From: Vulcanimicrobiota bacterium
GTDB taxonomy: Bacteria; Vulcanimicrobiota; Vulcanimicrobiia; Vulcanimicrobiales; Vulcanimicrobiaceae
DNA length: 64,000 bases
NCBI GenBank assembly: GCA_963714015.1
Contig: OY970223.1
Coordinates: 1,312,001-1,376,000 of the forward strand
Reading direction: 5' to 3'
In this document: positions 1-64,000 of the stretch, in pieces
Layout: each line of letters starts with the position of its first letter
Position numbering within the stretch: the stretch's first letter is position 1
Made by a program: the position numbers and the translations under genes
Notes under the pieces: model-generated
What the model was told of the DNA's origin: nothing
The model's input: only the letters and a program-made list of their open reading frames with translations
Databases searched by the model: none

Positions 1-476
1 CCCGTTTTGCATTCGAGGAACTGCGCAAAAGCCGCGGCTGCGTGCTCAACATCATTGCAACGTACGCCTGGAGCGGTGAGCCCGGCGCAGTCCATTCGGC
101 GTGCGCGAAGGCGGGTGTGCTCGCAATGACTCGTACGCTCGCCGCGGAGTGGGGCCAGTTCGGGATTCGTCTGAACGCGATCGCACCCGGTCCGATTCAC
201 ACCGAAGGGACGGACAAGAATCTCTGGAGCGTCGGAGACGTCGACAAGATCATTGCCCGGCAAATTCCGCTCGGGCGCCTCGGGGAGCCCGCGGACGTTT
301 CGCGCGCCGCCCTTTGGCTTTGTTCCAGTGAGGCTTCCTGGATTAGCGGCGTCGCGCTGCCTGTCGACGGCGCGCACTGGCTGCATGGCGGGACCCTGAA
401 TTTCCGGGCTGCATACGACCGGTTAAGCGCGAGCGCCGAGGCAAAAGCAATAGACGAAGGCGGCCTGCGGCGATAG
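1..476 (+). CDS. SDR family oxidoreductase (2,4-dienoyl-CoA reductase-like), 5'-truncated by window
   Basis: HSACAKAG active-site variant, GIRLNAIAPGPI, PLGRLG, WISG..L.VDG C-terminal SDR motifs. Confidence 0.8.
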   Translation, partial: RFAFEELRKSRGCVLNIIATYAWSGEPGAVHSACAKAGVLAMTRTLAAEWGQFGIRLNAIAPGPIHTEGTDKNLWSVGDVDKIIARQIPLGRLGEPADVSRAALWLCSSEASWISGVALPVDGAHWLHGGTLNFRAAYDRLSASAEAKAIDEGGLRR

Positions 477-485
477 ACTGGGGCG

Positions 486-917
486 ATGGACAGCAAGACC
501 GCGAGTTGGCAGTGGGATAAGGAAAAATCGCACTTCGTCGAGCTCCTCGACCTCAAGCTCGACAGCGTCTCGCGCGGACGCGCGGTGATGCGCATGCCGT
601 ACCGACCGGAGATCTCCAACGGAACGGGCGCCGTGCACGGAGGCGCGATCGTGAGCCTTTGCGACACTTGTTTCTACGTCGCGCTTGCTTCGATATACGG
701 ACGCGAGCAAGACACCACAACGGTCGCGCTGCAATGCAATTTTTTGGCACCGGCAGTACCGCCTAATGATTTGGTAGCGGAAGCGACCGTGCTCAAGGCT
801 GGGCGGCGCGTGGTCTACGGTGAAGTGCAGGTGCGAAGCGGCGAGAAGATGGTTGCTCACGCTACGCTGAATTTCCTGAACACGTATCCCGAGGAGAAGC
901 CGAAAAAGACCTCATGA
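486..917 (+). CDS. PaaI family hotdog-fold thioesterase
   Basis: N..G.VHGG...SL.D motif, 143 aa. Confidence 0.85.
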   Translation: MDSKTASWQWDKEKSHFVELLDLKLDSVSRGRAVMRMPYRPEISNGTGAVHGGAIVSLCDTCFYVALASIYGREQDTTTVALQCNFLAPAVPPNDLVAEATVLKAGRRVVYGEVQVRSGEKMVAHATLNFLNTYPEEKPKKTS

Positions 918-2020
918 CGCTCGAACGAACGGCGGCAAAACGGACTGCGCTCTATGACGAGCACGAGCGCCTGGGCGCCCGGATGATTCCGTTCGGCGGC
1001 TTCGACATGCCCGTGCAGTATGCGAGCATTCTCAAAGAACACGGAGCAGTGCGTCATCGCGCCGGTCTCTTCGATCTTTCGCACATGGCGCAGTTCGTGC
1101 TGGAAGGCGATCGCGTTGCGGAGTGGGCCGACGAACTCACCGTGAACGCCGTCGCGACGATGAAGCCGTACCAGGCGCGCTACAACATCTTCACCAACGA
1201 ATCGGGCGGCGCCCTCGACGACGTCATCTTTTACCGTTTGCCGGATCGCTGGCTTTTGGTCGTCAATGCGGGAAACGCAGCCAAGATGTGGGAGTACTTG
1301 AACGCGCAAGCGGCTCCGGGCGTGAAGCTCACGAGTTTGCACGGCAGCAACGCGCTCATCGCAATTCAAGGCCCAAAGTCGGTACAAATGCTTGCGGCGC
1401 ATACCGACGTCGATATCCAAGCGCTCAAATATTACTTTTGCGCGCAGGGAACCGTGTACGGCAAGAAAGCAGTCATTGCGCGTACCGGCTATACGGGTGA
1501 AGATGGATTTGAACTGTTCGTCGACGGTTCCGACGCCGCTTCGATTTGGAACGCGCTGCTGACCGACAACGCCGGCGGAGGTTTGATCGCCGCCGGTTTG
1601 GGAGCGCGCGACGTTCTGCGTCTCGAGGCGGGAATGCCCCTGTACGGTCACGAGCTCACGGAAGAGATTACGCCGCTGCAGGCGGGCCTGAGTTGGGCGG
1701 TCAAGCTCGGGAAGCCGAAATTCACCGGAAAAGACGTGCTCGAGAAGCAAAAAGAGTCGGACGAGTTCACGCGGATCGCGGGCATCGTAATGGACGGTCG
1801 CGCGCCCGCGCGCGAGGGCTACCACGTGTTCTTGGGCGATCGCCGCGTCGGCGAGATTCGCAGTGGTTCGGTCGCGCCTTCGGTCGAAAACAAAAGCATT
1901 GCCACTGCCCTCGTCGAGAAAGAGGCTGCAGCTCCGGGAACCTCGCTGGTGGTTCATATCCGAGGCACCGCGTATGGCGCTATGGTGCAGCCGCTACCAT
2001 TCTATAAAAGGAGTACCTAA
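914..2020 (+). CDS. gcvT: Glycine cleavage system aminomethyltransferase T
   Basis: [36 protein letters not shown] motifs. Confidence 0.97.
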
Positions 2021-2397
2021 TTGGCGCAGCCGGCTGATCTCTTGTACAGCAAAGAGCACGAATGGGTCAGAATCGAGGGCGATACGGCGACGGTCGGAAT
2101 CACCGACTACGCGCAAAACTCGCTGGGCGACATCGTTTACGTCGAACTGCCGAAGGTAGGCGCAAGTGTCGCTCCCGCGGGAAGCGTCGGCGTCGTCGAG
2201 TCCGTGAAAGCGGTGTCGGACCTCTTCACACCGGTCGGCGGTGAAGTAACGGAGATCAACTCCGCGCTCGACAACGATCCCGCGCTGGTCAATCGCGAAC
2301 CGTTTGCGGGCGGATGGATGTTCAAGATCAAGCTCGCGGGCCCGGCGCCGCCCATCTTCTTTCACCCGATCAATACGACGCGTTAACGGCTGAGTAA
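2021..2397 (+). CDS. gcvH: Glycine cleavage system H protein (apparent frameshift near 2350; C-terminus [14 protein letters not shown] in another frame)
   Basis: YSKEHEW, GITDYAQ, VESVKA lipoyl-lysine motif. Confidence 0.95.
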
Positions 2398-2430
2398 GCA
2401 AAGCATGCGGCACGGCCGGAGCGCCTTTTA

Positions 2431-3794
2431 ATGTATACACCCCATACGGAGCGTGACGTCGCGCAAATGCTCGAAGCGATCGGCGTTCCGTCGCTCGAGA
2501 AGCTTCTCGAGGTTCCCGACGCGGTAAAGCTTCGCGAGAAGCTCGAGATCGTGCCCGCCCTTTCCGAATCGGACATCGTGCGCAGGTTCGAACATTTCGC
2601 GCAAAAGAACTCCGCTGCGTCGTTCAGGTCCTTTTTGGGTGCCGGATCGTACCGGCATTACGCCCCGCCTGCAATTAGCGCGCTCGCTATGCGTGGTGAG
2701 TTTCTGACGGCGTATACCCCATATCAGGCCGAAGTATCGCAGGGGTATCTTCAAGCGATTTACGAGTGGCAGACGTACATCTGTCTTTTAACGGGACTCG
2801 ATATCGCGAACGCCTCGGTCTACGACGGCGCCACAGCGCTCGCCGAGGCAGCCATCATGGGGATCAACGCCAATGGCCGCAAGAAAGTGCTCGTTTCGCG
2901 CGCGATTCATCCGAACTACCGGGCCGTGCTCAAGACGTACTGCGACGGATTGGAAGTAGAGATCGACGAGCTTCCAATCGGCCGCGACGGAACGACCGAT
3001 CTCCGAAGCGTGAGCGAAAGACTGGCCGGCAAAGAGTACGCCTGCATCAGCTTTGCAGTCGCCCAATTTTTTCGGGAACGTCGACACAGCGGACGACGGC
3101 GTACAAGCGGCCGCGCGCGAGAGCGGAACAGTGCTGGTCGGGGTCGTCGCTGAAGCACTCTCCCTTGCGGCGCTGCAGGCTCCGGCGGCTTGGGGCGCCC
3201 AGATTGTGGCGGGCGAGGCGCAGAGCTTCGGCGTCCCGGTCGCTTACGGGGGCCCTTATGCCGGCTTCATCGCTTCGAGCAACGAACACATGCGCCGCAT
3301 TCCGGGACGTCTGGTCGGCAAGACGCTCGACGTGCACGGAAACGAAGCGTACGTTCTTACTCTCCAAGCTCGCGAGCAGCATATCCGCCGCGAGCGCGCC
3401 ACTTCGAACATTTGCACGAATCAGGCGCACTGTGCGCTGATCGCTACCATCTACCTTGCGCTCATGGGCAAGACCGGGTTGCGCGACGTTGCATCGGCCA
3501 ATCTCGCCCGCTCGCGTCGAGCTCGCCTCACGCGTCGGCTCGATTCCCGGGTGCTCGCTGCAGTTCGAGGCGCCGTTCTTCAACGAGATCGTCGTCAACG
3601 TGCGGCAACCGGCTGCGCCCGTGCTCGCAAAACTCCACGACCGAGGCATTTTGGGCGGCGTGGATCTCGGCCGCTTCTATCCCGAATACTCCGAGTGCAT
3701 TTTAATGTGTGCGACCGAGCTCACCTCGAGCGCCGACATCGAGGCGCTTGCTGCTGCTCTGTACGAGGTCTGTAATGTCCCGGCTCGCGTCTGA
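2431..3794 (+). CDS. gcvPA: Glycine dehydrogenase subunit 1 (two apparent frameshifts near 3053 and 3510)
   Basis: FLTAYTPYQAEVSQG, NASVYDGATA, QSPNFFG, LQAREQHIRRERATSNICTN spread over three frames. Confidence 0.93.
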
Positions 3795-5289
3795 TCATAC
3801 CGCCTCGCCGCTGATCTTCGAACAGGGCGAAGACGGGCGCGCGAACCGCTACGTCGATCGCGGCGCGCCGCTCACCGATTTTCTTCCGGATTCGGTGCTT
3901 CGAGACGAGTTGCCGCTGCCCGACAACAGCGAACTCGACGTGGTGCGGCACTTCACGCGTCTCTCCCAGCGAACGTTCGGGATCGACGTCGGATTTTATC
4001 CGCTGGGCTCGTGCACGATGAAGTACAACCCGCGAGTGAATGATGCCATGGCAAACCTGCCGGCCCTTCGCGACCTGCATCCCTACGCGCCCGATCGACT
4101 GGCTCAGGGCGCGCTCCAGATCATGTGGGAGCTCGAGCGCAGTCTCTGCTCGCTCTTCGGAATGGCTGCATTCTCGCTTAACCCATCGGCGGGAGCGCAT
4201 GCGGAACTCGCGGCGCTGCTCATTGCAAAGGCGTACTTCAAGGACGGCGGAGAAATTCGGCGCGACAAGGTTATCGTGCCCGACACCGCGCATGGCACGA
4301 ATCCCGCATCTGCCGCGATGTGCGGCTTCAAAGTGATCTCGCTCAAGAGCGACGAGCGCGGACGCGTCAGCGTAGACGAACTGAAGAAGGTCATCGGTCC
4401 CGATACCGCGGTGTGCATGATGACCAATCCCAATACGCTGGGATTGTTTGAGGACCACATCGCCGAGATCGCGCAAGCGGTTCATGCCGTCGGCGGCTTG
4501 ATGTATTACGACGGCGCCAATGCGAACGCGCTGATGGGCAACGCGCGCCCGGGCGACATGGGCTTCGACCTCATGCATCTGAACACGCACAAAACGTTCA
4601 CCATTCCGCATGGCGGCGGAGGCGCGGGCCATGGTCCGGTCGGCGTTGCCGCGCACTTGGTGGACTATCTGCCGACTCCGTACGTTCGCGCCGAACAAAA
4701 AGCGGATGGAGCGCCGGACGCGGCGCCCAGCGACCGATTGACGTTCAGCCTCGACTTCGATCGTCCTAAATCGATCGGGCCGATGCGCTCGTTCTGGTCC
4801 AACTTCGCGCATTGCGTTCGCGCCTTGGCATACATCTACGCAAACGGTGCGGAAGGTCTGACGAAAGTCTCGCAGCTGGCGGTTCTCAACGCAAATTACT
4901 TACGCGTGAAGATCGGCGAGTTTCTCGAAACTCCCTATGACGAAGTCTGCCGGCACGAATTCGTCGCTTCGGCGCAGGGCCTAAAGAAAGATACCGGCGT
5001 TCGGGCGCTGGACATTGCCAAAGCGCTGCTGGATCGCGGCTTCATGGCGCCCACGATGTATTTCCCGCTCATCGTTCCGGAATGCCTGATGATAGAACCG
5101 ACCGAGACGGAATCCAAGGAGACTCTCGACAAGTTCGTCGACGCACTGCGTGAGATCGTTCAGACCGCGCGCGTAAATGCCGACGAAATTCTTTCGGCTC
5201 CGCGCTACACGGTCGTCGGGCGCCTGGACGAGACGCGCGCCGCGCGTCAGCCCAATCTGCGCTGGAAGCCGAAGACGGATCTTCCCTAA
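3775..5289 (+). CDS. gcvPB: Glycine dehydrogenase subunit 2
   Basis: FYPLGSCTMKYNP, AHGTNPASA, HLNTHKTF..PHGGGG, MIEPTETES. Confidence 0.97.
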   Translation: MSRLASDHTASPLIFEQGEDGRANRYVDRGAPLTDFLPDSVLRDELPLPDNSELDVVRHFTRLSQRTFGIDVGFYPLGSCTMKYNPRVNDAMANLPALRDLHPYAPDRLAQGALQIMWELERSLCSLFGMAAFSLNPSAGAHAELAALLIAKAYFKDGGEIRRDKVIVPDTAHGTNPASAAMCGFKVISLKSDERGRVSVDELKKVIGPDTAVCMMTNPNTLGLFEDHIAEIAQAVHAVGGLMYYDGANANALMGNARPGDMGFDLMHLNTHKTFTIPHGGGGAGHGPVGVAAHLVDYLPTPYVRAEQKADGAPDAAPSDRLTFSLDFDRPKSIGPMRSFWSNFAHCVRALAYIYANGAEGLTKVSQLAVLNANYLRVKIGEFLETPYDEVCRHEFVASAQGLKKDTGVRALDIAKALLDRGFMAPTMYFPLIVPECLMIEPTETESKETLDKFVDALREIVQTARVNADEILSAPRYTVVGRLDETRAARQPNLRWKPKTDLP

Positions 5290-5312
5290 CGCGTTCGGCC
5301 GGCGTTCTTTCG

Positions 5313-5743
5313 TCAGCGCGTCGTGAAAGTGCCGATGGTCTGGACGCTCGGGTAGCACGGACTCGGCGGAAAGGTTTGCGAGATGGCGTACGTCGTTCGT
5401 GCTTCCAGCGCGGGAACCCGATATGCCGCGAGGAGGTCAGGCGACGGCACGTACGGCGTCCCGGTAGGCGTCGGTATGGGACTGGGCACCGGGGTAGGGG
5501 ATAGACCCGAACTCACGACGGTGGCTCCTTGCGTGAGCCGGACGGACGGAATCGCCTTGAATGTCAGGACGAGCGGAAAATTCCCGTCGGGAACGTCGGC
5601 CGCGCCGTTGGCCGGATAAACCATTTGCGGCGCGGCCGGTATGGCTATCATGCAGACGTCCGGACGGGTGCTTTGCGGCGCGCAGCCCTGAAAGCTGCGG
5701 TGGCCGCCGCCATACCGAGAATACCCCAAGCAATAGTACGCAA
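5313..5743 (-). CDS. Putative small Pro-rich lipoprotein (frameshift near 5692)
   Basis: GGAGGG SD, then TTG; MRTIAWGILGMAAATAA joins a QGC lipobox-like segment in a shifted frame; mature part PQMVYPANGA...GTFTTR. Confidence 0.55.
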
Positions 5744-5771
5744 TGCTGACCCTCCGGCTGATGGCCCTAGA

Positions 5772-5802
5772 CTAAAAAGGGCTATACGCAGCCCATATGA
5801 GC
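5772..5802 (-). promoter_or_regulatory. Shared 31-bp motif, copy A
   Basis: gctcatatgggctgcgtatagccctttttag on minus strand; 23/31 identical to 7405-7435. Confidence 0.55.
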
Positions 5803-5826
5803 CATTCCTGCCTTCGGCGTTGACGC

Positions 5827-7371
5827 TTAGTTTTGCGAGGCCCGCACGATGAGCTCGGGCCGCGACGTAACGCCGAAAACTTTGAAGATCGCTTTGATGT
5901 GGTTCCGAACGGTGAAGGTGCTGCGTCCGAGCTCCTTGGCGATTTGGGCCGTTCCGCGCCCGTCCATCAGCAGGTCGAACACCGCTCGCTGCGCCGGCGT
6001 AAGCCGGTCGAGCTGCGGCGACGCGCAGGCGCGGACCCGGACACGCGGTTCCGTGCCGGTCTCGCGGTCGCGCAGCATCCAGTGCGCGGATACGGCCTGA
6101 GCGCTTCGAGCGCTCTTGCGCGCCAGGAGTCCTCTTCGCCGAGCTTCGCCAGGGCCAATGCGGCGCGCGCTGCGCGCCAATAGATTCCCAGGCGCGCGTA
6201 GATCGCGTAAGCGCGCGAGAGAAGCCGCGTTGCTTCCTCGTTCTCACCGAGGGCCGCCTGAACTTTGCCCAGGGAGTATGCTTCAAGCGCCTCGACTCGG
6301 CGATCGTTCGCCGAAGAAAGGACCCGGGGATACTTGTTGCCCACACTTCGAAACGTTGCTGCATAGTTGATCGCGACGGACGGATCGCGCTCGGCAAACA
6401 TCTCCGCAAGGACGGGCAGCGCGAGCTTCTCTTCGCCCGCAACGGCGTTCCAATCGATCGTCGCGGCGAGCTCGTGAGCGTCGCGCAGCTCTTGCTCCGC
6501 CCAACGATATTCTCCGAGTGCTGCTGCCAGATATGCCCGATCGGTGAGTGCCGCCACGCGCCATGCGGCGGATCGAGTTACGGCTACGGCTTCCTTCAAA
6601 CGCCGAAAAGCGCTGAATTCATCGCCGTCCAACGCGTGGCGCCACGCGACTGCGCGCAAAGCATGAAAGTGAAAGTCGCTGATGTCGGCGGTCCAGCGCA
6701 CGCGGCCGATGTTTTGATTCGCGGCATCGCGCAGCTCGCTGCCCGGGAAGCTCGACGGCGAGCGCCGCGATGTGCGTCACCAGCATCGCGTGCAGGTATA
6801 CGTTGACGGGCGCGCCGCGAGTTCGCTGCAGAGCCTCGAGCAGAATAGCGCCTTGAGCGGGAAGATTCTCGGACGCCGATGCAATTGCGCCTTTGAGCAG
6901 GCTGGTCTGCAGCTGCATCTCCGGATCCGCATTCGCCGGAAACTCCGCGAGCACGGCAGATGCTTCATCCAGCCGGCGCTCGATCCACAGGTTTGCTGCG
7001 GTTTGGAAGATCAACTCGCCGTAAAGTGCGTCTTGGGGGCGTATGCCGGATCGCGCCTCTGCAAGTTGCGCCTGTGCGGATTCCGGGTCTCCAAGGCGCG
7101 CAAATGCGACGCCTTTGAGCAGTACGCTCTCTGCCTTATGCAGTCGCGAAAGCGCACCGCGAAGATGTCGCGTAAGAATCCCAAGCGCACCGGCCGGGTC
7201 CCCGCGACGCAACTCCACGCGAGCCGCAAGCAGAGCAGCCTCGGGCGTTTGCCGGCCGGATTCGAGCACTAGCGCTAGACGTTTGGCAGCAGACTCGAAT
7301 TGCGCGAGGTAAAACTCCTCACGCGCCAGCGCAACGTCATTTGCGGCCGGCAGGGCACGGTCGTTTTGCAT
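5827..7371 (-). CDS. TPR-like helical domain plus C-terminal LuxR HTH regulator (two apparent frameshifts, near 6745 and 6080)
   Basis: C-terminal LTPAQRAVFDLLMDGRGTAQIAKELGRSTFTVRNHIKAIF = LuxR HTH; upstream Ala/Leu-rich helical repeats in ORFs 6619-7371 and 5967-6701. Confidence 0.8.
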
Positions 7372-7404
7372 CGCGCGTTCGGCTTCGACGCGCTAGCGGG
7401 ACAA

Positions 7405-7435
7405 GCCCTTATGGACCGAGTATAGCCTTATTGAG
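7405..7435 (+). promoter_or_regulatory. Shared 31-bp motif, copy B
   Basis: gcccttatggaccgagtatagccttattgag, 16 nt upstream of ATG 7452. Confidence 0.55.
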
Positions 7436-7451
7436 CCACAAGGGAGCGCCG

Positions 7452-7734
7452 ATGCGGAAGTTGTTCTTTCTCCTGCTCTTATCCGGCATTATCGCGTCTG
7501 GCTGCTGCCTGCAATACGAACGGCGGAATTCCGGCTATTACGGGCGTGCCGACTTCTTCAAACAGTCCCAGCCCCAGCCCGAGCCCTTCAACCTCTCCGG
7601 GAAGCGGGCAGGCCCGAGTCGAGGCATGCGCGCGGTCGTCGACCGGTCACGTATCGACAAAAGCGCGGGCACTGACCACTTCGTGCACGAGCGAGGCTTT
7701 ACGATTTCCGAGGTTGTCGTGGCAGCGGCAGTGA
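7452..7734 (+). CDS. Putative small lipoprotein with Ser-Pro repeat (probable frameshift near 7505)
   Basis: MRKLFFLLLLSGIIASGC lipobox; continuation CNTNGGIPAITGVPTSSNSPSPSPSPST in shifted frame. Confidence 0.5.
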
Positions 7735-8193
7735 TGGCGTTGATGGCTGCGGCCGGCTTTGGCATGAGCCTCTCAGCGCATCCGGCAGCGATGCAGGACG
7801 GCCGCTACACAGTTCGATGCTGCGATGGCGGATGCGCGATCGCTGGCCGCAGCCGGCGATAACGGTGCGACGGTCGTCCTCTCCGGCAGTTTCATGATGG
7901 TCTATTCCGGGCGGCCTACCGCCGCCGGCGCCCTGAGATCTGCGGGGTTCGCGCCCATGCCGATCGCCGGTGTCACGGTGCGCGAGGCGACCGCCGGGCC
8001 GGCTCCGCTGGCAATCTTCGTGGATGCCGGTGGCCACGTGACGGCAGCGCGTTTTTCCGGGGCGACTCCGCCTCCGCTTACTCAAGAACCGGACTGTCCG
8101 CCCTCGGGCCGATGGGTCTTTACGCTGCAAGACGGTCGTGCGCAAGAGAGCCGATCGTTCGCTTGCAACGAGCCGGTTTCCGGAGGGCCATAA
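7683..8193 (+). CDS. Type IV pilin/pseudopilin-like protein (frameshift near 7800)
   Basis: MHERG|FTISEVVVAAAVMALMAAAGF class III signal with E5; C-terminal Cys pair (DCPP...FACN). Confidence 0.6.
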
Positions 8194-8304
8194 AGCGGTT
8201 CCTAAGGGAAAGGGTGGCGACGCTTCTTGGGGCCGTCCGGTATAATCGAAGTAATCAGAGGCGACCCGTCTTGGGGCGCCTTTCCGGTCCTCAGGGGCTT
8301 CGAA

Positions 8305-8781
8305 ATGCGAATCAAATACGAGGTTTCGGCTGGTGGCCTTGTGCTGCGCCGGCGCGAGTCGACGTACGATGCTTTGCTCATCGGACGCGGCACCCCGCGT
8401 GTTTGGACGCTGCCCAAGGGTCATGTCGAACCCAAAGAGTCGCACGAGCAGGCCGCCCTTCGCGAAGTCCGCGAGGAGACCGGCTGCTGGGCGGAACTGA
8501 TAACGAAACTGAATGATATTTCTTACTGGTTCTACCTGAACCGCGCCAAGCACAAGAAATCGGTGACGTTTTACCTGATGCGCTACCTCTCGGGCGACAC
8601 GGCTAACCACGATCATGAAGTGGACGAAGCCCGGTGGTTCGACGTCGCCGCAGCGAAGAAGGCGCTGAAGTACGTCAACGAAAAGCGCCTCATCGATTTG
8701 GGCTTGGATTATCTGATGGCGAACCCGAGCGCGTTCGGCGACGTCGGCGTCACAAGGGTGGCCGAACAGAGAACCTCTTGA
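8305..8781 (+). CDS. NUDIX hydrolase (Ap4A hydrolase-like)
   Basis: LPKGHVEPKESHEQAALREVREETG Nudix box; TATAAT at 8241-8246 upstream. Confidence 0.92.
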   Translation: MRIKYEVSAGGLVLRRRESTYDALLIGRGTPRVWTLPKGHVEPKESHEQAALREVREETGCWAELITKLNDISYWFYLNRAKHKKSVTFYLMRYLSGDTANHDHEVDEARWFDVAAAKKALKYVNEKRLIDLGLDYLMANPSAFGDVGVTRVAEQRTS

Positions 8782-9500
8782 ACGCCTCGGAATCTCTGCG
8801 GGTCAGCGTCGAGGTTTTCGACGGACCGCTCGACCTGCTTCTCAGTTTGGTCAAAGAACGCCAACTGGACATTGCTACCGTTCCGCTCGCTATCGTCGCG
8901 GAGCAATATTTGGCATACGTTTCCATGATGGAATCGCTGGACGTCGAGGTTGCGGCAGAATATTTGGTCATCGCCGCCACGCTCGTATTCTTGAAGTCAA
9001 AGGCATTGCTGCCGCCGATTCCCAGTGAGTTCCAGGACGAAGAAGCCGAGACGCCCGAGCAGGTCGAGGAGCGTCTGCGCCAGCGCCTGATCGCCTACTC
9101 CAAGTACCGCGAGGTCGGCGAAGATCTGCGCGCGCGCCAGTTGGAAGCGTCGTCTTATTTTTACCGCGACGCCGGCGATCCGGTCAGTGAACTGCGCCAG
9201 CGTTATCGCGTCGATCCGGAGAAACTCACCAGAGCGTTCATCGCGATGCTGCGCAGCGCTCGTCCCGAAAAACGAACGATTGCACGCGAGCGCCTTTCGC
9301 TTATGGCGTCCATGGACTATATCGCGCGCCGGGTCCGGGAAGAGGGTGAAGCCCATTTTTCCAAGCTCTGCCGGGAGCTGGGCATGGGTCGTGAATCGAT
9401 CATCGTCACGTTCCTGGCCATTTTGGAACTGATCCGCAGACATCGCGTCGGTTACGATCAACCCGAGCTTTTCGACGACATCCGCATCTTTGCATTATGA
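8778..9500 (+). CDS. scpA: Segregation and condensation protein A
   Basis: FDGPLDLLL, AAEYLVIAATLVFLKSKALLP, IVTFLAILEL. Confidence 0.95.
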   Translation: MNASESLRVSVEVFDGPLDLLLSLVKERQLDIATVPLAIVAEQYLAYVSMMESLDVEVAAEYLVIAATLVFLKSKALLPPIPSEFQDEEAETPEQVEERLRQRLIAYSKYREVGEDLRARQLEASSYFYRDAGDPVSELRQRYRVDPEKLTRAFIAMLRSARPEKRTIARERLSLMASMDYIARRVREEGEAHFSKLCRELGMGRESIIVTFLAILELIRRHRVGYDQPELFDDIRIFAL

Positions 9501-10114
9501 ACACCACAGACGAAATTCCGCTCGACTCGGAGGCGTTGGACTCAGCGGTAGAGCTCCTCAGGCGGCCTATCGAAGCGCTGCTCTTCGTCGCCGGCGAAGC
9601 ACTTACGATCAAACAGATCGCTAAGCTCACGCACGTACCGGAGACGCACGTTGCCGCCGCGCTTGCGCAGCTGGAGGCCGACTATGCCGATCGCGGCATC
9701 GTGCTGCGCGAGGTCGCCGGCGGTTACCGCTTTGCCAGTGCCCCGGCGGCACGTGAGATCGTCGAGGCGTACCTGATGCCGCCCAAATCCAACCTCTCCA
9801 CTCCCGCACTCGAAACATTGGCAATCGTTGCGTACATGCAGCCCGTAACGAAGAGCGAGATCGAGTCGATCCGCGGCGTCGCGTCGGACAGCGTCGTTTC
9901 TACGCTGCTGGACCGCACGCTCATAGCCGAGGCCGGGCGCAAAGACGTCGTCGGCCGTCCGATGCTCTACAAGACGACGCCGGAGTTCTTGGAATCGTTT
10001 GGACTGCGCTCGACCGACGATCTCCCGCCGATGGAACTCGAGCAGGGCCAACCGCTCGAACTCGATCTGCTCACCGCGAACATCACGGCCAACGCGCCGG
10101 AATCAGGAGAATGA
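9497..10114 (+). CDS. scpB: SMC-Scp complex subunit B
   Basis: IEALLF, ALETLAIVAY.QPVT, GRPMLYKTTPEFL. Confidence 0.95.
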   Translation: MNTTDEIPLDSEALDSAVELLRRPIEALLFVAGEALTIKQIAKLTHVPETHVAAALAQLEADYADRGIVLREVAGGYRFASAPAAREIVEAYLMPPKSNLSTPALETLAIVAYMQPVTKSEIESIRGVASDSVVSTLLDRTLIAEAGRKDVVGRPMLYKTTPEFLESFGLRSTDDLPPMELEQGQPLELDLLTANITANAPESGE

Positions 10115-10232
10115 AGGACGCCTCGGTTCCACCGGCAGAGGATTACGCCCGGCACCGGATCGGTTATTCTCCGTCCGACGATCGAGCTTTCGTACAGCCA
10201 CTTTTTCTACCTCGCGAATAAGCCTTAGCATA

Positions 10233-11087
10233 ATGCGCTTGGGCGTCCACGTCCGCGTGGCAAAGGGATACACGGCGGCGATCGAATACGCAAAGCGCGT
10301 CAACTGCACGGCGGTCCAGATCTTTTCCAGCAATCCGCGCAGCTATCGAACCAGCGCGCCCAACCGGCCCGCGCTGGAAGCCTTTCGCGAAGCGCGCCGC
10401 GAGGCCGGCATCGATCCGTGCGTCATCCATACGCCGTACTTGATTAACTTGGCCAGCGACGATCCGAAGATTGCCGGTGGTTCTCTGGGCCTGCTGAAGT
10501 ATGATTTATCCGTTGCCGGAATCGCCGGAGTAACGTACGTGAACACCCACTTGGGATCGTACGGCCGGCGCGACCGAAACGAAGGATTCGCCGGAGCATG
10601 CCGTTTGCTCGAAGCGGCGCTCGATGCGATTCCCGCCGGCGTCCATTTGGTAATGGAGAATTCCGCCGGAGCGGGGTCGTTGTGCGGGGGCACGTTGGAG
10701 GAATTGGGACGCTTCGTCAAGGCACTCGGCCATCCGCGGCTCGGCGTCTGTCTCGATACCGCCCATGCATGGGCGGCCGGCTACGAAATCAACTCTCAGC
10801 GCGGAGTCGACGATTTCATCTATCAAGCCGCCGAACAAATCGGATGGGATCGCGTCCATATGTTTCACTTCAACGACACCGAAGTGCCGCTGGGAGGGAA
10901 TCGCGATCGCCATCACCACATCGGCGAAGGAAACATCGGCTTCGAAGGTTTCCGCGCGTTTGCGATGCGACCCGAAATGCGCGAGAAAACCGCAATCCTG
11001 GAAACACCGGGTGAAGAAGCGGACGATCTGCGCAACATGGAGACGATTCGCGCAATCTTCCGCGGTGCCGGCCACATCGTGGACTAA
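10233..11087 (+). CDS. nfo: Endonuclease IV
   Basis: LGVHV, HTPYLINLAS, ENSAG, CLDTAH, HFND, DRHHHIG, ILETP. Confidence 0.95.
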   Translation: MRLGVHVRVAKGYTAAIEYAKRVNCTAVQIFSSNPRSYRTSAPNRPALEAFREARREAGIDPCVIHTPYLINLASDDPKIAGGSLGLLKYDLSVAGIAGVTYVNTHLGSYGRRDRNEGFAGACRLLEAALDAIPAGVHLVMENSAGAGSLCGGTLEELGRFVKALGHPRLGVCLDTAHAWAAGYEINSQRGVDDFIYQAAEQIGWDRVHMFHFNDTEVPLGGNRDRHHHIGEGNIGFEGFRAFAMRPEMREKTAILETPGEEADDLRNMETIRAIFRGAGHIVD

Positions 11088-11129
11088 GGGCCGGGACCAC
11101 CGCCGGCTGAGCCGAATACTTCAGCGGCA

Positions 11130-12186
11130 ATGATAGCGCACTTCGACGTCGACGCTTTCTATGCGAGCGTCGAGATTCGCGACGATCCGTCTCTGCGCGG
11201 AAAGCCGGTTGCGGTTGCCGGTTCGAGCCGCCGCGCGGTGGTGCTGACCGCATCCTACGAAGCACGGCCGTTCGGCGTAAAGTCCGCCGTGCCGCTCTAC
11301 AAAGCCATGGCGGCTTGCCCGCAGCTCGTCGTCGTGCGCCCCAATATGCAGAAATACCATCAAGTCTCACAGCAGATTTTCGCCATTTTTGAACGGCGCG
11401 GTCATCCGGTGCAAGGTCTGTCGATGGACGAAGCCTTTGTCGATCTCGGCCCCGTGATGCTGGACGAAGCGCTCCAAACAGCTCGCGCGATTCGTGCGGA
11501 AGTGGCGCAAAGTGTCGGGCTTACCGTAAGCGGCGGCGTCGCGACCGGAAAAATGATCGCGAAAATTCTTTCCGACTCGTGTAAGCCGGACGGTCTGCAG
11601 GGGCTTGCCCCCGGAGAGGAAGCCGCATTCCTGGCCCCGATGCCGGTGGGCTTATTGTGGGGCGTGGGACCAAAAACGCAGGCCCGGCTCGTTGCACGCG
11701 GCATCGCCACGATCGGCGACGTCGCCGCTTTGAGTGAGGAGCATGCCCGCGCGATATTCGGAAGTTGGGGAATCGAGCTGAGGGAACTTGCGAGCGGCGT
11801 GGACCGGCGTCCGGTGGAGGGCGACCGCGAGACAAAGTCGATTTCGACCGAAGAGACGTTCGAATACGACGTGCGCGACGAAGATCGCCTGCGCGAGATA
11901 TTGAAAGAACAGGCGATCGAACTGGCTGAGAAGCTTCGTCACGAAGACCTTTGCGCGTGCACCGTCGGCATCAAAATCAAACGCTCGGATTTCACGAGCG
12001 TCGTCCGTCAAGCGAACCTATCGGAGCCGACGTCCGACCCCCGGCGCATCTTTCAGACGGCTGCGCACTGTCTTCGCCGGGCCCAGACTCGCGGGGGCTC
12101 CGGTGCGACTGCTCGGGACGAGGGTCGCGTCGCTCGTACCCGGATCTCCGAAACAACAGAGCCTTTTCGCAAATAGTAAACAGTAA
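11130..12186 (+). CDS. dinB: DNA polymerase IV (frameshift near 12090; true tail ends ...QQSLFANSKQ*)
   Basis: HFDVDAFYASVE, SYEARPFGV, SMDEAF, KPDG; clamp-binding-like QQSLF in shifted frame. Confidence 0.93.
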
Positions 12187-12201
12187 GAGGAGTAACAGCC
12201 G

Positions 12202-12522
12202 ATGATCGTGGTCACCACCGAGAACATCTCCGGACGCCGCGTTGCCAAGACCATGGGTCAGGTCTTCGGTGTAGTCGTGCGCAGCCGCGGACTGGGCGGG
12301 AACATCATGGCCGGTTTGCGATCGATCGTAGGCGGCGAAATTACGGAGTACACGCAATTACTGGAAGAGGCGCGCCGCCACGCCGTGGATCGCATGGTCC
12401 AGAACGCGCAGACCATGGGCGCCGATGCTGTCGTGATGATGCGTTTCGATTCGTCCGAAATCGGTCAGAGCATGAGCGAGATCGTCGCTTACGGCACGGC
12501 CGTCCTTTTGGAACCGGCCTAA
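12202..12522 (+). CDS. YbjQ/UPF0145 family protein
   Basis: GGEITEYTQLLEEARRHA..RM...A..MGADAV, AYGTAV. Confidence 0.92.
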   Translation: MIVVTTENISGRRVAKTMGQVFGVVVRSRGLGGNIMAGLRSIVGGEITEYTQLLEEARRHAVDRMVQNAQTMGADAVVMMRFDSSEIGQSMSEIVAYGTAVLLEPA

Positions 12523-12523
12523 G

Positions 12524-12805
12524 ATGCTGCGCCTTTTCGTAGCCGGCATTGGCGTACTCTGTTTGATCGGCGCCGTCTTGATCGGTCTTACAGTGCATAT
12601 AGCCTGGGCAGGCTCCGTGCAGCTTGCGGTATTCGGCCTGTTGATTCTGGGCAGTCTGCTCTTCGAACGGCATTACCGCGGGCGCTCGGCGCAAGGGTTG
12701 GGTTTGCAGCAAACCGGAGAACGCTTCGTCGATCCGGTCTCCGGCGCGCTGACCGAGGTGCTATACAATCCTAAAACCGGCGAGCGCGTCTACCGCGACG
12801 TTTGA
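12524..12805 (+). CDS. Small two-TM membrane protein
   Basis: Two hydrophobic helices, then TGERFVDPVSG...YNPKTGERVY. Confidence 0.65.
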   Translation: MLRLFVAGIGVLCLIGAVLIGLTVHIAWAGSVQLAVFGLLILGSLLFERHYRGRSAQGLGLQQTGERFVDPVSGALTEVLYNPKTGERVYRDV

Positions 12806-14976
12806 CCGTAGACCGTCTTCGCCGGCTGCCAGCGATCGGAGCTGTCAACGGTTCCCGGCAGACGCGCGGCCTGCAGTTCGGAGAGAAACTCCGGGGCCGT
12901 CACACCGCGCGTAGGGCGTTCGTGCGCCGTAACCAAGACGCTTCTTCGCGCGCGGCGCATCGCGTACACGAATGCGCGGCGTTCTTCGCGGTTGTATGCC
13001 TCGCGCGCTTTGCTTGCAAACATATAATACGTGAATTTCGCCGTGCGCGCCGCGCGAGCTTCGCCGACGTTCTCTTTTGCTATCATTCCCAGACTCGGAC
13101 TATACAGGAATGCATCGGGTACATACCACCGGGGGAAGCATCCGGCTCGTACGTTCGGCAGCATCACGTGATCGAACTCGCGGCCTCGCGCGGCATCGAT
13201 GCTCAGAATGCGCACGGCGCCTGCGACCTCTCGCAGTTCGCAGGACTCAAAGGCGCTCTGCATGCGCCGCTCCGCATCTTCCAGGAAATCGCCGATCGTT
13301 GCGTGCGGATGCTGCTTGGAGTACCGTTCCATGCGGTCGTCCAATCGGCGCAGCACCAGCTGCTGATACGCTGAGCGCGCGCTTGCGGCCGGCCCGCTGC
13401 GAGCAAGACCTTCACTCCAAATCAGCCGAACCGCCGCGCGCAGCGAGTGAGTGCGCAAAGCTTCGACCCAGCGCGACCGGAGTTCGCGGAATCTGCGCAG
13501 GCGCGCAAGCGCATCCGCGTCCAAGTCGTAGTCGCGATCGCCGCGCAGGACGTTCCACCCAAGCCGAAGGTCGCGTTTGGGATCCCAGCGCCGGCCGGTC
13601 GATTCTGAAAGATCGGCGAGCGGTTCGCTAAAAAGCAAGGTCTGCGCATCCGCCGGATCGCCGCAAAGGCTAGCAATGGCGGCGTCGGAAAGCGCCAGCG
13701 CCCCGCCCGCCAGAACGCGAAGCAGATAATCGTGCCGGAACGGATCGTGAACCGCCCAGAGCAGTGCAAGAGCGTCGAGAGCTTCGGCTTCGCTGAAGAC
13801 GTTCAGGTCGCCGGCGACTTGAACGCGCACGTTGCGCTCCAAGAGCGCGTCACGGTACGGACCGATCGTTTGAACCGAGCGGAAGATGACCGCAATGTCG
13901 TCGTGAGCGACTCCGGCGTTGAGGAGTTCGATGACCCGATCGGCGATGAATTGCGCCTCTGCGCGTCGCGTGGTCGCTCGGAACAGTCGCAGGCCCACGG
14001 CCGGATCGGTGCTGACCGGCGGCGATCCGCTTGCGCCCGAAAGATGGCGGCACGCGACGTCCACCGCAAAAGGGCTGCGCCGCTGCTCCTCGAGTGCGAT
14101 TCGCGGACCCTGTACCGCGAATACCCGGTCCGGTCTAGCCCCCCGGAACGTCGACGTTGCCGACTCTGGATCCCCGGCGAGCGTCACTCCGTCTAAATCC
14201 GCACCGTAGATTGCCTGCAGAAACTGCAACTCCCCGAGCGTGAACTCTTGCACGTCGTCCGCGAAAACCAGCGGAAAGCGGGCGCGCATTTTTGCGGCAG
14301 TTTCAGTCGCTTTTTCCAGGAGTGACGCGGCTTGCGCGACGGCGTCGCGGCCGGTCAGACACCCGTGCCGAACGGGATGATCCAAGTACGAGCGGTAGAG
14401 CTTCGCCAGAATCTTTGCGAGGTCGATCTCGCGCCGGTATTGACGCCCGAGCTCTGTGGGGTCGACGTCAAGTGAGTCGCGGTAGCTGTCTTTCGTATAA
14501 AACAGCAGGTTCGGATTTGCAAAATTAGGCGGGTTGGCGTAAAACTGCGCGGCACCGCGCAGGGCGCTTTCGAGAAATTGGTCGGGAGAGATGCGCGCGT
14601 CCAGCAGTTTGCAAAACAGCCGGAAAGCCGCCTCCAAGAAACGCTGCGGCGCGCGCAGTCCGGGGATCTCCGGATCGACTTCCGCTTCGATGAACTCCGT
14701 CCACTCAAGCGTCAGCAGCGAATGCGCGGACTCTTCGAACAACCTGGCGGCACGCGCATCGTCGACCGTTTCGCTGCCTTCCAAAAGTTCCACCGCGAGG
14801 GTCTGTATGCTCTCGATGGTGACGTTCGGGTGAACGACCCCTTTGCGCAGCTCGAGCAACGCCGAAGAAGAGGACGACGTTATAAGTACCGGAGATTGCT
14901 GCGCTGCAGAACTTGCCCGCTGCAGCAAGAGCGTCGTTTTGCCGGAACCGGCGGGGCCGACGATGAAATTGCTCAC
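12790..14976 (-). CDS. UvrD/AddA-like superfamily 1 helicase with partly degenerate motifs
   Basis: GPAGSGKT Walker A, ADDVQE, AGDP..ATSTFRGA, AARGREFD, EERRAFVYAMRRAR; GTG start overlaps upstream TGA. Confidence 0.8.
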   Translation of the reverse strand: MSNFIVGPAGSGKTTLLLQRASSAAQQSPVLITSSSSSALLELRKGVVHPNVTIESIQTLAVELLEGSETVDDARAARLFEESAHSLLTLEWTEFIEAEVDPEIPGLRAPQRFLEAAFRLFCKLLDARISPDQFLESALRGAAQFYANPPNFANPNLLFYTKDSYRDSLDVDPTELGRQYRREIDLAKILAKLYRSYLDHPVRHGCLTGRDAVAQAASLLEKATETAAKMRARFPLVFADDVQEFTLGELQFLQAIYGADLDGVTLAGDPESATSTFRGARPDRVFAVQGPRIALEEQRRSPFAVDVACRHLSGASGSPPVSTDPAVGLRLFRATTRRAEAQFIADRVIELLNAGVAHDDIAVIFRSVQTIGPYRDALLERNVRVQVAGDLNVFSEAEALDALALLWAVHDPFRHDYLLRVLAGGALALSDAAIASLCGDPADAQTLLFSEPLADLSESTGRRWDPKRDLRLGWNVLRGDRDYDLDADALARLRRFRELRSRWVEALRTHSLRAAVRLIWSEGLARSGPAASARSAYQQLVLRRLDDRMERYSKQHPHATIGDFLEDAERRMQSAFESCELREVAGAVRILSIDAARGREFDHVMLPNVRAGCFPRWYVPDAFLYSPSLGMIAKENVGEARAARTAKFTYYMFASKAREAYNREERRAFVYAMRRARRSVLVTAHERPTRGVTAPEFLSELQAARLPGTVDSSDRWQPAKTVYGQTSR

Positions 14977-16214
14977 CGGCCGAAACGGTCCTCTCCGGGA
15001 TAAGGACGGACGAGGCACGCGAGTTGATATGCGCAATACGCGCAGGCCGACGGATCTTCGGCACCGCGAAAGAATGCGATCGTTCCCGACGTCAGTTCGC
15101 GGCAGATTTCCACCATGCGCGAGCGCGCGCGTTCCAATTCCGCTACCGGAAGCACGCCCGTAGCGGAATGTGAAACCGCGCCGGATGCCGAGACCGGAAC
15201 CACTTCCAAGACGATGGGACGCACTTCGAGCAACGCGTCTTTAAGGGGAACGAGCGCGAGCTTCCACACCCGGTCACCCGCTTGAGTACGCGCCCAATAG
15301 TAAAACGGCAATTGAAAATCTTTGAACAGCCGAACCTTCTCCCGGTACTCCGAAGCGCTCGCGGCGATCGTTCCGGTCTTGTAGTCGACGACGCTCAGAG
15401 CGCCCGTCCGATCGTCCCGGTCGACGCGATCGATGTAGCCGACGAAGTCGAAGCCGTCGAGCTGCATCTCGACCGGAACCTCACAGCCGACGATCGTGAA
15501 AGGCGTTCGCCGCGACTCGGCGACCAGCCACTGGACGTATTTTCGCGCAGTCCGGCGAGCGCGCCGCACCTGAAGCTCGAACTCGACCGGCGTTTCGAAG
15601 CTGGCGCGAAACCGGTCGAACGCCGCATTGACGTATCCGAGGAGTTTGCGATCTAACTCTCGCGGATCCGCGGTACCCGGACGCGGATATTCGTGATGCA
15701 GGTTTTCGAGCGCCGAGTGGAACGCCGTTCCATAATAAGAAGCCGACGAGCCTTTGTCCTCGACTGCCGCGCAGACGTAGCGGTAGTACCACTTGCGCGG
15801 GCACTCGACGTACGTGTTGAGCTGGGATGCGCTGAACCGCGCAGTTGCTCCGCGCACGCCCGATGCCGGAATCGCCGATGCCGGCTCGCAAAGCGAAAAG
15901 TCCGCTTCTTCGTCAAAGCGGTCGACGTTTTCCGCTGTTTCGCTCACCCAGCCGTCCAGCTTTGCGTCGTCCCGCAATGCGCCGTAAAAAGCCAAAAGAC
16001 GTTCCCGGTCCTCGCCCGAAACGGCAATGCGCTCTTCGGCAATCAATTGGATGAGCGAGATTTCACGCTGCGAAAGCGCGACGTAAGCGGCGGCGACTTC
16101 ATGGGGAACGCCCGAGAAAGGCGAGCGCAGCAGGTTCGCGGCGTGCCGCTCGTCGCGCGATTCTTTCCAGGAGGCGGCCGCCGCGAGAAAAGCATGAAAC
16201 TCCGCAGATTGCAC
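14973..16214 (-). CDS. PD-(D/E)XK RecB-family nuclease with 4-Cys Fe-S motif
   Basis: FSASQLNTYVECP, GTAFH, CEVP, GYIDRVD, VDYKTG, QLPFY, CAYCAYQLAC. Confidence 0.88.
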   Translation of the reverse strand: MQSAEFHAFLAAAASWKESRDERHAANLLRSPFSGVPHEVAAAYVALSQREISLIQLIAEERIAVSGEDRERLLAFYGALRDDAKLDGWVSETAENVDRFDEEADFSLCEPASAIPASGVRGATARFSASQLNTYVECPRKWYYRYVCAAVEDKGSSASYYGTAFHSALENLHHEYPRPGTADPRELDRKLLGYVNAAFDRFRASFETPVEFELQVRRARRTARKYVQWLVAESRRTPFTIVGCEVPVEMQLDGFDFVGYIDRVDRDDRTGALSVVDYKTGTIAASASEYREKVRLFKDFQLPFYYWARTQAGDRVWKLALVPLKDALLEVRPIVLEVVPVSASGAVSHSATGVLPVAELERARSRMVEICRELTSGTIAFFRGAEDPSACAYCAYQLACLVRPYPGEDRFGR

Positions 16215-16274
16215 GCGACCTCTTTGGGAGTTTTGGGGAGGCTACCCTGCTCGCTGTGTATAACGCGAAACCGC

Positions 16275-16841
16275 ATGCGGATCGTCGTCGGAGTCAGCGG
16301 CGCCAGCGGCAGCCTGTACGCCTACCGCGCCTTGGAGTCGTTACGCGCCGCAGGCGTCGAGACGCATCTAGTTGTGAGCGAGCAGGCGCGCCGAACGATC
16401 GAGCTGGAGACCGACAAGAGCGTGCGCGACTTCGAAGCGCTGGCCTGGGCGGTTCACCGCGAGGGCGATCTCGCCGCGTCGATCTCGAGCGGATCGTTTC
16501 TGACCGACGGCATGCTCGTCATCCCTTGCTCCATCCGCAGCGCTTCCGCCATCGCGCACTCGCTGAATTCGACGCTGCTGGTGCGAGCCGCAGACGTGTG
16601 CCTCAAAGAGCGCCGCAAACTGGTCTTAGTCGTGCGCGAGACGCCGCTGCACGTCGGTCACCTTCGCACATTGACGCAATTGGCAGAGATGGGCGCAGTG
16701 ATCTTGCCTCCGATGGTGGCGATGTACGCCAAGCCGAAGACGGTGGACGACGTCATCGCCCACACAGTCGGAAAGGCACTCGATCAATTCGGAATCGATC
16801 AGGCGCTGTTCAAGCGCTGGGAGACTCCGCAGTCACACTAA
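16275..16841 (+). CDS. ubiX: Flavin prenyltransferase
   Basis: VGVSGASG, ASISSGSF, PCS, RAADVCLKERR.LVLVVRETP. Confidence 0.95.
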   Translation: MRIVVGVSGASGSLYAYRALESLRAAGVETHLVVSEQARRTIELETDKSVRDFEALAWAVHREGDLAASISSGSFLTDGMLVIPCSIRSASAIAHSLNSTLLVRAADVCLKERRKLVLVVRETPLHVGHLRTLTQLAEMGAVILPPMVAMYAKPKTVDDVIAHTVGKALDQFGIDQALFKRWETPQSH

Positions 16842-17739
16842 ACAGCAGCAGCGTCGTGGACGAGTAGACCGTACCGGCGCGCAGCAGCGTCGACGGAAAT
16901 TCCGGGTGGTTCGGCGAGTCGGGGAAATGTTGCGTTTCCAAGGCGAAGCCGCTTGGGTCGCCGGTGTAAAACTGGACGGCCGGCTCGGTGGTCTGCACTT
17001 CGAGGACGCGTCCGCTCACCGGATCGCCGGCCAATGCGGCCCGCCGTAAACCCTCGCCTGCCAAGACCAAGTTGACGTCGTACGGATCGGATCCAATCGG
17101 CCGCGGCTCCCGGAAGTCGAATCGAGTACCTTCGACGCTCTCTACCGCTCCGGTCGGTATGAGGCGATCGTCTACGGGCGTGTAAGAGTTCGCAAATATC
17201 TGGACGATCTGCTGGCCGCAACGGCCGCTGCCGGCAAGATTGAAGTAGCTGTGGTTCGTCAGATTCACAACAGTATCGCGATCGCTTACCGCTGTGTAAG
17301 AAACGCGCAGACCGCGCGGCGTCAATTGATACGACACCGAAGCCTCGAGCGTCCCTGGAAATCCTTGATCGCCGTCCGGACTGGTGTAAGCAAAAGCAAC
17401 GCGATCGCTATCGGAGTAGACCGTGCGCCATATCACCGCATCGAACCCGCGCGGTCCCCCATGCAGCACGTTCGCGCCTTCGTTCGCGTCCAATTGATAT
17501 GTTTTTCCGTCAATCACCAACCGTGCGCCGGCGATGCGATTGGCGTACCGCCCGATCGCCGCGCCGCGATAGGTTCGCTCCGGACCTTCGCGCGCGTACT
17601 GCGCGAGATCGTCGAAATGCAAAACGACGTTGGCGCGCTCGCCTTTACGATCCGGAACGTGGATTGCCAGGATCGTCGCGCCGTAATTCATGAGATCGAC
17701 GGAGAGTTCCGCCGCGTTTAATTCGTAGCGCTCGAACAT
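16810..17739 (-). CDS. galM: Aldose 1-epimerase
   Basis: GRYANRI, LHGG, GFPG, NLTNHSYFNL, LETQHFPDSPN. Confidence 0.92.
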   Translation of the reverse strand: MFERYELNAAELSVDLMNYGATILAIHVPDRKGERANVVLHFDDLAQYAREGPERTYRGAAIGRYANRIAGARLVIDGKTYQLDANEGANVLHGGPRGFDAVIWRTVYSDSDRVAFAYTSPDGDQGFPGTLEASVSYQLTPRGLRVSYTAVSDRDTVVNLTNHSYFNLAGSGRCGQQIVQIFANSYTPVDDRLIPTGAVESVEGTRFDFREPRPIGSDPYDVNLVLAGEGLRRAALAGDPVSGRVLEVQTTEPAVQFYTGDPSGFALETQHFPDSPNHPEFPSTLLRAGTVYSSTTLLLFSVTAESPSA

Positions 17740-17741
17740 CT

Positions 17742-18485
17742 CTAGACCAACCCCTCGGCCAGCGCGACGTCGCTGAGCCGATCGACGTTGACGGCAATCT
17801 CGGGATACGGCGAGACAACGGCGCGCACTCGGGCGCCGATGACGCGCGAAGCACGTTCTTCGGCGTTCGCAATGGAAAGGCGCCGCGTTGCGAAGCGGAG
17901 CAGGACGCGAAAACCGAAGAGCCGCGCCAGCGCGAGCGGGTTCTTGCGCGCGCGACCGAGCCGTTCGATGAACCGCTCGAGCGAAGGAAAGATCCGCGGC
18001 CGGATCGTCACCAGGCCGGTCCCGCAGAACGTTCCGTCGCGCAGCCGCGCCCATGTATGCGGTACGCCGGGATATTTCCGAAAGTGCGCTCGCTGCTCCA
18101 CGCAGCCGTACGTCAGATCCGCATCGCATTCAACGGCGCGCAAAATAAAATCATCGACCGACTGCGGCGTAAGCACGGGCAGGTCCGAGGTGCTCACGAG
18201 CACGTCCTGATCGGGCGCGAGCCCGGCCAGTCCGCTGCGCAGGCTGTCCCGGATCCGTTTTCCGTCCGGCCGAAACTCGTCCGCCAGGGCCAGCGCCGGA
18301 TGTCCTTGCGCCGACAGGGGCGCGACGACGATGATGCGTCCGACCGCGGAAGACGATCTCAGGGCGCGAAGGGTTCGCTCGACCAGCGCCGTCCCCCCGA
18401 TTGCGAGGAATGCCTTGTTCGGCGCCCCCGGAGTGCGGAGCGCGAGTTCGTCGCGCGGGCCGCCTGCCAGAACGATGGCCGTCAT
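17742..18485 (-). CDS. MobA-like NTP transferase family protein
   Basis: AIVLAGG, NKAFL, SDLP, IAVNVDRLSD. Confidence 0.8.
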   Translation of the reverse strand: MTAIVLAGGPRDELALRTPGAPNKAFLAIGGTALVERTLRALRSSSAVGRIIVVAPLSAQGHPALALADEFRPDGKRIRDSLRSGLAGLAPDQDVLVSTSDLPVLTPQSVDDFILRAVECDADLTYGCVEQRAHFRKYPGVPHTWARLRDGTFCGTGLVTIRPRIFPSLERFIERLGRARKNPLALARLFGFRVLLRFATRRLSIANAEERASRVIGARVRAVVSPYPEIAVNVDRLSDVALAEGLV

Positions 18486-18490
18486 ACCGA

Positions 18491-19372
18491 TTATGCCGCG
18501 CTGCGCCATGCCGCTCCATTCCAGAATGCAGCTGCGAACGTTTCAAACGGTGATTGCCTCGCGGCCCGTTCGGCGATGGTACGCGCTGCACCGGCGTCGC
18601 GGACCAGCGTGAAAACGCACGAACCGGAACCAGTGAGCATTGCATTCGCCGCGCCGGCGGCGCGCAAGACGTCAATTGCCCCGCAAATCTCTTCCGTCTG
18701 CGCCATGACCTGATGGAAATCGTTCTGCATCAATTCGACCGCAAGATCGAATTGATCGCGCTGGAGCGCCTCTGCCATTTGCAGGCTCGCGGAACCGCTG
18801 CGCGGCCGCGACGGCAGGCAGCGCGCGTCGATTTCTTCGTATGCCCATGCGGTAGAAACGTGAATCGGAGGCTTCACCACGACGACGTGCCATTGCGGAA
18901 CGGGGCCGAGCGCAGTAACGCGCTCACCCGTTCCTTCTACTAATGCGGCCGTCTCCACGAGGAAAAACGGGACGTCGGAGCCGAGCGATCGCGCGGTCCC
19001 GACGTAATCGATCTCCGGAGCGCAGCCGAAGGCGCCGCGCTGGGCTGCCAGGAGCACGGCCGCCGCGTCGCTCGAACCGCCGCCCAACCCGGCGCCGGTC
19101 GGAATGCGTTTGCGCAGGGCGATCTCATAGCCGCGTTCGGTCAGGTGCAGCGCGTCGAAAGCGCGCTGTGCCAGATTGTGCTCTTGCAGTTCTCCGATAT
19201 CGCAGCGGAATGAGAAGCCGCCGTCTTCACTCTTGCGAACGTGCAGTTCGTCGCACAGATCGATGGGGACCATGACGCTGCGCAGTCCGTGCAGGCCGTC
19301 GGCGCGGCGCCCGAGGACTTCCAGCGTCAAGTTAATCTTGGCCGGTGCACGCAGCGCCTCGCTTGCTCTCAT
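18491..19372 (-). CDS. ispE: 4-diphosphocytidyl-2C-methyl-D-erythritol kinase
   Basis: APAKINLTL, KRIPTGAGLGGGSSDAA, LGSDVPFF, TGSGSCVF. Confidence 0.95.
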   Translation of the reverse strand: MRASEALRAPAKINLTLEVLGRRADGLHGLRSVMVPIDLCDELHVRKSEDGGFSFRCDIGELQEHNLAQRAFDALHLTERGYEIALRKRIPTGAGLGGGSSDAAAVLLAAQRGAFGCAPEIDYVGTARSLGSDVPFFLVETAALVEGTGERVTALGPVPQWHVVVVKPPIHVSTAWAYEEIDARCLPSRPRSGSASLQMAEALQRDQFDLAVELMQNDFHQVMAQTEEICGAIDVLRAAGAANAMLTGSGSCVFTLVRDAGAARTIAERAARQSPFETFAAAFWNGAAWRSAA

Positions 19373-19431
19373 CGCGCTCACCTTGCGCGAGACGGCGGGA
19401 CATCCTTCCGAGAGGTCGTAGTCAAGATTTC

Positions 19432-21876
19432 ATGCGACCGAGTTACGACGCACAGCACAACGAATTTTGCGCTTACGTCTTGCCCGAAGCGCAGACTCCG
19501 TACGGGCTCTTGCTCGGAAACTTCAAATCGTTCGCACAATCCACCGCCAAGGGCGGCGTTCGCGGACTTTGGGACGCCGATACCGATCAGATTATCTTCG
19601 GCACGCACCAGATCGCTTACCGTCTGCGAGATCTGAACCAAACAGTCTTTCCGCATCAGATCACGCGCGAGTTCACATTCCTTCCGTATGCGCAGATCTC
19701 CGAGTTCACGCTTGCAGATCGCGTGCACGTAACGGAGGCGTTCTTCGTGCCGCACGGCCCGAAGCACGATCGCGTCGTAACGTTCGTCGTCGACGTGACG
19801 CTCTACAATCCCGGCGGATCGCCCATCGAGGTTGCAATGTTCCCGTGGGCGCTTCTCGTGGGTCAGCGCTTCTACGGAGAGCCGGAGCACGAAGTGCGCG
19901 CCTGGGTTGACGGTGATTTCATCTGCTCGAAGAACCAGCAGACCGGCGCGGAGCGCTGGTGGGGCGGCTCTCGCGCGCCGTACGGCGGAATCGTCGGCTT
20001 ACGCGAGCAGGTCATGCTGCATCACATGCGCACCGGATCGCTGCGGCCCGAAGAGCATCTCGACGAAGTTACGCCGCAACTGGCCGAATGCGTGAGCCGG
20101 CGCATCTTCGGCGCATTCGAGTACCGTATCGCCGTGGCGCCGGGTGCGCGCGAGTCGTTCCGTCTCGCGGTCGTATATCACAAGGACGGTCGAGACAAGT
20201 CGCGGCCGGTGCTCGAGCAGCTGCTGCACGATCCGAAAGCGCTGCACGAGACGCAGCGGTACTTCGCCGGCAAGCTCGCCGACGCCCGATTTCTTTGCCC
20301 CTCGGCTGCCGTGAGCCGCGGCGTCGTCTGGGCGAAAGCGAACATGCTGCGCATCGTTAAGGAGTACCCGAACGGCTGGGGATCGACCAACTCCCCGCCT
20401 TCGGACATTCTGGTTTCGCGCGATACGTCATGGTTCGTGCACGGTTTCGACTACTTTTTGCCGCAGTTCAGCCGCGACGCGATCGAGGTCTTCAACAACT
20501 TCGTCGAAGAGACCGGTGAGATGATCGAATACGTTCGCGGGGTGAGCGGTTTCAAGACCTCGTACGATCTAAACATCAACGACGATACCCCGCTGCATCT
20601 GATCGCTATGCTGCATCACTACAATGCTACGCTGGACGATCAGTGGGTGAGGCAGTGGTTTCCGCTGATTTGCCGGATCGCGGACTACATGCTCACGCAA
20701 AAGGACAACAACGGTCTGCTGTTCTGCCGCGCCAGCGGCGTCGACATGTTCGGCATAAGTTCGTGGCGCAACATCATTCCGTACTACACGCTCGACGGCG
20801 CGGTAACGGAGATCAACGCTGAAGGCGTTTTCGCGTTGGAAGCGGCCGCGATGCTCTCCGCAGTCGTCGGCGACAACGAGCGCTGGCACCGGTACTCGAG
20901 CGAAGCGCAAGCGCTTCGCCAAGCGATGATGCAGTACATGTTCAACGACGACACCGGCGCGTTCGTGTTGAACTACGATCAAGATCAAAATTATCAGGAC
21001 AACTTTACGGCCGACGAAGTATTCCCGGTGCTCTTCGAGGTTGCGGGCCCCGACGAGCGGATAAAGATTCTGGAACGGCTTTGCGAAGCCGACTTCATAA
21101 CGCCCGTTGGTTTGCGCACGATTTCCACGGCGGATTCGTGGTACTTCCCCTCGCACGGCTTCGGCCTTTTGGGCGGTGTTTGGCCGGATCTGACGCTGTG
21201 GTTCGTCGTTTCGCTCGCGCGTAACGGGCGCATCGATGCCGCCGTGCATTGGATGGAAGCCATCTACGACACGATGGAAGCCGGCGCGGTGCGCAATACT
21301 GTTCCCGGTGAATTCGGCGAATGGTTCGACGGCGGATCGCTGACCAACCGCGGGATGTACCTCTCGCCCTGGACGAGTGCAAAATATTTGTGGGCCGTTG
21401 CGGAGACGATCGGCGGACTGGACGGCTATCGTACGAGCGGAAGGCCGCATCTCGTGCCCTTGCGTCCGTCCGGCTGGAAATGGGTCGCGGGCGCCCGCGT
21501 CCATTGGGGCGGTAAGCTCTGCACGTACGTCATCGATTTTCAGCGCAACCTGATTTACGGAAACATGCCCGAGCTCTCCGCGGAGGAGCCGTTCGTGTGC
21601 ATGTTCGCGGGAACCGACGTCAGTGATGAGGTCATCGCCTCGCCCGTGGAAGTCGGTGCGGTCGCGTTCGAAGACGACGAGGGAGCGGTGCGGGTCTTCG
21701 CGTGCAACCTCAACGATCAGGCGCGAAGCGTCTCGCTCGAGTTCCGGGGCGCCGTCGAAAAAGTCTCGCTGGCTGCCGGCGAGATGCGCGAGGTTCATTT
21801 GGTCGGCAAGCCGGCGGAGCGCCAGGCTCGCGCCGCGGCCAGGGACGTGGCGCCGCAGGCGTTGGAGCGCGTCTAA
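19432..21876 (+). CDS. Large cytoplasmic (alpha/alpha)6 glycoside hydrolase, amylo-alpha-1,6-glucosidase-like
   Basis: SRDTSW, DDTPLH, DGAVTEINA, TPVGLRT, GGVWP, GEWF motifs; no signal peptide. Confidence 0.7.
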   Translation: MRPSYDAQHNEFCAYVLPEAQTPYGLLLGNFKSFAQSTAKGGVRGLWDADTDQIIFGTHQIAYRLRDLNQTVFPHQITREFTFLPYAQISEFTLADRVHVTEAFFVPHGPKHDRVVTFVVDVTLYNPGGSPIEVAMFPWALLVGQRFYGEPEHEVRAWVDGDFICSKNQQTGAERWWGGSRAPYGGIVGLREQVMLHHMRTGSLRPEEHLDEVTPQLAECVSRRIFGAFEYRIAVAPGARESFRLAVVYHKDGRDKSRPVLEQLLHDPKALHETQRYFAGKLADARFLCPSAAVSRGVVWAKANMLRIVKEYPNGWGSTNSPPSDILVSRDTSWFVHGFDYFLPQFSRDAIEVFNNFVEETGEMIEYVRGVSGFKTSYDLNINDDTPLHLIAMLHHYNATLDDQWVRQWFPLICRIADYMLTQKDNNGLLFCRASGVDMFGISSWRNIIPYYTLDGAVTEINAEGVFALEAAAMLSAVVGDNERWHRYSSEAQALRQAMMQYMFNDDTGAFVLNYDQDQNYQDNFTADEVFPVLFEVAGPDERIKILERLCEADFITPVGLRTISTADSWYFPSHGFGLLGGVWPDLTLWFVVSLARNGRIDAAVHWMEAIYDTMEAGAVRNTVPGEFGEWFDGGSLTNRGMYLSPWTSAKYLWAVAETIGGLDGYRTSGRPHLVPLRPSGWKWVAGARVHWGGKLCTYVIDFQRNLIYGNMPELSAEEPFVCMFAGTDVSDEVIASPVEVGAVAFEDDEGAVRVFACNLNDQARSVSLEFRGAVEKVSLAAGEMREVHLVGKPAERQARAAARDVAPQALERV

Positions 21877-21894
21877 ACGTAAGAGCACTCTCCC

Positions 21895-22365
21895 GTGCTC
21901 GACCCGACGAAACGTTTTCTCACCGCGATCTTGGCGCTGGGCATCATCGCCCTAATCGTCGGCATTGCTTTGGGTGAGCGCGCCGGCGATCGCGTGATCG
22001 GGCAAGTCACCGAGAAACGTTTGAACAGCATCGCGCCCATAACCGTTACACCTGCGCCGCCCCAGCAGAGCACCGCGCCGTACGGTCCGGACTGGAAACG
22101 GACCAGCGTGATGTCGGCGGCCTCGGACCCGATGTTTCCCGATCCGCGAGTACCGCCCAAGGCGCTGCCTACTCCGGCTCCGACGCCGAAGTACAAGCCG
22201 ACGGCTCCTCCGGCGGCTTCGCCGGAAGCTACGGCGACGCCGAATCTGAATCTGCCGATCTGGCGCCGGAATGCCCCGCTTCCTACCCCGACGCCTACTC
22301 CGGTCCCGGGTCCGAGCCTATTGCCGAACGGAGAACCGGTGGGCGAGCCCTCGACCCAGCCTTAG
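21895..22365 (+). CDS. Membrane-anchored Pro/Thr-rich hypothetical protein
   Basis: N-terminal TM helix, PTP repeats. Confidence 0.6.
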   Translation: MLDPTKRFLTAILALGIIALIVGIALGERAGDRVIGQVTEKRLNSIAPITVTPAPPQQSTAPYGPDWKRTSVMSAASDPMFPDPRVPPKALPTPAPTPKYKPTAPPAASPEATATPNLNLPIWRRNAPLPTPTPTPVPGPSLLPNGEPVGEPSTQP

Positions 22366-22484
22366 AGAGCGCAAGCTCCCTCGTTCGCAACCCGGACCGG
22401 CCGCAGGCGAGTTGTCCCCAATGTTCCCATTGGATTTGCCTGATATGATGGGATCACAACCGAAACATTTGAGGAGAATCGATC

Positions 22485-23384
22485 GTGGCCGAGGCGGCAA
22501 CCGGAACGACTACAGTAAAACGCGGGCTTGCGCAGATGCTTAAAGGCGGTGTCATCATGGATGTCGTCACCCCCGAACAAGCCGTCATCGCGCAAGAGGC
22601 GGGCGCCGTTGCGGTCATGGCCCTCGAGCGAATCCCCGCGGACATCCGCGCGATGGGCGGCGTCGCGCGCATGAGTAATCTCGAGCTGGTTCAGTCGATT
22701 ATGGACGCAGTCACGATTCCGGTCATGGCAAAAGTTCGCATCGGTCATTTTGCCGAGGCTCAAGCATTGCAAGAACTCGGCGTCGATTTCATCGACGAAT
22801 CGGAAGTGCTCACGCCCGCCGACGACAAGTACCACGTCGAAAAGCGCAAATACACGACGCCGTTCGTCTGCGGCGCGCGCGACCTCGGCGAAGCGCTCCG
22901 CCGTATCGCCGAAGGCGCTGCGATGATTCGCAGCAAGGGTGAAGCAGGCAGCGGCAACATCGTCGAGGCGGTGCGTCACATTCGCGCCATCACGGATTCG
23001 ATCAAAGAACTCACCGTCGTCCCGCATGAAGAACTGGTTGCGCGCGCCCGCGACATCGGCGCGCCCCTGGAGCTGGTTCAAGACGTTGCCGCGAACGGCC
23101 GTTTGCCCGTCGTGCTTTTCTGTGCGGGCGGCGTCTCGACGCCGGCCGATGCCGCGCTCATGATGCAGCTCGGCGCCGAGGGCATCTTCGTCGGAAGCGG
23201 CATCTTCAAGTCGAACAACCCCGCAAAGTTTGCAAAAGCCATCGTGGATGCGACGACACACTTCGGCGATCCCAAAGTGATCGTCGACGCGAGTAAGTCG
23301 CTCGGGAAAGAGGCTCAGGCAATGGAAGGGATCGACCTGCGCAAACTGCACGAATCGGAGCTCCTTGCGCCCCGCGGCAATTGA
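22485..23384 (+). CDS. pdxS: PLP synthase lyase subunit
   Basis: [41 protein letters not shown]. Confidence 0.98.
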
Positions 23385-23417
23385 CCCGGCGTTGCGCGGC
23401 GGAAGGGGTTGCTCGCT

Positions 23418-24035
23418 GTGACGAAGCCTGACGTCGGTGTGCTCGCACTGCAAGGCGACGTCGAAGAGCATATCGCTGCGATGCGCCGCGCCGGCGCCGA
23501 AGCGTTCGCAGTCAAGACGCATGCGGATCTCGAGCGCGCGGCGGGTCTCATCATTCCGGGCGGTGAGTCGACGACCGTAATGAAGCTGCTCGATCGCTTC
23601 GGCCTGGCCGCGCCGATCGCCGAGCGTGCCGGCTCCGGCATGCCGCTTTGGGGAACGTGCATGGGGATGATCGTCCTCGCTCACGAGGTGGTTGGACTGG
23701 CGCAGCCGACGCTCGACCTTATCGACATTTCGGTGCGACGCAACGCGTTCGGACGGCAGAACGATTCGGCGGAGGTCGACCTGCAAATTCCGGCGCTTGG
23801 GCAGCCGCCCTTTCCAGCGATATTCATCCGGGCTCCATGGATCGAACGGACCGGAAAAGACGTGAGTTTGCTGGCGCAGCGCAAGGGTCACGGGGTAATG
23901 GTGCGCCATGGCAACGTGCTGGGTACGTCGTTTCACCCGGAACTTACCGCCGACGCGCGCGTGCACGCCTATTTTTTGAACATGGTTCGCGAAGCCGGGG
24001 GCCGCAACGTAGGGAAGCAGCGAGAGGTCGCATAA
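23418..24035 (+). CDS. pdxT: PLP synthase glutaminase subunit
   Basis: GVLALQG, PGGESTT, GTC.G, RNAFGRQ, FIRAP, FHPEL. Confidence 0.97.
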   Translation: MTKPDVGVLALQGDVEEHIAAMRRAGAEAFAVKTHADLERAAGLIIPGGESTTVMKLLDRFGLAAPIAERAGSGMPLWGTCMGMIVLAHEVVGLAQPTLDLIDISVRRNAFGRQNDSAEVDLQIPALGQPPFPAIFIRAPWIERTGKDVSLLAQRKGHGVMVRHGNVLGTSFHPELTADARVHAYFLNMVREAGGRNVGKQREVA

Positions 24036-24048
24036 GTCTCGGACTACT

Positions 24049-24336
24049 ATGAGTTCGCAGGCTCCCACATGGGATCCGGAAACGATGGGCGATCAGATAC
24101 CTCCGATCGAGGTGCTGGTCACCGACGTGATTGCGCGGCTCGCGCTTGCAGCGCACGTCTACCTCAGCGATGTTGAAGAGATGCAGCCTGATTTGGGCTC
24201 CGCCGAAATGGCCATCGACGTGGCGAGTTCGGCCTTCGAACGGGTGAAAGAAAGGCTGAGGCCGGAAGAACGGTTGGCAATAACCCAATTGCTGACCGAA
24301 ACCCGAATGGCGTTCGTGAGGAAGCGAGGTTTATGA
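24049..24336 (+). CDS. Small helical hypothetical protein (DUF1844-like)
   Basis: DL..AEMAID and L.ETRMAFV pattern. Confidence 0.5.
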   Translation: MSSQAPTWDPETMGDQIPPIEVLVTDVIARLALAAHVYLSDVEEMQPDLGSAEMAIDVASSAFERVKERLRPEERLAITQLLTETRMAFVRKRGL

Positions 24337-24370
24337 TGCCTCGCTTTTCTTCATTTTTGGGAGGTTGTTT

Positions 24371-24901
24371 TTGAGCGACGTCTTGGTGCTGAACTTCACC
24401 TACGAGGCGCTGAACATCACCAACTTTCAGCGCGCCGTCAAATTGATTTTCGCCGGCAAGGCGGAGCTCGTCCACGGGCAAGAGCGCGTCATTTGCTCGA
24501 CGACGTTCGAGATGCGCATGCCGTCGATCATCCGCATGCTGTATTACATAAAGCGTCCGATGCAAAAGGTCGCGTTGACCAAGAAGAACATCCTGATCCG
24601 CGATGACCACACGTGCCAATACTGCGGACTGCGCGGCGATCGGTTCATGACCGTTGATCACGTGTTGCCCCGAAGCAAAGGCGGCCCCTCGACCTGGGAA
24701 AATTTGGCCTGCGCCTGCATGCGCTGCAACAACCGCAAGAACAATCGCACGCCCGACGACGCCAACATGAAGCTCAAGCGTAAACCGCGTCAGCCCAAGT
24801 ACATTCCGTGGATTCAGGTCAAGCGCAACACGCTTCCGGACGAGTGGCACAAGTTCTTATTCCTTTACAACGTTTCGATCGACGAACGGGTCGAGAGTTG
24901 A
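24371..24901 (+). CDS. HNH endonuclease (McrA-like, Zn-binding)
   Basis: VLVLN..YE, RD.HTCQYCG, TVDHVLPRSKGG, WENL.CAC..CN..K. Confidence 0.92.
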   Translation: MSDVLVLNFTYEALNITNFQRAVKLIFAGKAELVHGQERVICSTTFEMRMPSIIRMLYYIKRPMQKVALTKKNILIRDDHTCQYCGLRGDRFMTVDHVLPRSKGGPSTWENLACACMRCNNRKNNRTPDDANMKLKRKPRQPKYIPWIQVKRNTLPDEWHKFLFLYNVSIDERVES

Positions 24902-24927
24902 CCGGCTCGCGTTTTTGAGACGCGTCA

Positions 24928-25996
24928 ATGCAAGAACTTGCCGTTCCGAACGTCTACGCTTGGTCGCGCCGTCAGCCCGATCGCAAGATCTATTTCAATA
25001 GCTACCTCCTCCTGTCGCCCCAAGGCAACGTAGCGATCGATCCGCTTCCGCTCGAGCCTGACGACGCCGATCAGATTGGGACACTCGGCGGAATCGCACA
25101 GATTGCGGTCACGAACCGCGACCATGTCCGCGACGCCGCAACGCTGCGCGAACGATTTGGGGCGCGGGTCGTTTCTTCGCAGGCCGAGGCTGCGCTGCTG
25201 GGTATTCCGGTGGATCGCGTCGTCGCCGACGGCGAAGAACTCATTGCGGGCGCGAAAGTCGTCGCTCTGAAACATCAAAAGACCGCGGGCGAATTTGCCG
25301 TTCACCTGCCATCATCACGAACCGTATTGGTCGGCGATGCCGTCATTGGGACGCCCGCAGGCTCCTTGTCGCTTCTTCCGGACCAGAAGTATGAAAGCGT
25401 TACAAATGCCGTGCTTGCGCTGCGGCGCCTGTGGTCGCTTCAACCCGAGGTGTTGCTGGTCGGGGACGGCACGTCGCTCTGGAGCGGGGCGACGCGCGCC
25501 ATCGGCAGATTACTCCTCGAACGCGCGGGCATCGCCGCCAACCGCATCAACCTGGATGAGTTGGAATATCAATATTTCGAAGCTGAAAGACGGCAAATAT
25601 CGATCGCACGACGCTGAGGTCGGGTTCTTTATCGGAGCGGAGCGGATCGGCTATCAGGTCGTGAAGCTGCCGCCGGGCGCGCGCTTCTGCCCGGTGCACG
25701 CCGAGTATAGCGAAGAAGAACTCTTTTTGGTGCTCGGCGGAACGCCGTCAATACGCACGCCGGTCGAGACGCTCGAGTGTCGAACGGGAGATTTCATCGC
25801 CTTCCCGGTAGGTCCCGATCACGCGCATCAAGTCCTCAATGAAAGCTCGGCCGAGGCGACGATTCTGCTGCTCGGGCAAAACAAGGCCGACGCCGTCACG
25901 CATTATCCCGAGTCCGACAAAGTGCTCGTGTCCACTCCGCAAGTGCGCTGGCTGGTCCGCAAAGCACCGCTGCTCGATTACTACGAAGGAGAGTAG
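24928..25996 (+). CDS. MBL-fold plus cupin fusion protein (frameshift near 25585)
   Basis: N-terminal AIDP, TNRDHVRD, VLVGDA; C-terminal H.E.SEEELFLVL.G, AH.V.N, YPESDK. Confidence 0.7.
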
Positions 25997-26005
25997 CGCA
26001 GACCG

Positions 26006-27795
26006 TCAGACTCCACTGACGGCCTGCGCTTGCGTTTGAGAGCCCTCGAAATGGGCCTCGATTTCTTCGAGCGTCTTGCCTTTGCTCTCGGGCATGAAGA
26101 ACGCCGCGGTCACGAAGTAGATTACGGTAAACGCCGCAAACGCAAAGAACATAACGGCGTATCCGTGGCGCGCGACAGTCGGTAGGAATATGGCCGCGAT
26201 CGTCGTGGACGTAGCTTGGTTCAGCACCAGTGCGATGCTCATCCCGTTCGAGCGAATTCGCGTCGGCAGCAGCTCGGACATCGCCAGCCACACGACGACG
26301 CCGGGGCCCACGGCGTAGAAACCCATGAACAGGTACAGCATTACGGCCACGAGCCAGCCGTTTGCCGCGCTCGGAACGGGCGTGACGAATGCGGCGTCGA
26401 TCGTCAGCGGCGCCTTTCTCGCCGCCTCCAAGCTGCTCGTGTTGAAGTTCTCAAAAAACGCTTCGATCTGACTGCCCGGCAAGAACGAGCGATCGATCGT
26501 GACGGACGGAGTGGTCTTGTCGTCGGATCGAACCGTGTTCGTGGCCGTGCCGTAGCTGCCATAGCGATAGACTACGGTTAATGTCTGGGGCTGACCGTTC
26601 GAAGACTTGCCGGCGCTTGCTAAGAGTTTGCCGGCCGTCGCCTGGTCGAATCTGAACGTTGCGGTCTGATTGCCTTTCATCATGGCTTGCACGGCGCGCG
26701 AGACGTCGACGTGCTGCGCTTCAGTGCGATGAAAGATGATGCCGGTCGCAATCATCGACAAAATGATGCCGCCCGTTCCGAGCGTGAGTAAGAACTTGCG
26801 GCCCTTGCGGTCGACCAGGATCACGGCGATCAGGGTCACCAAGAAATTCACCCAGCTGAAGATAAAGCTGCCGAAGTGCGCCCAGTAATCGTTCAGGCCG
26901 GCTTGGAGAAGTATCGTCGTATTGTACGGGATGATCGAGTTGATTCCGGTGAGCTGATTGCAGGTAAGGATCACGCACGCGATGACGAACGGAATCACGT
27001 ACTTGCGGCGCATCAGTGACGCGCGGACTTGAGACCCCGCTGAAGCTCGCTGGGCGCTCTCCGCAGCCGACGTCGCCTCCATCTCGGCGAGCTCGCTCCG
27101 GGCCTGCCGTTCGTCGCGCGACCGAAGCAGGGCGGCAAGCGCGGCGTTCTTGTTTCCGCGCCGGAACAACCATCGAGGCGACTCCGCCAAGAAGAAACCG
27201 CCCACGACAAATAAGATGCCGAAGGGCAGCGATATCCAAAATGTTTCCCGCCACGCGTGATCTTTGAACGCAAAGACGTGCGCCGCGTTTCCGCTCGCCG
27301 AAACGGCTGCGAGCCGATTGCTCAAATACAGCGTGATGAGACTGGAGACCACGAAGCCGAACGTCAACAGCCACTGGAACATGCCGGTGCCCTTGCCGCG
27401 ATCTTTGGCGCTCAAACATTCGGCCAAATAGAGCGGCACGACCACGCCGATGAGTCCGGCACTCATGCCTTGCAAGAGCCGCCCGGCTACGAGTTCGTTG
27501 AATCCGTGTGAAAGCGCGATGATCGGAACGCTGGCGCAGAACATGATCGCGGTGACGATCATCAGCCACTTGCGGCCGAACCAGTCGGAAAGCAAGCCGG
27601 CAAAGAGCGTGGAGAGGACGCTGCCGAGCAGCACCGCCGCTACGACAATCGAAAGCTGTCCCGGCGAGAAGCCCGACGTTGCCGTCAGATAAGGCAGCGC
27701 GCCTTGAATGATTCCGACGTCGATGCCGTACAGCAAGCCGCCGAGTCCGGCGACGAGCAGCAAGAGGCGGTTGTACGTGATTCTATTCGTGGCCG
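26006..27795 (-). CDS. Sugar porter family MFS transporter with large soluble loop (start region frameshifted)
   Basis: GGLLYGIDVG, DWFGRK, YLAE, ESPRW, QLTGIN, DRKGRK, PESKGKTLEEI. Confidence 0.93.
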
Positions 27796-27809
27796 TGACC
27801 CCTCAATAG

Positions 27810-27848
27810 AAAAACAAAGCCAGTCCGGGTCGTCCGACCCTACTGGCT
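27810..27848 (-). promoter_or_regulatory. Leader hairpin plus U-tract, copy 1
   Basis: agccagt-a-gggtc-ggac-gaccc-gg-actggct-ttgttttt directly before the GAGGGG SD of the sugar porter. Confidence 0.7.
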
Positions 27849-27910
27849 AGGAGACAAACGATTCGTTCGCCCGCAAGCAAACCCTTTGTCATTTGCGCGG
27901 CGCGTGTACT

Positions 27911-29059
27911 CTACGGCTGCAGCGTATTGAGCAGCGAGTTTTGCGCGTCGTCCTCGCCGAGCACCCAGAACATCGTCCCTCGAAGATGCTGCGCGCGAGC
28001 AAAGGCGGCTTTGATCGCCATCGATCGCGGATCGTCGTAACTGAAGAAGACGTGTTCGCGCGCGTTGTAAATCCACGGCGCCTGCGCAGTGTCGCTCCAG
28101 TGCTTCTGCCAAGCCGGGTTCGTGAGCATCTTGCTCTTTACCGCCGCATAGGGCGTTTCGTCGAAGATGCCGTTGAATCTCGAGTACAGTCCAGCGTTTT
28201 TGGACGCAACGTTGCGGAATCCGCGGCCGTAGAACGCCATTCCGAGCACGATCTTGTCCGCGGGTACGCCGTGCGCCTCGAAGTATTTCACCGCGCCGGA
28301 GAGGTTGTTCCAGCGCCGCTCCAGCCCGGGCGTCGGGTCGTTGGGGTCCGGATATAGCGGGTCGTTGAAATTGCTGTACGGTGAAAAGATGTTGTTCATG
28401 TCGTACGTCATCACGTCGATCCAGTCGACGGTGCGCGCGACTGCGGCAAGATCATAGCTGTTCCTGGGGTCGTACGGGCCGCCGGTCTGCCACCGGCCGG
28501 CCGGGATCGCAATGGTCAAGTAATACCGGCGATGCGTGCGCGAACTCAAGGCGTGGAGCTGCGAGCGAATCTCGCGAAGCAGCGCCGTCGCGTCCGAGCG
28601 ATCCTGCGGCCGGTTGTGCATGATCGTGTCGCCGCCGTGCACGGGAAACTCCCAGTCGATGTCTATCCCTTCGAGATCCTGACCGGCGACGTATTGCTGA
28701 ATGCACGTGCGCGCAAAAGCGGCACGCGAGGCTGGCGTCAGCGCAACGTCCGAGTAGTTCGGGGCCGCACCCCAACCGCCGATCGAAAGCGTCACGTGCA
28801 GGTTCGGATGCGCCGCGCGCAAGGCACGCAACTGCGCAAAATCAGCGCGCTGCTTGGCCGAAGGAGCGTGACAGGTGTTATCTGCCGCCGGTTCGGCAAA
28901 GGCATAGATGACGTTCGTGAGCTCCGCCGCCGGTATCTTCGCAACCGGGATCTCACCGGAGTAGTAGCCCGCCACAACGGGTTCTGCGCGGACCGGCGGC
29001 GTCGCCGCGCACGTCAGGAATGCGAGGAGAGCGGCGATTGCCGCGACTGATCTTTGCAT
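27911..29059 (-). CDS. Secreted GH18 chitinase
   Basis: Signal peptide; SIGGW, GIDIDWEFP catalytic DxDxE, MTYD, FYGR, SYDD. Confidence 0.95.
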   Translation of the reverse strand: MQRSVAAIAALLAFLTCAATPPVRAEPVVAGYYSGEIPVAKIPAAELTNVIYAFAEPAADNTCHAPSAKQRADFAQLRALRAAHPNLHVTLSIGGWGAAPNYSDVALTPASRAAFARTCIQQYVAGQDLEGIDIDWEFPVHGGDTIMHNRPQDRSDATALLREIRSQLHALSSRTHRRYYLTIAIPAGRWQTGGPYDPRNSYDLAAVARTVDWIDVMTYDMNNIFSPYSNFNDPLYPDPNDPTPGLERRWNNLSGAVKYFEAHGVPADKIVLGMAFYGRGFRNVASKNAGLYSRFNGIFDETPYAAVKSKMLTNPAWQKHWSDTAQAPWIYNAREHVFFSYDDPRSMAIKAAFARAQHLRGTMFWVLGEDDAQNSLLNTLQP

Positions 29060-29124
29060 CGTTATGCCGCTCCTGAGGCGTGCCGAGTTTTGCGAACCGG
29101 CTTCGCCGCCGATCGCGAACATCA

Positions 29125-29153
29125 TTGACGACGCGAGCGAGACCGTGTACGAT
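29125..29153 (+). promoter_or_regulatory. Sigma70-type promoter
   Basis: TTGACG-17 nt-TACGAT. Confidence 0.65.
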
Positions 29154-29161
29154 GTAACGCA

Positions 29162-29201
29162 AGCCAGTAGGGACGGACGCCCCGGACTGGCTTTTATTTT
29201 T
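29162..29201 (+). promoter_or_regulatory. Leader hairpin plus U-tract, copy 2
   Basis: agccagt-a-gggac-ggac-gcccc-gg-actggct-tttattttt; 29/31 identical to copy 1. Confidence 0.7.
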
Positions 29202-29377
29202 GCCGAGTTCTTCGTAGAATTTGCGGAGGGACGTATGCTTTGGAGCCTCGGTTTGGGCTCGAGCGGTCAAGCCGACATTTCGGTATCGCCCGCAACGACC
29301 GGGACGTACTAGCTTCCAGCCGTGTGCAGCAACCGCGCGCCCATCCATCTCCGGATGGGTGAGCGCTGCCGGAGAAC

Positions 29378-30064
29378 GTGAAAGAAATGCAGCTCGAAGT
29401 GCTCGTGACCGATGCCGCCGAGGCGGTAACGGCGCAGCAAGCCGGTGCGACGCGGATCGAACTCGTGAGCGATCGCGAAAAGGGCGGCCTTACCCCGGCC
29501 GCGCACACGATTCAAGCTGCGGTCAATGCGGTTTCGATCCCCATTCACGCGATCGTTCGCCCCCACGATAACGGCTTCGTCTACGATCGCGCGCAGCGCA
29601 AGGAAATCTTGGCGGGCGCAGCTCGCCTGCGCGACTTGGGCGCTTGCGGCATCGTGTTTGGAGTGCTCGATCGCATGGCCCACGTCGACGTGGAGTTCGT
29701 GCAGGAGGTGGTGGGCGTGAGCCGGCTGCCCATGACGTTTCACCGTGCCTTCGACGCGACGCCGAGTTTGAGCGCGAGCTACGCCACGCTGGCCGCAATC
29801 GAGGGCGTCGCGCGCGTTCTAACGTCGGGGGGCGCCCATTCCGCCTGGGAGGGACGCGTTCTTCTGCGGGAGCTCTGCTGCGGGAACACGGCGCCGTCGA
29901 TCATCGCGGGCGGCGGAATCGACGGCTCGAATCTGCAGGAGCTGCTGCAATTCACGGGGCTGCGCGAGGTGCACGTCGGGAACGGCGCGCGCAGCGGCGG
30001 CAGGTTGGACGCTCGGAAGATCGAGCAGATGGCGCGCCTGCTCCACGCGCGAAATCAGCGCTGA
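29378..30064 (+). CDS. cutC: CutC family TIM-barrel protein
   Basis: RIEL....GGLTP, RP...GFVY, GIVFG.L, TFHRAFD, RVLTSGG, AGGGI. Confidence 0.9.
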   Translation: MKEMQLEVLVTDAAEAVTAQQAGATRIELVSDREKGGLTPAAHTIQAAVNAVSIPIHAIVRPHDNGFVYDRAQRKEILAGAARLRDLGACGIVFGVLDRMAHVDVEFVQEVVGVSRLPMTFHRAFDATPSLSASYATLAAIEGVARVLTSGGAHSAWEGRVLLRELCCGNTAPSIIAGGGIDGSNLQELLQFTGLREVHVGNGARSGGRLDARKIEQMARLLHARNQR

Positions 30065-30077
30065 CGGAGGTACGAGC

Positions 30078-31100
30078 ATGCGCGGAAAAGTACCCGCATC
30101 TGATATGCTTGGCGTGAACTTCGAGCGCGAGATCGGAGAGCAGCCCGACGTTTGGAAACGCATTGCCGAATCGGACAAGGCGCAAACGCTCGCAGGGGCA
30201 ATTCGCGATCGCGATGTCGTCTTAATCGGAACGGGCAGCTCGCTCTGCATGGCGCAGCTGGGCGCTCTCGCGCTGCGGCGGCGCGGAATCAACGCGCACG
30301 CGCTTTCTGCAACGGAGAGCGTTCTCGACAACGTCGCCTACCGGCACGCAGCCGTAATTGCGTGTTCGCAAAGCGGCCAGTCGAAAGATCTGCTCGACGC
30401 GCTGGACATCATCGAGCCCAAGCAACTCATAGCACTCACCAATACGCCGGAGTCTCCGCTAGGCGAGCGCGCCACGCTCTGCATCGACGTGGGATCCGGT
30501 CCGGAAATTGCGGTACCGGCGAGCAAGAGCGTAACCGCGACCGCCGCGATTCTGCTATGGGCAGCCGGTCTGATGTCCGGCAGTCACGGGCGCAACGCGA
30601 AGTCGCTGATCGAAACGGCCGAAGACGTGCGCGCGTGGCTCGACAGCAGCGGCGTAGAAGACGTGCGCGACGCGGCTCGACGCATCTCGCGCCGGCGAAG
30701 CGTGATCATCGCATCCACGGGGTACGGCTTACCGGTTGCCTTTGAGTTTGCGCTCAAACTGAAGGAAGCCAGTTACATTCACGCGGAGGGATTCAGCGCC
30801 GGCGAGTTCCGGCACGGAAGCGCCGCGATGCTCGACGCGAGCTGTGCGATCGTCGGCATCTGCGATCAGACGTCGCGGCAGATCGTCAACCGGCCGCTCG
30901 TCGAAGCCGCCGAAGCAGAAGCGCTGCGCTACGTGGTCGGCGCGCATCTGGGCGACATTCCGCTGCTGGGGCCGGTGCTGAGCGAACCCTTCAACACGCT
31001 GGGCTGGCTCGTTGCCGGGCAAGTCTTGGCGCTGCAGCTCGGGAGGGCGCGCTACGTCGAAAGCGACGCGCCTCGCGGTCTCATGAAGGCGATGGTCTAG
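30078..31100 (+). CDS. Double-SIS sugar isomerase/deaminase (GlmS C-terminal-like, probable NagB-II)
   Basis: EI.EQP, GTGSS, SQSG, ALKLKE, GEFRHG, PRGLMK; no glutaminase domain. Confidence 0.85.
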   Translation: MRGKVPASDMLGVNFEREIGEQPDVWKRIAESDKAQTLAGAIRDRDVVLIGTGSSLCMAQLGALALRRRGINAHALSATESVLDNVAYRHAAVIACSQSGQSKDLLDALDIIEPKQLIALTNTPESPLGERATLCIDVGSGPEIAVPASKSVTATAAILLWAAGLMSGSHGRNAKSLIETAEDVRAWLDSSGVEDVRDAARRISRRRSVIIASTGYGLPVAFEFALKLKEASYIHAEGFSAGEFRHGSAAMLDASCAIVGICDQTSRQIVNRPLVEAAEAEALRYVVGAHLGDIPLLGPVLSEPFNTLGWLVAGQVLALQLGRARYVESDAPRGLMKAMV

Positions 31101-31156
31101 GCTAGGGACGCTTCGTCAGAGGTTCCGCGCTTCGTCTAATAACATAGATTGACGGC

Positions 31157-32389
31157 GTGCCCAAAACCCGGCTCGGCAGCCTGTGGCTGCCGTTCACACA
31201 AATGAACGGATTCGACCCTGCTTCGCGCACGTTCGTGCGCGCAGAGGGGAATTATCTCTTCGATTCGGCCGGGAAGCGCTTCTTCGATGCCGTCAGCTCG
31301 ATTTGGACGACCGTTCACGGTCATTGTCACCCCGTAATCGTCGATGCCATCGCGCGGCAAGCAGCTACGCTCGATCATGCTACGCTGCTTGGAGCCGTTC
31401 ATCCGCGCGCCGAAGAGCTGGCCGATCGTCTGACGCGGCTGCTGCGGCTCGACTACGCATTCTTCTCCGGAGACGGCGCCAGCGCGTTGGAGGCGGCGCT
31501 CAAGATGGCGCTGCAATATTGGCGATCCGCCGGAGAGCCGCAGCGCACGCGTTTCGTACGGCTCGTTCATTCGTACCACGGCGATACTGCCGGCGCGATG
31601 AGCATCTCCGATATCGACGCGTTCAAAAACAACTTCGGCGCCGTAACGTTTGAATCGCTGCCCTACGACCAGGACGAGTCCGTGCTGCAGCGCGGCGACG
31701 TTGCGGCAATTATCGTTGAACCGATCGTGCAGGCCGCAGCGGGATTGCGTATGGTGCCCTCGGAGCGGTACGCGCGCCTGCACGATATTCAGCCGCTGCT
31801 GATCGTCGACGAGATCGCAACGGGCTTTGGGCGCACCGGCGCCATGTTCGCGCACGAGCAATTGTCTTTAAAACCGGACATCGTGTGCGCCGGTAAAGGG
31901 TTAACCGGCGGCACGCTGGCGCTGTCGGCCACCGTGGTGAGCGATCGGATCTATGAAGCGTTTTTGGGCGAACCGTCGCTGGGGAAGCAATTTTTCCACG
32001 GGCACTCGTTTGCGGGAAACCCCATTGCCTGCGCAGCGGCGATCGCTTCGATCGACCTTTTCGAGCAAGAACGAACGCTCGAGCACGTTGCGCTCGTAAC
32101 GCAAGCCATTGCACCCGCGCTGACGGCGCTGAGCTACCATCCGGCCGTGCGCGAAGTGCGCCGCTCGGGAATGATGATCGGCATCGAGTTGAACGTCGAT
32201 CGAATTCCCTGCGAGGGTCATGCGACGCCCGCCTGGCGCATCGCAAGCGATCTTTATGAAGCGGGTCACTTCACCCGGCCCATCGGCGAGGTCATTCAGC
32301 TCGTTCCGCCGCTCTCGAGCACGGCCGAAGAATTACGCGAGTTTTTGGACGCGCTCTGCGCGGTGCTCCCCCATCGGAACGTTTCTTGA
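31157..32389 (+). CDS. bioA: DAPA aminotransferase
   Basis: LWLPFTQM, SSIW..VHGH, YHGDT, DEIATGFGRTG, HGHSF.GNP. Confidence 0.95.
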   Translation: MPKTRLGSLWLPFTQMNGFDPASRTFVRAEGNYLFDSAGKRFFDAVSSIWTTVHGHCHPVIVDAIARQAATLDHATLLGAVHPRAEELADRLTRLLRLDYAFFSGDGASALEAALKMALQYWRSAGEPQRTRFVRLVHSYHGDTAGAMSISDIDAFKNNFGAVTFESLPYDQDESVLQRGDVAAIIVEPIVQAAAGLRMVPSERYARLHDIQPLLIVDEIATGFGRTGAMFAHEQLSLKPDIVCAGKGLTGGTLALSATVVSDRIYEAFLGEPSLGKQFFHGHSFAGNPIACAAAIASIDLFEQERTLEHVALVTQAIAPALTALSYHPAVREVRRSGMMIGIELNVDRIPCEGHATPAWRIASDLYEAGHFTRPIGEVIQLVPPLSSTAEELREFLDALCAVLPHRNVS

Positions 32390-33483
32390 GCGGTTATCTG
32401 CGCAAAGCCGAAGAGGCGCTGCGGTCGATTCGTGAGGCGGGACGTTATCGCGCACTTGAAGCGGGCCGCCCCGCGTACGCGGCGGACTTTTCGACGAACG
32501 ATTATCTTGCGCTCTCGACTGATTCACGTATGGTCGAAGCGGTGCGCCGTGCCGACGCCGTCGGTTCCGGCGGCGCCCGCCTTCTAGGCGGTCGCCATCG
32601 CGAGCATTATCTGCTCGAACAAGAGATCGCTGCGTGGCTGGGCCGCGAGCGGGCGCTGTTGTTTTCCTCGGGTTACCTGGCTGCATTGGGCGCGGTCCAG
32701 GTGCTCGCGAATCTGTGCGGCTCGATTTACTCGGACGCGCTCAACCATGCTTGCCTGATCGACGGCATCCGCGCCTCGAGAAAGCCGCATGACGTTTATG
32801 CGCACTTGCAACTTCCGGAGCTTGCGTTGCGGCGGCGCGGTTCCCTGATCGTCAGTGAGTCGCTGTTCGGCATGGACGGGGACACTGCGGACGTAAGTGC
32901 CATGCTTGGAGAACTTGGTGATGGCGACGTGCTCCTCTTAGACGAAGCGCATGCGCTCGGCATTCTGGGCCCGCAGGGCGCCGGGGCGGCTCACGGCATC
33001 GTGGACGATCGCATCGTCGTTCTAGGTACGCTGGGGAAGGCAGTCGGTGCAGCGGGCGGATTTATCGCCGGTCCTGCCGTCCTTATCGAACTGCTGGTGA
33101 ATCAAGCGCGCACGTTCATTTTTGATACGGCACTTCCGCCGGCGCTGGCCTTTGCTGCGCGTGTGGGAATCATGCTTGCGCGCAGCGCAGACGACCGGCG
33201 CGAACGGCTCAAGAGCAACGTCTTGCGGCTGCACGCCGGATTGCGGGAGCTGCGATTGAGCGTTCCGCAAAAACCTGTGCCGATCGTTCCGGTGTTCGCC
33301 GGCGACGAGTACGAGGCGATGCGCTTGATGCAGCGGTGCTTGGAGTGCGGCGTCTACGCTCCGGCGGTACGCCCGCCCACGGTTCCGCCGGGAACCTCAC
33401 GATTGCGTCTTTCGGTGCGCGCGGATCACACGCAGGAACAGATCGCGCTCTTCCTGGATCGACTGGCATGCAGCGTTACTTGA
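32386..33483 (+). CDS. bioF: 8-amino-7-oxononanoate synthase
   Basis: NDYLAL, LNHACLIDG, DEAHA, GTLGKA, VRPPTVP. Confidence 0.95.
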   Translation: MSGYLRKAEEALRSIREAGRYRALEAGRPAYAADFSTNDYLALSTDSRMVEAVRRADAVGSGGARLLGGRHREHYLLEQEIAAWLGRERALLFSSGYLAALGAVQVLANLCGSIYSDALNHACLIDGIRASRKPHDVYAHLQLPELALRRRGSLIVSESLFGMDGDTADVSAMLGELGDGDVLLLDEAHALGILGPQGAGAAHGIVDDRIVVLGTLGKAVGAAGGFIAGPAVLIELLVNQARTFIFDTALPPALAFAARVGIMLARSADDRRERLKSNVLRLHAGLRELRLSVPQKPVPIVPVFAGDEYEAMRLMQRCLECGVYAPAVRPPTVPPGTSRLRLSVRADHTQEQIALFLDRLACSVT

Positions 33484-34112
33484 TCACCGGCACCGATACG
33501 GACGTCGGTAAGACTCGAGTTACCGCAGCGTTTGCCAATGCGCTGCGCATCGCCGGACAGAATCCGACGATCGTCAAACTGGTCCAGACGGGACTGGCTC
33601 CAGGTGTTCCGGGTGATGCGGTACGCGCGGGGACGCTTGCGCAATGCCGCTATGTCGAACTCGCCCGATTTCGCAAACCTGCCGATCCTTGGTCGGCGGC
33701 GCTGACCGAAGGAATGCCGACGGTGCGCGCCGAGGATCTTGCGGGCGCGCTGAACGGAATTCCGGGTTCCGTTGTAGCCGAGGGCGCCGGCGGTTTGGCG
33801 GTGCCGCTGAACCGGCTGCAGAACTTCGGGACGGTCGCCTTATGCGCAAAACTGCGCGTGCTCTTAGCGATCGGCTTGCGCCTCGGGTGCATGAATCATG
33901 CGCTGCTCACGCTGGCGCTCTGCGATCAATTGCGCGTCCCCGTAGCGGGCGGCATCCTGGTCGAGCGCTGGGAAAAGACGGACCCCTCATACGCCGCCGA
34001 CGTAGCGCGCGCGCTGCAGGGAAAACTCGAGATTCTTGGCATTGTGCCGTTTAATCCAAACGAGACCGCCTCGGTCGAGGAAGCCGCGCAGCTCTTCGTC
34101 CCGCTGCTATAA
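33468..34112 (+). CDS. bioD: Dethiobiotin synthase
   Basis: ITGTDTDVGKT, K.VQTG, EGAGGL.VP, LGCMNHALLT. Confidence 0.95.
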   Translation: MQRYLITGTDTDVGKTRVTAAFANALRIAGQNPTIVKLVQTGLAPGVPGDAVRAGTLAQCRYVELARFRKPADPWSAALTEGMPTVRAEDLAGALNGIPGSVVAEGAGGLAVPLNRLQNFGTVALCAKLRVLLAIGLRLGCMNHALLTLALCDQLRVPVAGGILVERWEKTDPSYAADVARALQGKLEILGIVPFNPNETASVEEAAQLFVPLL

Positions 34113-34125
34113 GGAAAGACGGACC

Positions 34126-35109
34126 TTGAGTCACCCCGCTATCGAAAGCGCACGCGAACGCGTGTTGAACCGGCGCTCGGCTGCCGGCCGGCAGCTGCTT
34201 GGATCGCTCGCCGAGATGCCCGCGCAGCACGTCACCGCTCTCCTGGCTTTAGCAAACGAAGTGCGCGGCGCCTACTGTGGTGACGGCGTGGCCGTCGAAG
34301 TGCTCTACAACGCGAAAAAAGGCGGCTGTTCCGAAGACTGCAATTTCTGTTCGCAAAGCGCGCGCTTTGCTTCCGGCGTGGATCCCGAACCGCTCAGCAG
34401 CGTCGAAGGCTTTCTTGAAGCCGCGCGCGATGCGCACGAGCGGGGCGCCGGCGAGCTCTGCATCGTCGTCGCGGTGCGCGGTCCGTCGGCTAAGCTGCTC
34501 GAGCGCGTCTGCACGGCAGTTCCGCTGATCAAGGAACGTTACCCGCTCACTGTGGCCGTTTCACTGGGGATTCTGCGTGAGGATCAACTCATGCAGCTCT
34601 GCCGGGCGGGCGTGGATAAGGTCAACCACAACCTCGAAACGTCGCGCCGGTATTTTCCGTCGGTCTGCACGACGCACAGCTATGACGAACGTTGGGAGAC
34701 GTGCCGGCTCGTCAAGCGGCACGATCTGCAGCTCTGCTGCGGCGGTATCATCGGCATGGGGGAGACGCTCGAGGATCGCTTGGATTTTTTGGAGTCGCTG
34801 CAGCTCTTGGAGCCGGACGAGGTGCCGGTGAATTTTCTCAATCCGCGGCCCGGCACGCCGTTCGGCGATCGGGCGCTGCTGGATCCGATTGAAGCGCTGC
34901 GCTTTGTCGCAATGGCTAGGCTCGCGCTCCCCAAGGCGTTAATCCGCTTTGCCGGCGGCCGTGAAGTAACGCTGCAAGGCCTTCAGGATCTCGGAATGCG
35001 CAGCGGTGCGAGCGGCATCGTCCTCGGCAACTATCTCACCACGGCCGGACGCAGCGATAGCGACGACTTCGCGATGCTCGATCGCCTCGGCTTCGAGATT
35101 CTGAGCTAA
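34126..35109 (+). CDS. bioB: Biotin synthase
   Basis: CSEDCNFCSQ radical SAM motif, NHNLET, CCGGIIGMGE, VPVNFL, RFAGGR, GNYLTT. Confidence 0.96.
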   Translation: MSHPAIESARERVLNRRSAAGRQLLGSLAEMPAQHVTALLALANEVRGAYCGDGVAVEVLYNAKKGGCSEDCNFCSQSARFASGVDPEPLSSVEGFLEAARDAHERGAGELCIVVAVRGPSAKLLERVCTAVPLIKERYPLTVAVSLGILREDQLMQLCRAGVDKVNHNLETSRRYFPSVCTTHSYDERWETCRLVKRHDLQLCCGGIIGMGETLEDRLDFLESLQLLEPDEVPVNFLNPRPGTPFGDRALLDPIEALRFVAMARLALPKALIRFAGGREVTLQGLQDLGMRSGASGIVLGNYLTTAGRSDSDDFAMLDRLGFEILS

Positions 35110-35121
35110 CCGCGCATCGTC

Positions 35122-36603
35122 GTGGATCAAACGAAGACGCCGTATTTCCAGGCGCTGCTCGAGTACGTCGACTCGGGAGTGATTCCGTTTCACACACCCG
35201 GGCACAAGCAAGGGATCGGAATGGATCGCGCTTTTCGAGAGTTCGTCGGAGACAACATTTGCGCGATCGACCTCACGCCCATGCCTGGAATCGACGATCT
35301 GCTTCAGCCGACCGCATCCATTTTGGAAGCGCAACAGCTGGCGGCGCAGGCGTACGGGGCCGATCGCAGCTATTTTCTCGTGAACGGCTCCACGAGCGGC
35401 AACCAATGCATGATGATGACCGCGGTGAACCCCGGCGAGAAGATCGCCGTGCCGCGCAACTCGCACAAGTCGATGCTCGGCGGCTTGGTCATGAGCGGCG
35501 CAAACCCGGTTTACATGCAGCCCGCCGTGGACGAGACGCTGCACATGGATCATTGCGTGACGCCGGCGACGGTTCGGGCTGTTTTGGAAGAACATCCCGA
35601 TCTGAAAGCAGTATATCTTGTGAGCCCGACGTATTACGGCGTCGCTGCGGACCTCGAATCGATCGAAACGATCGTGCACGAGGCCGGCAAACTGCTCTTG
35701 GTGGACGAAGCGTGGGGGCCGCATTTCCATTTTCACCCAGCGCTTCCGGTTTCGGCTACGGCGGCGGGAGCGGACCTGTGCATCAACTCCACGCACAAAA
35801 TGCTCTCCGCGTTTTCGCAGTGTGCGATGCTTCATCAAAAGGGGCCGCGCGTGCGCGTCGACCGGCTGGAAGCGGTCCTCAAGATGTTCTTGTCGACCTC
35901 ACCCAATCTGCCCATGGTGGCGTCTCTGGACGTGGCGCGTAAGCAGATGGCCGTTGAAGGCGCGGCGCTCCTCTCGCAAACGATCGCGCTCGCCAACCGT
36001 ACGCGCCAGCGCCTGAACGGTATCGAGGGAGTCTACTGCTTCGGTGAGGAGCTCCAGGGCCGCCCCGGCGTCTTCGATCTCGATCCGACGAAGGTGACCA
36101 TCACGGTCAAGGATCTGGGCTACACTGGATACGAAGCATCGGAGATCTTACGGCGCCGCTACAACGTTCAGGTGGAAGTTGCCGATTTGTTCAACGTGGT
36201 CGCCCTGTTCACGATTGGGACGTCAGAAGCTGCGGCCGACCGGCTCGTGGAAGGCGTTACCGAGCTCGCGCGCGAGGATCGTCCTATCGACATTTTTTCG
36301 CCGTCCGGCGTGCTCGAACGGCGGATGAAGACCGGCACGTACAAGTTGCCCCAGATTCCGGCGATGCGCATGCTGCCGCGCGACGCTTTTCTCGCGGAAA
36401 CCGAATCGCTGCGCTTCAAGAATAGCGCCGGAAGAATATGCGCCGAGACCATCTCGCCGTATCCTCCCGGAATTCCGGTCATCTCGCCCGGCGAAGAGAT
36501 TACGGAACAGATTATAGATTATCTTTCGCTCGAGCTGAAGGCCGGAGTGCGCATGCAAGGGCCGTACGACAGCGAGCTGAAGACGATTCGCGTCGTCGTT
36601 TGA
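35122..36603 (+). CDS. Orn/Lys/Arg decarboxylase (Bacillus SpeA/YaaO type)
   Basis: FHTPGHKQG, PRNSHKS, PTYYG, DEAWG, STHK, YPPGIP. Confidence 0.92.
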   Translation: MDQTKTPYFQALLEYVDSGVIPFHTPGHKQGIGMDRAFREFVGDNICAIDLTPMPGIDDLLQPTASILEAQQLAAQAYGADRSYFLVNGSTSGNQCMMMTAVNPGEKIAVPRNSHKSMLGGLVMSGANPVYMQPAVDETLHMDHCVTPATVRAVLEEHPDLKAVYLVSPTYYGVAADLESIETIVHEAGKLLLVDEAWGPHFHFHPALPVSATAAGADLCINSTHKMLSAFSQCAMLHQKGPRVRVDRLEAVLKMFLSTSPNLPMVASLDVARKQMAVEGAALLSQTIALANRTRQRLNGIEGVYCFGEELQGRPGVFDLDPTKVTITVKDLGYTGYEASEILRRRYNVQVEVADLFNVVALFTIGTSEAAADRLVEGVTELAREDRPIDIFSPSGVLERRMKTGTYKLPQIPAMRMLPRDAFLAETESLRFKNSAGRICAETISPYPPGIPVISPGEEITEQIIDYLSLELKAGVRMQGPYDSELKTIRVVV

Positions 36604-36706
36604 AGGGCCGGCTGCTTGGCAACCGTGCGTCGGCAGGGTGCGCGGGCCGCCGCGGGTAAAAGATTCCAAACGCCCTTCGAAAAACAACCGGAAGCGAGGG
36701 TCAGTA

Positions 36707-38254
36707 TTGGCGGTTAAGGCCGAATCTATGGCTCCCAATTGGGAGCTCACCCAACTCCTGGACATTTTCCCGCTTCCCATCCGGCAATCGCTCATTCGAC
36801 TTGCGAACCTCGAGAGCATGATCGAGGTCGTGCTGGATCTCGGCCGCCCTCCGGAAGCGCGTTTCGAAAACGACTTCGTCTATCTCTCCGAAACACCGGT
36901 CAGCCAGGAAGACATTGCGCACGTCTGTTCGCGGCTCTCGACGTTCGGTGCGGACAATCGCGCCGGCATCGAACAAACGCTGCACCGCATAAGCGCGATC
37001 CGCAACCGCACCGGAAAAATCGTCGGCCTCACTTGCCGCGTCGGCCGCGCGGTTTACGGCACAATCGACATCGTTCTCGATATCTTGCGCAGCGGGAAAT
37101 CCATTTGCCTTTTGGGCCGCCCCGGCGTAGGCAAGACGACGATGCTGCGCGAGTGCGCGCGCGTGCTGTCCGAGGACCGCAAGCGCGTCGTGATCGTGGA
37201 CACGTCGAACGAGATCGCCGGCGACTCCGATATCCCGCATCCGGGCATCGGAACGGCGCGGCGCATGCAGGTTGCCAATCCGGCTCTCCAGCATGCGGTA
37301 ATGATCGAAGCGGTTGAAAACCATATGCCGCAGGTCGTGGTAATCGACGAGATCGGTACCGAGGCGGAAGCGGGCGCCGCGCGCACGATCGCGGAGCGCG
37401 GCGTGGCGCTCATCGGTACGGCCCACGGCCAAACACTCGAGAACCTCCTCATGAATCCAACGCTCTCGGATTTGGTCGGCGGCATTAGTGCGGTGACGCT
37501 CTCCGACGAGGAAGCGCGCCGCCGGGGAACGCGCAAGACGGTGCTCGAGCGAAAGGCTCCCCCCACATTCGACGTCGTCGTCGAGATTCACGACCGCGAT
37601 CGCTTGGCGATTCACAAGAACGTCGCGGACGTGGTCGACGCATTACTGCGCGGTTACCAGCCGCAACCCGAAGTGCGAGCGCGCACGGCGAGCGGTCAGG
37701 TCGCGATCGTGCAGGAAGCCGATACCGAGTCGATGCCGCAGATGACTGCCCACGCAGCGTTTCACGAAGACGAAGGCGAGCGCGAGGATCGCGACAAGCC
37801 CTTGATGATTTTCCCCTACGGCGTTTCGCGCAACAAGATCGAGCGCGCGATTCACAATCTTCGCGTCAATGCGGCGATCGCGCGCAATTGGGACGACGCC
37901 GACGTCGTGCTCACGCTCAAGACGCTGGAGCGTAAGGAACAACCGAAGCTCAAGCAGATTGCGTCCGAAAACATCCCGATTTACAGCATCAAGACCAATA
38001 CGACGACCCAGATCCAAGCCTCGCTCAAGGACGTATTCAACCTGCCGTCGATCGACACCGAAGAGATCGCGTTGCGCGAAACCGAAGAAGCGATCTACCA
38101 AGTGCTCCTCAACAGCAAGGCGATCGAGCTTTCGCCGCAGACCTCGTACGTTCGGCGCATGCAGCATCAGCTGGCCGAGAAGTACCGGCTGCAATCGCGC
38201 AGCACCGGTTTGGAACCCAACCGCCGCGTGCGGATCTTTAAAGCGGAAGGTTGA
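36707..38254 (+). CDS. Ycf45/SpoIIIAA-like AAA ATPase with C-terminal R3H domain
   Basis: LDLGR.PEAR, GRPGVGKTT, DTSNEIAGD, AVENHMP, DEIG, RRMQH. Confidence 0.9.
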   Translation: MAVKAESMAPNWELTQLLDIFPLPIRQSLIRLANLESMIEVVLDLGRPPEARFENDFVYLSETPVSQEDIAHVCSRLSTFGADNRAGIEQTLHRISAIRNRTGKIVGLTCRVGRAVYGTIDIVLDILRSGKSICLLGRPGVGKTTMLRECARVLSEDRKRVVIVDTSNEIAGDSDIPHPGIGTARRMQVANPALQHAVMIEAVENHMPQVVVIDEIGTEAEAGAARTIAERGVALIGTAHGQTLENLLMNPTLSDLVGGISAVTLSDEEARRRGTRKTVLERKAPPTFDVVVEIHDRDRLAIHKNVADVVDALLRGYQPQPEVRARTASGQVAIVQEADTESMPQMTAHAAFHEDEGEREDRDKPLMIFPYGVSRNKIERAIHNLRVNAAIARNWDDADVVLTLKTLERKEQPKLKQIASENIPIYSIKTNTTTQIQASLKDVFNLPSIDTEEIALRETEEAIYQVLLNSKAIELSPQTSYVRRMQHQLAEKYRLQSRSTGLEPNRRVRIFKAEG

Positions 38255-40219
38255 AAAGAAGCGCATTCCTCGGCGGGGCCGGTGCGGCGGCCTTCGTTCC
38301 ATTCGTAGCGCGCGCGTCCGCGAGCCGAAATACGTTTCGCCTGCAAACCGCCGGCATCGATGCCGAGTGGAGCATCGACGGCGGCGTATTCCGTATGATC
38401 GCGCTTTCCGACCGAATCTCGGGACTGCCGATCCCGCTTCCCGCCGAACCCTTTGCGCTGCATTTCGCGGACGGCACGATTAAGAAAGCGAGTGAATTCG
38501 CGATCGTGCGCGGGCCGGAAACCGCTCGGGGCGCGGGAATTCCGCAGGCCGCGCGTCTGGCCGAACGCTTGGCGGCTGCGGACGTTACGCTGGAAATGCG
38601 CGAGGCGCAAACGGGTACGCACGTCACATGGCGCGCTATCGCGTCGGACGGAGCGCAGTATCTGCGTCAGGAGTTGACGATTGCGCCGGAGGCGCGGGCG
38701 CTTCCCTTGCGCGGCGTGTACGTCTTCGAATGGCGCCGTTTCCCCAACGTGGAGACGGCCGGATTCTGCGACGGCTCGCCGCTCGTTGCGGGCAGAGTCT
38801 TTGCTTCGGTCGAGCACCCGTTCGCGCAAACGGACGCGCTTTGGGATAGCGCATCGGCATGGCTGCCGAACAAGGTCGACGTGGAACCGGGCCGTTCGCT
38901 GGTGCTGAGCTGGGTTATCGGTGCCGTGCGTCCAGGGCAGCTGCGGCGCGATTTTCTGGCATACGTCGAACGCGAACGCGCCCATCCGTATCGCACGTTC
39001 CTGCATTACAACTCGTGGTACGACATCGGGTACTTTAGCCGGTATACGCAGGACGACTGTCTTTTGCGAATACACGCATTCGGTGAGGAATTGCATCGCC
39101 GCCGCGGCGTTATGCTCAAGTCCTTCTTGTTCGACGACGGCTGGGACGATCCGAACCGGCTTTGGCAGTATAATCCGGGATTTCCGGACGGATTTCTTCC
39201 ATTGCGCTCTGCAGCTTCGGCGTACGGCGCAGGCTTGGGCGCATGGCTCTCTCCCTGGGGCGGTTACGGCAAACCGCGCGACGAGCGGCTCGCGGCTGCA
39301 AAACGCGAAGGCTACGAAATCGACGCCGACGGCCTAGCGCTCTCGGGACCGAAATACTACGAATTTTTCAAATCGATCGTCGAGCGTTTCATGGATCAAG
39401 GCGTCAACCATTTCAAGACTGGACGGAACCGGCAGCGCATCGGCAGTGTATCCCGGAAGCCGCTTCGACAATAACTTTGAGGCGGCGATTGCGCTGATCG
39501 GTGAAATGCGTAAGCGGCGGCCGGATATGTACATCAATCTCACGACGGGGACGTACCCCTCGCCGTTCTGGCTGCGCTACTGCGACTCGATTTGGAGAGG
39601 CGGCAACGATCACGATTTCACGGGCGCGGGCTCTGCGCGTCAGCGGTGGATTACTTACCGGGACGCCGACACGTACCAGGGCATCGTTACCCAAGGACCG
39701 CTGTATCCGCTGAACTCGCTGATGCTCCACGGACTGCTCTTTGCGCAGCACGCGTTTCATCTGAACGAGGATCCGCATGGGGATTTTGCGAGCGAAGTGC
39801 GGTCGTACTTCGGGAACGGAACGCAGCTGCAGGAGATGTATATAACGCCGGATCTGCTCGCGCAGCGAGATTGGGACGAGATTGCGCAGGCGGCGCGGTG
39901 GTCGCAGGCCAACGCCGGCGTACTGCGCGACACGCACTGGATCGGCGGAGACCCTTATCGCCTGGATGTTTACGGTTGGGCCTCGTGGGCGCCGCGCAAA
40001 GGGATTCTCGTGCTGCGCAATCCGAGCGATCGCGCCAAAAGCATTCCGGTAGACGTGCAAACGGCATTCGAGTTGCCTGAAGGCGCCCCGATGCGCTACA
40101 GCGCGACGTCTCCTTGGGACGAACGAATGAGCCCCTTGAATTTGCAGGCCGGAGAAGAGCATTCGTTCCGGTTGAAACCGTTCGAAGTGCTGGTACTCGA
40201 CGTTCGGCCGTTGCGCTGA
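38251..40219 (+). CDS. Exported clan GH-D-like (GH27/GH36-like) glycosidase (frameshift near 39419)
   Basis: Tat-like MKRSAFLGG leader; YNSW, DDGW, G.W.SP; FKLDG restored by removing one base. Confidence 0.7.
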
Positions 40220-41328
40220 TGGCCGGCAACTCGATCGCCACGATCGGACGCAACTTCTGCATTGAGGGCAAGTTCGCGTGCGCCGCGCCAATCCAAAGCG
40301 GTCACATCAACGAATCTTACCTCGCCTGCTATGTTCAGGCAGATGAGTCCAAGCGGTACGTGCATCAGAAGATCAACGCCCGGATCTTTCGCGACGTCCC
40401 GGCGCTGATGGAGAACGTGGGACGCGTCACGCGGCACATTCGCGCGAAATTAAGCCGTCGCGGCATCGCCGGCGCCGAACGCCGAGTCTTAACGCTCGTT
40501 CCCGCCAGGGAGTCCTCGGGATGGGGAACGGACGTTTTTCGCGATGACGGAGGCCACTGGTGGCGCACATATGAATTTGTCGAGGGCGCGCGCACGTACG
40601 ACATCGTCGCCTCGCCGAAGACGGCCTACGAAGCGGCCAGAGCCTTTGGTGAATTCATTGCCGATCTCGCGGATCTGCCTGCACCGAGCCCGCACGAAAG
40701 CATTCCTTCGTTTCATGCCACGCCGCTGCGTTACGAACGATTCTTAGAAGCCGCCGCGTCGGGACTTCCGGATCGCTTGAAAGAAGCGAAAGACGAGATT
40801 CGCTTCTGCCGCGAGAACGAAGCGCTTTCGGGTCTACTCGAACGCCTGCCTAGCACCGGCGCGGCTCGGCTGTGCGTCGCGCACAACGATACGAAATTCA
40901 ATAACGTACTCATCGACGATGCATCGGGCGAAGCTATCTGCGTGATCGACCTGGACACCGTGATGCCCGGACTGGCGCTTTACGATTTCGGCGACTTGGT
41001 GCGCACCGGAACCGTGAACGCTGCCGAAGACGAACGCGACTTGCGGCTGATCGACGTCGACGAGGAGATGTTCCAAGCGCTTGCACGAGGTTTCATTCGG
41101 GGCACAGCGGGATTGTTGTCCTCGGTCGAGGTATCCGAACTGGTGACTGCGGGTATGGTGATGACGTTCGAGTGTGGAATGCGGTTTCTAACCGACTACC
41201 TGCAGGGCGATCCGTATTTCCGCACGTCGCGCCCGGGGCAGAATCTCGATCGCGCGCGAACGCAGTTCGAACTCGTCCGGTCGCTCGAGCGGAAGGAAGA
41301 ACGGCTTCGAGCAGTCCTGCCGTCCTAA
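40219..41328 (+). CDS. APH-fold kinase, N-acetylhexosamine 1-kinase-like
   Basis: GHIN.SY, Q.IN..IF, HNDTK.NN, VIDLDTVMPG, YDFGD, RFLTDYL.GD.YF. Confidence 0.82.
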   Translation: MAGNSIATIGRNFCIEGKFACAAPIQSGHINESYLACYVQADESKRYVHQKINARIFRDVPALMENVGRVTRHIRAKLSRRGIAGAERRVLTLVPARESSGWGTDVFRDDGGHWWRTYEFVEGARTYDIVASPKTAYEAARAFGEFIADLADLPAPSPHESIPSFHATPLRYERFLEAAASGLPDRLKEAKDEIRFCRENEALSGLLERLPSTGAARLCVAHNDTKFNNVLIDDASGEAICVIDLDTVMPGLALYDFGDLVRTGTVNAAEDERDLRLIDVDEEMFQALARGFIRGTAGLLSSVEVSELVTAGMVMTFECGMRFLTDYLQGDPYFRTSRPGQNLDRARTQFELVRSLERKEERLRAVLPS

Positions 41329-41401
41329 GCCGCTGCGCCTCCTGCGGGCGATGCGAAAGAATCCGCACGAAGCCTCGCGAAAGCGCGGCTTCGGAGTTTG
41401 C

Positions 41402-42025
41402 ATGTTCGTAACGTTCGAAGGCATAGAAGGAAGCGGCAAATCGACGCTGATCGCTGCGGTAGAGCGCAGCTTGAAGGCAGCCGGAAGCGAAGTATTGCTC
41501 GCGCGGGAACCCGGCGGAACGCCGGCAGGAGATGCGGTACGGCGAATATTTCTGCAACCCGGACTTTCTATCGATGCGATGACCGAGGTGATGCTCATCA
41601 ATGCGTCGCGAGCACAACTCGTCGCCTCGGTTCTGCGGCCTGCAGTGAATCGCGGCCGCTACGTCCTGTGCGATCGCTATGTCGATTCTACGCTGGCTTA
41701 TCAGGGCTACGGCCGCGGACTTGCGATCGATGCGGTGCGGGCGGTGTGCGACGCGGCAACCGGCGGATTAAAACCCGATCTCACGCTGCTCCTGGACGTC
41801 CCCGTCGAGACGTCGATCCGCAGGCTTGCCAGCCGTCAAAACGGCGCCGATCGCCTGGAGCGTGAAGGCCGGCCGTTTCACGAGCGCGTGCGCAGAGGCT
41901 TCTTGGATCTCGCCGGCCGCAGCCCGCAGATCGTCGTGCTGAACGGAGAGCGCAGCCCCGATGAGGTTCTCGATGCCGCGATGGCGGCAATCGGCGCCGC
42001 AATCTCCGGAGCCCCATCGGAATGA
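41402..42025 (+). CDS. tmk: Thymidylate kinase
   Basis: FEGIEGSGKST, REPGGT, DRY..STLAYQG. Confidence 0.97.
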   Translation: MFVTFEGIEGSGKSTLIAAVERSLKAAGSEVLLAREPGGTPAGDAVRRIFLQPGLSIDAMTEVMLINASRAQLVASVLRPAVNRGRYVLCDRYVDSTLAYQGYGRGLAIDAVRAVCDAATGGLKPDLTLLLDVPVETSIRRLASRQNGADRLEREGRPFHERVRRGFLDLAGRSPQIVVLNGERSPDEVLDAAMAAIGAAISGAPSE

Positions 42026-43026
42026 AGTTCGAAGTGGTGGGCTGCGAGGGCCCGAAGCGATTTTTTTCGCGTCTCACAAAAGAAACGATCGCACACGGCT
42101 ATCTCTTCACCGGACCCGCGGGTGTGGGAAAGAAGACGTTTTCCCGCGTGCTCGCCCAGTCGCTGCTGTGCGAAGCCCCGCACCGCGACGGGCTGCTCGG
42201 CTATGACGGAACGTGCCAAGCCTGCAGACTGATCGGCAAAGAAGAGACCCGCCACCCGGATCTGATGGAGAGCGCCGGTGCGCTGAAGATCGGCGAATCG
42301 GACGAGGCTCTTGGTTTTCATGAAGCCGAGTCGATCACGTCGCGCGATCTGGTGCGGCAACTTTCGCTCCAATCGTATTCCGGCGGATTTCGCGTCTTCA
42401 TCTTGGGTGACGTCGATTTCGCTTCACCCGCAGCCGCAAACGCGCTGCTGAAATTCTTCGAAGAACCCCCGCCGCGCGTCGTCTTGCTGCTGACGACGTC
42501 GACGCCGGCAAGGCTCCTTGACACGATCCGCTCGCGCCTCGTCGAGATTCGCTTTGCGTCGCTCAGTCAGGCGCAGATCGTCGAGATCTTGCGCAGTAAG
42601 GGCTACGCTCAAGAGCAGGCGCAAACGGGCGCGGCGTTAGCTCAAGGATCGGCCGCACGCGCAATTGCCGCATTGGCGCAAGACGAAGAAGAGTTGCGCG
42701 CACAGGTTGCTTCGTGGTTTTTCGAGGTGGTCGGCGGCGCTACACCGGATGAAACGTGGGCGACGCGTGAGACGCTCGACGAAGGGCTGGAGATACTCAA
42801 GACGCTCGTACGCGATTGGCTGGCGCTTTCGGGAACCGGAAACGACGCACCCGTTCTCGCGGTCGATTACGCTTCAGACCTTCGAAGACTGCGAAAAATC
42901 GAGCCCGTGCATGCCGTGCACATTCTTTCTCAAGTTTCGGAAGCTCAGCGCCTCGCCCGCACCAATGTGAGTCCGGCCTTGGTCGGTGAGATCGTGCGTA
43001 TGGCGCTAACGTCGGCCGCCGCTTAA
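42022..43026 (+). CDS. holB: DNA polymerase III delta-prime subunit
   Basis: HGYLFTGP.GVGK, HPD, AANALLK.FEEPP, TIRSR; follows tmk. Confidence 0.9.
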   Translation: MKFEVVGCEGPKRFFSRLTKETIAHGYLFTGPAGVGKKTFSRVLAQSLLCEAPHRDGLLGYDGTCQACRLIGKEETRHPDLMESAGALKIGESDEALGFHEAESITSRDLVRQLSLQSYSGGFRVFILGDVDFASPAAANALLKFFEEPPPRVVLLLTTSTPARLLDTIRSRLVEIRFASLSQAQIVEILRSKGYAQEQAQTGAALAQGSAARAIAALAQDEEELRAQVASWFFEVVGGATPDETWATRETLDEGLEILKTLVRDWLALSGTGNDAPVLAVDYASDLRRLRKIEPVHAVHILSQVSEAQRLARTNVSPALVGEIVRMALTSAAA

Positions 43027-43036
43027 CCGAGCGACG

Positions 43037-43756
43037 TTACCAGGGCGAGCGGAAGGCGAGTTCTTGATACTGACGCGCGACGATCAGTGCGACGTATCCG
43101 AGCGCGAACGCATCCAGAAGCAGGCGTGCAACGTCGTAACCCGGACCGAGATACATGCCGATCTGCGTCGGCAGAATGAGTGCAACGTAGAAGTACACGG
43201 CGATGCTGACGATGGCCAGGATCGCGGTGGGCAGCGGATGACGGCGCGCCGTCTGCAGTGAAACGGAGAACGATCCGCCGGCCGGTACGCCGCCCATCGC
43301 AACGGCCGGGATGCTGTAGATGAACGCCCAGACCGCGAGGGCACCCAAGGCGTAGCCGGCGTACGGTATGCGAAAGACTCCGGTGATGATGCCGTCTCCG
43401 ATAAGTTCGGCAACGTAGATCAAGAAGAAGAACCCGAGCACGGTGATCAGGATATCGCCGCCTTTGCGACGCGCGGTGCTCCATGCGGCGCTCAGGCTCG
43501 CGCGGTTGTGGCGCCAGGCATCGTCGGCGAAGATGACGGAAACCGCAAACGCGAAGCCGTCGACGAGTCGCGCGATCAGATTGAAAATCCCCATCGTGGC
43601 GCCGCCGGTCGGCTCGGAGAACCAACTGCCGAAATAGCCGATGCCGATTCCGACGGCGGCTCCGATCAGCGGGAAGAGCATCACGCCTAAATTGCGCGCG
43701 TACAGCGGCAGCGCCTGAAGATAGATCATCAGATCCAAGCCGCCCGTGCGCCGCAT
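43037..43756 (-). CDS. Multi-pass membrane hypothetical protein
   Basis: About six hydrophobic segments; co-oriented with mtnP. Confidence 0.7.
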   Translation of the reverse strand: MRRTGGLDLMIYLQALPLYARNLGVMLFPLIGAAVGIGIGYFGSWFSEPTGGATMGIFNLIARLVDGFAFAVSVIFADDAWRHNRASLSAAWSTARRKGGDILITVLGFFFLIYVAELIGDGIITGVFRIPYAGYALGALAVWAFIYSIPAVAMGGVPAGGSFSVSLQTARRHPLPTAILAIVSIAVYFYVALILPTQIGMYLGPGYDVARLLLDAFALGYVALIVARQYQELAFRSPW

Positions 43757-43758
43757 CG

Positions 43759-44565
43759 CTAAGCCCTCGCGCCTTCCAGCGCGTGGCGACACTTGCAATC
43801 CGCGTCGACGTCCAGTTTCTCGACGATCCGGTAGATACCGTCCTTCACGCGCGCATTGTTCTTGTTGAAGACTTCGATTACCTCATGGTGCGAAACGGGT
43901 TCGATGCCGCCTACGCCTTCGAGGCCGACGTCGTAGTCGGTGATCAGCGAGATGTTGACGTAGCACATTTCCAGCTCGCGGGCCAGATACGACTCCGGAT
44001 ACTGGGTCATGTTGATGACTTCCCAGCCCAGCCCCGAAAACCAGCGCGATTCCGCGCGCGTCGAAAACCTCGGCCCTTGGATCACGACGATGGTGCCTCG
44101 CTCGTGCGTCTCGATGCCGAGCGAGCGGAGCGCTTCGATGGCAATCGGACGCATCGTCGGGCAGTACGGATCCGCAAAGCTGACGTGCGTGGTAATCGGA
44201 CCGTCGTAGAACGTGTCGACGCGGCTCGTCGTGCGATCGACGACCTGATCCGCGACGACCATCGAGCCCGGTTTCACTTCCGCCTTCAGCGATCCGCAGG
44301 CAGTAGGCGCGATGATTCGTTTCACGCCCAGCATCTTCATTGCGTACAAATTTGCGCGGTAGTTGATCTCGTGCGGCGGAAAACGATGGTCTTTACCGTG
44401 CCGCGGCAAGAACGCCACTTTCTTTCCCGCTATTTCCCCGAGCGCCAGCCTGTCGCTGGGCGCACCGTAAGGTGTCTCGATTGCGACTTCACGAGCGTTT
44501 TCGATGAGCGAATAAAAGCCCGATCCGCCAAAAACGCCGACGTCGGCGCGTTCCTTAGTCTCCAT
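43759..44565 (-). CDS. mtnP: S-methyl-5'-thioadenosine phosphorylase
   Basis: GGSG.Y, TPYG.PS, RHG, GPRFSTRAES, INMT..PE, TDYD. Confidence 0.93.
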   Translation of the reverse strand: METKERADVGVFGGSGFYSLIENAREVAIETPYGAPSDRLALGEIAGKKVAFLPRHGKDHRFPPHEINYRANLYAMKMLGVKRIIAPTACGSLKAEVKPGSMVVADQVVDRTTSRVDTFYDGPITTHVSFADPYCPTMRPIAIEALRSLGIETHERGTIVVIQGPRFSTRAESRWFSGLGWEVINMTQYPESYLARELEMCYVNISLITDYDVGLEGVGGIEPVSHHEVIEVFNKNNARVKDGIYRIVEKLDVDADCKCRHALEGARA

Positions 44566-44602
44566 AGGCCCCGGCGGTTCTATTAGGCGTCGAAGCGGGC
44601 CT

Positions 44603-45076
44603 TTATCGATTAAAGTCGCTGGGTTTCAAATCTTCGATGAATTTCTTGAAGCGCTCGACTTCGGCGTCTTCGGTTTTTTTGTCGGGAACCGATTCTTCCA
44701 GGACAATCTTGTCCGAAACGTAGATCGGTGCGCTCATCCGAAGCGCGAGCGCTATGCCGTCCGACGGGCGCGCGTCGATCTCTTGCAGATCGCCGTTCGT
44801 GCGCACGATGAGCTTGGCGAAGAACGTCGATTCGCGAATATCGTGAATGACGACTTGTTCCAAGCGCGCGTCGAGGGTTTCCAAAACGGTGCGCATCAAA
44901 TCATGGGTCAGCGGACGCGGAACCGGTGCGCCCTCCAGCGCCAGTGCAATTGCGGTTGCTTCGAACGGACCGATCAGAATCGGCAGAAAGCGTTTGCCGT
45001 CCATGTCCTTCAGGATGACAACCGGGTCGTGCGTGAGCAGATCGATTCCGAGCTTGTCAACCTTCATCTGGCGCAT
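44603..45076 (-). CDS. Bifunctional nuclease (DUF151) family
   Basis: LPI.IG.FEA.AI, RPLTHDL, DARPSD.IALALR. Confidence 0.93.
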   Translation of the reverse strand: MRQMKVDKLGIDLLTHDPVVILKDMDGKRFLPILIGPFEATAIALALEGAPVPRPLTHDLMRTVLETLDARLEQVVIHDIRESTFFAKLIVRTNGDLQEIDARPSDGIALALRMSAPIYVSDKIVLEESVPDKKTEDAEVERFKKFIEDLKPSDFNR

Positions 45077-45171
45077 GTTAACTAATCCTACGAATGTCGG
45101 CTTCAATCATTCCTGACCAGGCAGCCCCGCCAGGGTGCTCGGCGGCGGCGGCCGAACGGTGCGCGTTCACC

Positions 45172-46266
45172 ATGGCTCTTTCGTGCGGAATCGTCGGCTT
45201 GCCCAACGTAGGCAAGTCCACCATCTTCAACGCGCTCACCCGCTCGGCGCAAGCGCTCGCGGCCAATTACCCGTTCGCCACCATTGAGCCGAACGTCGGC
45301 GAGGTGCCGGTGCCGGACGACCGGCTCGAGGTCCTTGCGGATCTCGTGCAGAGCCAACGAATCGTCCCGGCGACGATGCGATTCGTGGATATCGCCGGCT
45401 TGGTTCGCGGCGCGAGTGCCGGACAAGGGCTGGGGAACGCCTTCCTGAGCCACATCCGCGAAACGGAGGCCGTTGCAATGGTCGTCCGGTGCTTCCAGGA
45501 TGAGAACGTCACGCACGTCGAGGGTGGGCCCGACCCGCAGCGGGATATCGAGATTATCAACATCGAGATGGCCTTGGCGGATCTCGCGACCCTTCGCAAG
45601 CGGTTGGACAAGCTCGAGCGCGAAGCTCGGGCAAACCCCAAACTGAAGTATAAACTCGACGCGGCGAAGACCCTGGTCGACGCTTTGGAGGCAGGCCGCG
45701 CAGCGCGCTCGTTCCCGAAGGACTCGCAGGAGGCCGAAGTGGCCGCCGAGTCGTTCCTGCTTACGGCAAAGCCCATGCTCTACGTCGCGAACATCGACGA
45801 AGAGCAGATCGGCAATCCGGGGCCTTTGATGCGCGTCGTGGAGCAGGCGGCCGCCGCCGAAGGCAGCCGGGTGGTCGCCTTTTGCGGAAAAGTCGAGGCG
45901 GAGCTGGCTGGCCTGAGCGACGAGGAGGCCAAGGAGTTTTGCGCCGAGCTCGGCATCGCGCGAGGGGGTCTGGAGCAACTGATCGTTTCAGCCTACGACT
46001 TGCTCGGCTTGATGACGTTCCTGACCGCCGGTGAGAAAGAGGTCCGCGCCTGGACGATCGAGCGGGGCACTAAGGCGCCGCAGGCGGCCGGTAAGATCCA
46101 CACCGATATCGAGCGAGGGTTCATTCGGGCCGAGATCGTTTCGTACGGGGATTACGTTCAATACCGCACGATGGAGGCGCTGCGCACCGCCGGCTTGGTG
46201 CGCCAGGAGGGCAAAGAGTACGTCATGCAAGAGGGCGACGTCGTAAACTTTAAATTCAACGTCTAG
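45172..46266 (+). CDS. ychF: Redox-regulated ATPase YchF
   Basis: GIVGLPNVGKST, NYPFATIEPN, DIAGLV, AGKIHTD, EGKEY. Confidence 0.98.
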   Translation: MALSCGIVGLPNVGKSTIFNALTRSAQALAANYPFATIEPNVGEVPVPDDRLEVLADLVQSQRIVPATMRFVDIAGLVRGASAGQGLGNAFLSHIRETEAVAMVVRCFQDENVTHVEGGPDPQRDIEIINIEMALADLATLRKRLDKLEREARANPKLKYKLDAAKTLVDALEAGRAARSFPKDSQEAEVAAESFLLTAKPMLYVANIDEEQIGNPGPLMRVVEQAAAAEGSRVVAFCGKVEAELAGLSDEEAKEFCAELGIARGGLEQLIVSAYDLLGLMTFLTAGEKEVRAWTIERGTKAPQAAGKIHTDIERGFIRAEIVSYGDYVQYRTMEALRTAGLVRQEGKEYVMQEGDVVNFKFNV

Positions 46267-46368
46267 CCTCGCTCGCGGCTCCGACCTGCGACGTTTCCCG
46301 CATAGGGGAACCCCCCGCCGGACCATAATTCCGCTGGGTTGGACTATTGCTGGAGGCACTAAAGCTCT

Positions 46369-47628
46369 ATGACTACCGCTGTGCGTGAAGTTTCGGTTTT
46401 CGGGGACGGCATCGCTTATTTCAATGAGGCGGCCAATCTCCTAGAACTGGATCACACGATGCGCGCAATTCTGACGCATCCCACGCGCCAAATTATTTTC
46501 TCGATTCCGTTTCAACGCGACAACGGCGAGTTCGAAGTTTACACGGGATATCGCGTGCAATACAACTTTGCGCGCGGACCGGCGAAGGGCGGCATTCGGT
46601 TTCATCCCGGCGTTACACTTGACGAGGTTACGGCGCTTGCATTTTGGATGACTTGGAAGTGCGCGGTCGTCGACCTTCCCTTCGGCGGCGGTAAAGGGGG
46701 CGTCACGTGCGATCCCACCAAGCTCTCGATGGGCGAACTCGAGCGGATCACCCGGCGTTACGCCGCAGAGCTCGTTGAAGTCGTTGGCCCGGACAAAGAC
46801 GTGCCCGCGCCGGACGTCAATACGAATCCGCAGACGATGGCATGGTTCATGGACACGTTTTCAATGCACATGCGCCAGTCCGTTCCCGGCGTCGTTACGG
46901 GCAAGCCGCTCGTCATCGGCGGGTCGCGCGGCCGCGTGGAGGCAACCGGCCGCGGCGTGATGATCTGCGGTATGGACGAGATGGCGAACATGGGACTCGA
47001 GCCGGCCGGGACGCGGATCCTCATCCAAGGCTTCGGCAACGTCGGCATGTGGGCTGCGCGTCTGTTCCACGAGCGCGGCTGCAAAGTCGTCGGCATTTCC
47101 GACGTAACGGGGGCGTACTACAATCCCAGCGGCATCGACATCGCCAACGCCGTAGCGCACTCGCAGGAGCACCACAATCTGGACGGATTCCGCGGCGGCG
47201 AAAAGATCAGCAATCTGGAACTGCTTGAAGCAGACTGCGAAGTGCTCGTTCCGGCGGCGCTCGAAAAAGTGCTCACCGCCGAAAACGCTCCCAAAGTCAA
47301 AGCCAAGCTGATCGTGGAAGGGGCGAACGGCCCGACGACGCCCGAAGCCGATCGGATATTCAACGAACGCGGCATCACCGTCATTCCGGACATCATGGCC
47401 AATGCCGGCGGCGTGACCGTTTCATACTTCGAGTGGGTTCAAGACCGCATGGGCTATTTTTGGAAGGAGTCCGAGGTCAACGAGCGTCTGGAAGACACGC
47501 TCATCTCGAACTTCCACGAATTGCGCGCGGTCTCGCAGCGCCATCGCGTCCCGTACCGCACGTCGGCATACATGATGGGCATCGACCGCGTCGTGCAGGC
47601 GCTCAAGCTTCGCGGCGTCTACGCGTAA
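46369..47628 (+). CDS. gdhA: Glutamate dehydrogenase (Glu/Leu/Phe/Val family)
   Basis: GP.KGG.RFHP, PFGGGKGG, VPAPD, QGFGNVG, EGANGP, NAGGV.VSYFEW. Confidence 0.93.
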   Translation: MTTAVREVSVFGDGIAYFNEAANLLELDHTMRAILTHPTRQIIFSIPFQRDNGEFEVYTGYRVQYNFARGPAKGGIRFHPGVTLDEVTALAFWMTWKCAVVDLPFGGGKGGVTCDPTKLSMGELERITRRYAAELVEVVGPDKDVPAPDVNTNPQTMAWFMDTFSMHMRQSVPGVVTGKPLVIGGSRGRVEATGRGVMICGMDEMANMGLEPAGTRILIQGFGNVGMWAARLFHERGCKVVGISDVTGAYYNPSGIDIANAVAHSQEHHNLDGFRGGEKISNLELLEADCEVLVPAALEKVLTAENAPKVKAKLIVEGANGPTTPEADRIFNERGITVIPDIMANAGGVTVSYFEWVQDRMGYFWKESEVNERLEDTLISNFHELRAVSQRHRVPYRTSAYMMGIDRVVQALKLRGVYA

Positions 47629-47651
47629 AGTCCAGCCCTCGGGGGGTGAAC

Positions 47652-48769
47652 TTGCCCAACTGCAGGCTCGCCTCGACGATCTTCACGATCGCATCGAGCG
47701 GGAGAACTCGCGCGCGCTAGGCTATCCCTCCGCCAAGGACTTCGATTACCGCTCGCTGCTGAAGTTTCTCGCGTTTCCCATCAACAACGTCGGCGATCCC
47801 TTTGCCGACGGTACGTATCAAGTCGAGACGCACGAGTTTGAGCGCGAAGTGCTCGCGTTCTTCGCCGAGTTGCTGCGAGCGCCGGCAGACGACTGGTGGG
47901 GATACGTCACCAACGGCGGGACCGAAGGCAATCTTTACGGCCTCTATCTGGCTCGCGAACTCTTTCCGAGCGGCATCGTCTACTACTCCGAGCACACGCA
48001 CTATAGCGTTGCGAAGAACCTGCACTTCTTGGGCATGCGTCATATCATGATTCGCGCCTCGGGCAATGGTGAGATTGACTACGACGACCTGCGCGAGACG
48101 CTGCGCATCCGGCGCGACGTTCCGCCGATAGTCTTTGCAAACGTCGGAACGACGATGACCGAGGCCCGTGACGACGTCGGCAAGATCCGGGAGATCATGG
48201 ATTCTATGGCGATCCGCGAGCGCTACATTCACTCCGATGCGGCACTCGACGGCGCGTACGCTTCCTTCGTAGAGCCGCGCCCCGCTTTCGACTTTGCGGA
48301 CGGCGCAGACAGCATCGCGATCAGCGGCCACAAATTCTTGGGATCGCCTATCCCGTGCGGTATCGTTCTGGCGCGCAAGCGAAACGTGCAGCGCATCGCC
48401 CGATCGATCGACTACATCGGCAGCTTGGACACGACGATCAGCGGTTCACGTAACGGTTTCACTCCGCTGCTGCTGTGGCATCGGCTGCGGACGCTTGGAA
48501 TAGACGGTTTGCGAAGACGTGCGCTCGGCGCGCTGGAGCTGGCGGGCTATGCGGAAGCTCGGCTGAAATCCGCAGGCGTCCCGGCTTGGCGCAATCCGAA
48601 CGCAATTACCGTCGTCTTTCCGCGCGTGGACGCAAAGGCTCGCGAAAAATGGCAGCTGGCCACCCAAGGGGATATCTCACACCTCATCGTGATGCCCGGC
48701 ATCACCAAATCGCACATCGACGCCTTCGTGGAGGACCTTCGTGCAACGGATAACGGTAGTCGCTCCTAA
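47652..48769 (+). CDS. PLP-dependent histidine decarboxylase-like enzyme (start codon uncertain)
   Basis: Frame open from about 47648: LGYP..KDFDY, INNVGDPF, GYVTNGGTEGN, THYSV.K, H.DAAL, SGHKF.GSP.PCG, GSRNG. Confidence 0.82.
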
Positions 48770-49130
48770 TCGCCGCGGAGTAATCGCTGAAGTCACGGAG
48801 ACTCTCGCCCGCAAGAAAATCAGCATCGCTTCAATCGCGGCCGACACCATCGGGTCGCAGGGCGTGGTCCACCTCGATTTGGAGGACGCCGACAGTGCAG
48901 TTGCGGCCCTTACCGCAGCCGGATTTCAAGCCGTGACCCAAGACGTGCTGCTCGCGCGTATCAAGGATCGTCCCGGCGCCGTGGCCGAGCTCTCCCGGCG
49001 GCTATTGGAAGCGCAGCTCGACATTCGCGGCCTGAACATGGTGCAGCGAAACGAAGGCTGGGCCGTAATCGCCGTTTCGACCAGCGACAACACCACCGCG
49101 CGCAGGGTGCTTGCCGAAGAAGCTATTTGA
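48741..49130 (+). CDS. Tandem ACT domain protein
   Basis: NRRGVIAEVT..LA...ISI and DRPGAVAELS..L....DI ACT repeats. Confidence 0.8.
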   Translation: MQRITVVAPNRRGVIAEVTETLARKKISIASIAADTIGSQGVVHLDLEDADSAVAALTAAGFQAVTQDVLLARIKDRPGAVAELSRRLLEAQLDIRGLNMVQRNEGWAVIAVSTSDNTTARRVLAEEAI

Positions 49131-49441
49131 GTTCGCGCAGGCTCGGAGATAGGCTCGACCGGAAGACCGGCATCTTTCCAAGCCGAATAGCCACCCTCCA
49201 GCGCTTGCGCGTTGACGTAGCCGCGACCGCGCAATTCCGCTGCAATCCGCGAGCACGAGTTGCCGCTGCCGCAATAGAGCACGACGCTCTGCTCTTTGCC
49301 GAACGGAAGCCGGTCCGACTCAGCGAGCTGTTCGCCCTCGTATCGCACCGAGCCGGGAATCTGATGTTCGTCGGGCTTCTTGCGAATGTCGATCAGCAGC
49401 GTATCGTTCGGGGCGTTCTGCACGTCTTCAATCCTGGCCAT
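49123..49441 (-). CDS. Rhodanese-like domain protein (3' end uncertain)
   Basis: LIDIR, IPGS, VLYCGSG, LEGG..AW..AGLP. Confidence 0.85.
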
Positions 49442-49452
49442 GCGTCCATTTA

Positions 49453-49483
49453 CAACACAGAGGCACCCGTTTCCGGGTGCCTC
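49453..49483 (-). terminator. Probable intrinsic terminator after the SGNH gene
   Basis: Perfect 10-bp stem gaggcacccg/cgggtgcctc with GAAA loop, followed by tgtgttg on minus strand. Confidence 0.6.
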
Positions 49484-49514
49484 CATCGTTCGCGACGTCT
49501 AGTTGACGTCTATG

Positions 49515-51173
49515 TTAGTGATGATAAGGATCGGTTGCGAAGATCTCCTGGAGTTGCGCCGTCGTCAAGAGTGGCGTATTCGAGCCGGTTGCGGCGTTGG
49601 TCGCTGCGAGGAACGCGTTTGCAACGAACGCATAGCCGGTGTTCGAGGGATGGAGCCCGTCCCAACTGACCAGGCCGCCGCCGAATGCGAGCGTGCAGCA
49701 CTTGGCATTGACGGAGAATTGGCCCGGCGCAGTGCCGCTATAGAACTCAGAGAAGAGACTGTTGATCGGCACCAGTGTGACGCCGCCGCTCCTGCCGGCT
49801 GCATCGATGATTTGATTGTAGCCGGCGTTGAGTGCATTGGTATCGGCAGCGAGTTTGTCGCTGACGAAGTCGCACTCGGCGTTGAAACCGGTTCCCGGCA
49901 GCGTGGGCGTGCCGCCCGGCGGCGAGCAGGTTGCGTCGTTCAAACCGGGCGTCCCTGGAACGGCGAGCGGACTGGCCGCAATCGACGCGCCGATCTGCGA
50001 GAACGCGCTGATGAACCCGGTCTCGGTCAGGTATGCGCCGCTGTCGATGCCGTACGCGGCTTGGATCTCGGCGGTCACTCCGGCCGCGTCGGCTTGAACC
50101 TGTGAAGCCGGAAGTTTGGGTGCAACGATCGGAATGAAATTCAGCAGCGCGCAGAACACGTAATTCTGCAGCGGGCACTGGGCAGCCGGATTCGCCGGCA
50201 TACCGCCTTCAAAAAACTGCGGGGTATTCAACACCGTCGGAAGATCGGCGACGACCACTTTGGCGCCCGACGCTTCCAATTGTCCGACGATCGAAGTCAG
50301 GTCGGTTTGGAACTGCGCCGGCGTATCGGTTACCGGCGAGGCTTCGCCGGAGAAGACGAACTTCAGCAAGTCGTTCGCACCCAGCCACACCGTCACGAGC
50401 TTGGGATGCAGTGAGAGCGCCGCTTTGAGCTGCGTCGCATTTCCGAGTCCAAGCGTTTGCTGGAACTGGCCCAAAATGGGATAGTACATGCCGCTCTCAC
50501 CCGAGACGAGCGACTGAAGATTTCCGGCGGTGCGGTCGAGCGGGTTGGAAAGATAGCCGCAGCTCTGCCCGTTCGGCGGGCCGGTGAGCGGCGCAGTCAT
50601 TGCCACTGCTTCGTGCATCGTGATGCCGGGAACGCCGAGATTGGCTATCGGCGCGCCGGGATTGAGCCGCGTACTCGTCCACGCAGTGTTGGAATATGCC
50701 TGATCGTTGAAGGCGTCGCATGACGAGTGCGTTGCGGCGAACGGCACTCCCGGGATGTTGGACGCGACGAGTTCGCCTGCAAGGCCGGGCCCTTTAATCA
50801 GCGGCAGCGGTCCGGACGGACTGCCTAGCGCGGTGTCGACGTTGTAGTGCAGAGGATCGAGCGTGATGCCGTTCATCTGCGCGTACACGAGCGCCCAAAA
50901 TCCGTTCTCCTGCGTGACCGGTACGATGCCGCCCGGCAGCGCGCTGATCGGATTCGTCACCGTAGGATCGCCGAGCACGCCGCTCGACTGTTCTCCGGCA
51001 GTCAAACTGTCGCCGATTCCGACGAAGTTTTGCGGTTTTAGGCCGCCGGTGCCGGGCGGAACGCCGGGCACGGGAGGCGCGGGCGCCGGCGTGACGCCGG
51101 TGCCGTTGCCGCTGCACGCGGCAAGTGCGACGAGCGCGAGAACTGCGAGCGGCCGTTTAAAGGAATCTCTCAT
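49515..51173 (-). CDS. SGNH/GDSL hydrolase lipoprotein
   Basis: LAAC lipobox, GDSLTAG, NLGVPG, WLGAND, DGLHP. Confidence 0.88.
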   Translation of the reverse strand: MRDSFKRPLAVLALVALAACSGNGTGVTPAPAPPVPGVPPGTGGLKPQNFVGIGDSLTAGEQSSGVLGDPTVTNPISALPGGIVPVTQENGFWALVYAQMNGITLDPLHYNVDTALGSPSGPLPLIKGPGLAGELVASNIPGVPFAATHSSCDAFNDQAYSNTAWTSTRLNPGAPIANLGVPGITMHEAVAMTAPLTGPPNGQSCGYLSNPLDRTAGNLQSLVSGESGMYYPILGQFQQTLGLGNATQLKAALSLHPKLVTVWLGANDLLKFVFSGEASPVTDTPAQFQTDLTSIVGQLEASGAKVVVADLPTVLNTPQFFEGGMPANPAAQCPLQNYVFCALLNFIPIVAPKLPASQVQADAAGVTAEIQAAYGIDSGAYLTETGFISAFSQIGASIAASPLAVPGTPGLNDATCSPPGGTPTLPGTGFNAECDFVSDKLAADTNALNAGYNQIIDAAGRSGGVTLVPINSLFSEFYSGTAPGQFSVNAKCCTLAFGGGLVSWDGLHPSNTGYAFVANAFLAATNAATGSNTPLLTTAQLQEIFATDPYHH

Positions 51174-51191
51174 CGTGATAAACCCCGTCTG

Positions 51192-52391
51192 CTAGAACTG
51201 AATGACGCTCGGCGAACCGATGCCGATTTCGAACTGAATCTGGGTGGCCTTCAGACCGCCGACGACCGGCAGCGTGTTCGAGCCGCAGGGCAGCGCAAGG
51301 CAGTTGAGCTGTTTCACGCCGTACGGACTGATGTTCGAAGGGCCGCCGCTGTTGAGCACGACCTGCGCAAAGGCTACCTTGCCGAACGACTGCGAAATAC
51401 CGGCGAAGTAGGCCATGTTGTGCTCGGGATACGTGTCCTCCGGAAGATAATCGCGCGAAGCCTGCGGCTCCAGGAAGACCTTGGTGCGGGGGAACGGCGC
51501 GTATTCCAAGTACAGGATCTGATAGATCTGCGCGTGGTTCGTCAGGTTCGCACCGGCCGGATGCACGAGCCATGTGGGCGCCGCTGTAAACGTTCCGAAC
51601 ATCTTCGGCGTCTTCAGGAACGGCACGGTGAACGCCGCTGCATACATCTGGGCCGTTCGCGTGGTGACGTTCGTGTACGGAACGCCGTTCTGCGCGATAA
51701 AGGGGACGACGTCGCCGTTACCGTTTGACGCTGCAATGGTCGACCAGCGCGAAACGTAGGTCGGCGTGATGACGATGGGAATTGCGCGTCCCTTGTAGGT
51801 TCCCAGGTTGATCAGTTTCTCGAGAAGCGCAAGACCGAACCGGTCCTTGGTGCTCACGTTGAACTGCGGATTGACGCCTTGACATGCGGCGGACGTCGTT
51901 CCGCTCAAATCCACACAGCTGGGATTGACGCCCGGCGAGCTTGGAAAGCCGGGGGGCAGATAGAGCGGCACCTGACCGCTGTTGAACCCGACCGGGTAGT
52001 GCTGAATCTCGTAGTAGTTCCCGACGAGCCGCAAATTGGAGCTGACGCCGAAACCGACGACTGCGTCGCCTCCGCCGGGCAGCCATCTTTTGCCGACGGT
52101 TCCGATGTTGCCGAGCGGATACGCAGACGAAGCGTCCAGCGTATAGGTCCAACCGACGGGCAGGCCGACGGCTTGCGGGCCGCCCACGGGCTGCTGCGTC
52201 ACGGGAGGGACTTGGGCGACCGCGTTCTTCGAAGCGGCGGGCGGCTTTGCGTTTTCCGCATTCTTGATAGCGGTGTTCGCTCCCGAGACCGCCGAACCGA
52301 AGACCCCGAAGGGGTCCGCCATAGCAGGGGCAGTGGCGATCGCCGAAACCAACGTCAAGGCTGCGGACGCACGTAGGAACGTACGAACCAT
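51192..52391 (-). CDS. Exported hypothetical protein, putative outer-membrane beta-barrel
   Basis: Signal peptide ending AMA; alternating hydrophobic strand-like segments; C-terminal Phe. Confidence 0.55.
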   Translation of the reverse strand: MVRTFLRASAALTLVSAIATAPAMADPFGVFGSAVSGANTAIKNAENAKPPAASKNAVAQVPPVTQQPVGGPQAVGLPVGWTYTLDASSAYPLGNIGTVGKRWLPGGGDAVVGFGVSSNLRLVGNYYEIQHYPVGFNSGQVPLYLPPGFPSSPGVNPSCVDLSGTTSAACQGVNPQFNVSTKDRFGLALLEKLINLGTYKGRAIPIVITPTYVSRWSTIAASNGNGDVVPFIAQNGVPYTNVTTRTAQMYAAAFTVPFLKTPKMFGTFTAAPTWLVHPAGANLTNHAQIYQILYLEYAPFPRTKVFLEPQASRDYLPEDTYPEHNMAYFAGISQSFGKVAFAQVVLNSGGPSNISPYGVKQLNCLALPCGSNTLPVVGGLKATQIQFEIGIGSPSVIQF

Positions 52392-52408
52392 TCTCGTTCT
52401 CCATGAAA

Positions 52409-52428
52409 GGCTATTAAATTTAATAGCC
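52409..52428. promoter_or_regulatory. Perfect 20-bp palindrome, candidate operator
   Basis: ggctattaaatttaatagcc equals its own reverse complement. Confidence 0.6.
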
Positions 52429-52489
52429 CGGCTTTGGAACGGGGATACCTTGCGGGCGGCCTAAAACCCTGGCTTCGGCGGCGCCGCGG

Positions 52490-55400
52490 TTAGGGGACCG
52501 GCGTGACCGGAGCCGGCTGCGGAATCTCCGCGGGCTTGATCGAGCGGCCATTTCCGCCGCGGCCGTGGCGACGGGTCGACCATGATTTGACGATGACGTA
52601 GATGACCGGCGTGATGACGAGATTCAGAAGCGTCGAGATGATCATGCCGCCGAACACGACGGTGCCCAGCGAGTTGCGGGCGGCGCTTCCTGCACCGGTC
52701 GCGATGACGAGCGGAATGACGGCGACGATGAAAGCGATCGACGTCATGAGAATCGGACGCAGCCGCGTTTGCGCGGCGCGCGAGGCGGCCGTCATGATGT
52801 CCGCGCCGGCACGCATCTGCTGGTTGGCGAACTCGACTATCAAGATTGCGCTCTTGCTGGCCAGGCCGATCAGCATGACGTAGCCGACCTGCGCGTACGC
52901 GTCGCTCGGCAAGTGACGGACGGCAAGGAAGACCAGGGCACCCAAAATTGCTACCGGCACGGCGAGCAGGACGATGAGCGGATCGACGAAGCTCTCGTAC
53001 TGCGCCGCCAGAACGAGAAACACGAAGATGATGCCGATGAAGAAGATCAGCACCGAAAGCGATCCGCCTTGGATCTCATCGAGCGTAATGCCGGACCACT
53101 CGTAACCGACGCCGGGCGGGTTGATTTTGGCAGCCAATGTCTGCATCGCGGCAATGGCTTGTCCGGAACCCTTGCCCGGCGCGGGATTGCCGTCGATTTC
53201 AATCGACCGAAACAGATTGTAGTGCGTGATTATCGGCGCCGATTTCGTCAGGGTAGCCGTGCCCAAGCCCTGAAGCGGCACCATGCCGCCGTTTGCCGAC
53301 CGCACGTACATAAATTGCAGCGCGTCCAACGAGTCGCGATACGGGTCTTCAGCCTCGACGTATACGCGGTACGATCGATTCAGATAGTCGAAGTTGTTGA
53401 CGTAGAACGATCCCAGATCGGTCTGCATCGTATTGAAGACGTCGGTCAGGCTGACGCCGATACTCTTCGCTTTTTCACGATCGATGTGCACGTCGTACTG
53501 CGGCGAGTCGATGCGGAACGTCGTGAAGACTTGCTGCAGATCCGGATTCTGGTTGCCGAGCCCCATATAACCGTAGGCAGTCTTCATCATCGTCGGAAGC
53601 CCGACGCCGGTTCGATCTTCCAGTTCGAACTGGAAACCCCCGAAATTACCGACGCCGTTAATTGCCGGAGGATTGAACGCAAACACTTGCGCTCCGGGGA
53701 TCCCGAAAAACTGCATCTGCACGCGCTGGAGGACTGCGTCGAGCGTATGCGCCCCGCCGCGCCGGTTCGACCACGGCAGCAGCTTCGCGAAGGCGATACC
53801 GTAATTGGACTCCGCTCCGGTGAAGCTGAATCCGGAGACGTTGAACACGTCGGAGATCTCTTTTTGCGAGAACAGGATCGAATCGACCCGGCGCGCGACC
53901 GTCTTTTCCTGCGACAGCGATGAGCCTTCGGGCAGCTGAATCGTTACGATGAAATAGCCTTGGTCCTCGTTGGGGATGAACGCGGTCGGCGTGGTGCGGA
54001 AGAGGAGAACCGTCGCCAGCAATCCGCAAAAGAAGAGTCCCGCCACCAGCCAGCGGCGCCGGAAGAACTGCGGCAGCATGGCGCGGTACCACGCGCGGAA
54101 CGAAGCCAACCCTTTGTTGAACCAGACGAAGAACGGAAAGTGCGACTCTCTTTCACCGCTGAGCATCAGTGCCGACATTACCGGCGTCAAGGTCAGCGAG
54201 GCAAAGAGCGATATCGTAATCGCCGCAGCGATCGTTAGCGCGAATTGCTTGTAGAGTTGCCCCGTGGTTCCCGGAAAGAACGCAACGGGCACGAAGACGG
54301 CAAGCAGCACGAGTGACGAGGCGACGACCGCACCTTGCACCTCACGCATTGCCGCAGCGGCGCCTTCGGCACCGCCCATTCCCTTCTCTTGAATGTACCG
54401 CGCGATGTTCTCGATAACGACGATCGCATCGTCCACGACCAGGCCCGTAGCGAGCGTCAGGCCGAAGAGCGTGATCGTGTTGATCGTGAATCCGAAGAGC
54501 TTCATAACGGCAAACGTTCCGATCAGCGAGATCGGAAGGGTGACGGCCGGAATGACGGTCGAACGCGGGTTCTGCAGGAAGAGAAAAATCACGAGTACGA
54601 CGAGGATGATGGAGAAGAAGAGCGTCAGAACGACTTCGCGGATCGATTCTTGGACGAACAGCGTGCTGTCGTACGCGATCTTGTAGCTTACGCCTTGCGG
54701 AAAGTTCTTTTGCAGAACGTCCAGTTCTTTACGCACGCCGCTCGCGACCGAGAGTGCGTTTGCGCTGGGAAGCTGCTGGATGCCGAGGCCCACCACGTTC
54801 GGGTTGCGGTCGAATGCCAGCGAACTCGAGTAGTCCTCCGCGCCGAGCTCGACGCGCGCGACGTCTCCCAAACGGTCGAAACCGCCGCCCGAGTTCGCCC
54901 GGACGATGATGTTCCGGAACTGGTCGGGAGTGCTGAGACGGCCTTCGGCGTGGACGCTAATCGTGAACGGCTGACCGGCGGGCTCCGGCGCGCCGCCTAT
55001 GCTGCCCGCGGCAACTTCAACGTTCTGCTCCTGTAAAGCGTTCAGTACGTCGGTGATTGCCAGACCGCGGCCTTCCAGTTTGGTGGGATCGACCCAGATC
55101 CGCATCGCGTAACGCCGCTGCCCGAAGATGATGACGTTGCTTACGCCGGGCACGCGTTTGAGCGAGTTTACGACGTTGAGCTCGGCATAGTTGCTCAGCA
55201 GCAGCTGCGAGAACGCCGGATTGTTCGACTGCATCGCCGCAGCCATGATAAAGGTGCCCGAATTTTTGGTCACCGTGACGCCGGTCTGTTGGACCTCCGC
55301 GGGCAATTGTCCGGATGCCGATTGGACTGCGTTTTGGACGTCCGTGGCGGCAATATCCAAGTTCGTTCCGAGATTGAACGTGCACGTGATCGTGCTCGTG

Positions 55401-55657
55401 CCGTTGTTTGCGCTGCTGGAGGTGATGTAGCGCAAGCCTTCGACGCCGTTGATGGCCTGCTCGAGCGGCGTCGTAACCGCCGACTCGACGGCCTGCGCGT
55501 TAGCGCCGGTATAGGCTGCGGTCACCGTTACGACCGGAGGCGCGATCTGCGGATATTGCGCGACGGGCAGGGTCGGTATCGCGATGAGGCCTGCCAGCAT
55601 CACGACGAGCGAGCACACCGCTGCGAAGATCGGTCGCCGCAGGAAGAATTGTGTCAA
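52490..55657 (-). CDS. HAE1-family RND efflux permease
   Basis: FFLRRP.FA, YPQIAPP, GLVVDDAIVV.EN, KSAILIVEFA, RLRPILMTS; 1055 aa. Confidence 0.96.
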   Translation of the reverse strand: MTQFFLRRPIFAAVCSLVVMLAGLIAIPTLPVAQYPQIAPPVVTVTAAYTGANAQAVESAVTTPLEQAINGVEGLRYITSSSANNGTSTITCTFNLGTNLDIAATDVQNAVQSASGQLPAEVQQTGVTVTKNSGTFIMAAAMQSNNPAFSQLLLSNYAELNVVNSLKRVPGVSNVIIFGQRRYAMRIWVDPTKLEGRGLAITDVLNALQEQNVEVAAGSIGGAPEPAGQPFTISVHAEGRLSTPDQFRNIIVRANSGGGFDRLGDVARVELGAEDYSSSLAFDRNPNVVGLGIQQLPSANALSVASGVRKELDVLQKNFPQGVSYKIAYDSTLFVQESIREVVLTLFFSIILVVLVIFLFLQNPRSTVIPAVTLPISLIGTFAVMKLFGFTINTITLFGLTLATGLVVDDAIVVIENIARYIQEKGMGGAEGAAAAMREVQGAVVASSLVLLAVFVPVAFFPGTTGQLYKQFALTIAAAITISLFASLTLTPVMSALMLSGERESHFPFFVWFNKGLASFRAWYRAMLPQFFRRRWLVAGLFFCGLLATVLLFRTTPTAFIPNEDQGYFIVTIQLPEGSSLSQEKTVARRVDSILFSQKEISDVFNVSGFSFTGAESNYGIAFAKLLPWSNRRGGAHTLDAVLQRVQMQFFGIPGAQVFAFNPPAINGVGNFGGFQFELEDRTGVGLPTMMKTAYGYMGLGNQNPDLQQVFTTFRIDSPQYDVHIDREKAKSIGVSLTDVFNTMQTDLGSFYVNNFDYLNRSYRVYVEAEDPYRDSLDALQFMYVRSANGGMVPLQGLGTATLTKSAPIITHYNLFRSIEIDGNPAPGKGSGQAIAAMQTLAAKINPPGVGYEWSGITLDEIQGGSLSVLIFFIGIIFVFLVLAAQYESFVDPLIVLLAVPVAILGALVFLAVRHLPSDAYAQVGYVMLIGLASKSAILIVEFANQQMRAGADIMTAASRAAQTRLRPILMTSIAFIVAVIPLVIATGAGSAARNSLGTVVFGGMIISTLLNLVITPVIYVIVKSWSTRRHGRGGNGRSIKPAEIPQPAPVTPVP

Positions 55658-55745
55658 AGCAAACCCCTAAACAACACCAGTGCGCCGAGTGTTGCATCCG
55701 GGGACACCGCCGCCCTGTGTCATATTCGAGCCCTAGGGGGAACCT

Positions 55746-56636
55746 CTATCCGAAAGCTCGTTCGGCGTGGTAGGAGCTGCGGGAGAGCGGGCTCGAGACC
55801 ACTTGATGGAAACCTTTGCCGCGCGCGAGCCGGCCGAGCTGCTCAAACTTCTCAGGCGTCACGAAGCTCTGGACGGGAAGATGCTTCTTGGTGGGCTGAA
55901 GGTATTGACCCATCGTGAAGATGTCCACGCCCGCGCTGCGCGCGTCGTCCATGGTCTGCTCGACCTCTAAATCCGTCTCACCCAATCCTAGCATTAGTGA
56001 GGTCTTGGTAAAGCGCTGCGGCGCGCGCGCCTTGGCGTGGCGGAGGATCGCGAGCGACTGATCGTACCTCGCACGTTTGTCGCGTACATGCGGCGTAAGG
56101 CGGCGGACCGTCTCGAGGTTATGCGCGAAGACGTCGGGCGCGGCGTCTAGTACGATGTCCAGCGCGTTCAGGTCGCCGCGGTAGTCGCCGCTCAATATCT
56201 CCACGCGCGAACCGGGCACGCGTTCGTGAATCTCACGGACCGTGTTGGCAAAGATGAGCGCGCCGCCGTCGGCTAAATCGTCGCGATCTACGGCGGTCAC
56301 GACCAGGTACCGCCAACCCATGTCCCGCACGGCCTCCGCCACTCGCACCGGCTCCATCCAATCGATCAGGCCTTTCGGATTACCGGTCTTGACGTTGCAA
56401 AAGCGGCATCCGCGCGTGCACGTATCGCCAAGAATCATGATGGTCGCGGTGCCCGCCCCCCAGCACTCGGCAAGGTTGGGGCACATGGCCTCTTTGCAAA
56501 CGGTATTGAGCGCGAGCGCGTTCACTTTGTCTTTGACGCGTTCGTACTCTTCGCCGCGCGGCAACTTGACCTTGAGCCACTCGGGCTTAGGCTTACGCTG
56601 CGGAGTGCCGTCGATCAGACTGATTTCTACTGCCAT
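55746..56636 (-). CDS. lipA: Lipoyl synthase
   Basis: C.EA.CPN..ECW, CTRGCRFC, RSSY. Confidence 0.98.
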   Translation of the reverse strand: MAVEISLIDGTPQRKPKPEWLKVKLPRGEEYERVKDKVNALALNTVCKEAMCPNLAECWGAGTATIMILGDTCTRGCRFCNVKTGNPKGLIDWMEPVRVAEAVRDMGWRYLVVTAVDRDDLADGGALIFANTVREIHERVPGSRVEILSGDYRGDLNALDIVLDAAPDVFAHNLETVRRLTPHVRDKRARYDQSLAILRHAKARAPQRFTKTSLMLGLGETDLEVEQTMDDARSAGVDIFTMGQYLQPTKKHLPVQSFVTPEKFEQLGRLARGKGFHQVVSSPLSRSSYHAERAFG

Positions 56637-57273
56637 CGAACTCTATTCCAAAAGTTTTCTCAATCGCCGCGCGCAGCACCGGCTTAACTCGTTCGATCTG
56701 AAGCTCTCGCCCCAGCTCGCGTGAAAGACTCGTTATGCCGCGATCCGTCAAACCGCACGGATTGATGAGCCGGTCGTAACTCAACTCCGTGCTCACATTG
56801 AGCGCGATCCCATGCAGAGAGGTCATTCGCTTCACCGCCAGACCAATCGCGCATATCTGATTCGCTCCGCACCACACCCCCGCATGCTCGCTCCAGCGCT
56901 CCGCCTCAACCCCGAAGCTCGCGCACGTATCGATCACCGCGCCTTCGAGCGCCCGAACCAACGGCACGACTTCCCTGAACCGCTCCAGCCTGCGAATCGG
57001 ATACACGACGAGCTGCCCCGGCCCGTGATACGTTACGTCGCCGCCCCGCTCGATTTGCACCAAATCGACGCCGCGCTGCTCGAGCGCTTCACAGCTGAGC
57101 AGCACGTTTTCGGACTTGGAATTCCGTCCCATCGTGACGACGGGCGGATGCTCGACGAAGATCCACGTTTCGGGCTCTTCGCCCTTGGCGACCGCTTCAT
57201 GCAGCTGACGCTGCAGATCCCAAACCTCGCGATACCCCCGCAATCCCAAGTCCAGCAGCTTTGCCGCGCTCAT
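56593..57273 (-). CDS. lipB: Octanoyltransferase
   Basis: EHPPV.T.G, RGGDVTYHGPGQ, HG.ALNV, PCG. Confidence 0.95.
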   Translation of the reverse strand: MSAAKLLDLGLRGYREVWDLQRQLHEAVAKGEEPETWIFVEHPPVVTMGRNSKSENVLLSCEALEQRGVDLVQIERGGDVTYHGPGQLVVYPIRRLERFREVVPLVRALEGAVIDTCASFGVEAERWSEHAGVWCGANQICAIGLAVKRMTSLHGIALNVSTELSYDRLINPCGLTDRGITSLSRELGRELQIERVKPVLRAAIEKTFGIEFDGSRNQSDRRHSAA

Positions 57274-57290
57274 CTCATCCCCCTCACCCA

Positions 57291-57493
57291 GTAAAACGAA
57301 CGAGCCGTTAGAGTTGCGGGGTTCACCTCTGTTTGGCGAAGTCTCCGACTTTTTCGACTTCGATAGGATGTCGATTTCAAAACTTCGTTCCGTCGAAAAA
57401 GCGGCGAAGCGGAAAAATTCCTGGATGGAGTTTTTCCAGCGACTTCGCCAAACAGAGGTGAACGCGGCAACTCTAACCGTTGTTTCGTTTTGC
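57291..57493. repeat. About 200-nt multibranched palindromic element (MITE-like or structured RNA)
   Basis: 37-bp inverted repeat 57307-57343/57441-57477 (35/37), outer aaaacgaa/ttcgtttt, two internal hairpins. Confidence 0.8.
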
Positions 57494-57499
57494 GGCCCC

Positions 57500-58955
57500 T
57501 TACTTCGCAGCCACCGGCTGCGGCGCAGCTTTAGGCTTCGCATTGACGATGTGGATCGCTTTGCCATGGGCGGCCTCCGCTGCGTCCATGATGCCTTCGG
57601 TGAGCGTCGGATGCGGATGGATCGACAATCCGATGTCCTCGAGCGTGGCGCCCATCTCCAGAGCGATGACGCCTTCGCCGATGAGCGATTCGGCCTGCGG
57701 CGCGACGATATGCATGCCGAGGAGCAGATCGGTTTTCGCGTCGCCGACGAGTTTGATGAGGCCGTCGCTTTCGTTCATGGTGCGCGCGCGGCCGCTGGCT
57801 GCGAGAGGGAATTTACCGATGCGGACTTCGTAGCCGGCGGCCTTGGCCTCTTCTTCGGAGAGTCCGGCGGTGGCGACTTCGGGATCCGTGTAGACGCAGT
57901 TCGGGATCGCAACCGGATCGAATGCGGCGGAACGATCGCCGGCGATGACTTCCGCAGCGATGACGCCCTCTTTCATGCCTTTGTGGGCAAGCATCGGCGC
58001 GCCGGTGACGTCGCCGATTGCGAAGACGTTGGCTACTTTCGTGCGGCGCTGCGCATCGACGTCCATAAAGCCTTTTTCGTTGACGGAAAGTCCGGCGGCT
58101 TGCAAATTAAGTCCGTCGGTTACCGGACGCCGGCCGACCGCTACCAGTACGCACTCAAATTCGCGCGTCTCGTCTTTGCCGCCGGTGCCTTCGCCGTTGA
58201 ACGTGGCCTTGACGATCTTGCCCTCGCGCGAGAGTGCGCCGACTTTCGTGCTGAGCATGATCTCGACGCCCTGCTTTTTGAGTATGCGCCCGAGCGTCTT
58301 GGAGATTTCCAAGTCCGTGCCGGTCAGAATCTGCGGCAGCGCTTCGATGACGAGCACTTTTACGCCCATGCGGGTGTAAACCGTTGCAAATTCCAGGCCG
58401 ATGACGCCGCCGCCGATGACCAGCATGGTCTTGGGGACGCGCTTGAGACTGCACCGCGTCGTCGGAATTGATGATGTACTCGCCGTCGTGCGGCCACGCA
58501 CGGACGTCGATGGGCGCAGAGCCGGTGGCGATGACGACGTCCTTCGTCTTGATTGTGTCCTCGCCGCCTTCTTTTTTCGAGACGGCGATCTCGGTCGCGC
58601 TCTTGAACGAAGCCTGACCGTAGATGAACTGAACGTTGTTCGCTTTGAAGAGTGTTTTTACGCCGCCGACGTTTGCGTTCACAACGTCGGTTTTGAATTT
58701 CGCGACGCCTTCGCGGTCGACGTCGGCTTTGGCCACTTTCAAACCGATCGCGCCGGCATGATCGATGTGCCGGATGACCTCGCCCACGTGCAATAGCGCT
58801 TTGGTGGGAATGCATCCCCAGTTCAAGCAGACGCCGCCGACCTCGTCGCGATCGACGCAGATGACCTTCTTGCCGAGTTGTCCCAAACGGATGGCGGCAT
58901 GGTAACCACCCGGGCCAGCCCCGATGACGACTGCGTCTGCGACGTGTTCGGCCAC
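57500..58955 (-). CDS. lpdA: Dihydrolipoamide dehydrogenase (frameshift near 58450)
   Basis: GAGPGGY.AA, GGVCLNWGCIPTK, GGGVIGLE, LAHK, HPHPTLTE. Confidence 0.96.
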
Positions 58956-59053
58956 TTCAAAACTCCGATCTGGTAGGGAAGAGAGACTTCTGCGCGTCCC
59001 CGCCCAAACTATCGCGGGCGCCCACGCTTTTCGCAAGCACCAAAGTAGGGAGT

Positions 59054-59104
59054 AAGCCATCCAATTGGCGAAATGGACGGTAAATGTCCAAAATTGGATG
59101 GCTT
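59054..59104. promoter_or_regulatory. Nested inverted repeats over the MocR start codon
   Basis: aagccatccaatt (59054-66) / aattggatggctt (59092-104) perfect 13-bp IR with inner tggac/gtcca. Confidence 0.65.
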
Positions 59105-60538
59105 CCACAGCTTGACCGCAACAGCATCGTTCCGCTGTATCGTCAGATCTACGAGTCTCTGCGGGAGTCCATCCTGGCGGGGACGCTCCCTGAGTCGACG
59201 CGCCTCCCGCCCGAACGGAGCTTGGCGGGCCGGCTGAACGTCAATCGCAGCACTGTGGTGCACGCATACCGCGAACTGGTCGCGGACGGTCTGATCGAGC
59301 AGAAAGTCGGATCGGGATCGCGGGTAGTCCCGCAGCTTCGAGCGGGCCAGCCGGAACGTTCCGCAGCGGTGCCCTGGTGGGTGACGCTCCCACCGTGGCG
59401 CGTAGGTGAATTTCCGACGATCCTGGGCGAGCTTGCCGCCAAGCAAGAAGCGGGCCGGATAAGTTTCGTCCAAGGCGTTGCTCCGGACGAGCCTTCGCCC
59501 CTCGGGGAGCTGGCAAAGTCGTTCGCGCGCGTAGCATGCGACCCCCGATTCATTCTCTCGTACGGCGATTCCGAGGGTTACGAGCCGCTGCGTGAGGCCA
59601 TTGCCCGCCGCATGGATTTGCGCGGCGCGCAAACGCGCTCGAAAGACGTGATCGTGCTGACCGGATCGACGCAGGGGATCATGGTCGTCTCGCAGTCCCT
59701 CGCCGAGCCTGGAGACGAGATCATCGTCGAGACTCCCAGCTATCCTGGCGCACTGCAGATCTTTCAGATATGCGGCCTTCGGGCGATTCCGGTTCCCGTG
59801 GACGAGGACGGCATGCGCGTCGATCACGTCGAGGCGATCCTGCGCACGCGCAGACCGCGCTTCATCTACACGATGCCCTCGCTGCATAATCCGACGAACG
59901 TCACGATGAACGGGGACCGCCGCGAGCGTTTGGTGACTATTGCGCGGCGCGCCGGCATTCCGATCATCGAAGACGATCCGTACGGCGAACTCGCTCAAAG
60001 CGGCCTTGCGCCGCTCGTCGGGCTGGCACCCGATTACGTCGTTTATTTGAGCACCTTCAGCAAAACGATCGCGCCGTCGCTGCGGGTAGGATGGCTCGCG
60101 GCGCCGCGTACGATTTTGGAACGGCTGTTGCTTCGCAAGCAAGCCCTCGACATGGCGACGAGTTTGTACGTTCAAGCCGCGATCGCCGACTATCTCGAAA
60201 GCGGCTACGATCCGCATGTCGCGCAGTTGCGCGAAGAATTGATCGTCCGGCGAAAAATGGCGGACGCCGCAATTGCCGAACACTGGCCGGCAACGATGCG
60301 CACGAGCAAAGCCGGCGGCGGATTCTATCTGTGGGTTACGACGCCGCGCGAGATCCGCGCGCGTCCGCTGCTCGACCAATCCGAACGTTTGGGCGCCTCC
60401 TTTCTTTTTGGTGAGCCGTTCTTCGCAAGCTCGGGAGGCGACCACAACTTCCGGCTTGCGCTCACGCCCGTTACGCGCGCCGAGATTCCGGAAGGGATCC
60501 GCCGCATCGGCAACGCCATGGCGTCGATTCGTTCGTGA
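59084..60538 (+). CDS. MocR/GabR-family regulator (GntR HTH plus PLP aminotransferase domain)
   Basis: PLYRQI, LPPER.LA..L.VNRSTV..AY..L; HNPT, EDDPY, TFSK..APSLRVGW. Confidence 0.95.
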   Translation: MSKIGWLPQLDRNSIVPLYRQIYESLRESILAGTLPESTRLPPERSLAGRLNVNRSTVVHAYRELVADGLIEQKVGSGSRVVPQLRAGQPERSAAVPWWVTLPPWRVGEFPTILGELAAKQEAGRISFVQGVAPDEPSPLGELAKSFARVACDPRFILSYGDSEGYEPLREAIARRMDLRGAQTRSKDVIVLTGSTQGIMVVSQSLAEPGDEIIVETPSYPGALQIFQICGLRAIPVPVDEDGMRVDHVEAILRTRRPRFIYTMPSLHNPTNVTMNGDRRERLVTIARRAGIPIIEDDPYGELAQSGLAPLVGLAPDYVVYLSTFSKTIAPSLRVGWLAAPRTILERLLLRKQALDMATSLYVQAAIADYLESGYDPHVAQLREELIVRRKMADAAIAEHWPATMRTSKAGGGFYLWVTTPREIRARPLLDQSERLGASFLFGEPFFASSGGDHNFRLALTPVTRAEIPEGIRRIGNAMASIRS

Positions 60539-61326
60539 GGCTGCCTCGTGCGCAAAGTGTCGCCGATGCAGATCGCGACGTGCGTCAGTATCTCATTCGC
60601 ATTGCGGGAACGCTCGGCGAACTGCTCGGTCAGGACTTGACCGGGTTATACGTGCACGGTTCGCTCGCCACGGGAGCCTTTCGGCGGGATCGGAGCAACC
60701 TCGATCTCATCCTCGTCGTCCGCAGCACGCTTCCGGAAAGAGTGCGTACCGAAGTGGCGCGGCTCCTCGCTTCGCTTTCCGAGTCGAGGCCCACGCGCGA
60801 AGACATCAACGTTGACGTCGTGACCGAGCAGCATGCGCGTCAATTCGAACATCCCATGCCTTGCGAAGTACGCTACGGGCGAGGAGTGTGGTCGGCGCTG
60901 CCGGCAAGGATCGTGGACGCGCGCGAGCGCGGCGTGACACTGGTTGGTCCAAGCGCCGCCCAAGTATTTTCGCCCGTGCCGTGGTACGCTTACGTGAACG
61001 CATTGGAATCGGAACTGCAGCGCTCCTGCCGCGGTGCAAGAGCGCATCCGGAACGCGTGGTGCTCGCCGCGTGCCGCGTTTTGTACGGCATCAGCAGCCT
61101 ACGGATGCACGCCGCCAACAAAGAAGAGGCGGCGACGTGGGCGATGGATCGCGTCCCGAGCGAATACCGCAGCGCGATCAATGACGCACTGCAAATCTAT
61201 CGCGGAGCCAAAAGCATCGAAGACGTGGTGTTCGCGGAGCCCGAAGTCGCCGAATTTTGCCGGTACGTCCGAAAACAGGCCGAAGCGGCGTTTCGGCGCG
61301 CATCCGACACGGACGATGCGGAATGA
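60535..61326 (+). CDS. AadA/DUF4111-like nucleotidyltransferase domain protein
   Basis: GLYVHGSLA.G.F...SNLDL, RERGV.L.GP, VL.ACR.L, KEEAA.WA. Confidence 0.75.
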   Translation: MRLPRAQSVADADRDVRQYLIRIAGTLGELLGQDLTGLYVHGSLATGAFRRDRSNLDLILVVRSTLPERVRTEVARLLASLSESRPTREDINVDVVTEQHARQFEHPMPCEVRYGRGVWSALPARIVDARERGVTLVGPSAAQVFSPVPWYAYVNALESELQRSCRGARAHPERVVLAACRVLYGISSLRMHAANKEEAATWAMDRVPSEYRSAINDALQIYRGAKSIEDVVFAEPEVAEFCRYVRKQAEAAFRRASDTDDAE

Positions 61327-62234
61327 ATTCCCTGCAGACCGCGCTCCTCGAATGGTACGCGCGCTGCGGCCGCGAGCAGCTGCCGTGGCGGCGCACGCGA
61401 GATCCCTACGCAATTCTAGTGAGCGAGTTGATGCTGCAGCAGACGCAAGTCGACCGTGCGCTGCAACGCTACGCCGACTTTTTGCGACGGTATCCGACGT
61501 TTCAAGACTTGGCGGCGGCGTCTACAGCCGACGTGTTGCGTTCGTGGAGAGGTCTGGGTTACAACTCGCGAGCCGTTAGGCTGCGCCGCATAGCATGCGA
61601 GGTCGTCGAGCGCTTCGGGGGCGTCATGCCGCGGGACGTTCAGACGCTGCGCTCGTTACCCGGGATAGGGCCATATACTGTTGCGGCCCTGCGCGCGTTT
61701 GCCTTTGACTGCGACGACGCGGCGGTCGACACGAACGTTCGCAGAGTCGTGCACCGGGCGAAATACGGTCTGGAATACCCGCCCGCGGCTTCGGCTGCAG
61801 AGGCTCGACCGTGCCGCGATGGAGCTCGTCCCGCCGGGACGAGGACACGATTGGAATTCGGCAGTCATGGACTTGGGTGCGAGCTGATCTGTACCGCGCG
61901 GGCGCCGAAGTGTCCGTCGTGCCCCTTGCAGCCGCATTGCGCGGCCGCACCGATTGACCCCGCTGTGTTGGAACGCGCACGGGCCGCACATTCGCGGCCC
62001 TCACCGCAAGAGCGCATTCCCTTCGCGAAGTCCACGCGCTTTGCCCGGGGACGAATCGTCGACCGGTTGCGCGACCTCGCCGCGGGAGAACGTATTTCAT
62101 TCCTCGATCTTCACCGCGAGGTTTGCGAGCCTGCGGGCCGTACCCGCGCAGAAGTGGAGGCCATCGTTCGAGCGCTCGCATCGGACGGATTGGTCGATGT
62201 TCGCGACGGGACGCTGGCGCTGCGCGATCAGTAG
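61323..62234 (+). CDS. mutY: A/G-specific adenine glycosylase, short form (two compensating frameshifts near 61800 and 61882)
   Basis: LPWR, SELMLQQTQV, W.GLGY, LPGIGPYT, VDTNV, MDLGA (alternate frame), C.AR.PKC..CP....C. Confidence 0.9.
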   Translation: MNSLQTALLEWYARCGREQLPWRRTRDPYAILVSELMLQQTQVDRALQRYADFLRRYPTFQDLAAASTADVLRSWRGLGYNSRAVRLRRIACEVVERFGGVMPRDVQTLRSLPGIGPYTVAALRAFAFDCDDAAVDTNVRRVVHRAKYGLEYPPAASAAEARPCRDGARPAGTRTRLEFGSHGLGCELICTARAPKCPSCPLQPHCAAAPIDPAVLERARAAHSRPSPQERIPFAKSTRFARGRIVDRLRDLAAGERISFLDLHREVCEPAGRTRAEVEAIVRALASDGLVDVRDGTLALRDQ

Positions 62235-62251
62235 CCGCGGGAGGAAGAAGC

Positions 62252-63001
62252 TTGCCGAAGATACCGTTCCCGCTGCGTAAGGTCGGCCGTTCGGTCGCAG
62301 AGCAAGAGCTTGCGATACTCGAGCGATCCTACCCGCATGCCGAAACGGCGCTGCGCTATACCAATCCGTTCGAACTCATCGTGGCCGTCATTCTCTCGGC
62401 CCAGTGCACCGACGCTCGCGTGAATATGACTACGCCGGTTCTGTTCAAGAAGTATCCGACGCCGCAGAAGCTCGCCGTCGCCAAGCAATCCGACGTCGAG
62501 CAGATCGTCAAGTCGTGCGGTTTTTTTCGAATGAAAGCGGCAAACATCATCAAGTGCGCGCAGGCTTTGGTCGAGCAGCACGGCGGCGAGGTCCCGAAGG
62601 AACGCGAGCAACTGGAGGCGCTCGCCGGCGTGGGGCGCAAAACGGCCAGCGTGGTGATGTCCGTAGCGTTCGGCGAAGCCGCAATCGCGGTCGACACGCA
62701 CGTGTTTCGCGTTTCTCATCGTATGGGACTCACGCTCGGAAAGACGCCGCTCGACGTGGAGAACGATCTGAAAGCGCTGGTTCCGCGGATTAAATGGCGT
62801 CACGCTCACCACTGGCTTATCTTGCACGGCCGCGCCATCTGCAAGGCACCGACGCCGCTATGCGGCGCATGTCCGGTGAAACAACTCTGTCCGACGCCCA
62901 AAATTCTCGCTAAAACGTTAGGGGTCCGGACCCTTCCAGATGCGGCGGGCGCGGAAGCTCGGCGTCCTGCGAGATCGCCTTCAGCAAGGAAGAAGGCGTA
63001 A
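62252..63001 (+). CDS. nth: Endonuclease III
   Basis: LSAQCTD, GVGRKTA, VDTHV.R, HGR..C.A..P.C..C.....C. Confidence 0.96.
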   Translation: MPKIPFPLRKVGRSVAEQELAILERSYPHAETALRYTNPFELIVAVILSAQCTDARVNMTTPVLFKKYPTPQKLAVAKQSDVEQIVKSCGFFRMKAANIIKCAQALVEQHGGEVPKEREQLEALAGVGRKTASVVMSVAFGEAAIAVDTHVFRVSHRMGLTLGKTPLDVENDLKALVPRIKWRHAHHWLILHGRAICKAPTPLCGACPVKQLCPTPKILAKTLGVRTLPDAAGAEARRPARSPSARKKA

Positions 63002-63425
63002 GCGCTTCTCCGTAACCCGTTTCGGTCGATACTTTGGAAAGGTTTACCAAAGACGGCACGCGCGCGTCGGGTTCGAACTGCCACTCACCGTCCAACTCGA
63101 GTCCGCTTATGCGAACGAGCTGGTGGACTTCGTCGAGATCCAGACTCACGCGCCGCCGGTCCATGCGCAGCCGCAGGCGCGGCGGTTTGTCCAGACGGAT
63201 GAATTTGACACCATTGCGCTCTCCCAAGATCGAGTTCAAACGCTTGGAGCCCGCTCGCAGAAGATCGCCGAAGGCAGCAAAAGCGGACTCGGCGTCCTCG
63301 TAAAGCGCTCCCTCAGCCGCCTCGCGATCGATGACGCGATCGAGCTCGCGGCGCGTGCGTATGCGGGTTGCAGCGGCGACGATCGGGTTTTGTGCGGTGA
63401 ATTCTTCGTCGAACGGGTCCGGCAT
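62910..63425 (-). CDS. Hypothetical protein
   Basis: 171-aa ORF with globular-protein composition; ATG at 63425. Confidence 0.55.
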   Translation of the reverse strand: MPDPFDEEFTAQNPIVAAATRIRTRRELDRVIDREAAEGALYEDAESAFAAFGDLLRAGSKRLNSILGERNGVKFIRLDKPPRLRLRMDRRRVSLDLDEVHQLVRISGLELDGEWQFEPDARVPSLVNLSKVSTETGYGEALTPSSLLKAISQDAELPRPPHLEGSGPLTF

Positions 63426-63466
63426 GCCACAAGTATTCGAGGATTGCTTCGGTGAACTCCGCCCGC

Positions 63467-64000
63467 ATGGCGAAACGCGCTCGAGCGCTGACCATGCTGC
63501 TGGCGGCGACGCTCTGCGCAAGCGCATTACCTGCGCCTGCCGCGGGCGAACTGACGCTCGATGCAGTCTTCGCCGCCGTTCCGCCATGGGGAGTGCAACC
63601 GGACGGCATCGTTTGGTCGCCTGACGGGCGCTCGTTTCTTTACGTGCTGTCGACGCAGGATCCGTTCGCCGTACTGCCGCTGCGGCAATACGACGTAGCC
63701 AGCGGAAACAGTCGCATCATCGTCGATCCCGCGCAGTACGGCAAAGACGCAAAGACCCCCGCGGGCGTGCAATGGTCGCCCGACGGCAAATTGATCGCGT
63801 TTGTCGAAGCGGGGACCCTCTACGTACGCGACCTGTCCACAAATCTGGATCGCCCGATCGACAAAGACGTGGACGATCCGCAGTGGTCGCCGAGTTCCGG
63901 AGCTATCGCTTACGTCAAGAACGCCGATCTGTACGTTGCTCGTTTGGATCCCAAGCTCGCGATTCGCCGCCTTACCACGGGCGGCGTAGAGAATGAAGTT
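63467..64000 (+). CDS. S9/DPP-IV-like peptidase N-terminal beta-propeller, truncated by window end
   Basis: Signal peptide; repeated WSPDG/WSP blades; RRLTTGG; frame open to window end. Confidence 0.75.
   Translation, partial: MAKRARALTMLLAATLCASALPAPAAGELTLDAVFAAVPPWGVQPDGIVWSPDGRSFLYVLSTQDPFAVLPLRQYDVASGNSRIIVDPAQYGKDAKTPAGVQWSPDGKLIAFVEAGTLYVRDLSTNLDRPIDKDVDDPQWSPSSGAIAYVKNADLYVARLDPKLAIRRLTTGGVENEV

Follow-up and report, generated by a model that had tools for sequence, protein, structure and literature searches.

A conserved hairpin with a U-tract in the leaders of glycan-use genes in Eremiobacterota: a candidate leader attenuator RNA

Introduction

Several well-known regulators act at terminators within leaders: BglG, SacY and LicT with their RAT elements, GlpP at glpD and HutP at hut all mediate antitermination through a protein whose target is a bulged hairpin or the terminator's 5' part. 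The locus described here resembles these systems in that a sugar or catabolite regulon has a putative terminator between promoter and first gene. It differs from the BglG/SacY arrangement in having no RAT upstream; the conserved hairpin would be the terminator itself and is predicted to lie at the 5' end of the RNA in several leaders.

Two simpler kinds of element also invite comparison. As in intrinsic terminators, the hairpin has a GC-rich stem (−15 to −23 kcal/mol) that is followed at once by a U-tract, but its sequence, internal loop and terminal loop are conserved across genera and it is found in leaders, between divergent genes in five of eight cases, rather than at the 3' end of a transcription unit. 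REP elements carry GTAG next to their palindrome and are numerous, with tens to hundreds of copies that may point either way. The hairpin shares with REP/BIME elements the form of an extragenic imperfect palindrome with GTAG beside the inner stem, whereas it is present in three copies, all of them pointing at a glycan-use gene and retained at orthologous positions in other species.

Among terminators that act as sensors, the nearest precedent is the HMP-PP (thiS motif) riboswitch. In the published account the thiS motif consists of a terminator stem with a U-run and an unusually conserved loop, is associated with one gene set, has a second covariation-supported fold that breaks the base of the stem, and has a proven ligand (PMC6478431). 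The present element is likewise terminator-like and very compact, with a conserved loop and a single functional gene set; it differs in that no alternative fold was found, in its catabolic gene set, in its far narrower distribution and in having no match in Rfam.

A duplicated hairpin in a chitin and amino-sugar locus

The window, that is, the whole 64,000-nt stretch of DNA that was analysed, belongs to a genome of 3.56 Mb in one contig that is 89.6% complete. The features that matter for the argument are the following, in window positions unless a contig is named.

26006 to 27790, minus strand: MFS sugar-porter gene (listed ORF start TTG 27763)
27808 to 27848, minus strand: copy 1 (hairpin 27848 to 27818, U-tract 27817 to 27808)
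27911 to 29060, minus strand: GH18 glycosidase gene (chitinase or endo-beta-N-acetylglucosaminidase-like), divergent from the cutC promoter
29125 to 29153, plus strand: sigma-70-like promoter TTGACG-17-TACGAT, ending 8 nt before copy 2
29162 to 29202, plus strand: copy 2 (hairpin 29162 to 29192, U-tract 29193 to 29202), with an A.C mismatch at pair 12/19
29203 to 29377, plus strand: deletion scar with matches to the receptor and lipoprotein genes of relatives
29378 to 30064, plus strand: CutC-family gene
30078 to 31100, plus strand: SIS-domain gene, resembling the GlmS isomerase domain or a GlcN6P deaminase of NagB-II type
C1:3256013 to 3256052, minus strand, outside the window: copy 3, 33 nt before the PNGase A gene

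An earlier reading of this DNA, made from sequence only, had reported two 31-nt hairpins with T-tracts, and both are where it placed them: the pattern AGCCAGTAGGGNCGGACGNCCCGGACTGGCT has exactly two matches in the window, at 27818-27848 (minus) and 29162-29192 (plus), and none in any of 100 shuffles. The T-tracts that follow copies 1 and 2, read on the strand of the downstream gene, are TTGTTTTTC and TTTATTTTTG. The reported match of 29 out of 31 nt is likewise correct, the difference being restricted to positions 12 and 19, which lie opposite each other in the fold and form U-A in copy 1 and A.C in copy 2. When folded in isolation, each 31-mer gives 7 bp, a 1x2 internal loop (A versus GG), 5 bp and a GGAC loop, so the internal and terminal loops are indeed common to the two window copies. 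Fold energies are −19.9 kcal/mol for copy 1 and −15.4 kcal/mol for copy 2, in which the A.C mismatch opens two inner pairs, and no shuffle equals either value. As A.C on one strand is G-U on the other, this pair of copy 2 says nothing about which strand is used.

The neighbouring genes are those claimed earlier (MFS sugar porter, GH18, CutC and SIS). Copy 1 lies 62 nt downstream of the GH18 stop codon and 27 nt upstream of the likely start of the porter, where the position matching the ATG of the sister species reads ACG (27790-27788), 8 nt after a GAGGGG Shine-Dalgarno sequence. The GH18 glycosidase has a lipoprotein-type start (ATG 29060). The cutC-SIS transcript is predicted to carry copy 2 at its 5' end, and biotin genes follow the SIS gene. 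Two ORFs on the minus strand beyond the porter (22362-24068 and 24164-24850), considered as conserved unknown genes, were rejected as antisense artefacts; the genes actually present there are pdxS, pdxT, a DUF1844 gene and an HNH gene, all on the plus strand.

The sequence-only reading had also placed a small ORF after copy 2 (ATG 29235). This has to be given up as a leader peptide: for ~50 nt beyond copy 2 the DNA corresponds to where the TonB-type receptor gene of relatives begins, leader included, and positions 29256-29365 match the end of their lipoprotein gene, identifying the ORF as an orphaned receptor start in a deletion scar. Comparison with the relatives indicates that receptor and lipoprotein, ~4.7 kb in all, have been lost from the window's genome.

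Copies in related genomes

Eight confident copies were recovered, from three related genomes and one metagenome contig of soil bacteria that are uncultured, a small sample of close kin. The sister species has two close copies, 2.8 kb apart, and a genus-level relative has one; these are the same as the window copies except at pair 12/19, which is G-U, C-G or U-A. In the copy on the metagenome contig, pair 2/30 has changed from G-C to A-U. Copies at equivalent sites in these three sources are 27 to 31 of 31 nt identical.

The counterpart of copy 2 is divergent from a GH18 gene in all three sources. In the sister species and the genus-level relative it is followed by the gene for a TonB-type receptor of 1215-1232 aa that has CarboxypepD_reg and Plug domains, after which come the lipoprotein gene, CutC and SIS, whilst the ORF downstream of the metagenome copy is cut off. 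The second copy of the sister species is found ahead of the porter, in the same arrangement as in the window. The sister species also has the AGCC...GGCTTT stem in an ordinary terminator at a 3' end.

A covariance model built from five copies found one extra match each in the window's genome and the sister species. The former (copy 3) reads AACUAGU-A-GAGCC-GGAC-GGCUC-GG-CUAGUU plus U-tract; pairs 2/30, 4/28, 10/21 and 12/19 are changed on both sides, with A8, the G(G) bulge and GGAC kept. The latter reads AGCCGGU-A-GGGGC-CUGC-GCCCC-GG-ACCGGCU plus U-tract and lies ahead of a CBM5/12-GH18 chitinase gene. In diverged copies, then, the stem is kept through compensatory changes, as are the unpaired A and GG and, for the most part, the GGAC loop. 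A hairpin of the same architecture precedes the PNGase A orthologue of the sister species (49% identical), but its internal loop is U/CC and its terminal loop AGAU, which shows that conservation of the unpaired bases is not universal. A further hairpin, in genome G107 (34-53 bits, −16.3 kcal/mol), keeps the GGAC loop, does not keep the A/GG loop and precedes an unannotated ORF; it is doubtful as a copy of the element.

Glycan-use genes (MFS porter, TonB-type receptor, CutC-SIS, PNGase A or chitinase) lie downstream of seven of the eight copies. The eighth, on the metagenome contig, precedes a truncated signal-peptide ORF and has the GH18 gene divergent to it.

Conservation and covariation

An alignment of four leaders leaves 27 of the 31 hairpin columns invariant, and the four variable columns make up two base pairs. 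Over the leader alignment as a whole, columns are on average 59% identical; protein identities are 71% and 61% for CutC, 49% for PNGase A and 52% for the lipoprotein.

In an eight-sequence alignment (A4), 98.9% of cells pair and seven of 12 pairs change on both sides, values that somewhat overstate covariation because the alignment was fitted to the model and, like model R2, includes the doubtful G107 row. In control runs, none of 500 shuffles reached the level of the alignment and slid partners paired in 24-53% of cases. Covariation at pair 7/25 comes from G107 alone, and G107 adds a pair type at 9/22, 10/21 and 12/19. With this row removed five pairs still covary (2/30, 4/28, 5/27, 10/21 and 12/19); the last of these is seen as U-A, G-U, C-G and A.C across copies. 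The arms differ within one genome, yet always on both sides, which points to selection for pairing rather than to a single DNA-binding protein.

The seven confident copies that were folded have energies of −15.4 to −23.1 kcal/mol, and at most two of 200 shuffles fold as well. At least three U follow directly after the stem, and in all eight confident copies the U-tract is present on the gene-facing strand only. Modelled energies in this range, together with the adjoining U residues, are those expected of an efficient intrinsic terminator. Conservation above that of the flanks, paired changes, asymmetry, leader position and gene association together argue, at the level of sequence comparison, that the element is under selection as RNA.

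Position within the leaders

A promoter, TTGACG-17-TACGAT, had been proposed 8 nt ahead of copy 2. It is present at 29125-29153 and is the sole sigma-70-like site between 27600 and 29500 (0.2 expected). With its end 8 nt from copy 2, the predicted transcription start falls 1-2 nt before the hairpin. The scan of five leaders gave a sigma-70-like promoter in three, its end 6-8 nt upstream of the hairpin, and none in the other two; by eye, all five have −10-like boxes 7-10 nt upstream. Promoters or boxes this close imply that the RNA would begin with the hairpin, and for receptor-type leaders 0-3 nt of RNA are predicted ahead of it. At copy 1, no adjoining promoter-like site was found in the sigma-70-like scan of 27600-29500. 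The porter and PNGase copies, lacking such a site, are probably not 5'-terminal.

Five of the eight confident copies lie between divergent genes and so cannot be 3' terminators of an upstream gene. The remaining three are found downstream of a co-directional gene (GH18 at 62 nt, an AMP-binding enzyme at ~65 nt and an esterase at ~470 nt). In all eight, the U-tract and the GG side are turned towards the downstream gene.

Rarity and distribution

Searching the window's genome at up to three mismatches returns only copies 1 and 2, as does a search for the outer arms with any 13-21-nt filling; with the copy found by the covariance model the genome has three. A shape-only scan gave 22 hairpins, among which the combination of A/G(G) with GGAC is confined to the known copies. 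None of the 313 simple terminator-like hairpins of this genome has a GGAC loop, and the known copies apart, none of 45 GGAC-looped stems with a nearby T-tract in the genome resembles the hairpin. Three copies in 3.56 Mb, rather than many at 3' ends or random positions, mean that the element is not REP-like.

A cmscan of positions 26000-31000 against Rfam 15 (E ≤ 10) gave only a chance s2m match elsewhere, at 17.3 bits against a gathering score of 50. The sequence-only reading had seen in it none of glmS ribozyme, BglG RAT, ANTAR element and guanidine-II motif, and no covariance model, such as those for the glmS ribozyme, guanidine-II, ANTAR target or thiS, matched the hairpin. Nor was the hairpin described in the literature on chitin use in Eremiobacterota, Baltobacteraceae, N-acetylglucosamine attenuators or chitinase-linked structured RNAs, searched at listing level.

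The conserved form was found in three of 348 family genomes and one metagenome contig, the only contig to emerge from a metagenome scan. The first, five-copy covariance model matched in six of 151 family genomes, three of the matches being weak. Across 151 genomes of the phylum, the second covariance model, R2, gave just one match beyond the window's genome (28.9 bits, E 0.0087) and none that was convincing. The 21-nt core occurs at 18 loci in 185,579 species genomes; outer stem and T-tract are present at three of these, in two Baltobacteraceae contigs, and the other 15 were rejected as chance matches that lack both. CutC homologues are encoded in ten of the 151 family genomes, and six other CutC loci of the family (74 kb, filters off) yielded no copy, the best match scoring 16.9 bits. 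On these searches the hairpin element is young and narrow in its distribution.

A possible mechanism

We would give roughly even odds to the proposal that the hairpin is a regulon-specific leader terminator, or attenuator, RNA with read-through set by a trans-acting factor. The sequence shows the hairpin and U-tract between the promoter and the start codon of units for uptake and breakdown of GlcNAc-containing glycans: the MFS porter, the TonB-type receptor-lipoprotein-CutC-SIS unit, PNGase A and the CBM5/12-GH18 chitinase of the sister species. In transcription, the hairpin would be made from +1 to +31 or so, and RNA polymerase would be at the end of the U-tract by about +40, where by default it would stop; the genes would be expressed only if the trans-acting factor blocked termination. 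The likeliest factor would be an RNA-binding protein under the control of an amino sugar or chito-oligomer, which reads the emerging RNA at its loop, its unpaired purines and its sequence-conserved 5' arm (..RGUAGRG..).

The receptor-type leaders shape this proposal. With the hairpin 0-3 nt from the predicted start there would be no upstream RNA from which to form a classical antiterminator, and the decision would therefore have to be made on the terminator hairpin itself. This favours a protein binding the 5' arm, bulge and loop, which would also explain why stem sequence, and not pairing alone, is conserved. No alternative antiterminator fold, and no pseudoknot or alternative fold involving GGAC, was found, inspection by eye included.

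Candidates for such a factor were sought by homology and by gene context. No regulator gene was found in the loci of the window or its relatives, and two proteins of the sister species considered for the role (391 and 407 aa) were rejected as secreted lipoproteins. The window's genome, 89.6% complete, has no match to CAT_RBD (PF03123), for which the control was positive in four of 14 known genomes, and no GlpP homologue was found in it; in this respect it differs from the BglG/SacY/LicT and GlpP systems. It encodes a single NusG. A search of the same genome for ANTAR (PF03861) gave no match, and its control likewise matched in no genome. ANTAR targets are dual-hexaloop hairpins; the RNA considered here is a single tetraloop hairpin.

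More tentatively, and with odds clearly short of even, the 31-nt hairpin may be a complete switch at the extreme 5' end of the mRNA, either a terminator that is also the sensor, as a minimal embedded aptamer for an amino-sugar metabolite, or the target of a new family of antiterminator proteins in Eremiobacterota, which would control an N-glycan/chitin regulon without a separate antiterminator element.

The wider proposal of the sequence-only reading, a new leader attenuator or RNA motif, thus stands in part. That the element is not REP-like, has no Rfam match, is conserved in relatives with compensatory changes and is tied to glycan-use genes speaks for the motif; attenuation itself has the even odds given above.

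Alternative explanations

The hairpin could itself be an aptamer within a terminator, its efficiency altered by a bound small molecule (GlcN6P, GlcNAc6P, UDP-GlcNAc or chitobiose) much as in the HMP-PP (thiS) riboswitch. Two of the marks that thiS shows (PMC6478431) are present: a terminator of classic form whose loop is conserved to an abnormal degree, and a link to one gene set exclusively. The purine-rich 1x2 internal loop and the terminal loop are, moreover, conserved in most copies. We nevertheless regard an aptamer as unlikely, since no alternative configuration that breaks the stem base was found, no more than 1-3 nt of RNA are predicted ahead of the hairpin, one copy has CUGC for a loop and the related hairpin AGAU, Rfam holds no matching family, and we know of no riboswitch as small as 31 nt. 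A ligand that stabilised the hairpin would also turn catabolic genes off, which would be odd for an inducer. A similarly low probability attaches to the idea that termination is not involved, the hairpin being a 5'-terminal mRNA stabiliser or a site at which CsrA or another GGA-binding protein bridges loop and Shine-Dalgarno sequence, with the U-tract as a translation enhancer. 5'-terminal stem-loops protect mRNAs, and the predicted 0-3 nt from the 5' end in receptor-type leaders would suit this role, but the porter and PNGase copies are probably not 5'-terminal, and a stabiliser needs neither invariant sequence nor the U-tract that adjoins the stem in eight of eight copies. As to CsrA, a suggestion already made in the sequence-only reading, GGA is present in the 3' bulge and in the loop of seven of the eight copies, three receptor-type leaders have GGAC again at the Shine-Dalgarno sequence, and the genome has one csrA gene. 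The case is weak, however: that sole csrA lies between flagellin genes, one copy has no GGA in its loop, and the porter and PNGase leaders have no GGAC at the Shine-Dalgarno sequence.

Selection might alternatively act on the DNA, a dimeric repressor of an amino-sugar regulon binding the 31-bp near-palindrome (+1 to +31) as its operator, with the RNA hairpin a by-product. Near-invariant sequence across genera is typical of operators, a position just downstream of the −10 box is the classic one for a repressor, and the ACTGG/CCAGT arms resemble half of a DasR/NagR-type site. Against this, the arms of copies 1 and 2 read AGCCAGT and those of copy 3, in the same genome, AACTAGT, and arms that change together reflect pairing selection, which a single repressor does not explain. 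The asymmetry of the element (A versus GG, one-sided U-tract, gene-facing in all eight copies), the lack of an adjoining promoter-like site at copy 1 and the lack of a regulator gene in the loci also weigh against an operator, to which we give a small chance. Smaller still is the chance that these are plain terminators or insulators without regulation, or a REP-like palindrome in few copies, whose likeness comes from recent duplication or gene conversion. Such elements would account for the terminator-like shape and U-tract, for the three of eight copies that follow a co-directional gene, for the GTAG that adjoins the palindrome as in REPs and for the recurrence of the AGCC...GGCTTT stem in the plain 3' terminator of the sister species. 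They would not be expected, however, to show cross-genus identity far above that of the flanks, or to be limited to three copies per genome, all ahead of glycan-use genes; five of the eight copies have no co-directional gene upstream, and an efficient unregulated stop directly after a promoter would silence the operon.

Significance

To our knowledge, Eremiobacterota have almost no cultured members and no known RNA regulators. If real, the attenuator proposed here would be a new cis-regulatory RNA from such a phylum, of unusually compact design in that a 5'-terminal terminator hairpin is itself the recognised element, and, at 41 nt (hairpin and U-tract), it is small enough for direct in vitro testing. 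The genes it marks out, GH18, PNGase A, the TonB-type receptor, CutC-SIS and the MFS porter, would form a regulon for the use of N-glycans and chitin, and CutC-family proteins would be linked to amino-sugar catabolism.

The cutC-SIS leader and its counterparts in relatives

In the window, cutC is now joined directly to the leader of a TonB-type receptor gene, following deletion of approximately 4.7 kb at 29203-29377. The missing segment, which is retained in both the sister species (G001) and the genus-level relative (G037), carried the genes for the receptor itself and for a lipoprotein. Three receptor-type leaders in relatives have an A-tract (6-9 A) located 45-55 nt upstream of the hairpin that resembles a promoter UP element:

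L006 9100-9160, A-tract
L007 (G037 locus) 9440-9470, A-tract
L042 (metagenome contig) 190-215, A-tract

This upstream A-tract is lacking from the window's copy 2 leader.

A hairpin and U-tract also precede the PNGase A gene of G001 (L064 3394-3432, minus strand). Its 7 / 1x2 / 5 / 4 architecture is that of the conserved element and its unpaired bases (U/CC and AGAU) differ from those of that element, so this hairpin may descend from a copy that has since decayed or been retargeted.

The sugar porter and CsrA

Comparison with the sister species, in which the sugar porter gene starts with ATG, reveals ACG at this position in the window (27788-27790, minus strand), 8 nt 3' of a GAGGGG Shine-Dalgarno sequence. 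The next canonical start, TTG at 27763, has no Shine-Dalgarno sequence. Possible explanations for the ACG are initiation at a non-canonical codon, an error in the sequence, or weakening of the gene.

The sole CsrA domain encoded by the window's genome (G000) comprises residues 159-210 of a 248 amino acid open frame (L043 1384-2130, minus strand) flanked by flagellin genes. The frame may have been called too long, or it may reflect an arrangement of the FliW-CsrA type.

Neighbouring genes and the CutC-SIS fusion

The long minus-strand ORFs (568 and 228 amino acids) at window 22362-24850 are antisense artefacts, the real genes lying on the plus strand:

22485-23384, plus, pdxS
23409-24035, plus, pdxT
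24049-24336, plus, DUF1844 gene
24365-24901, plus, HNH endonuclease gene

A gap of 56 nt separates the SIS gene from downstream biotin synthesis genes, which have the same orientation and may share the cutC transcript:

31157-35109, plus, bioA-, bioF-, bioD- and bioB-like genes

A single 562 amino acid ORF of G037 (L007 14437-16125, plus strand) encodes CutC fused to the SIS protein, which argues that CutC works with the SIS enzyme in amino-sugar metabolism.
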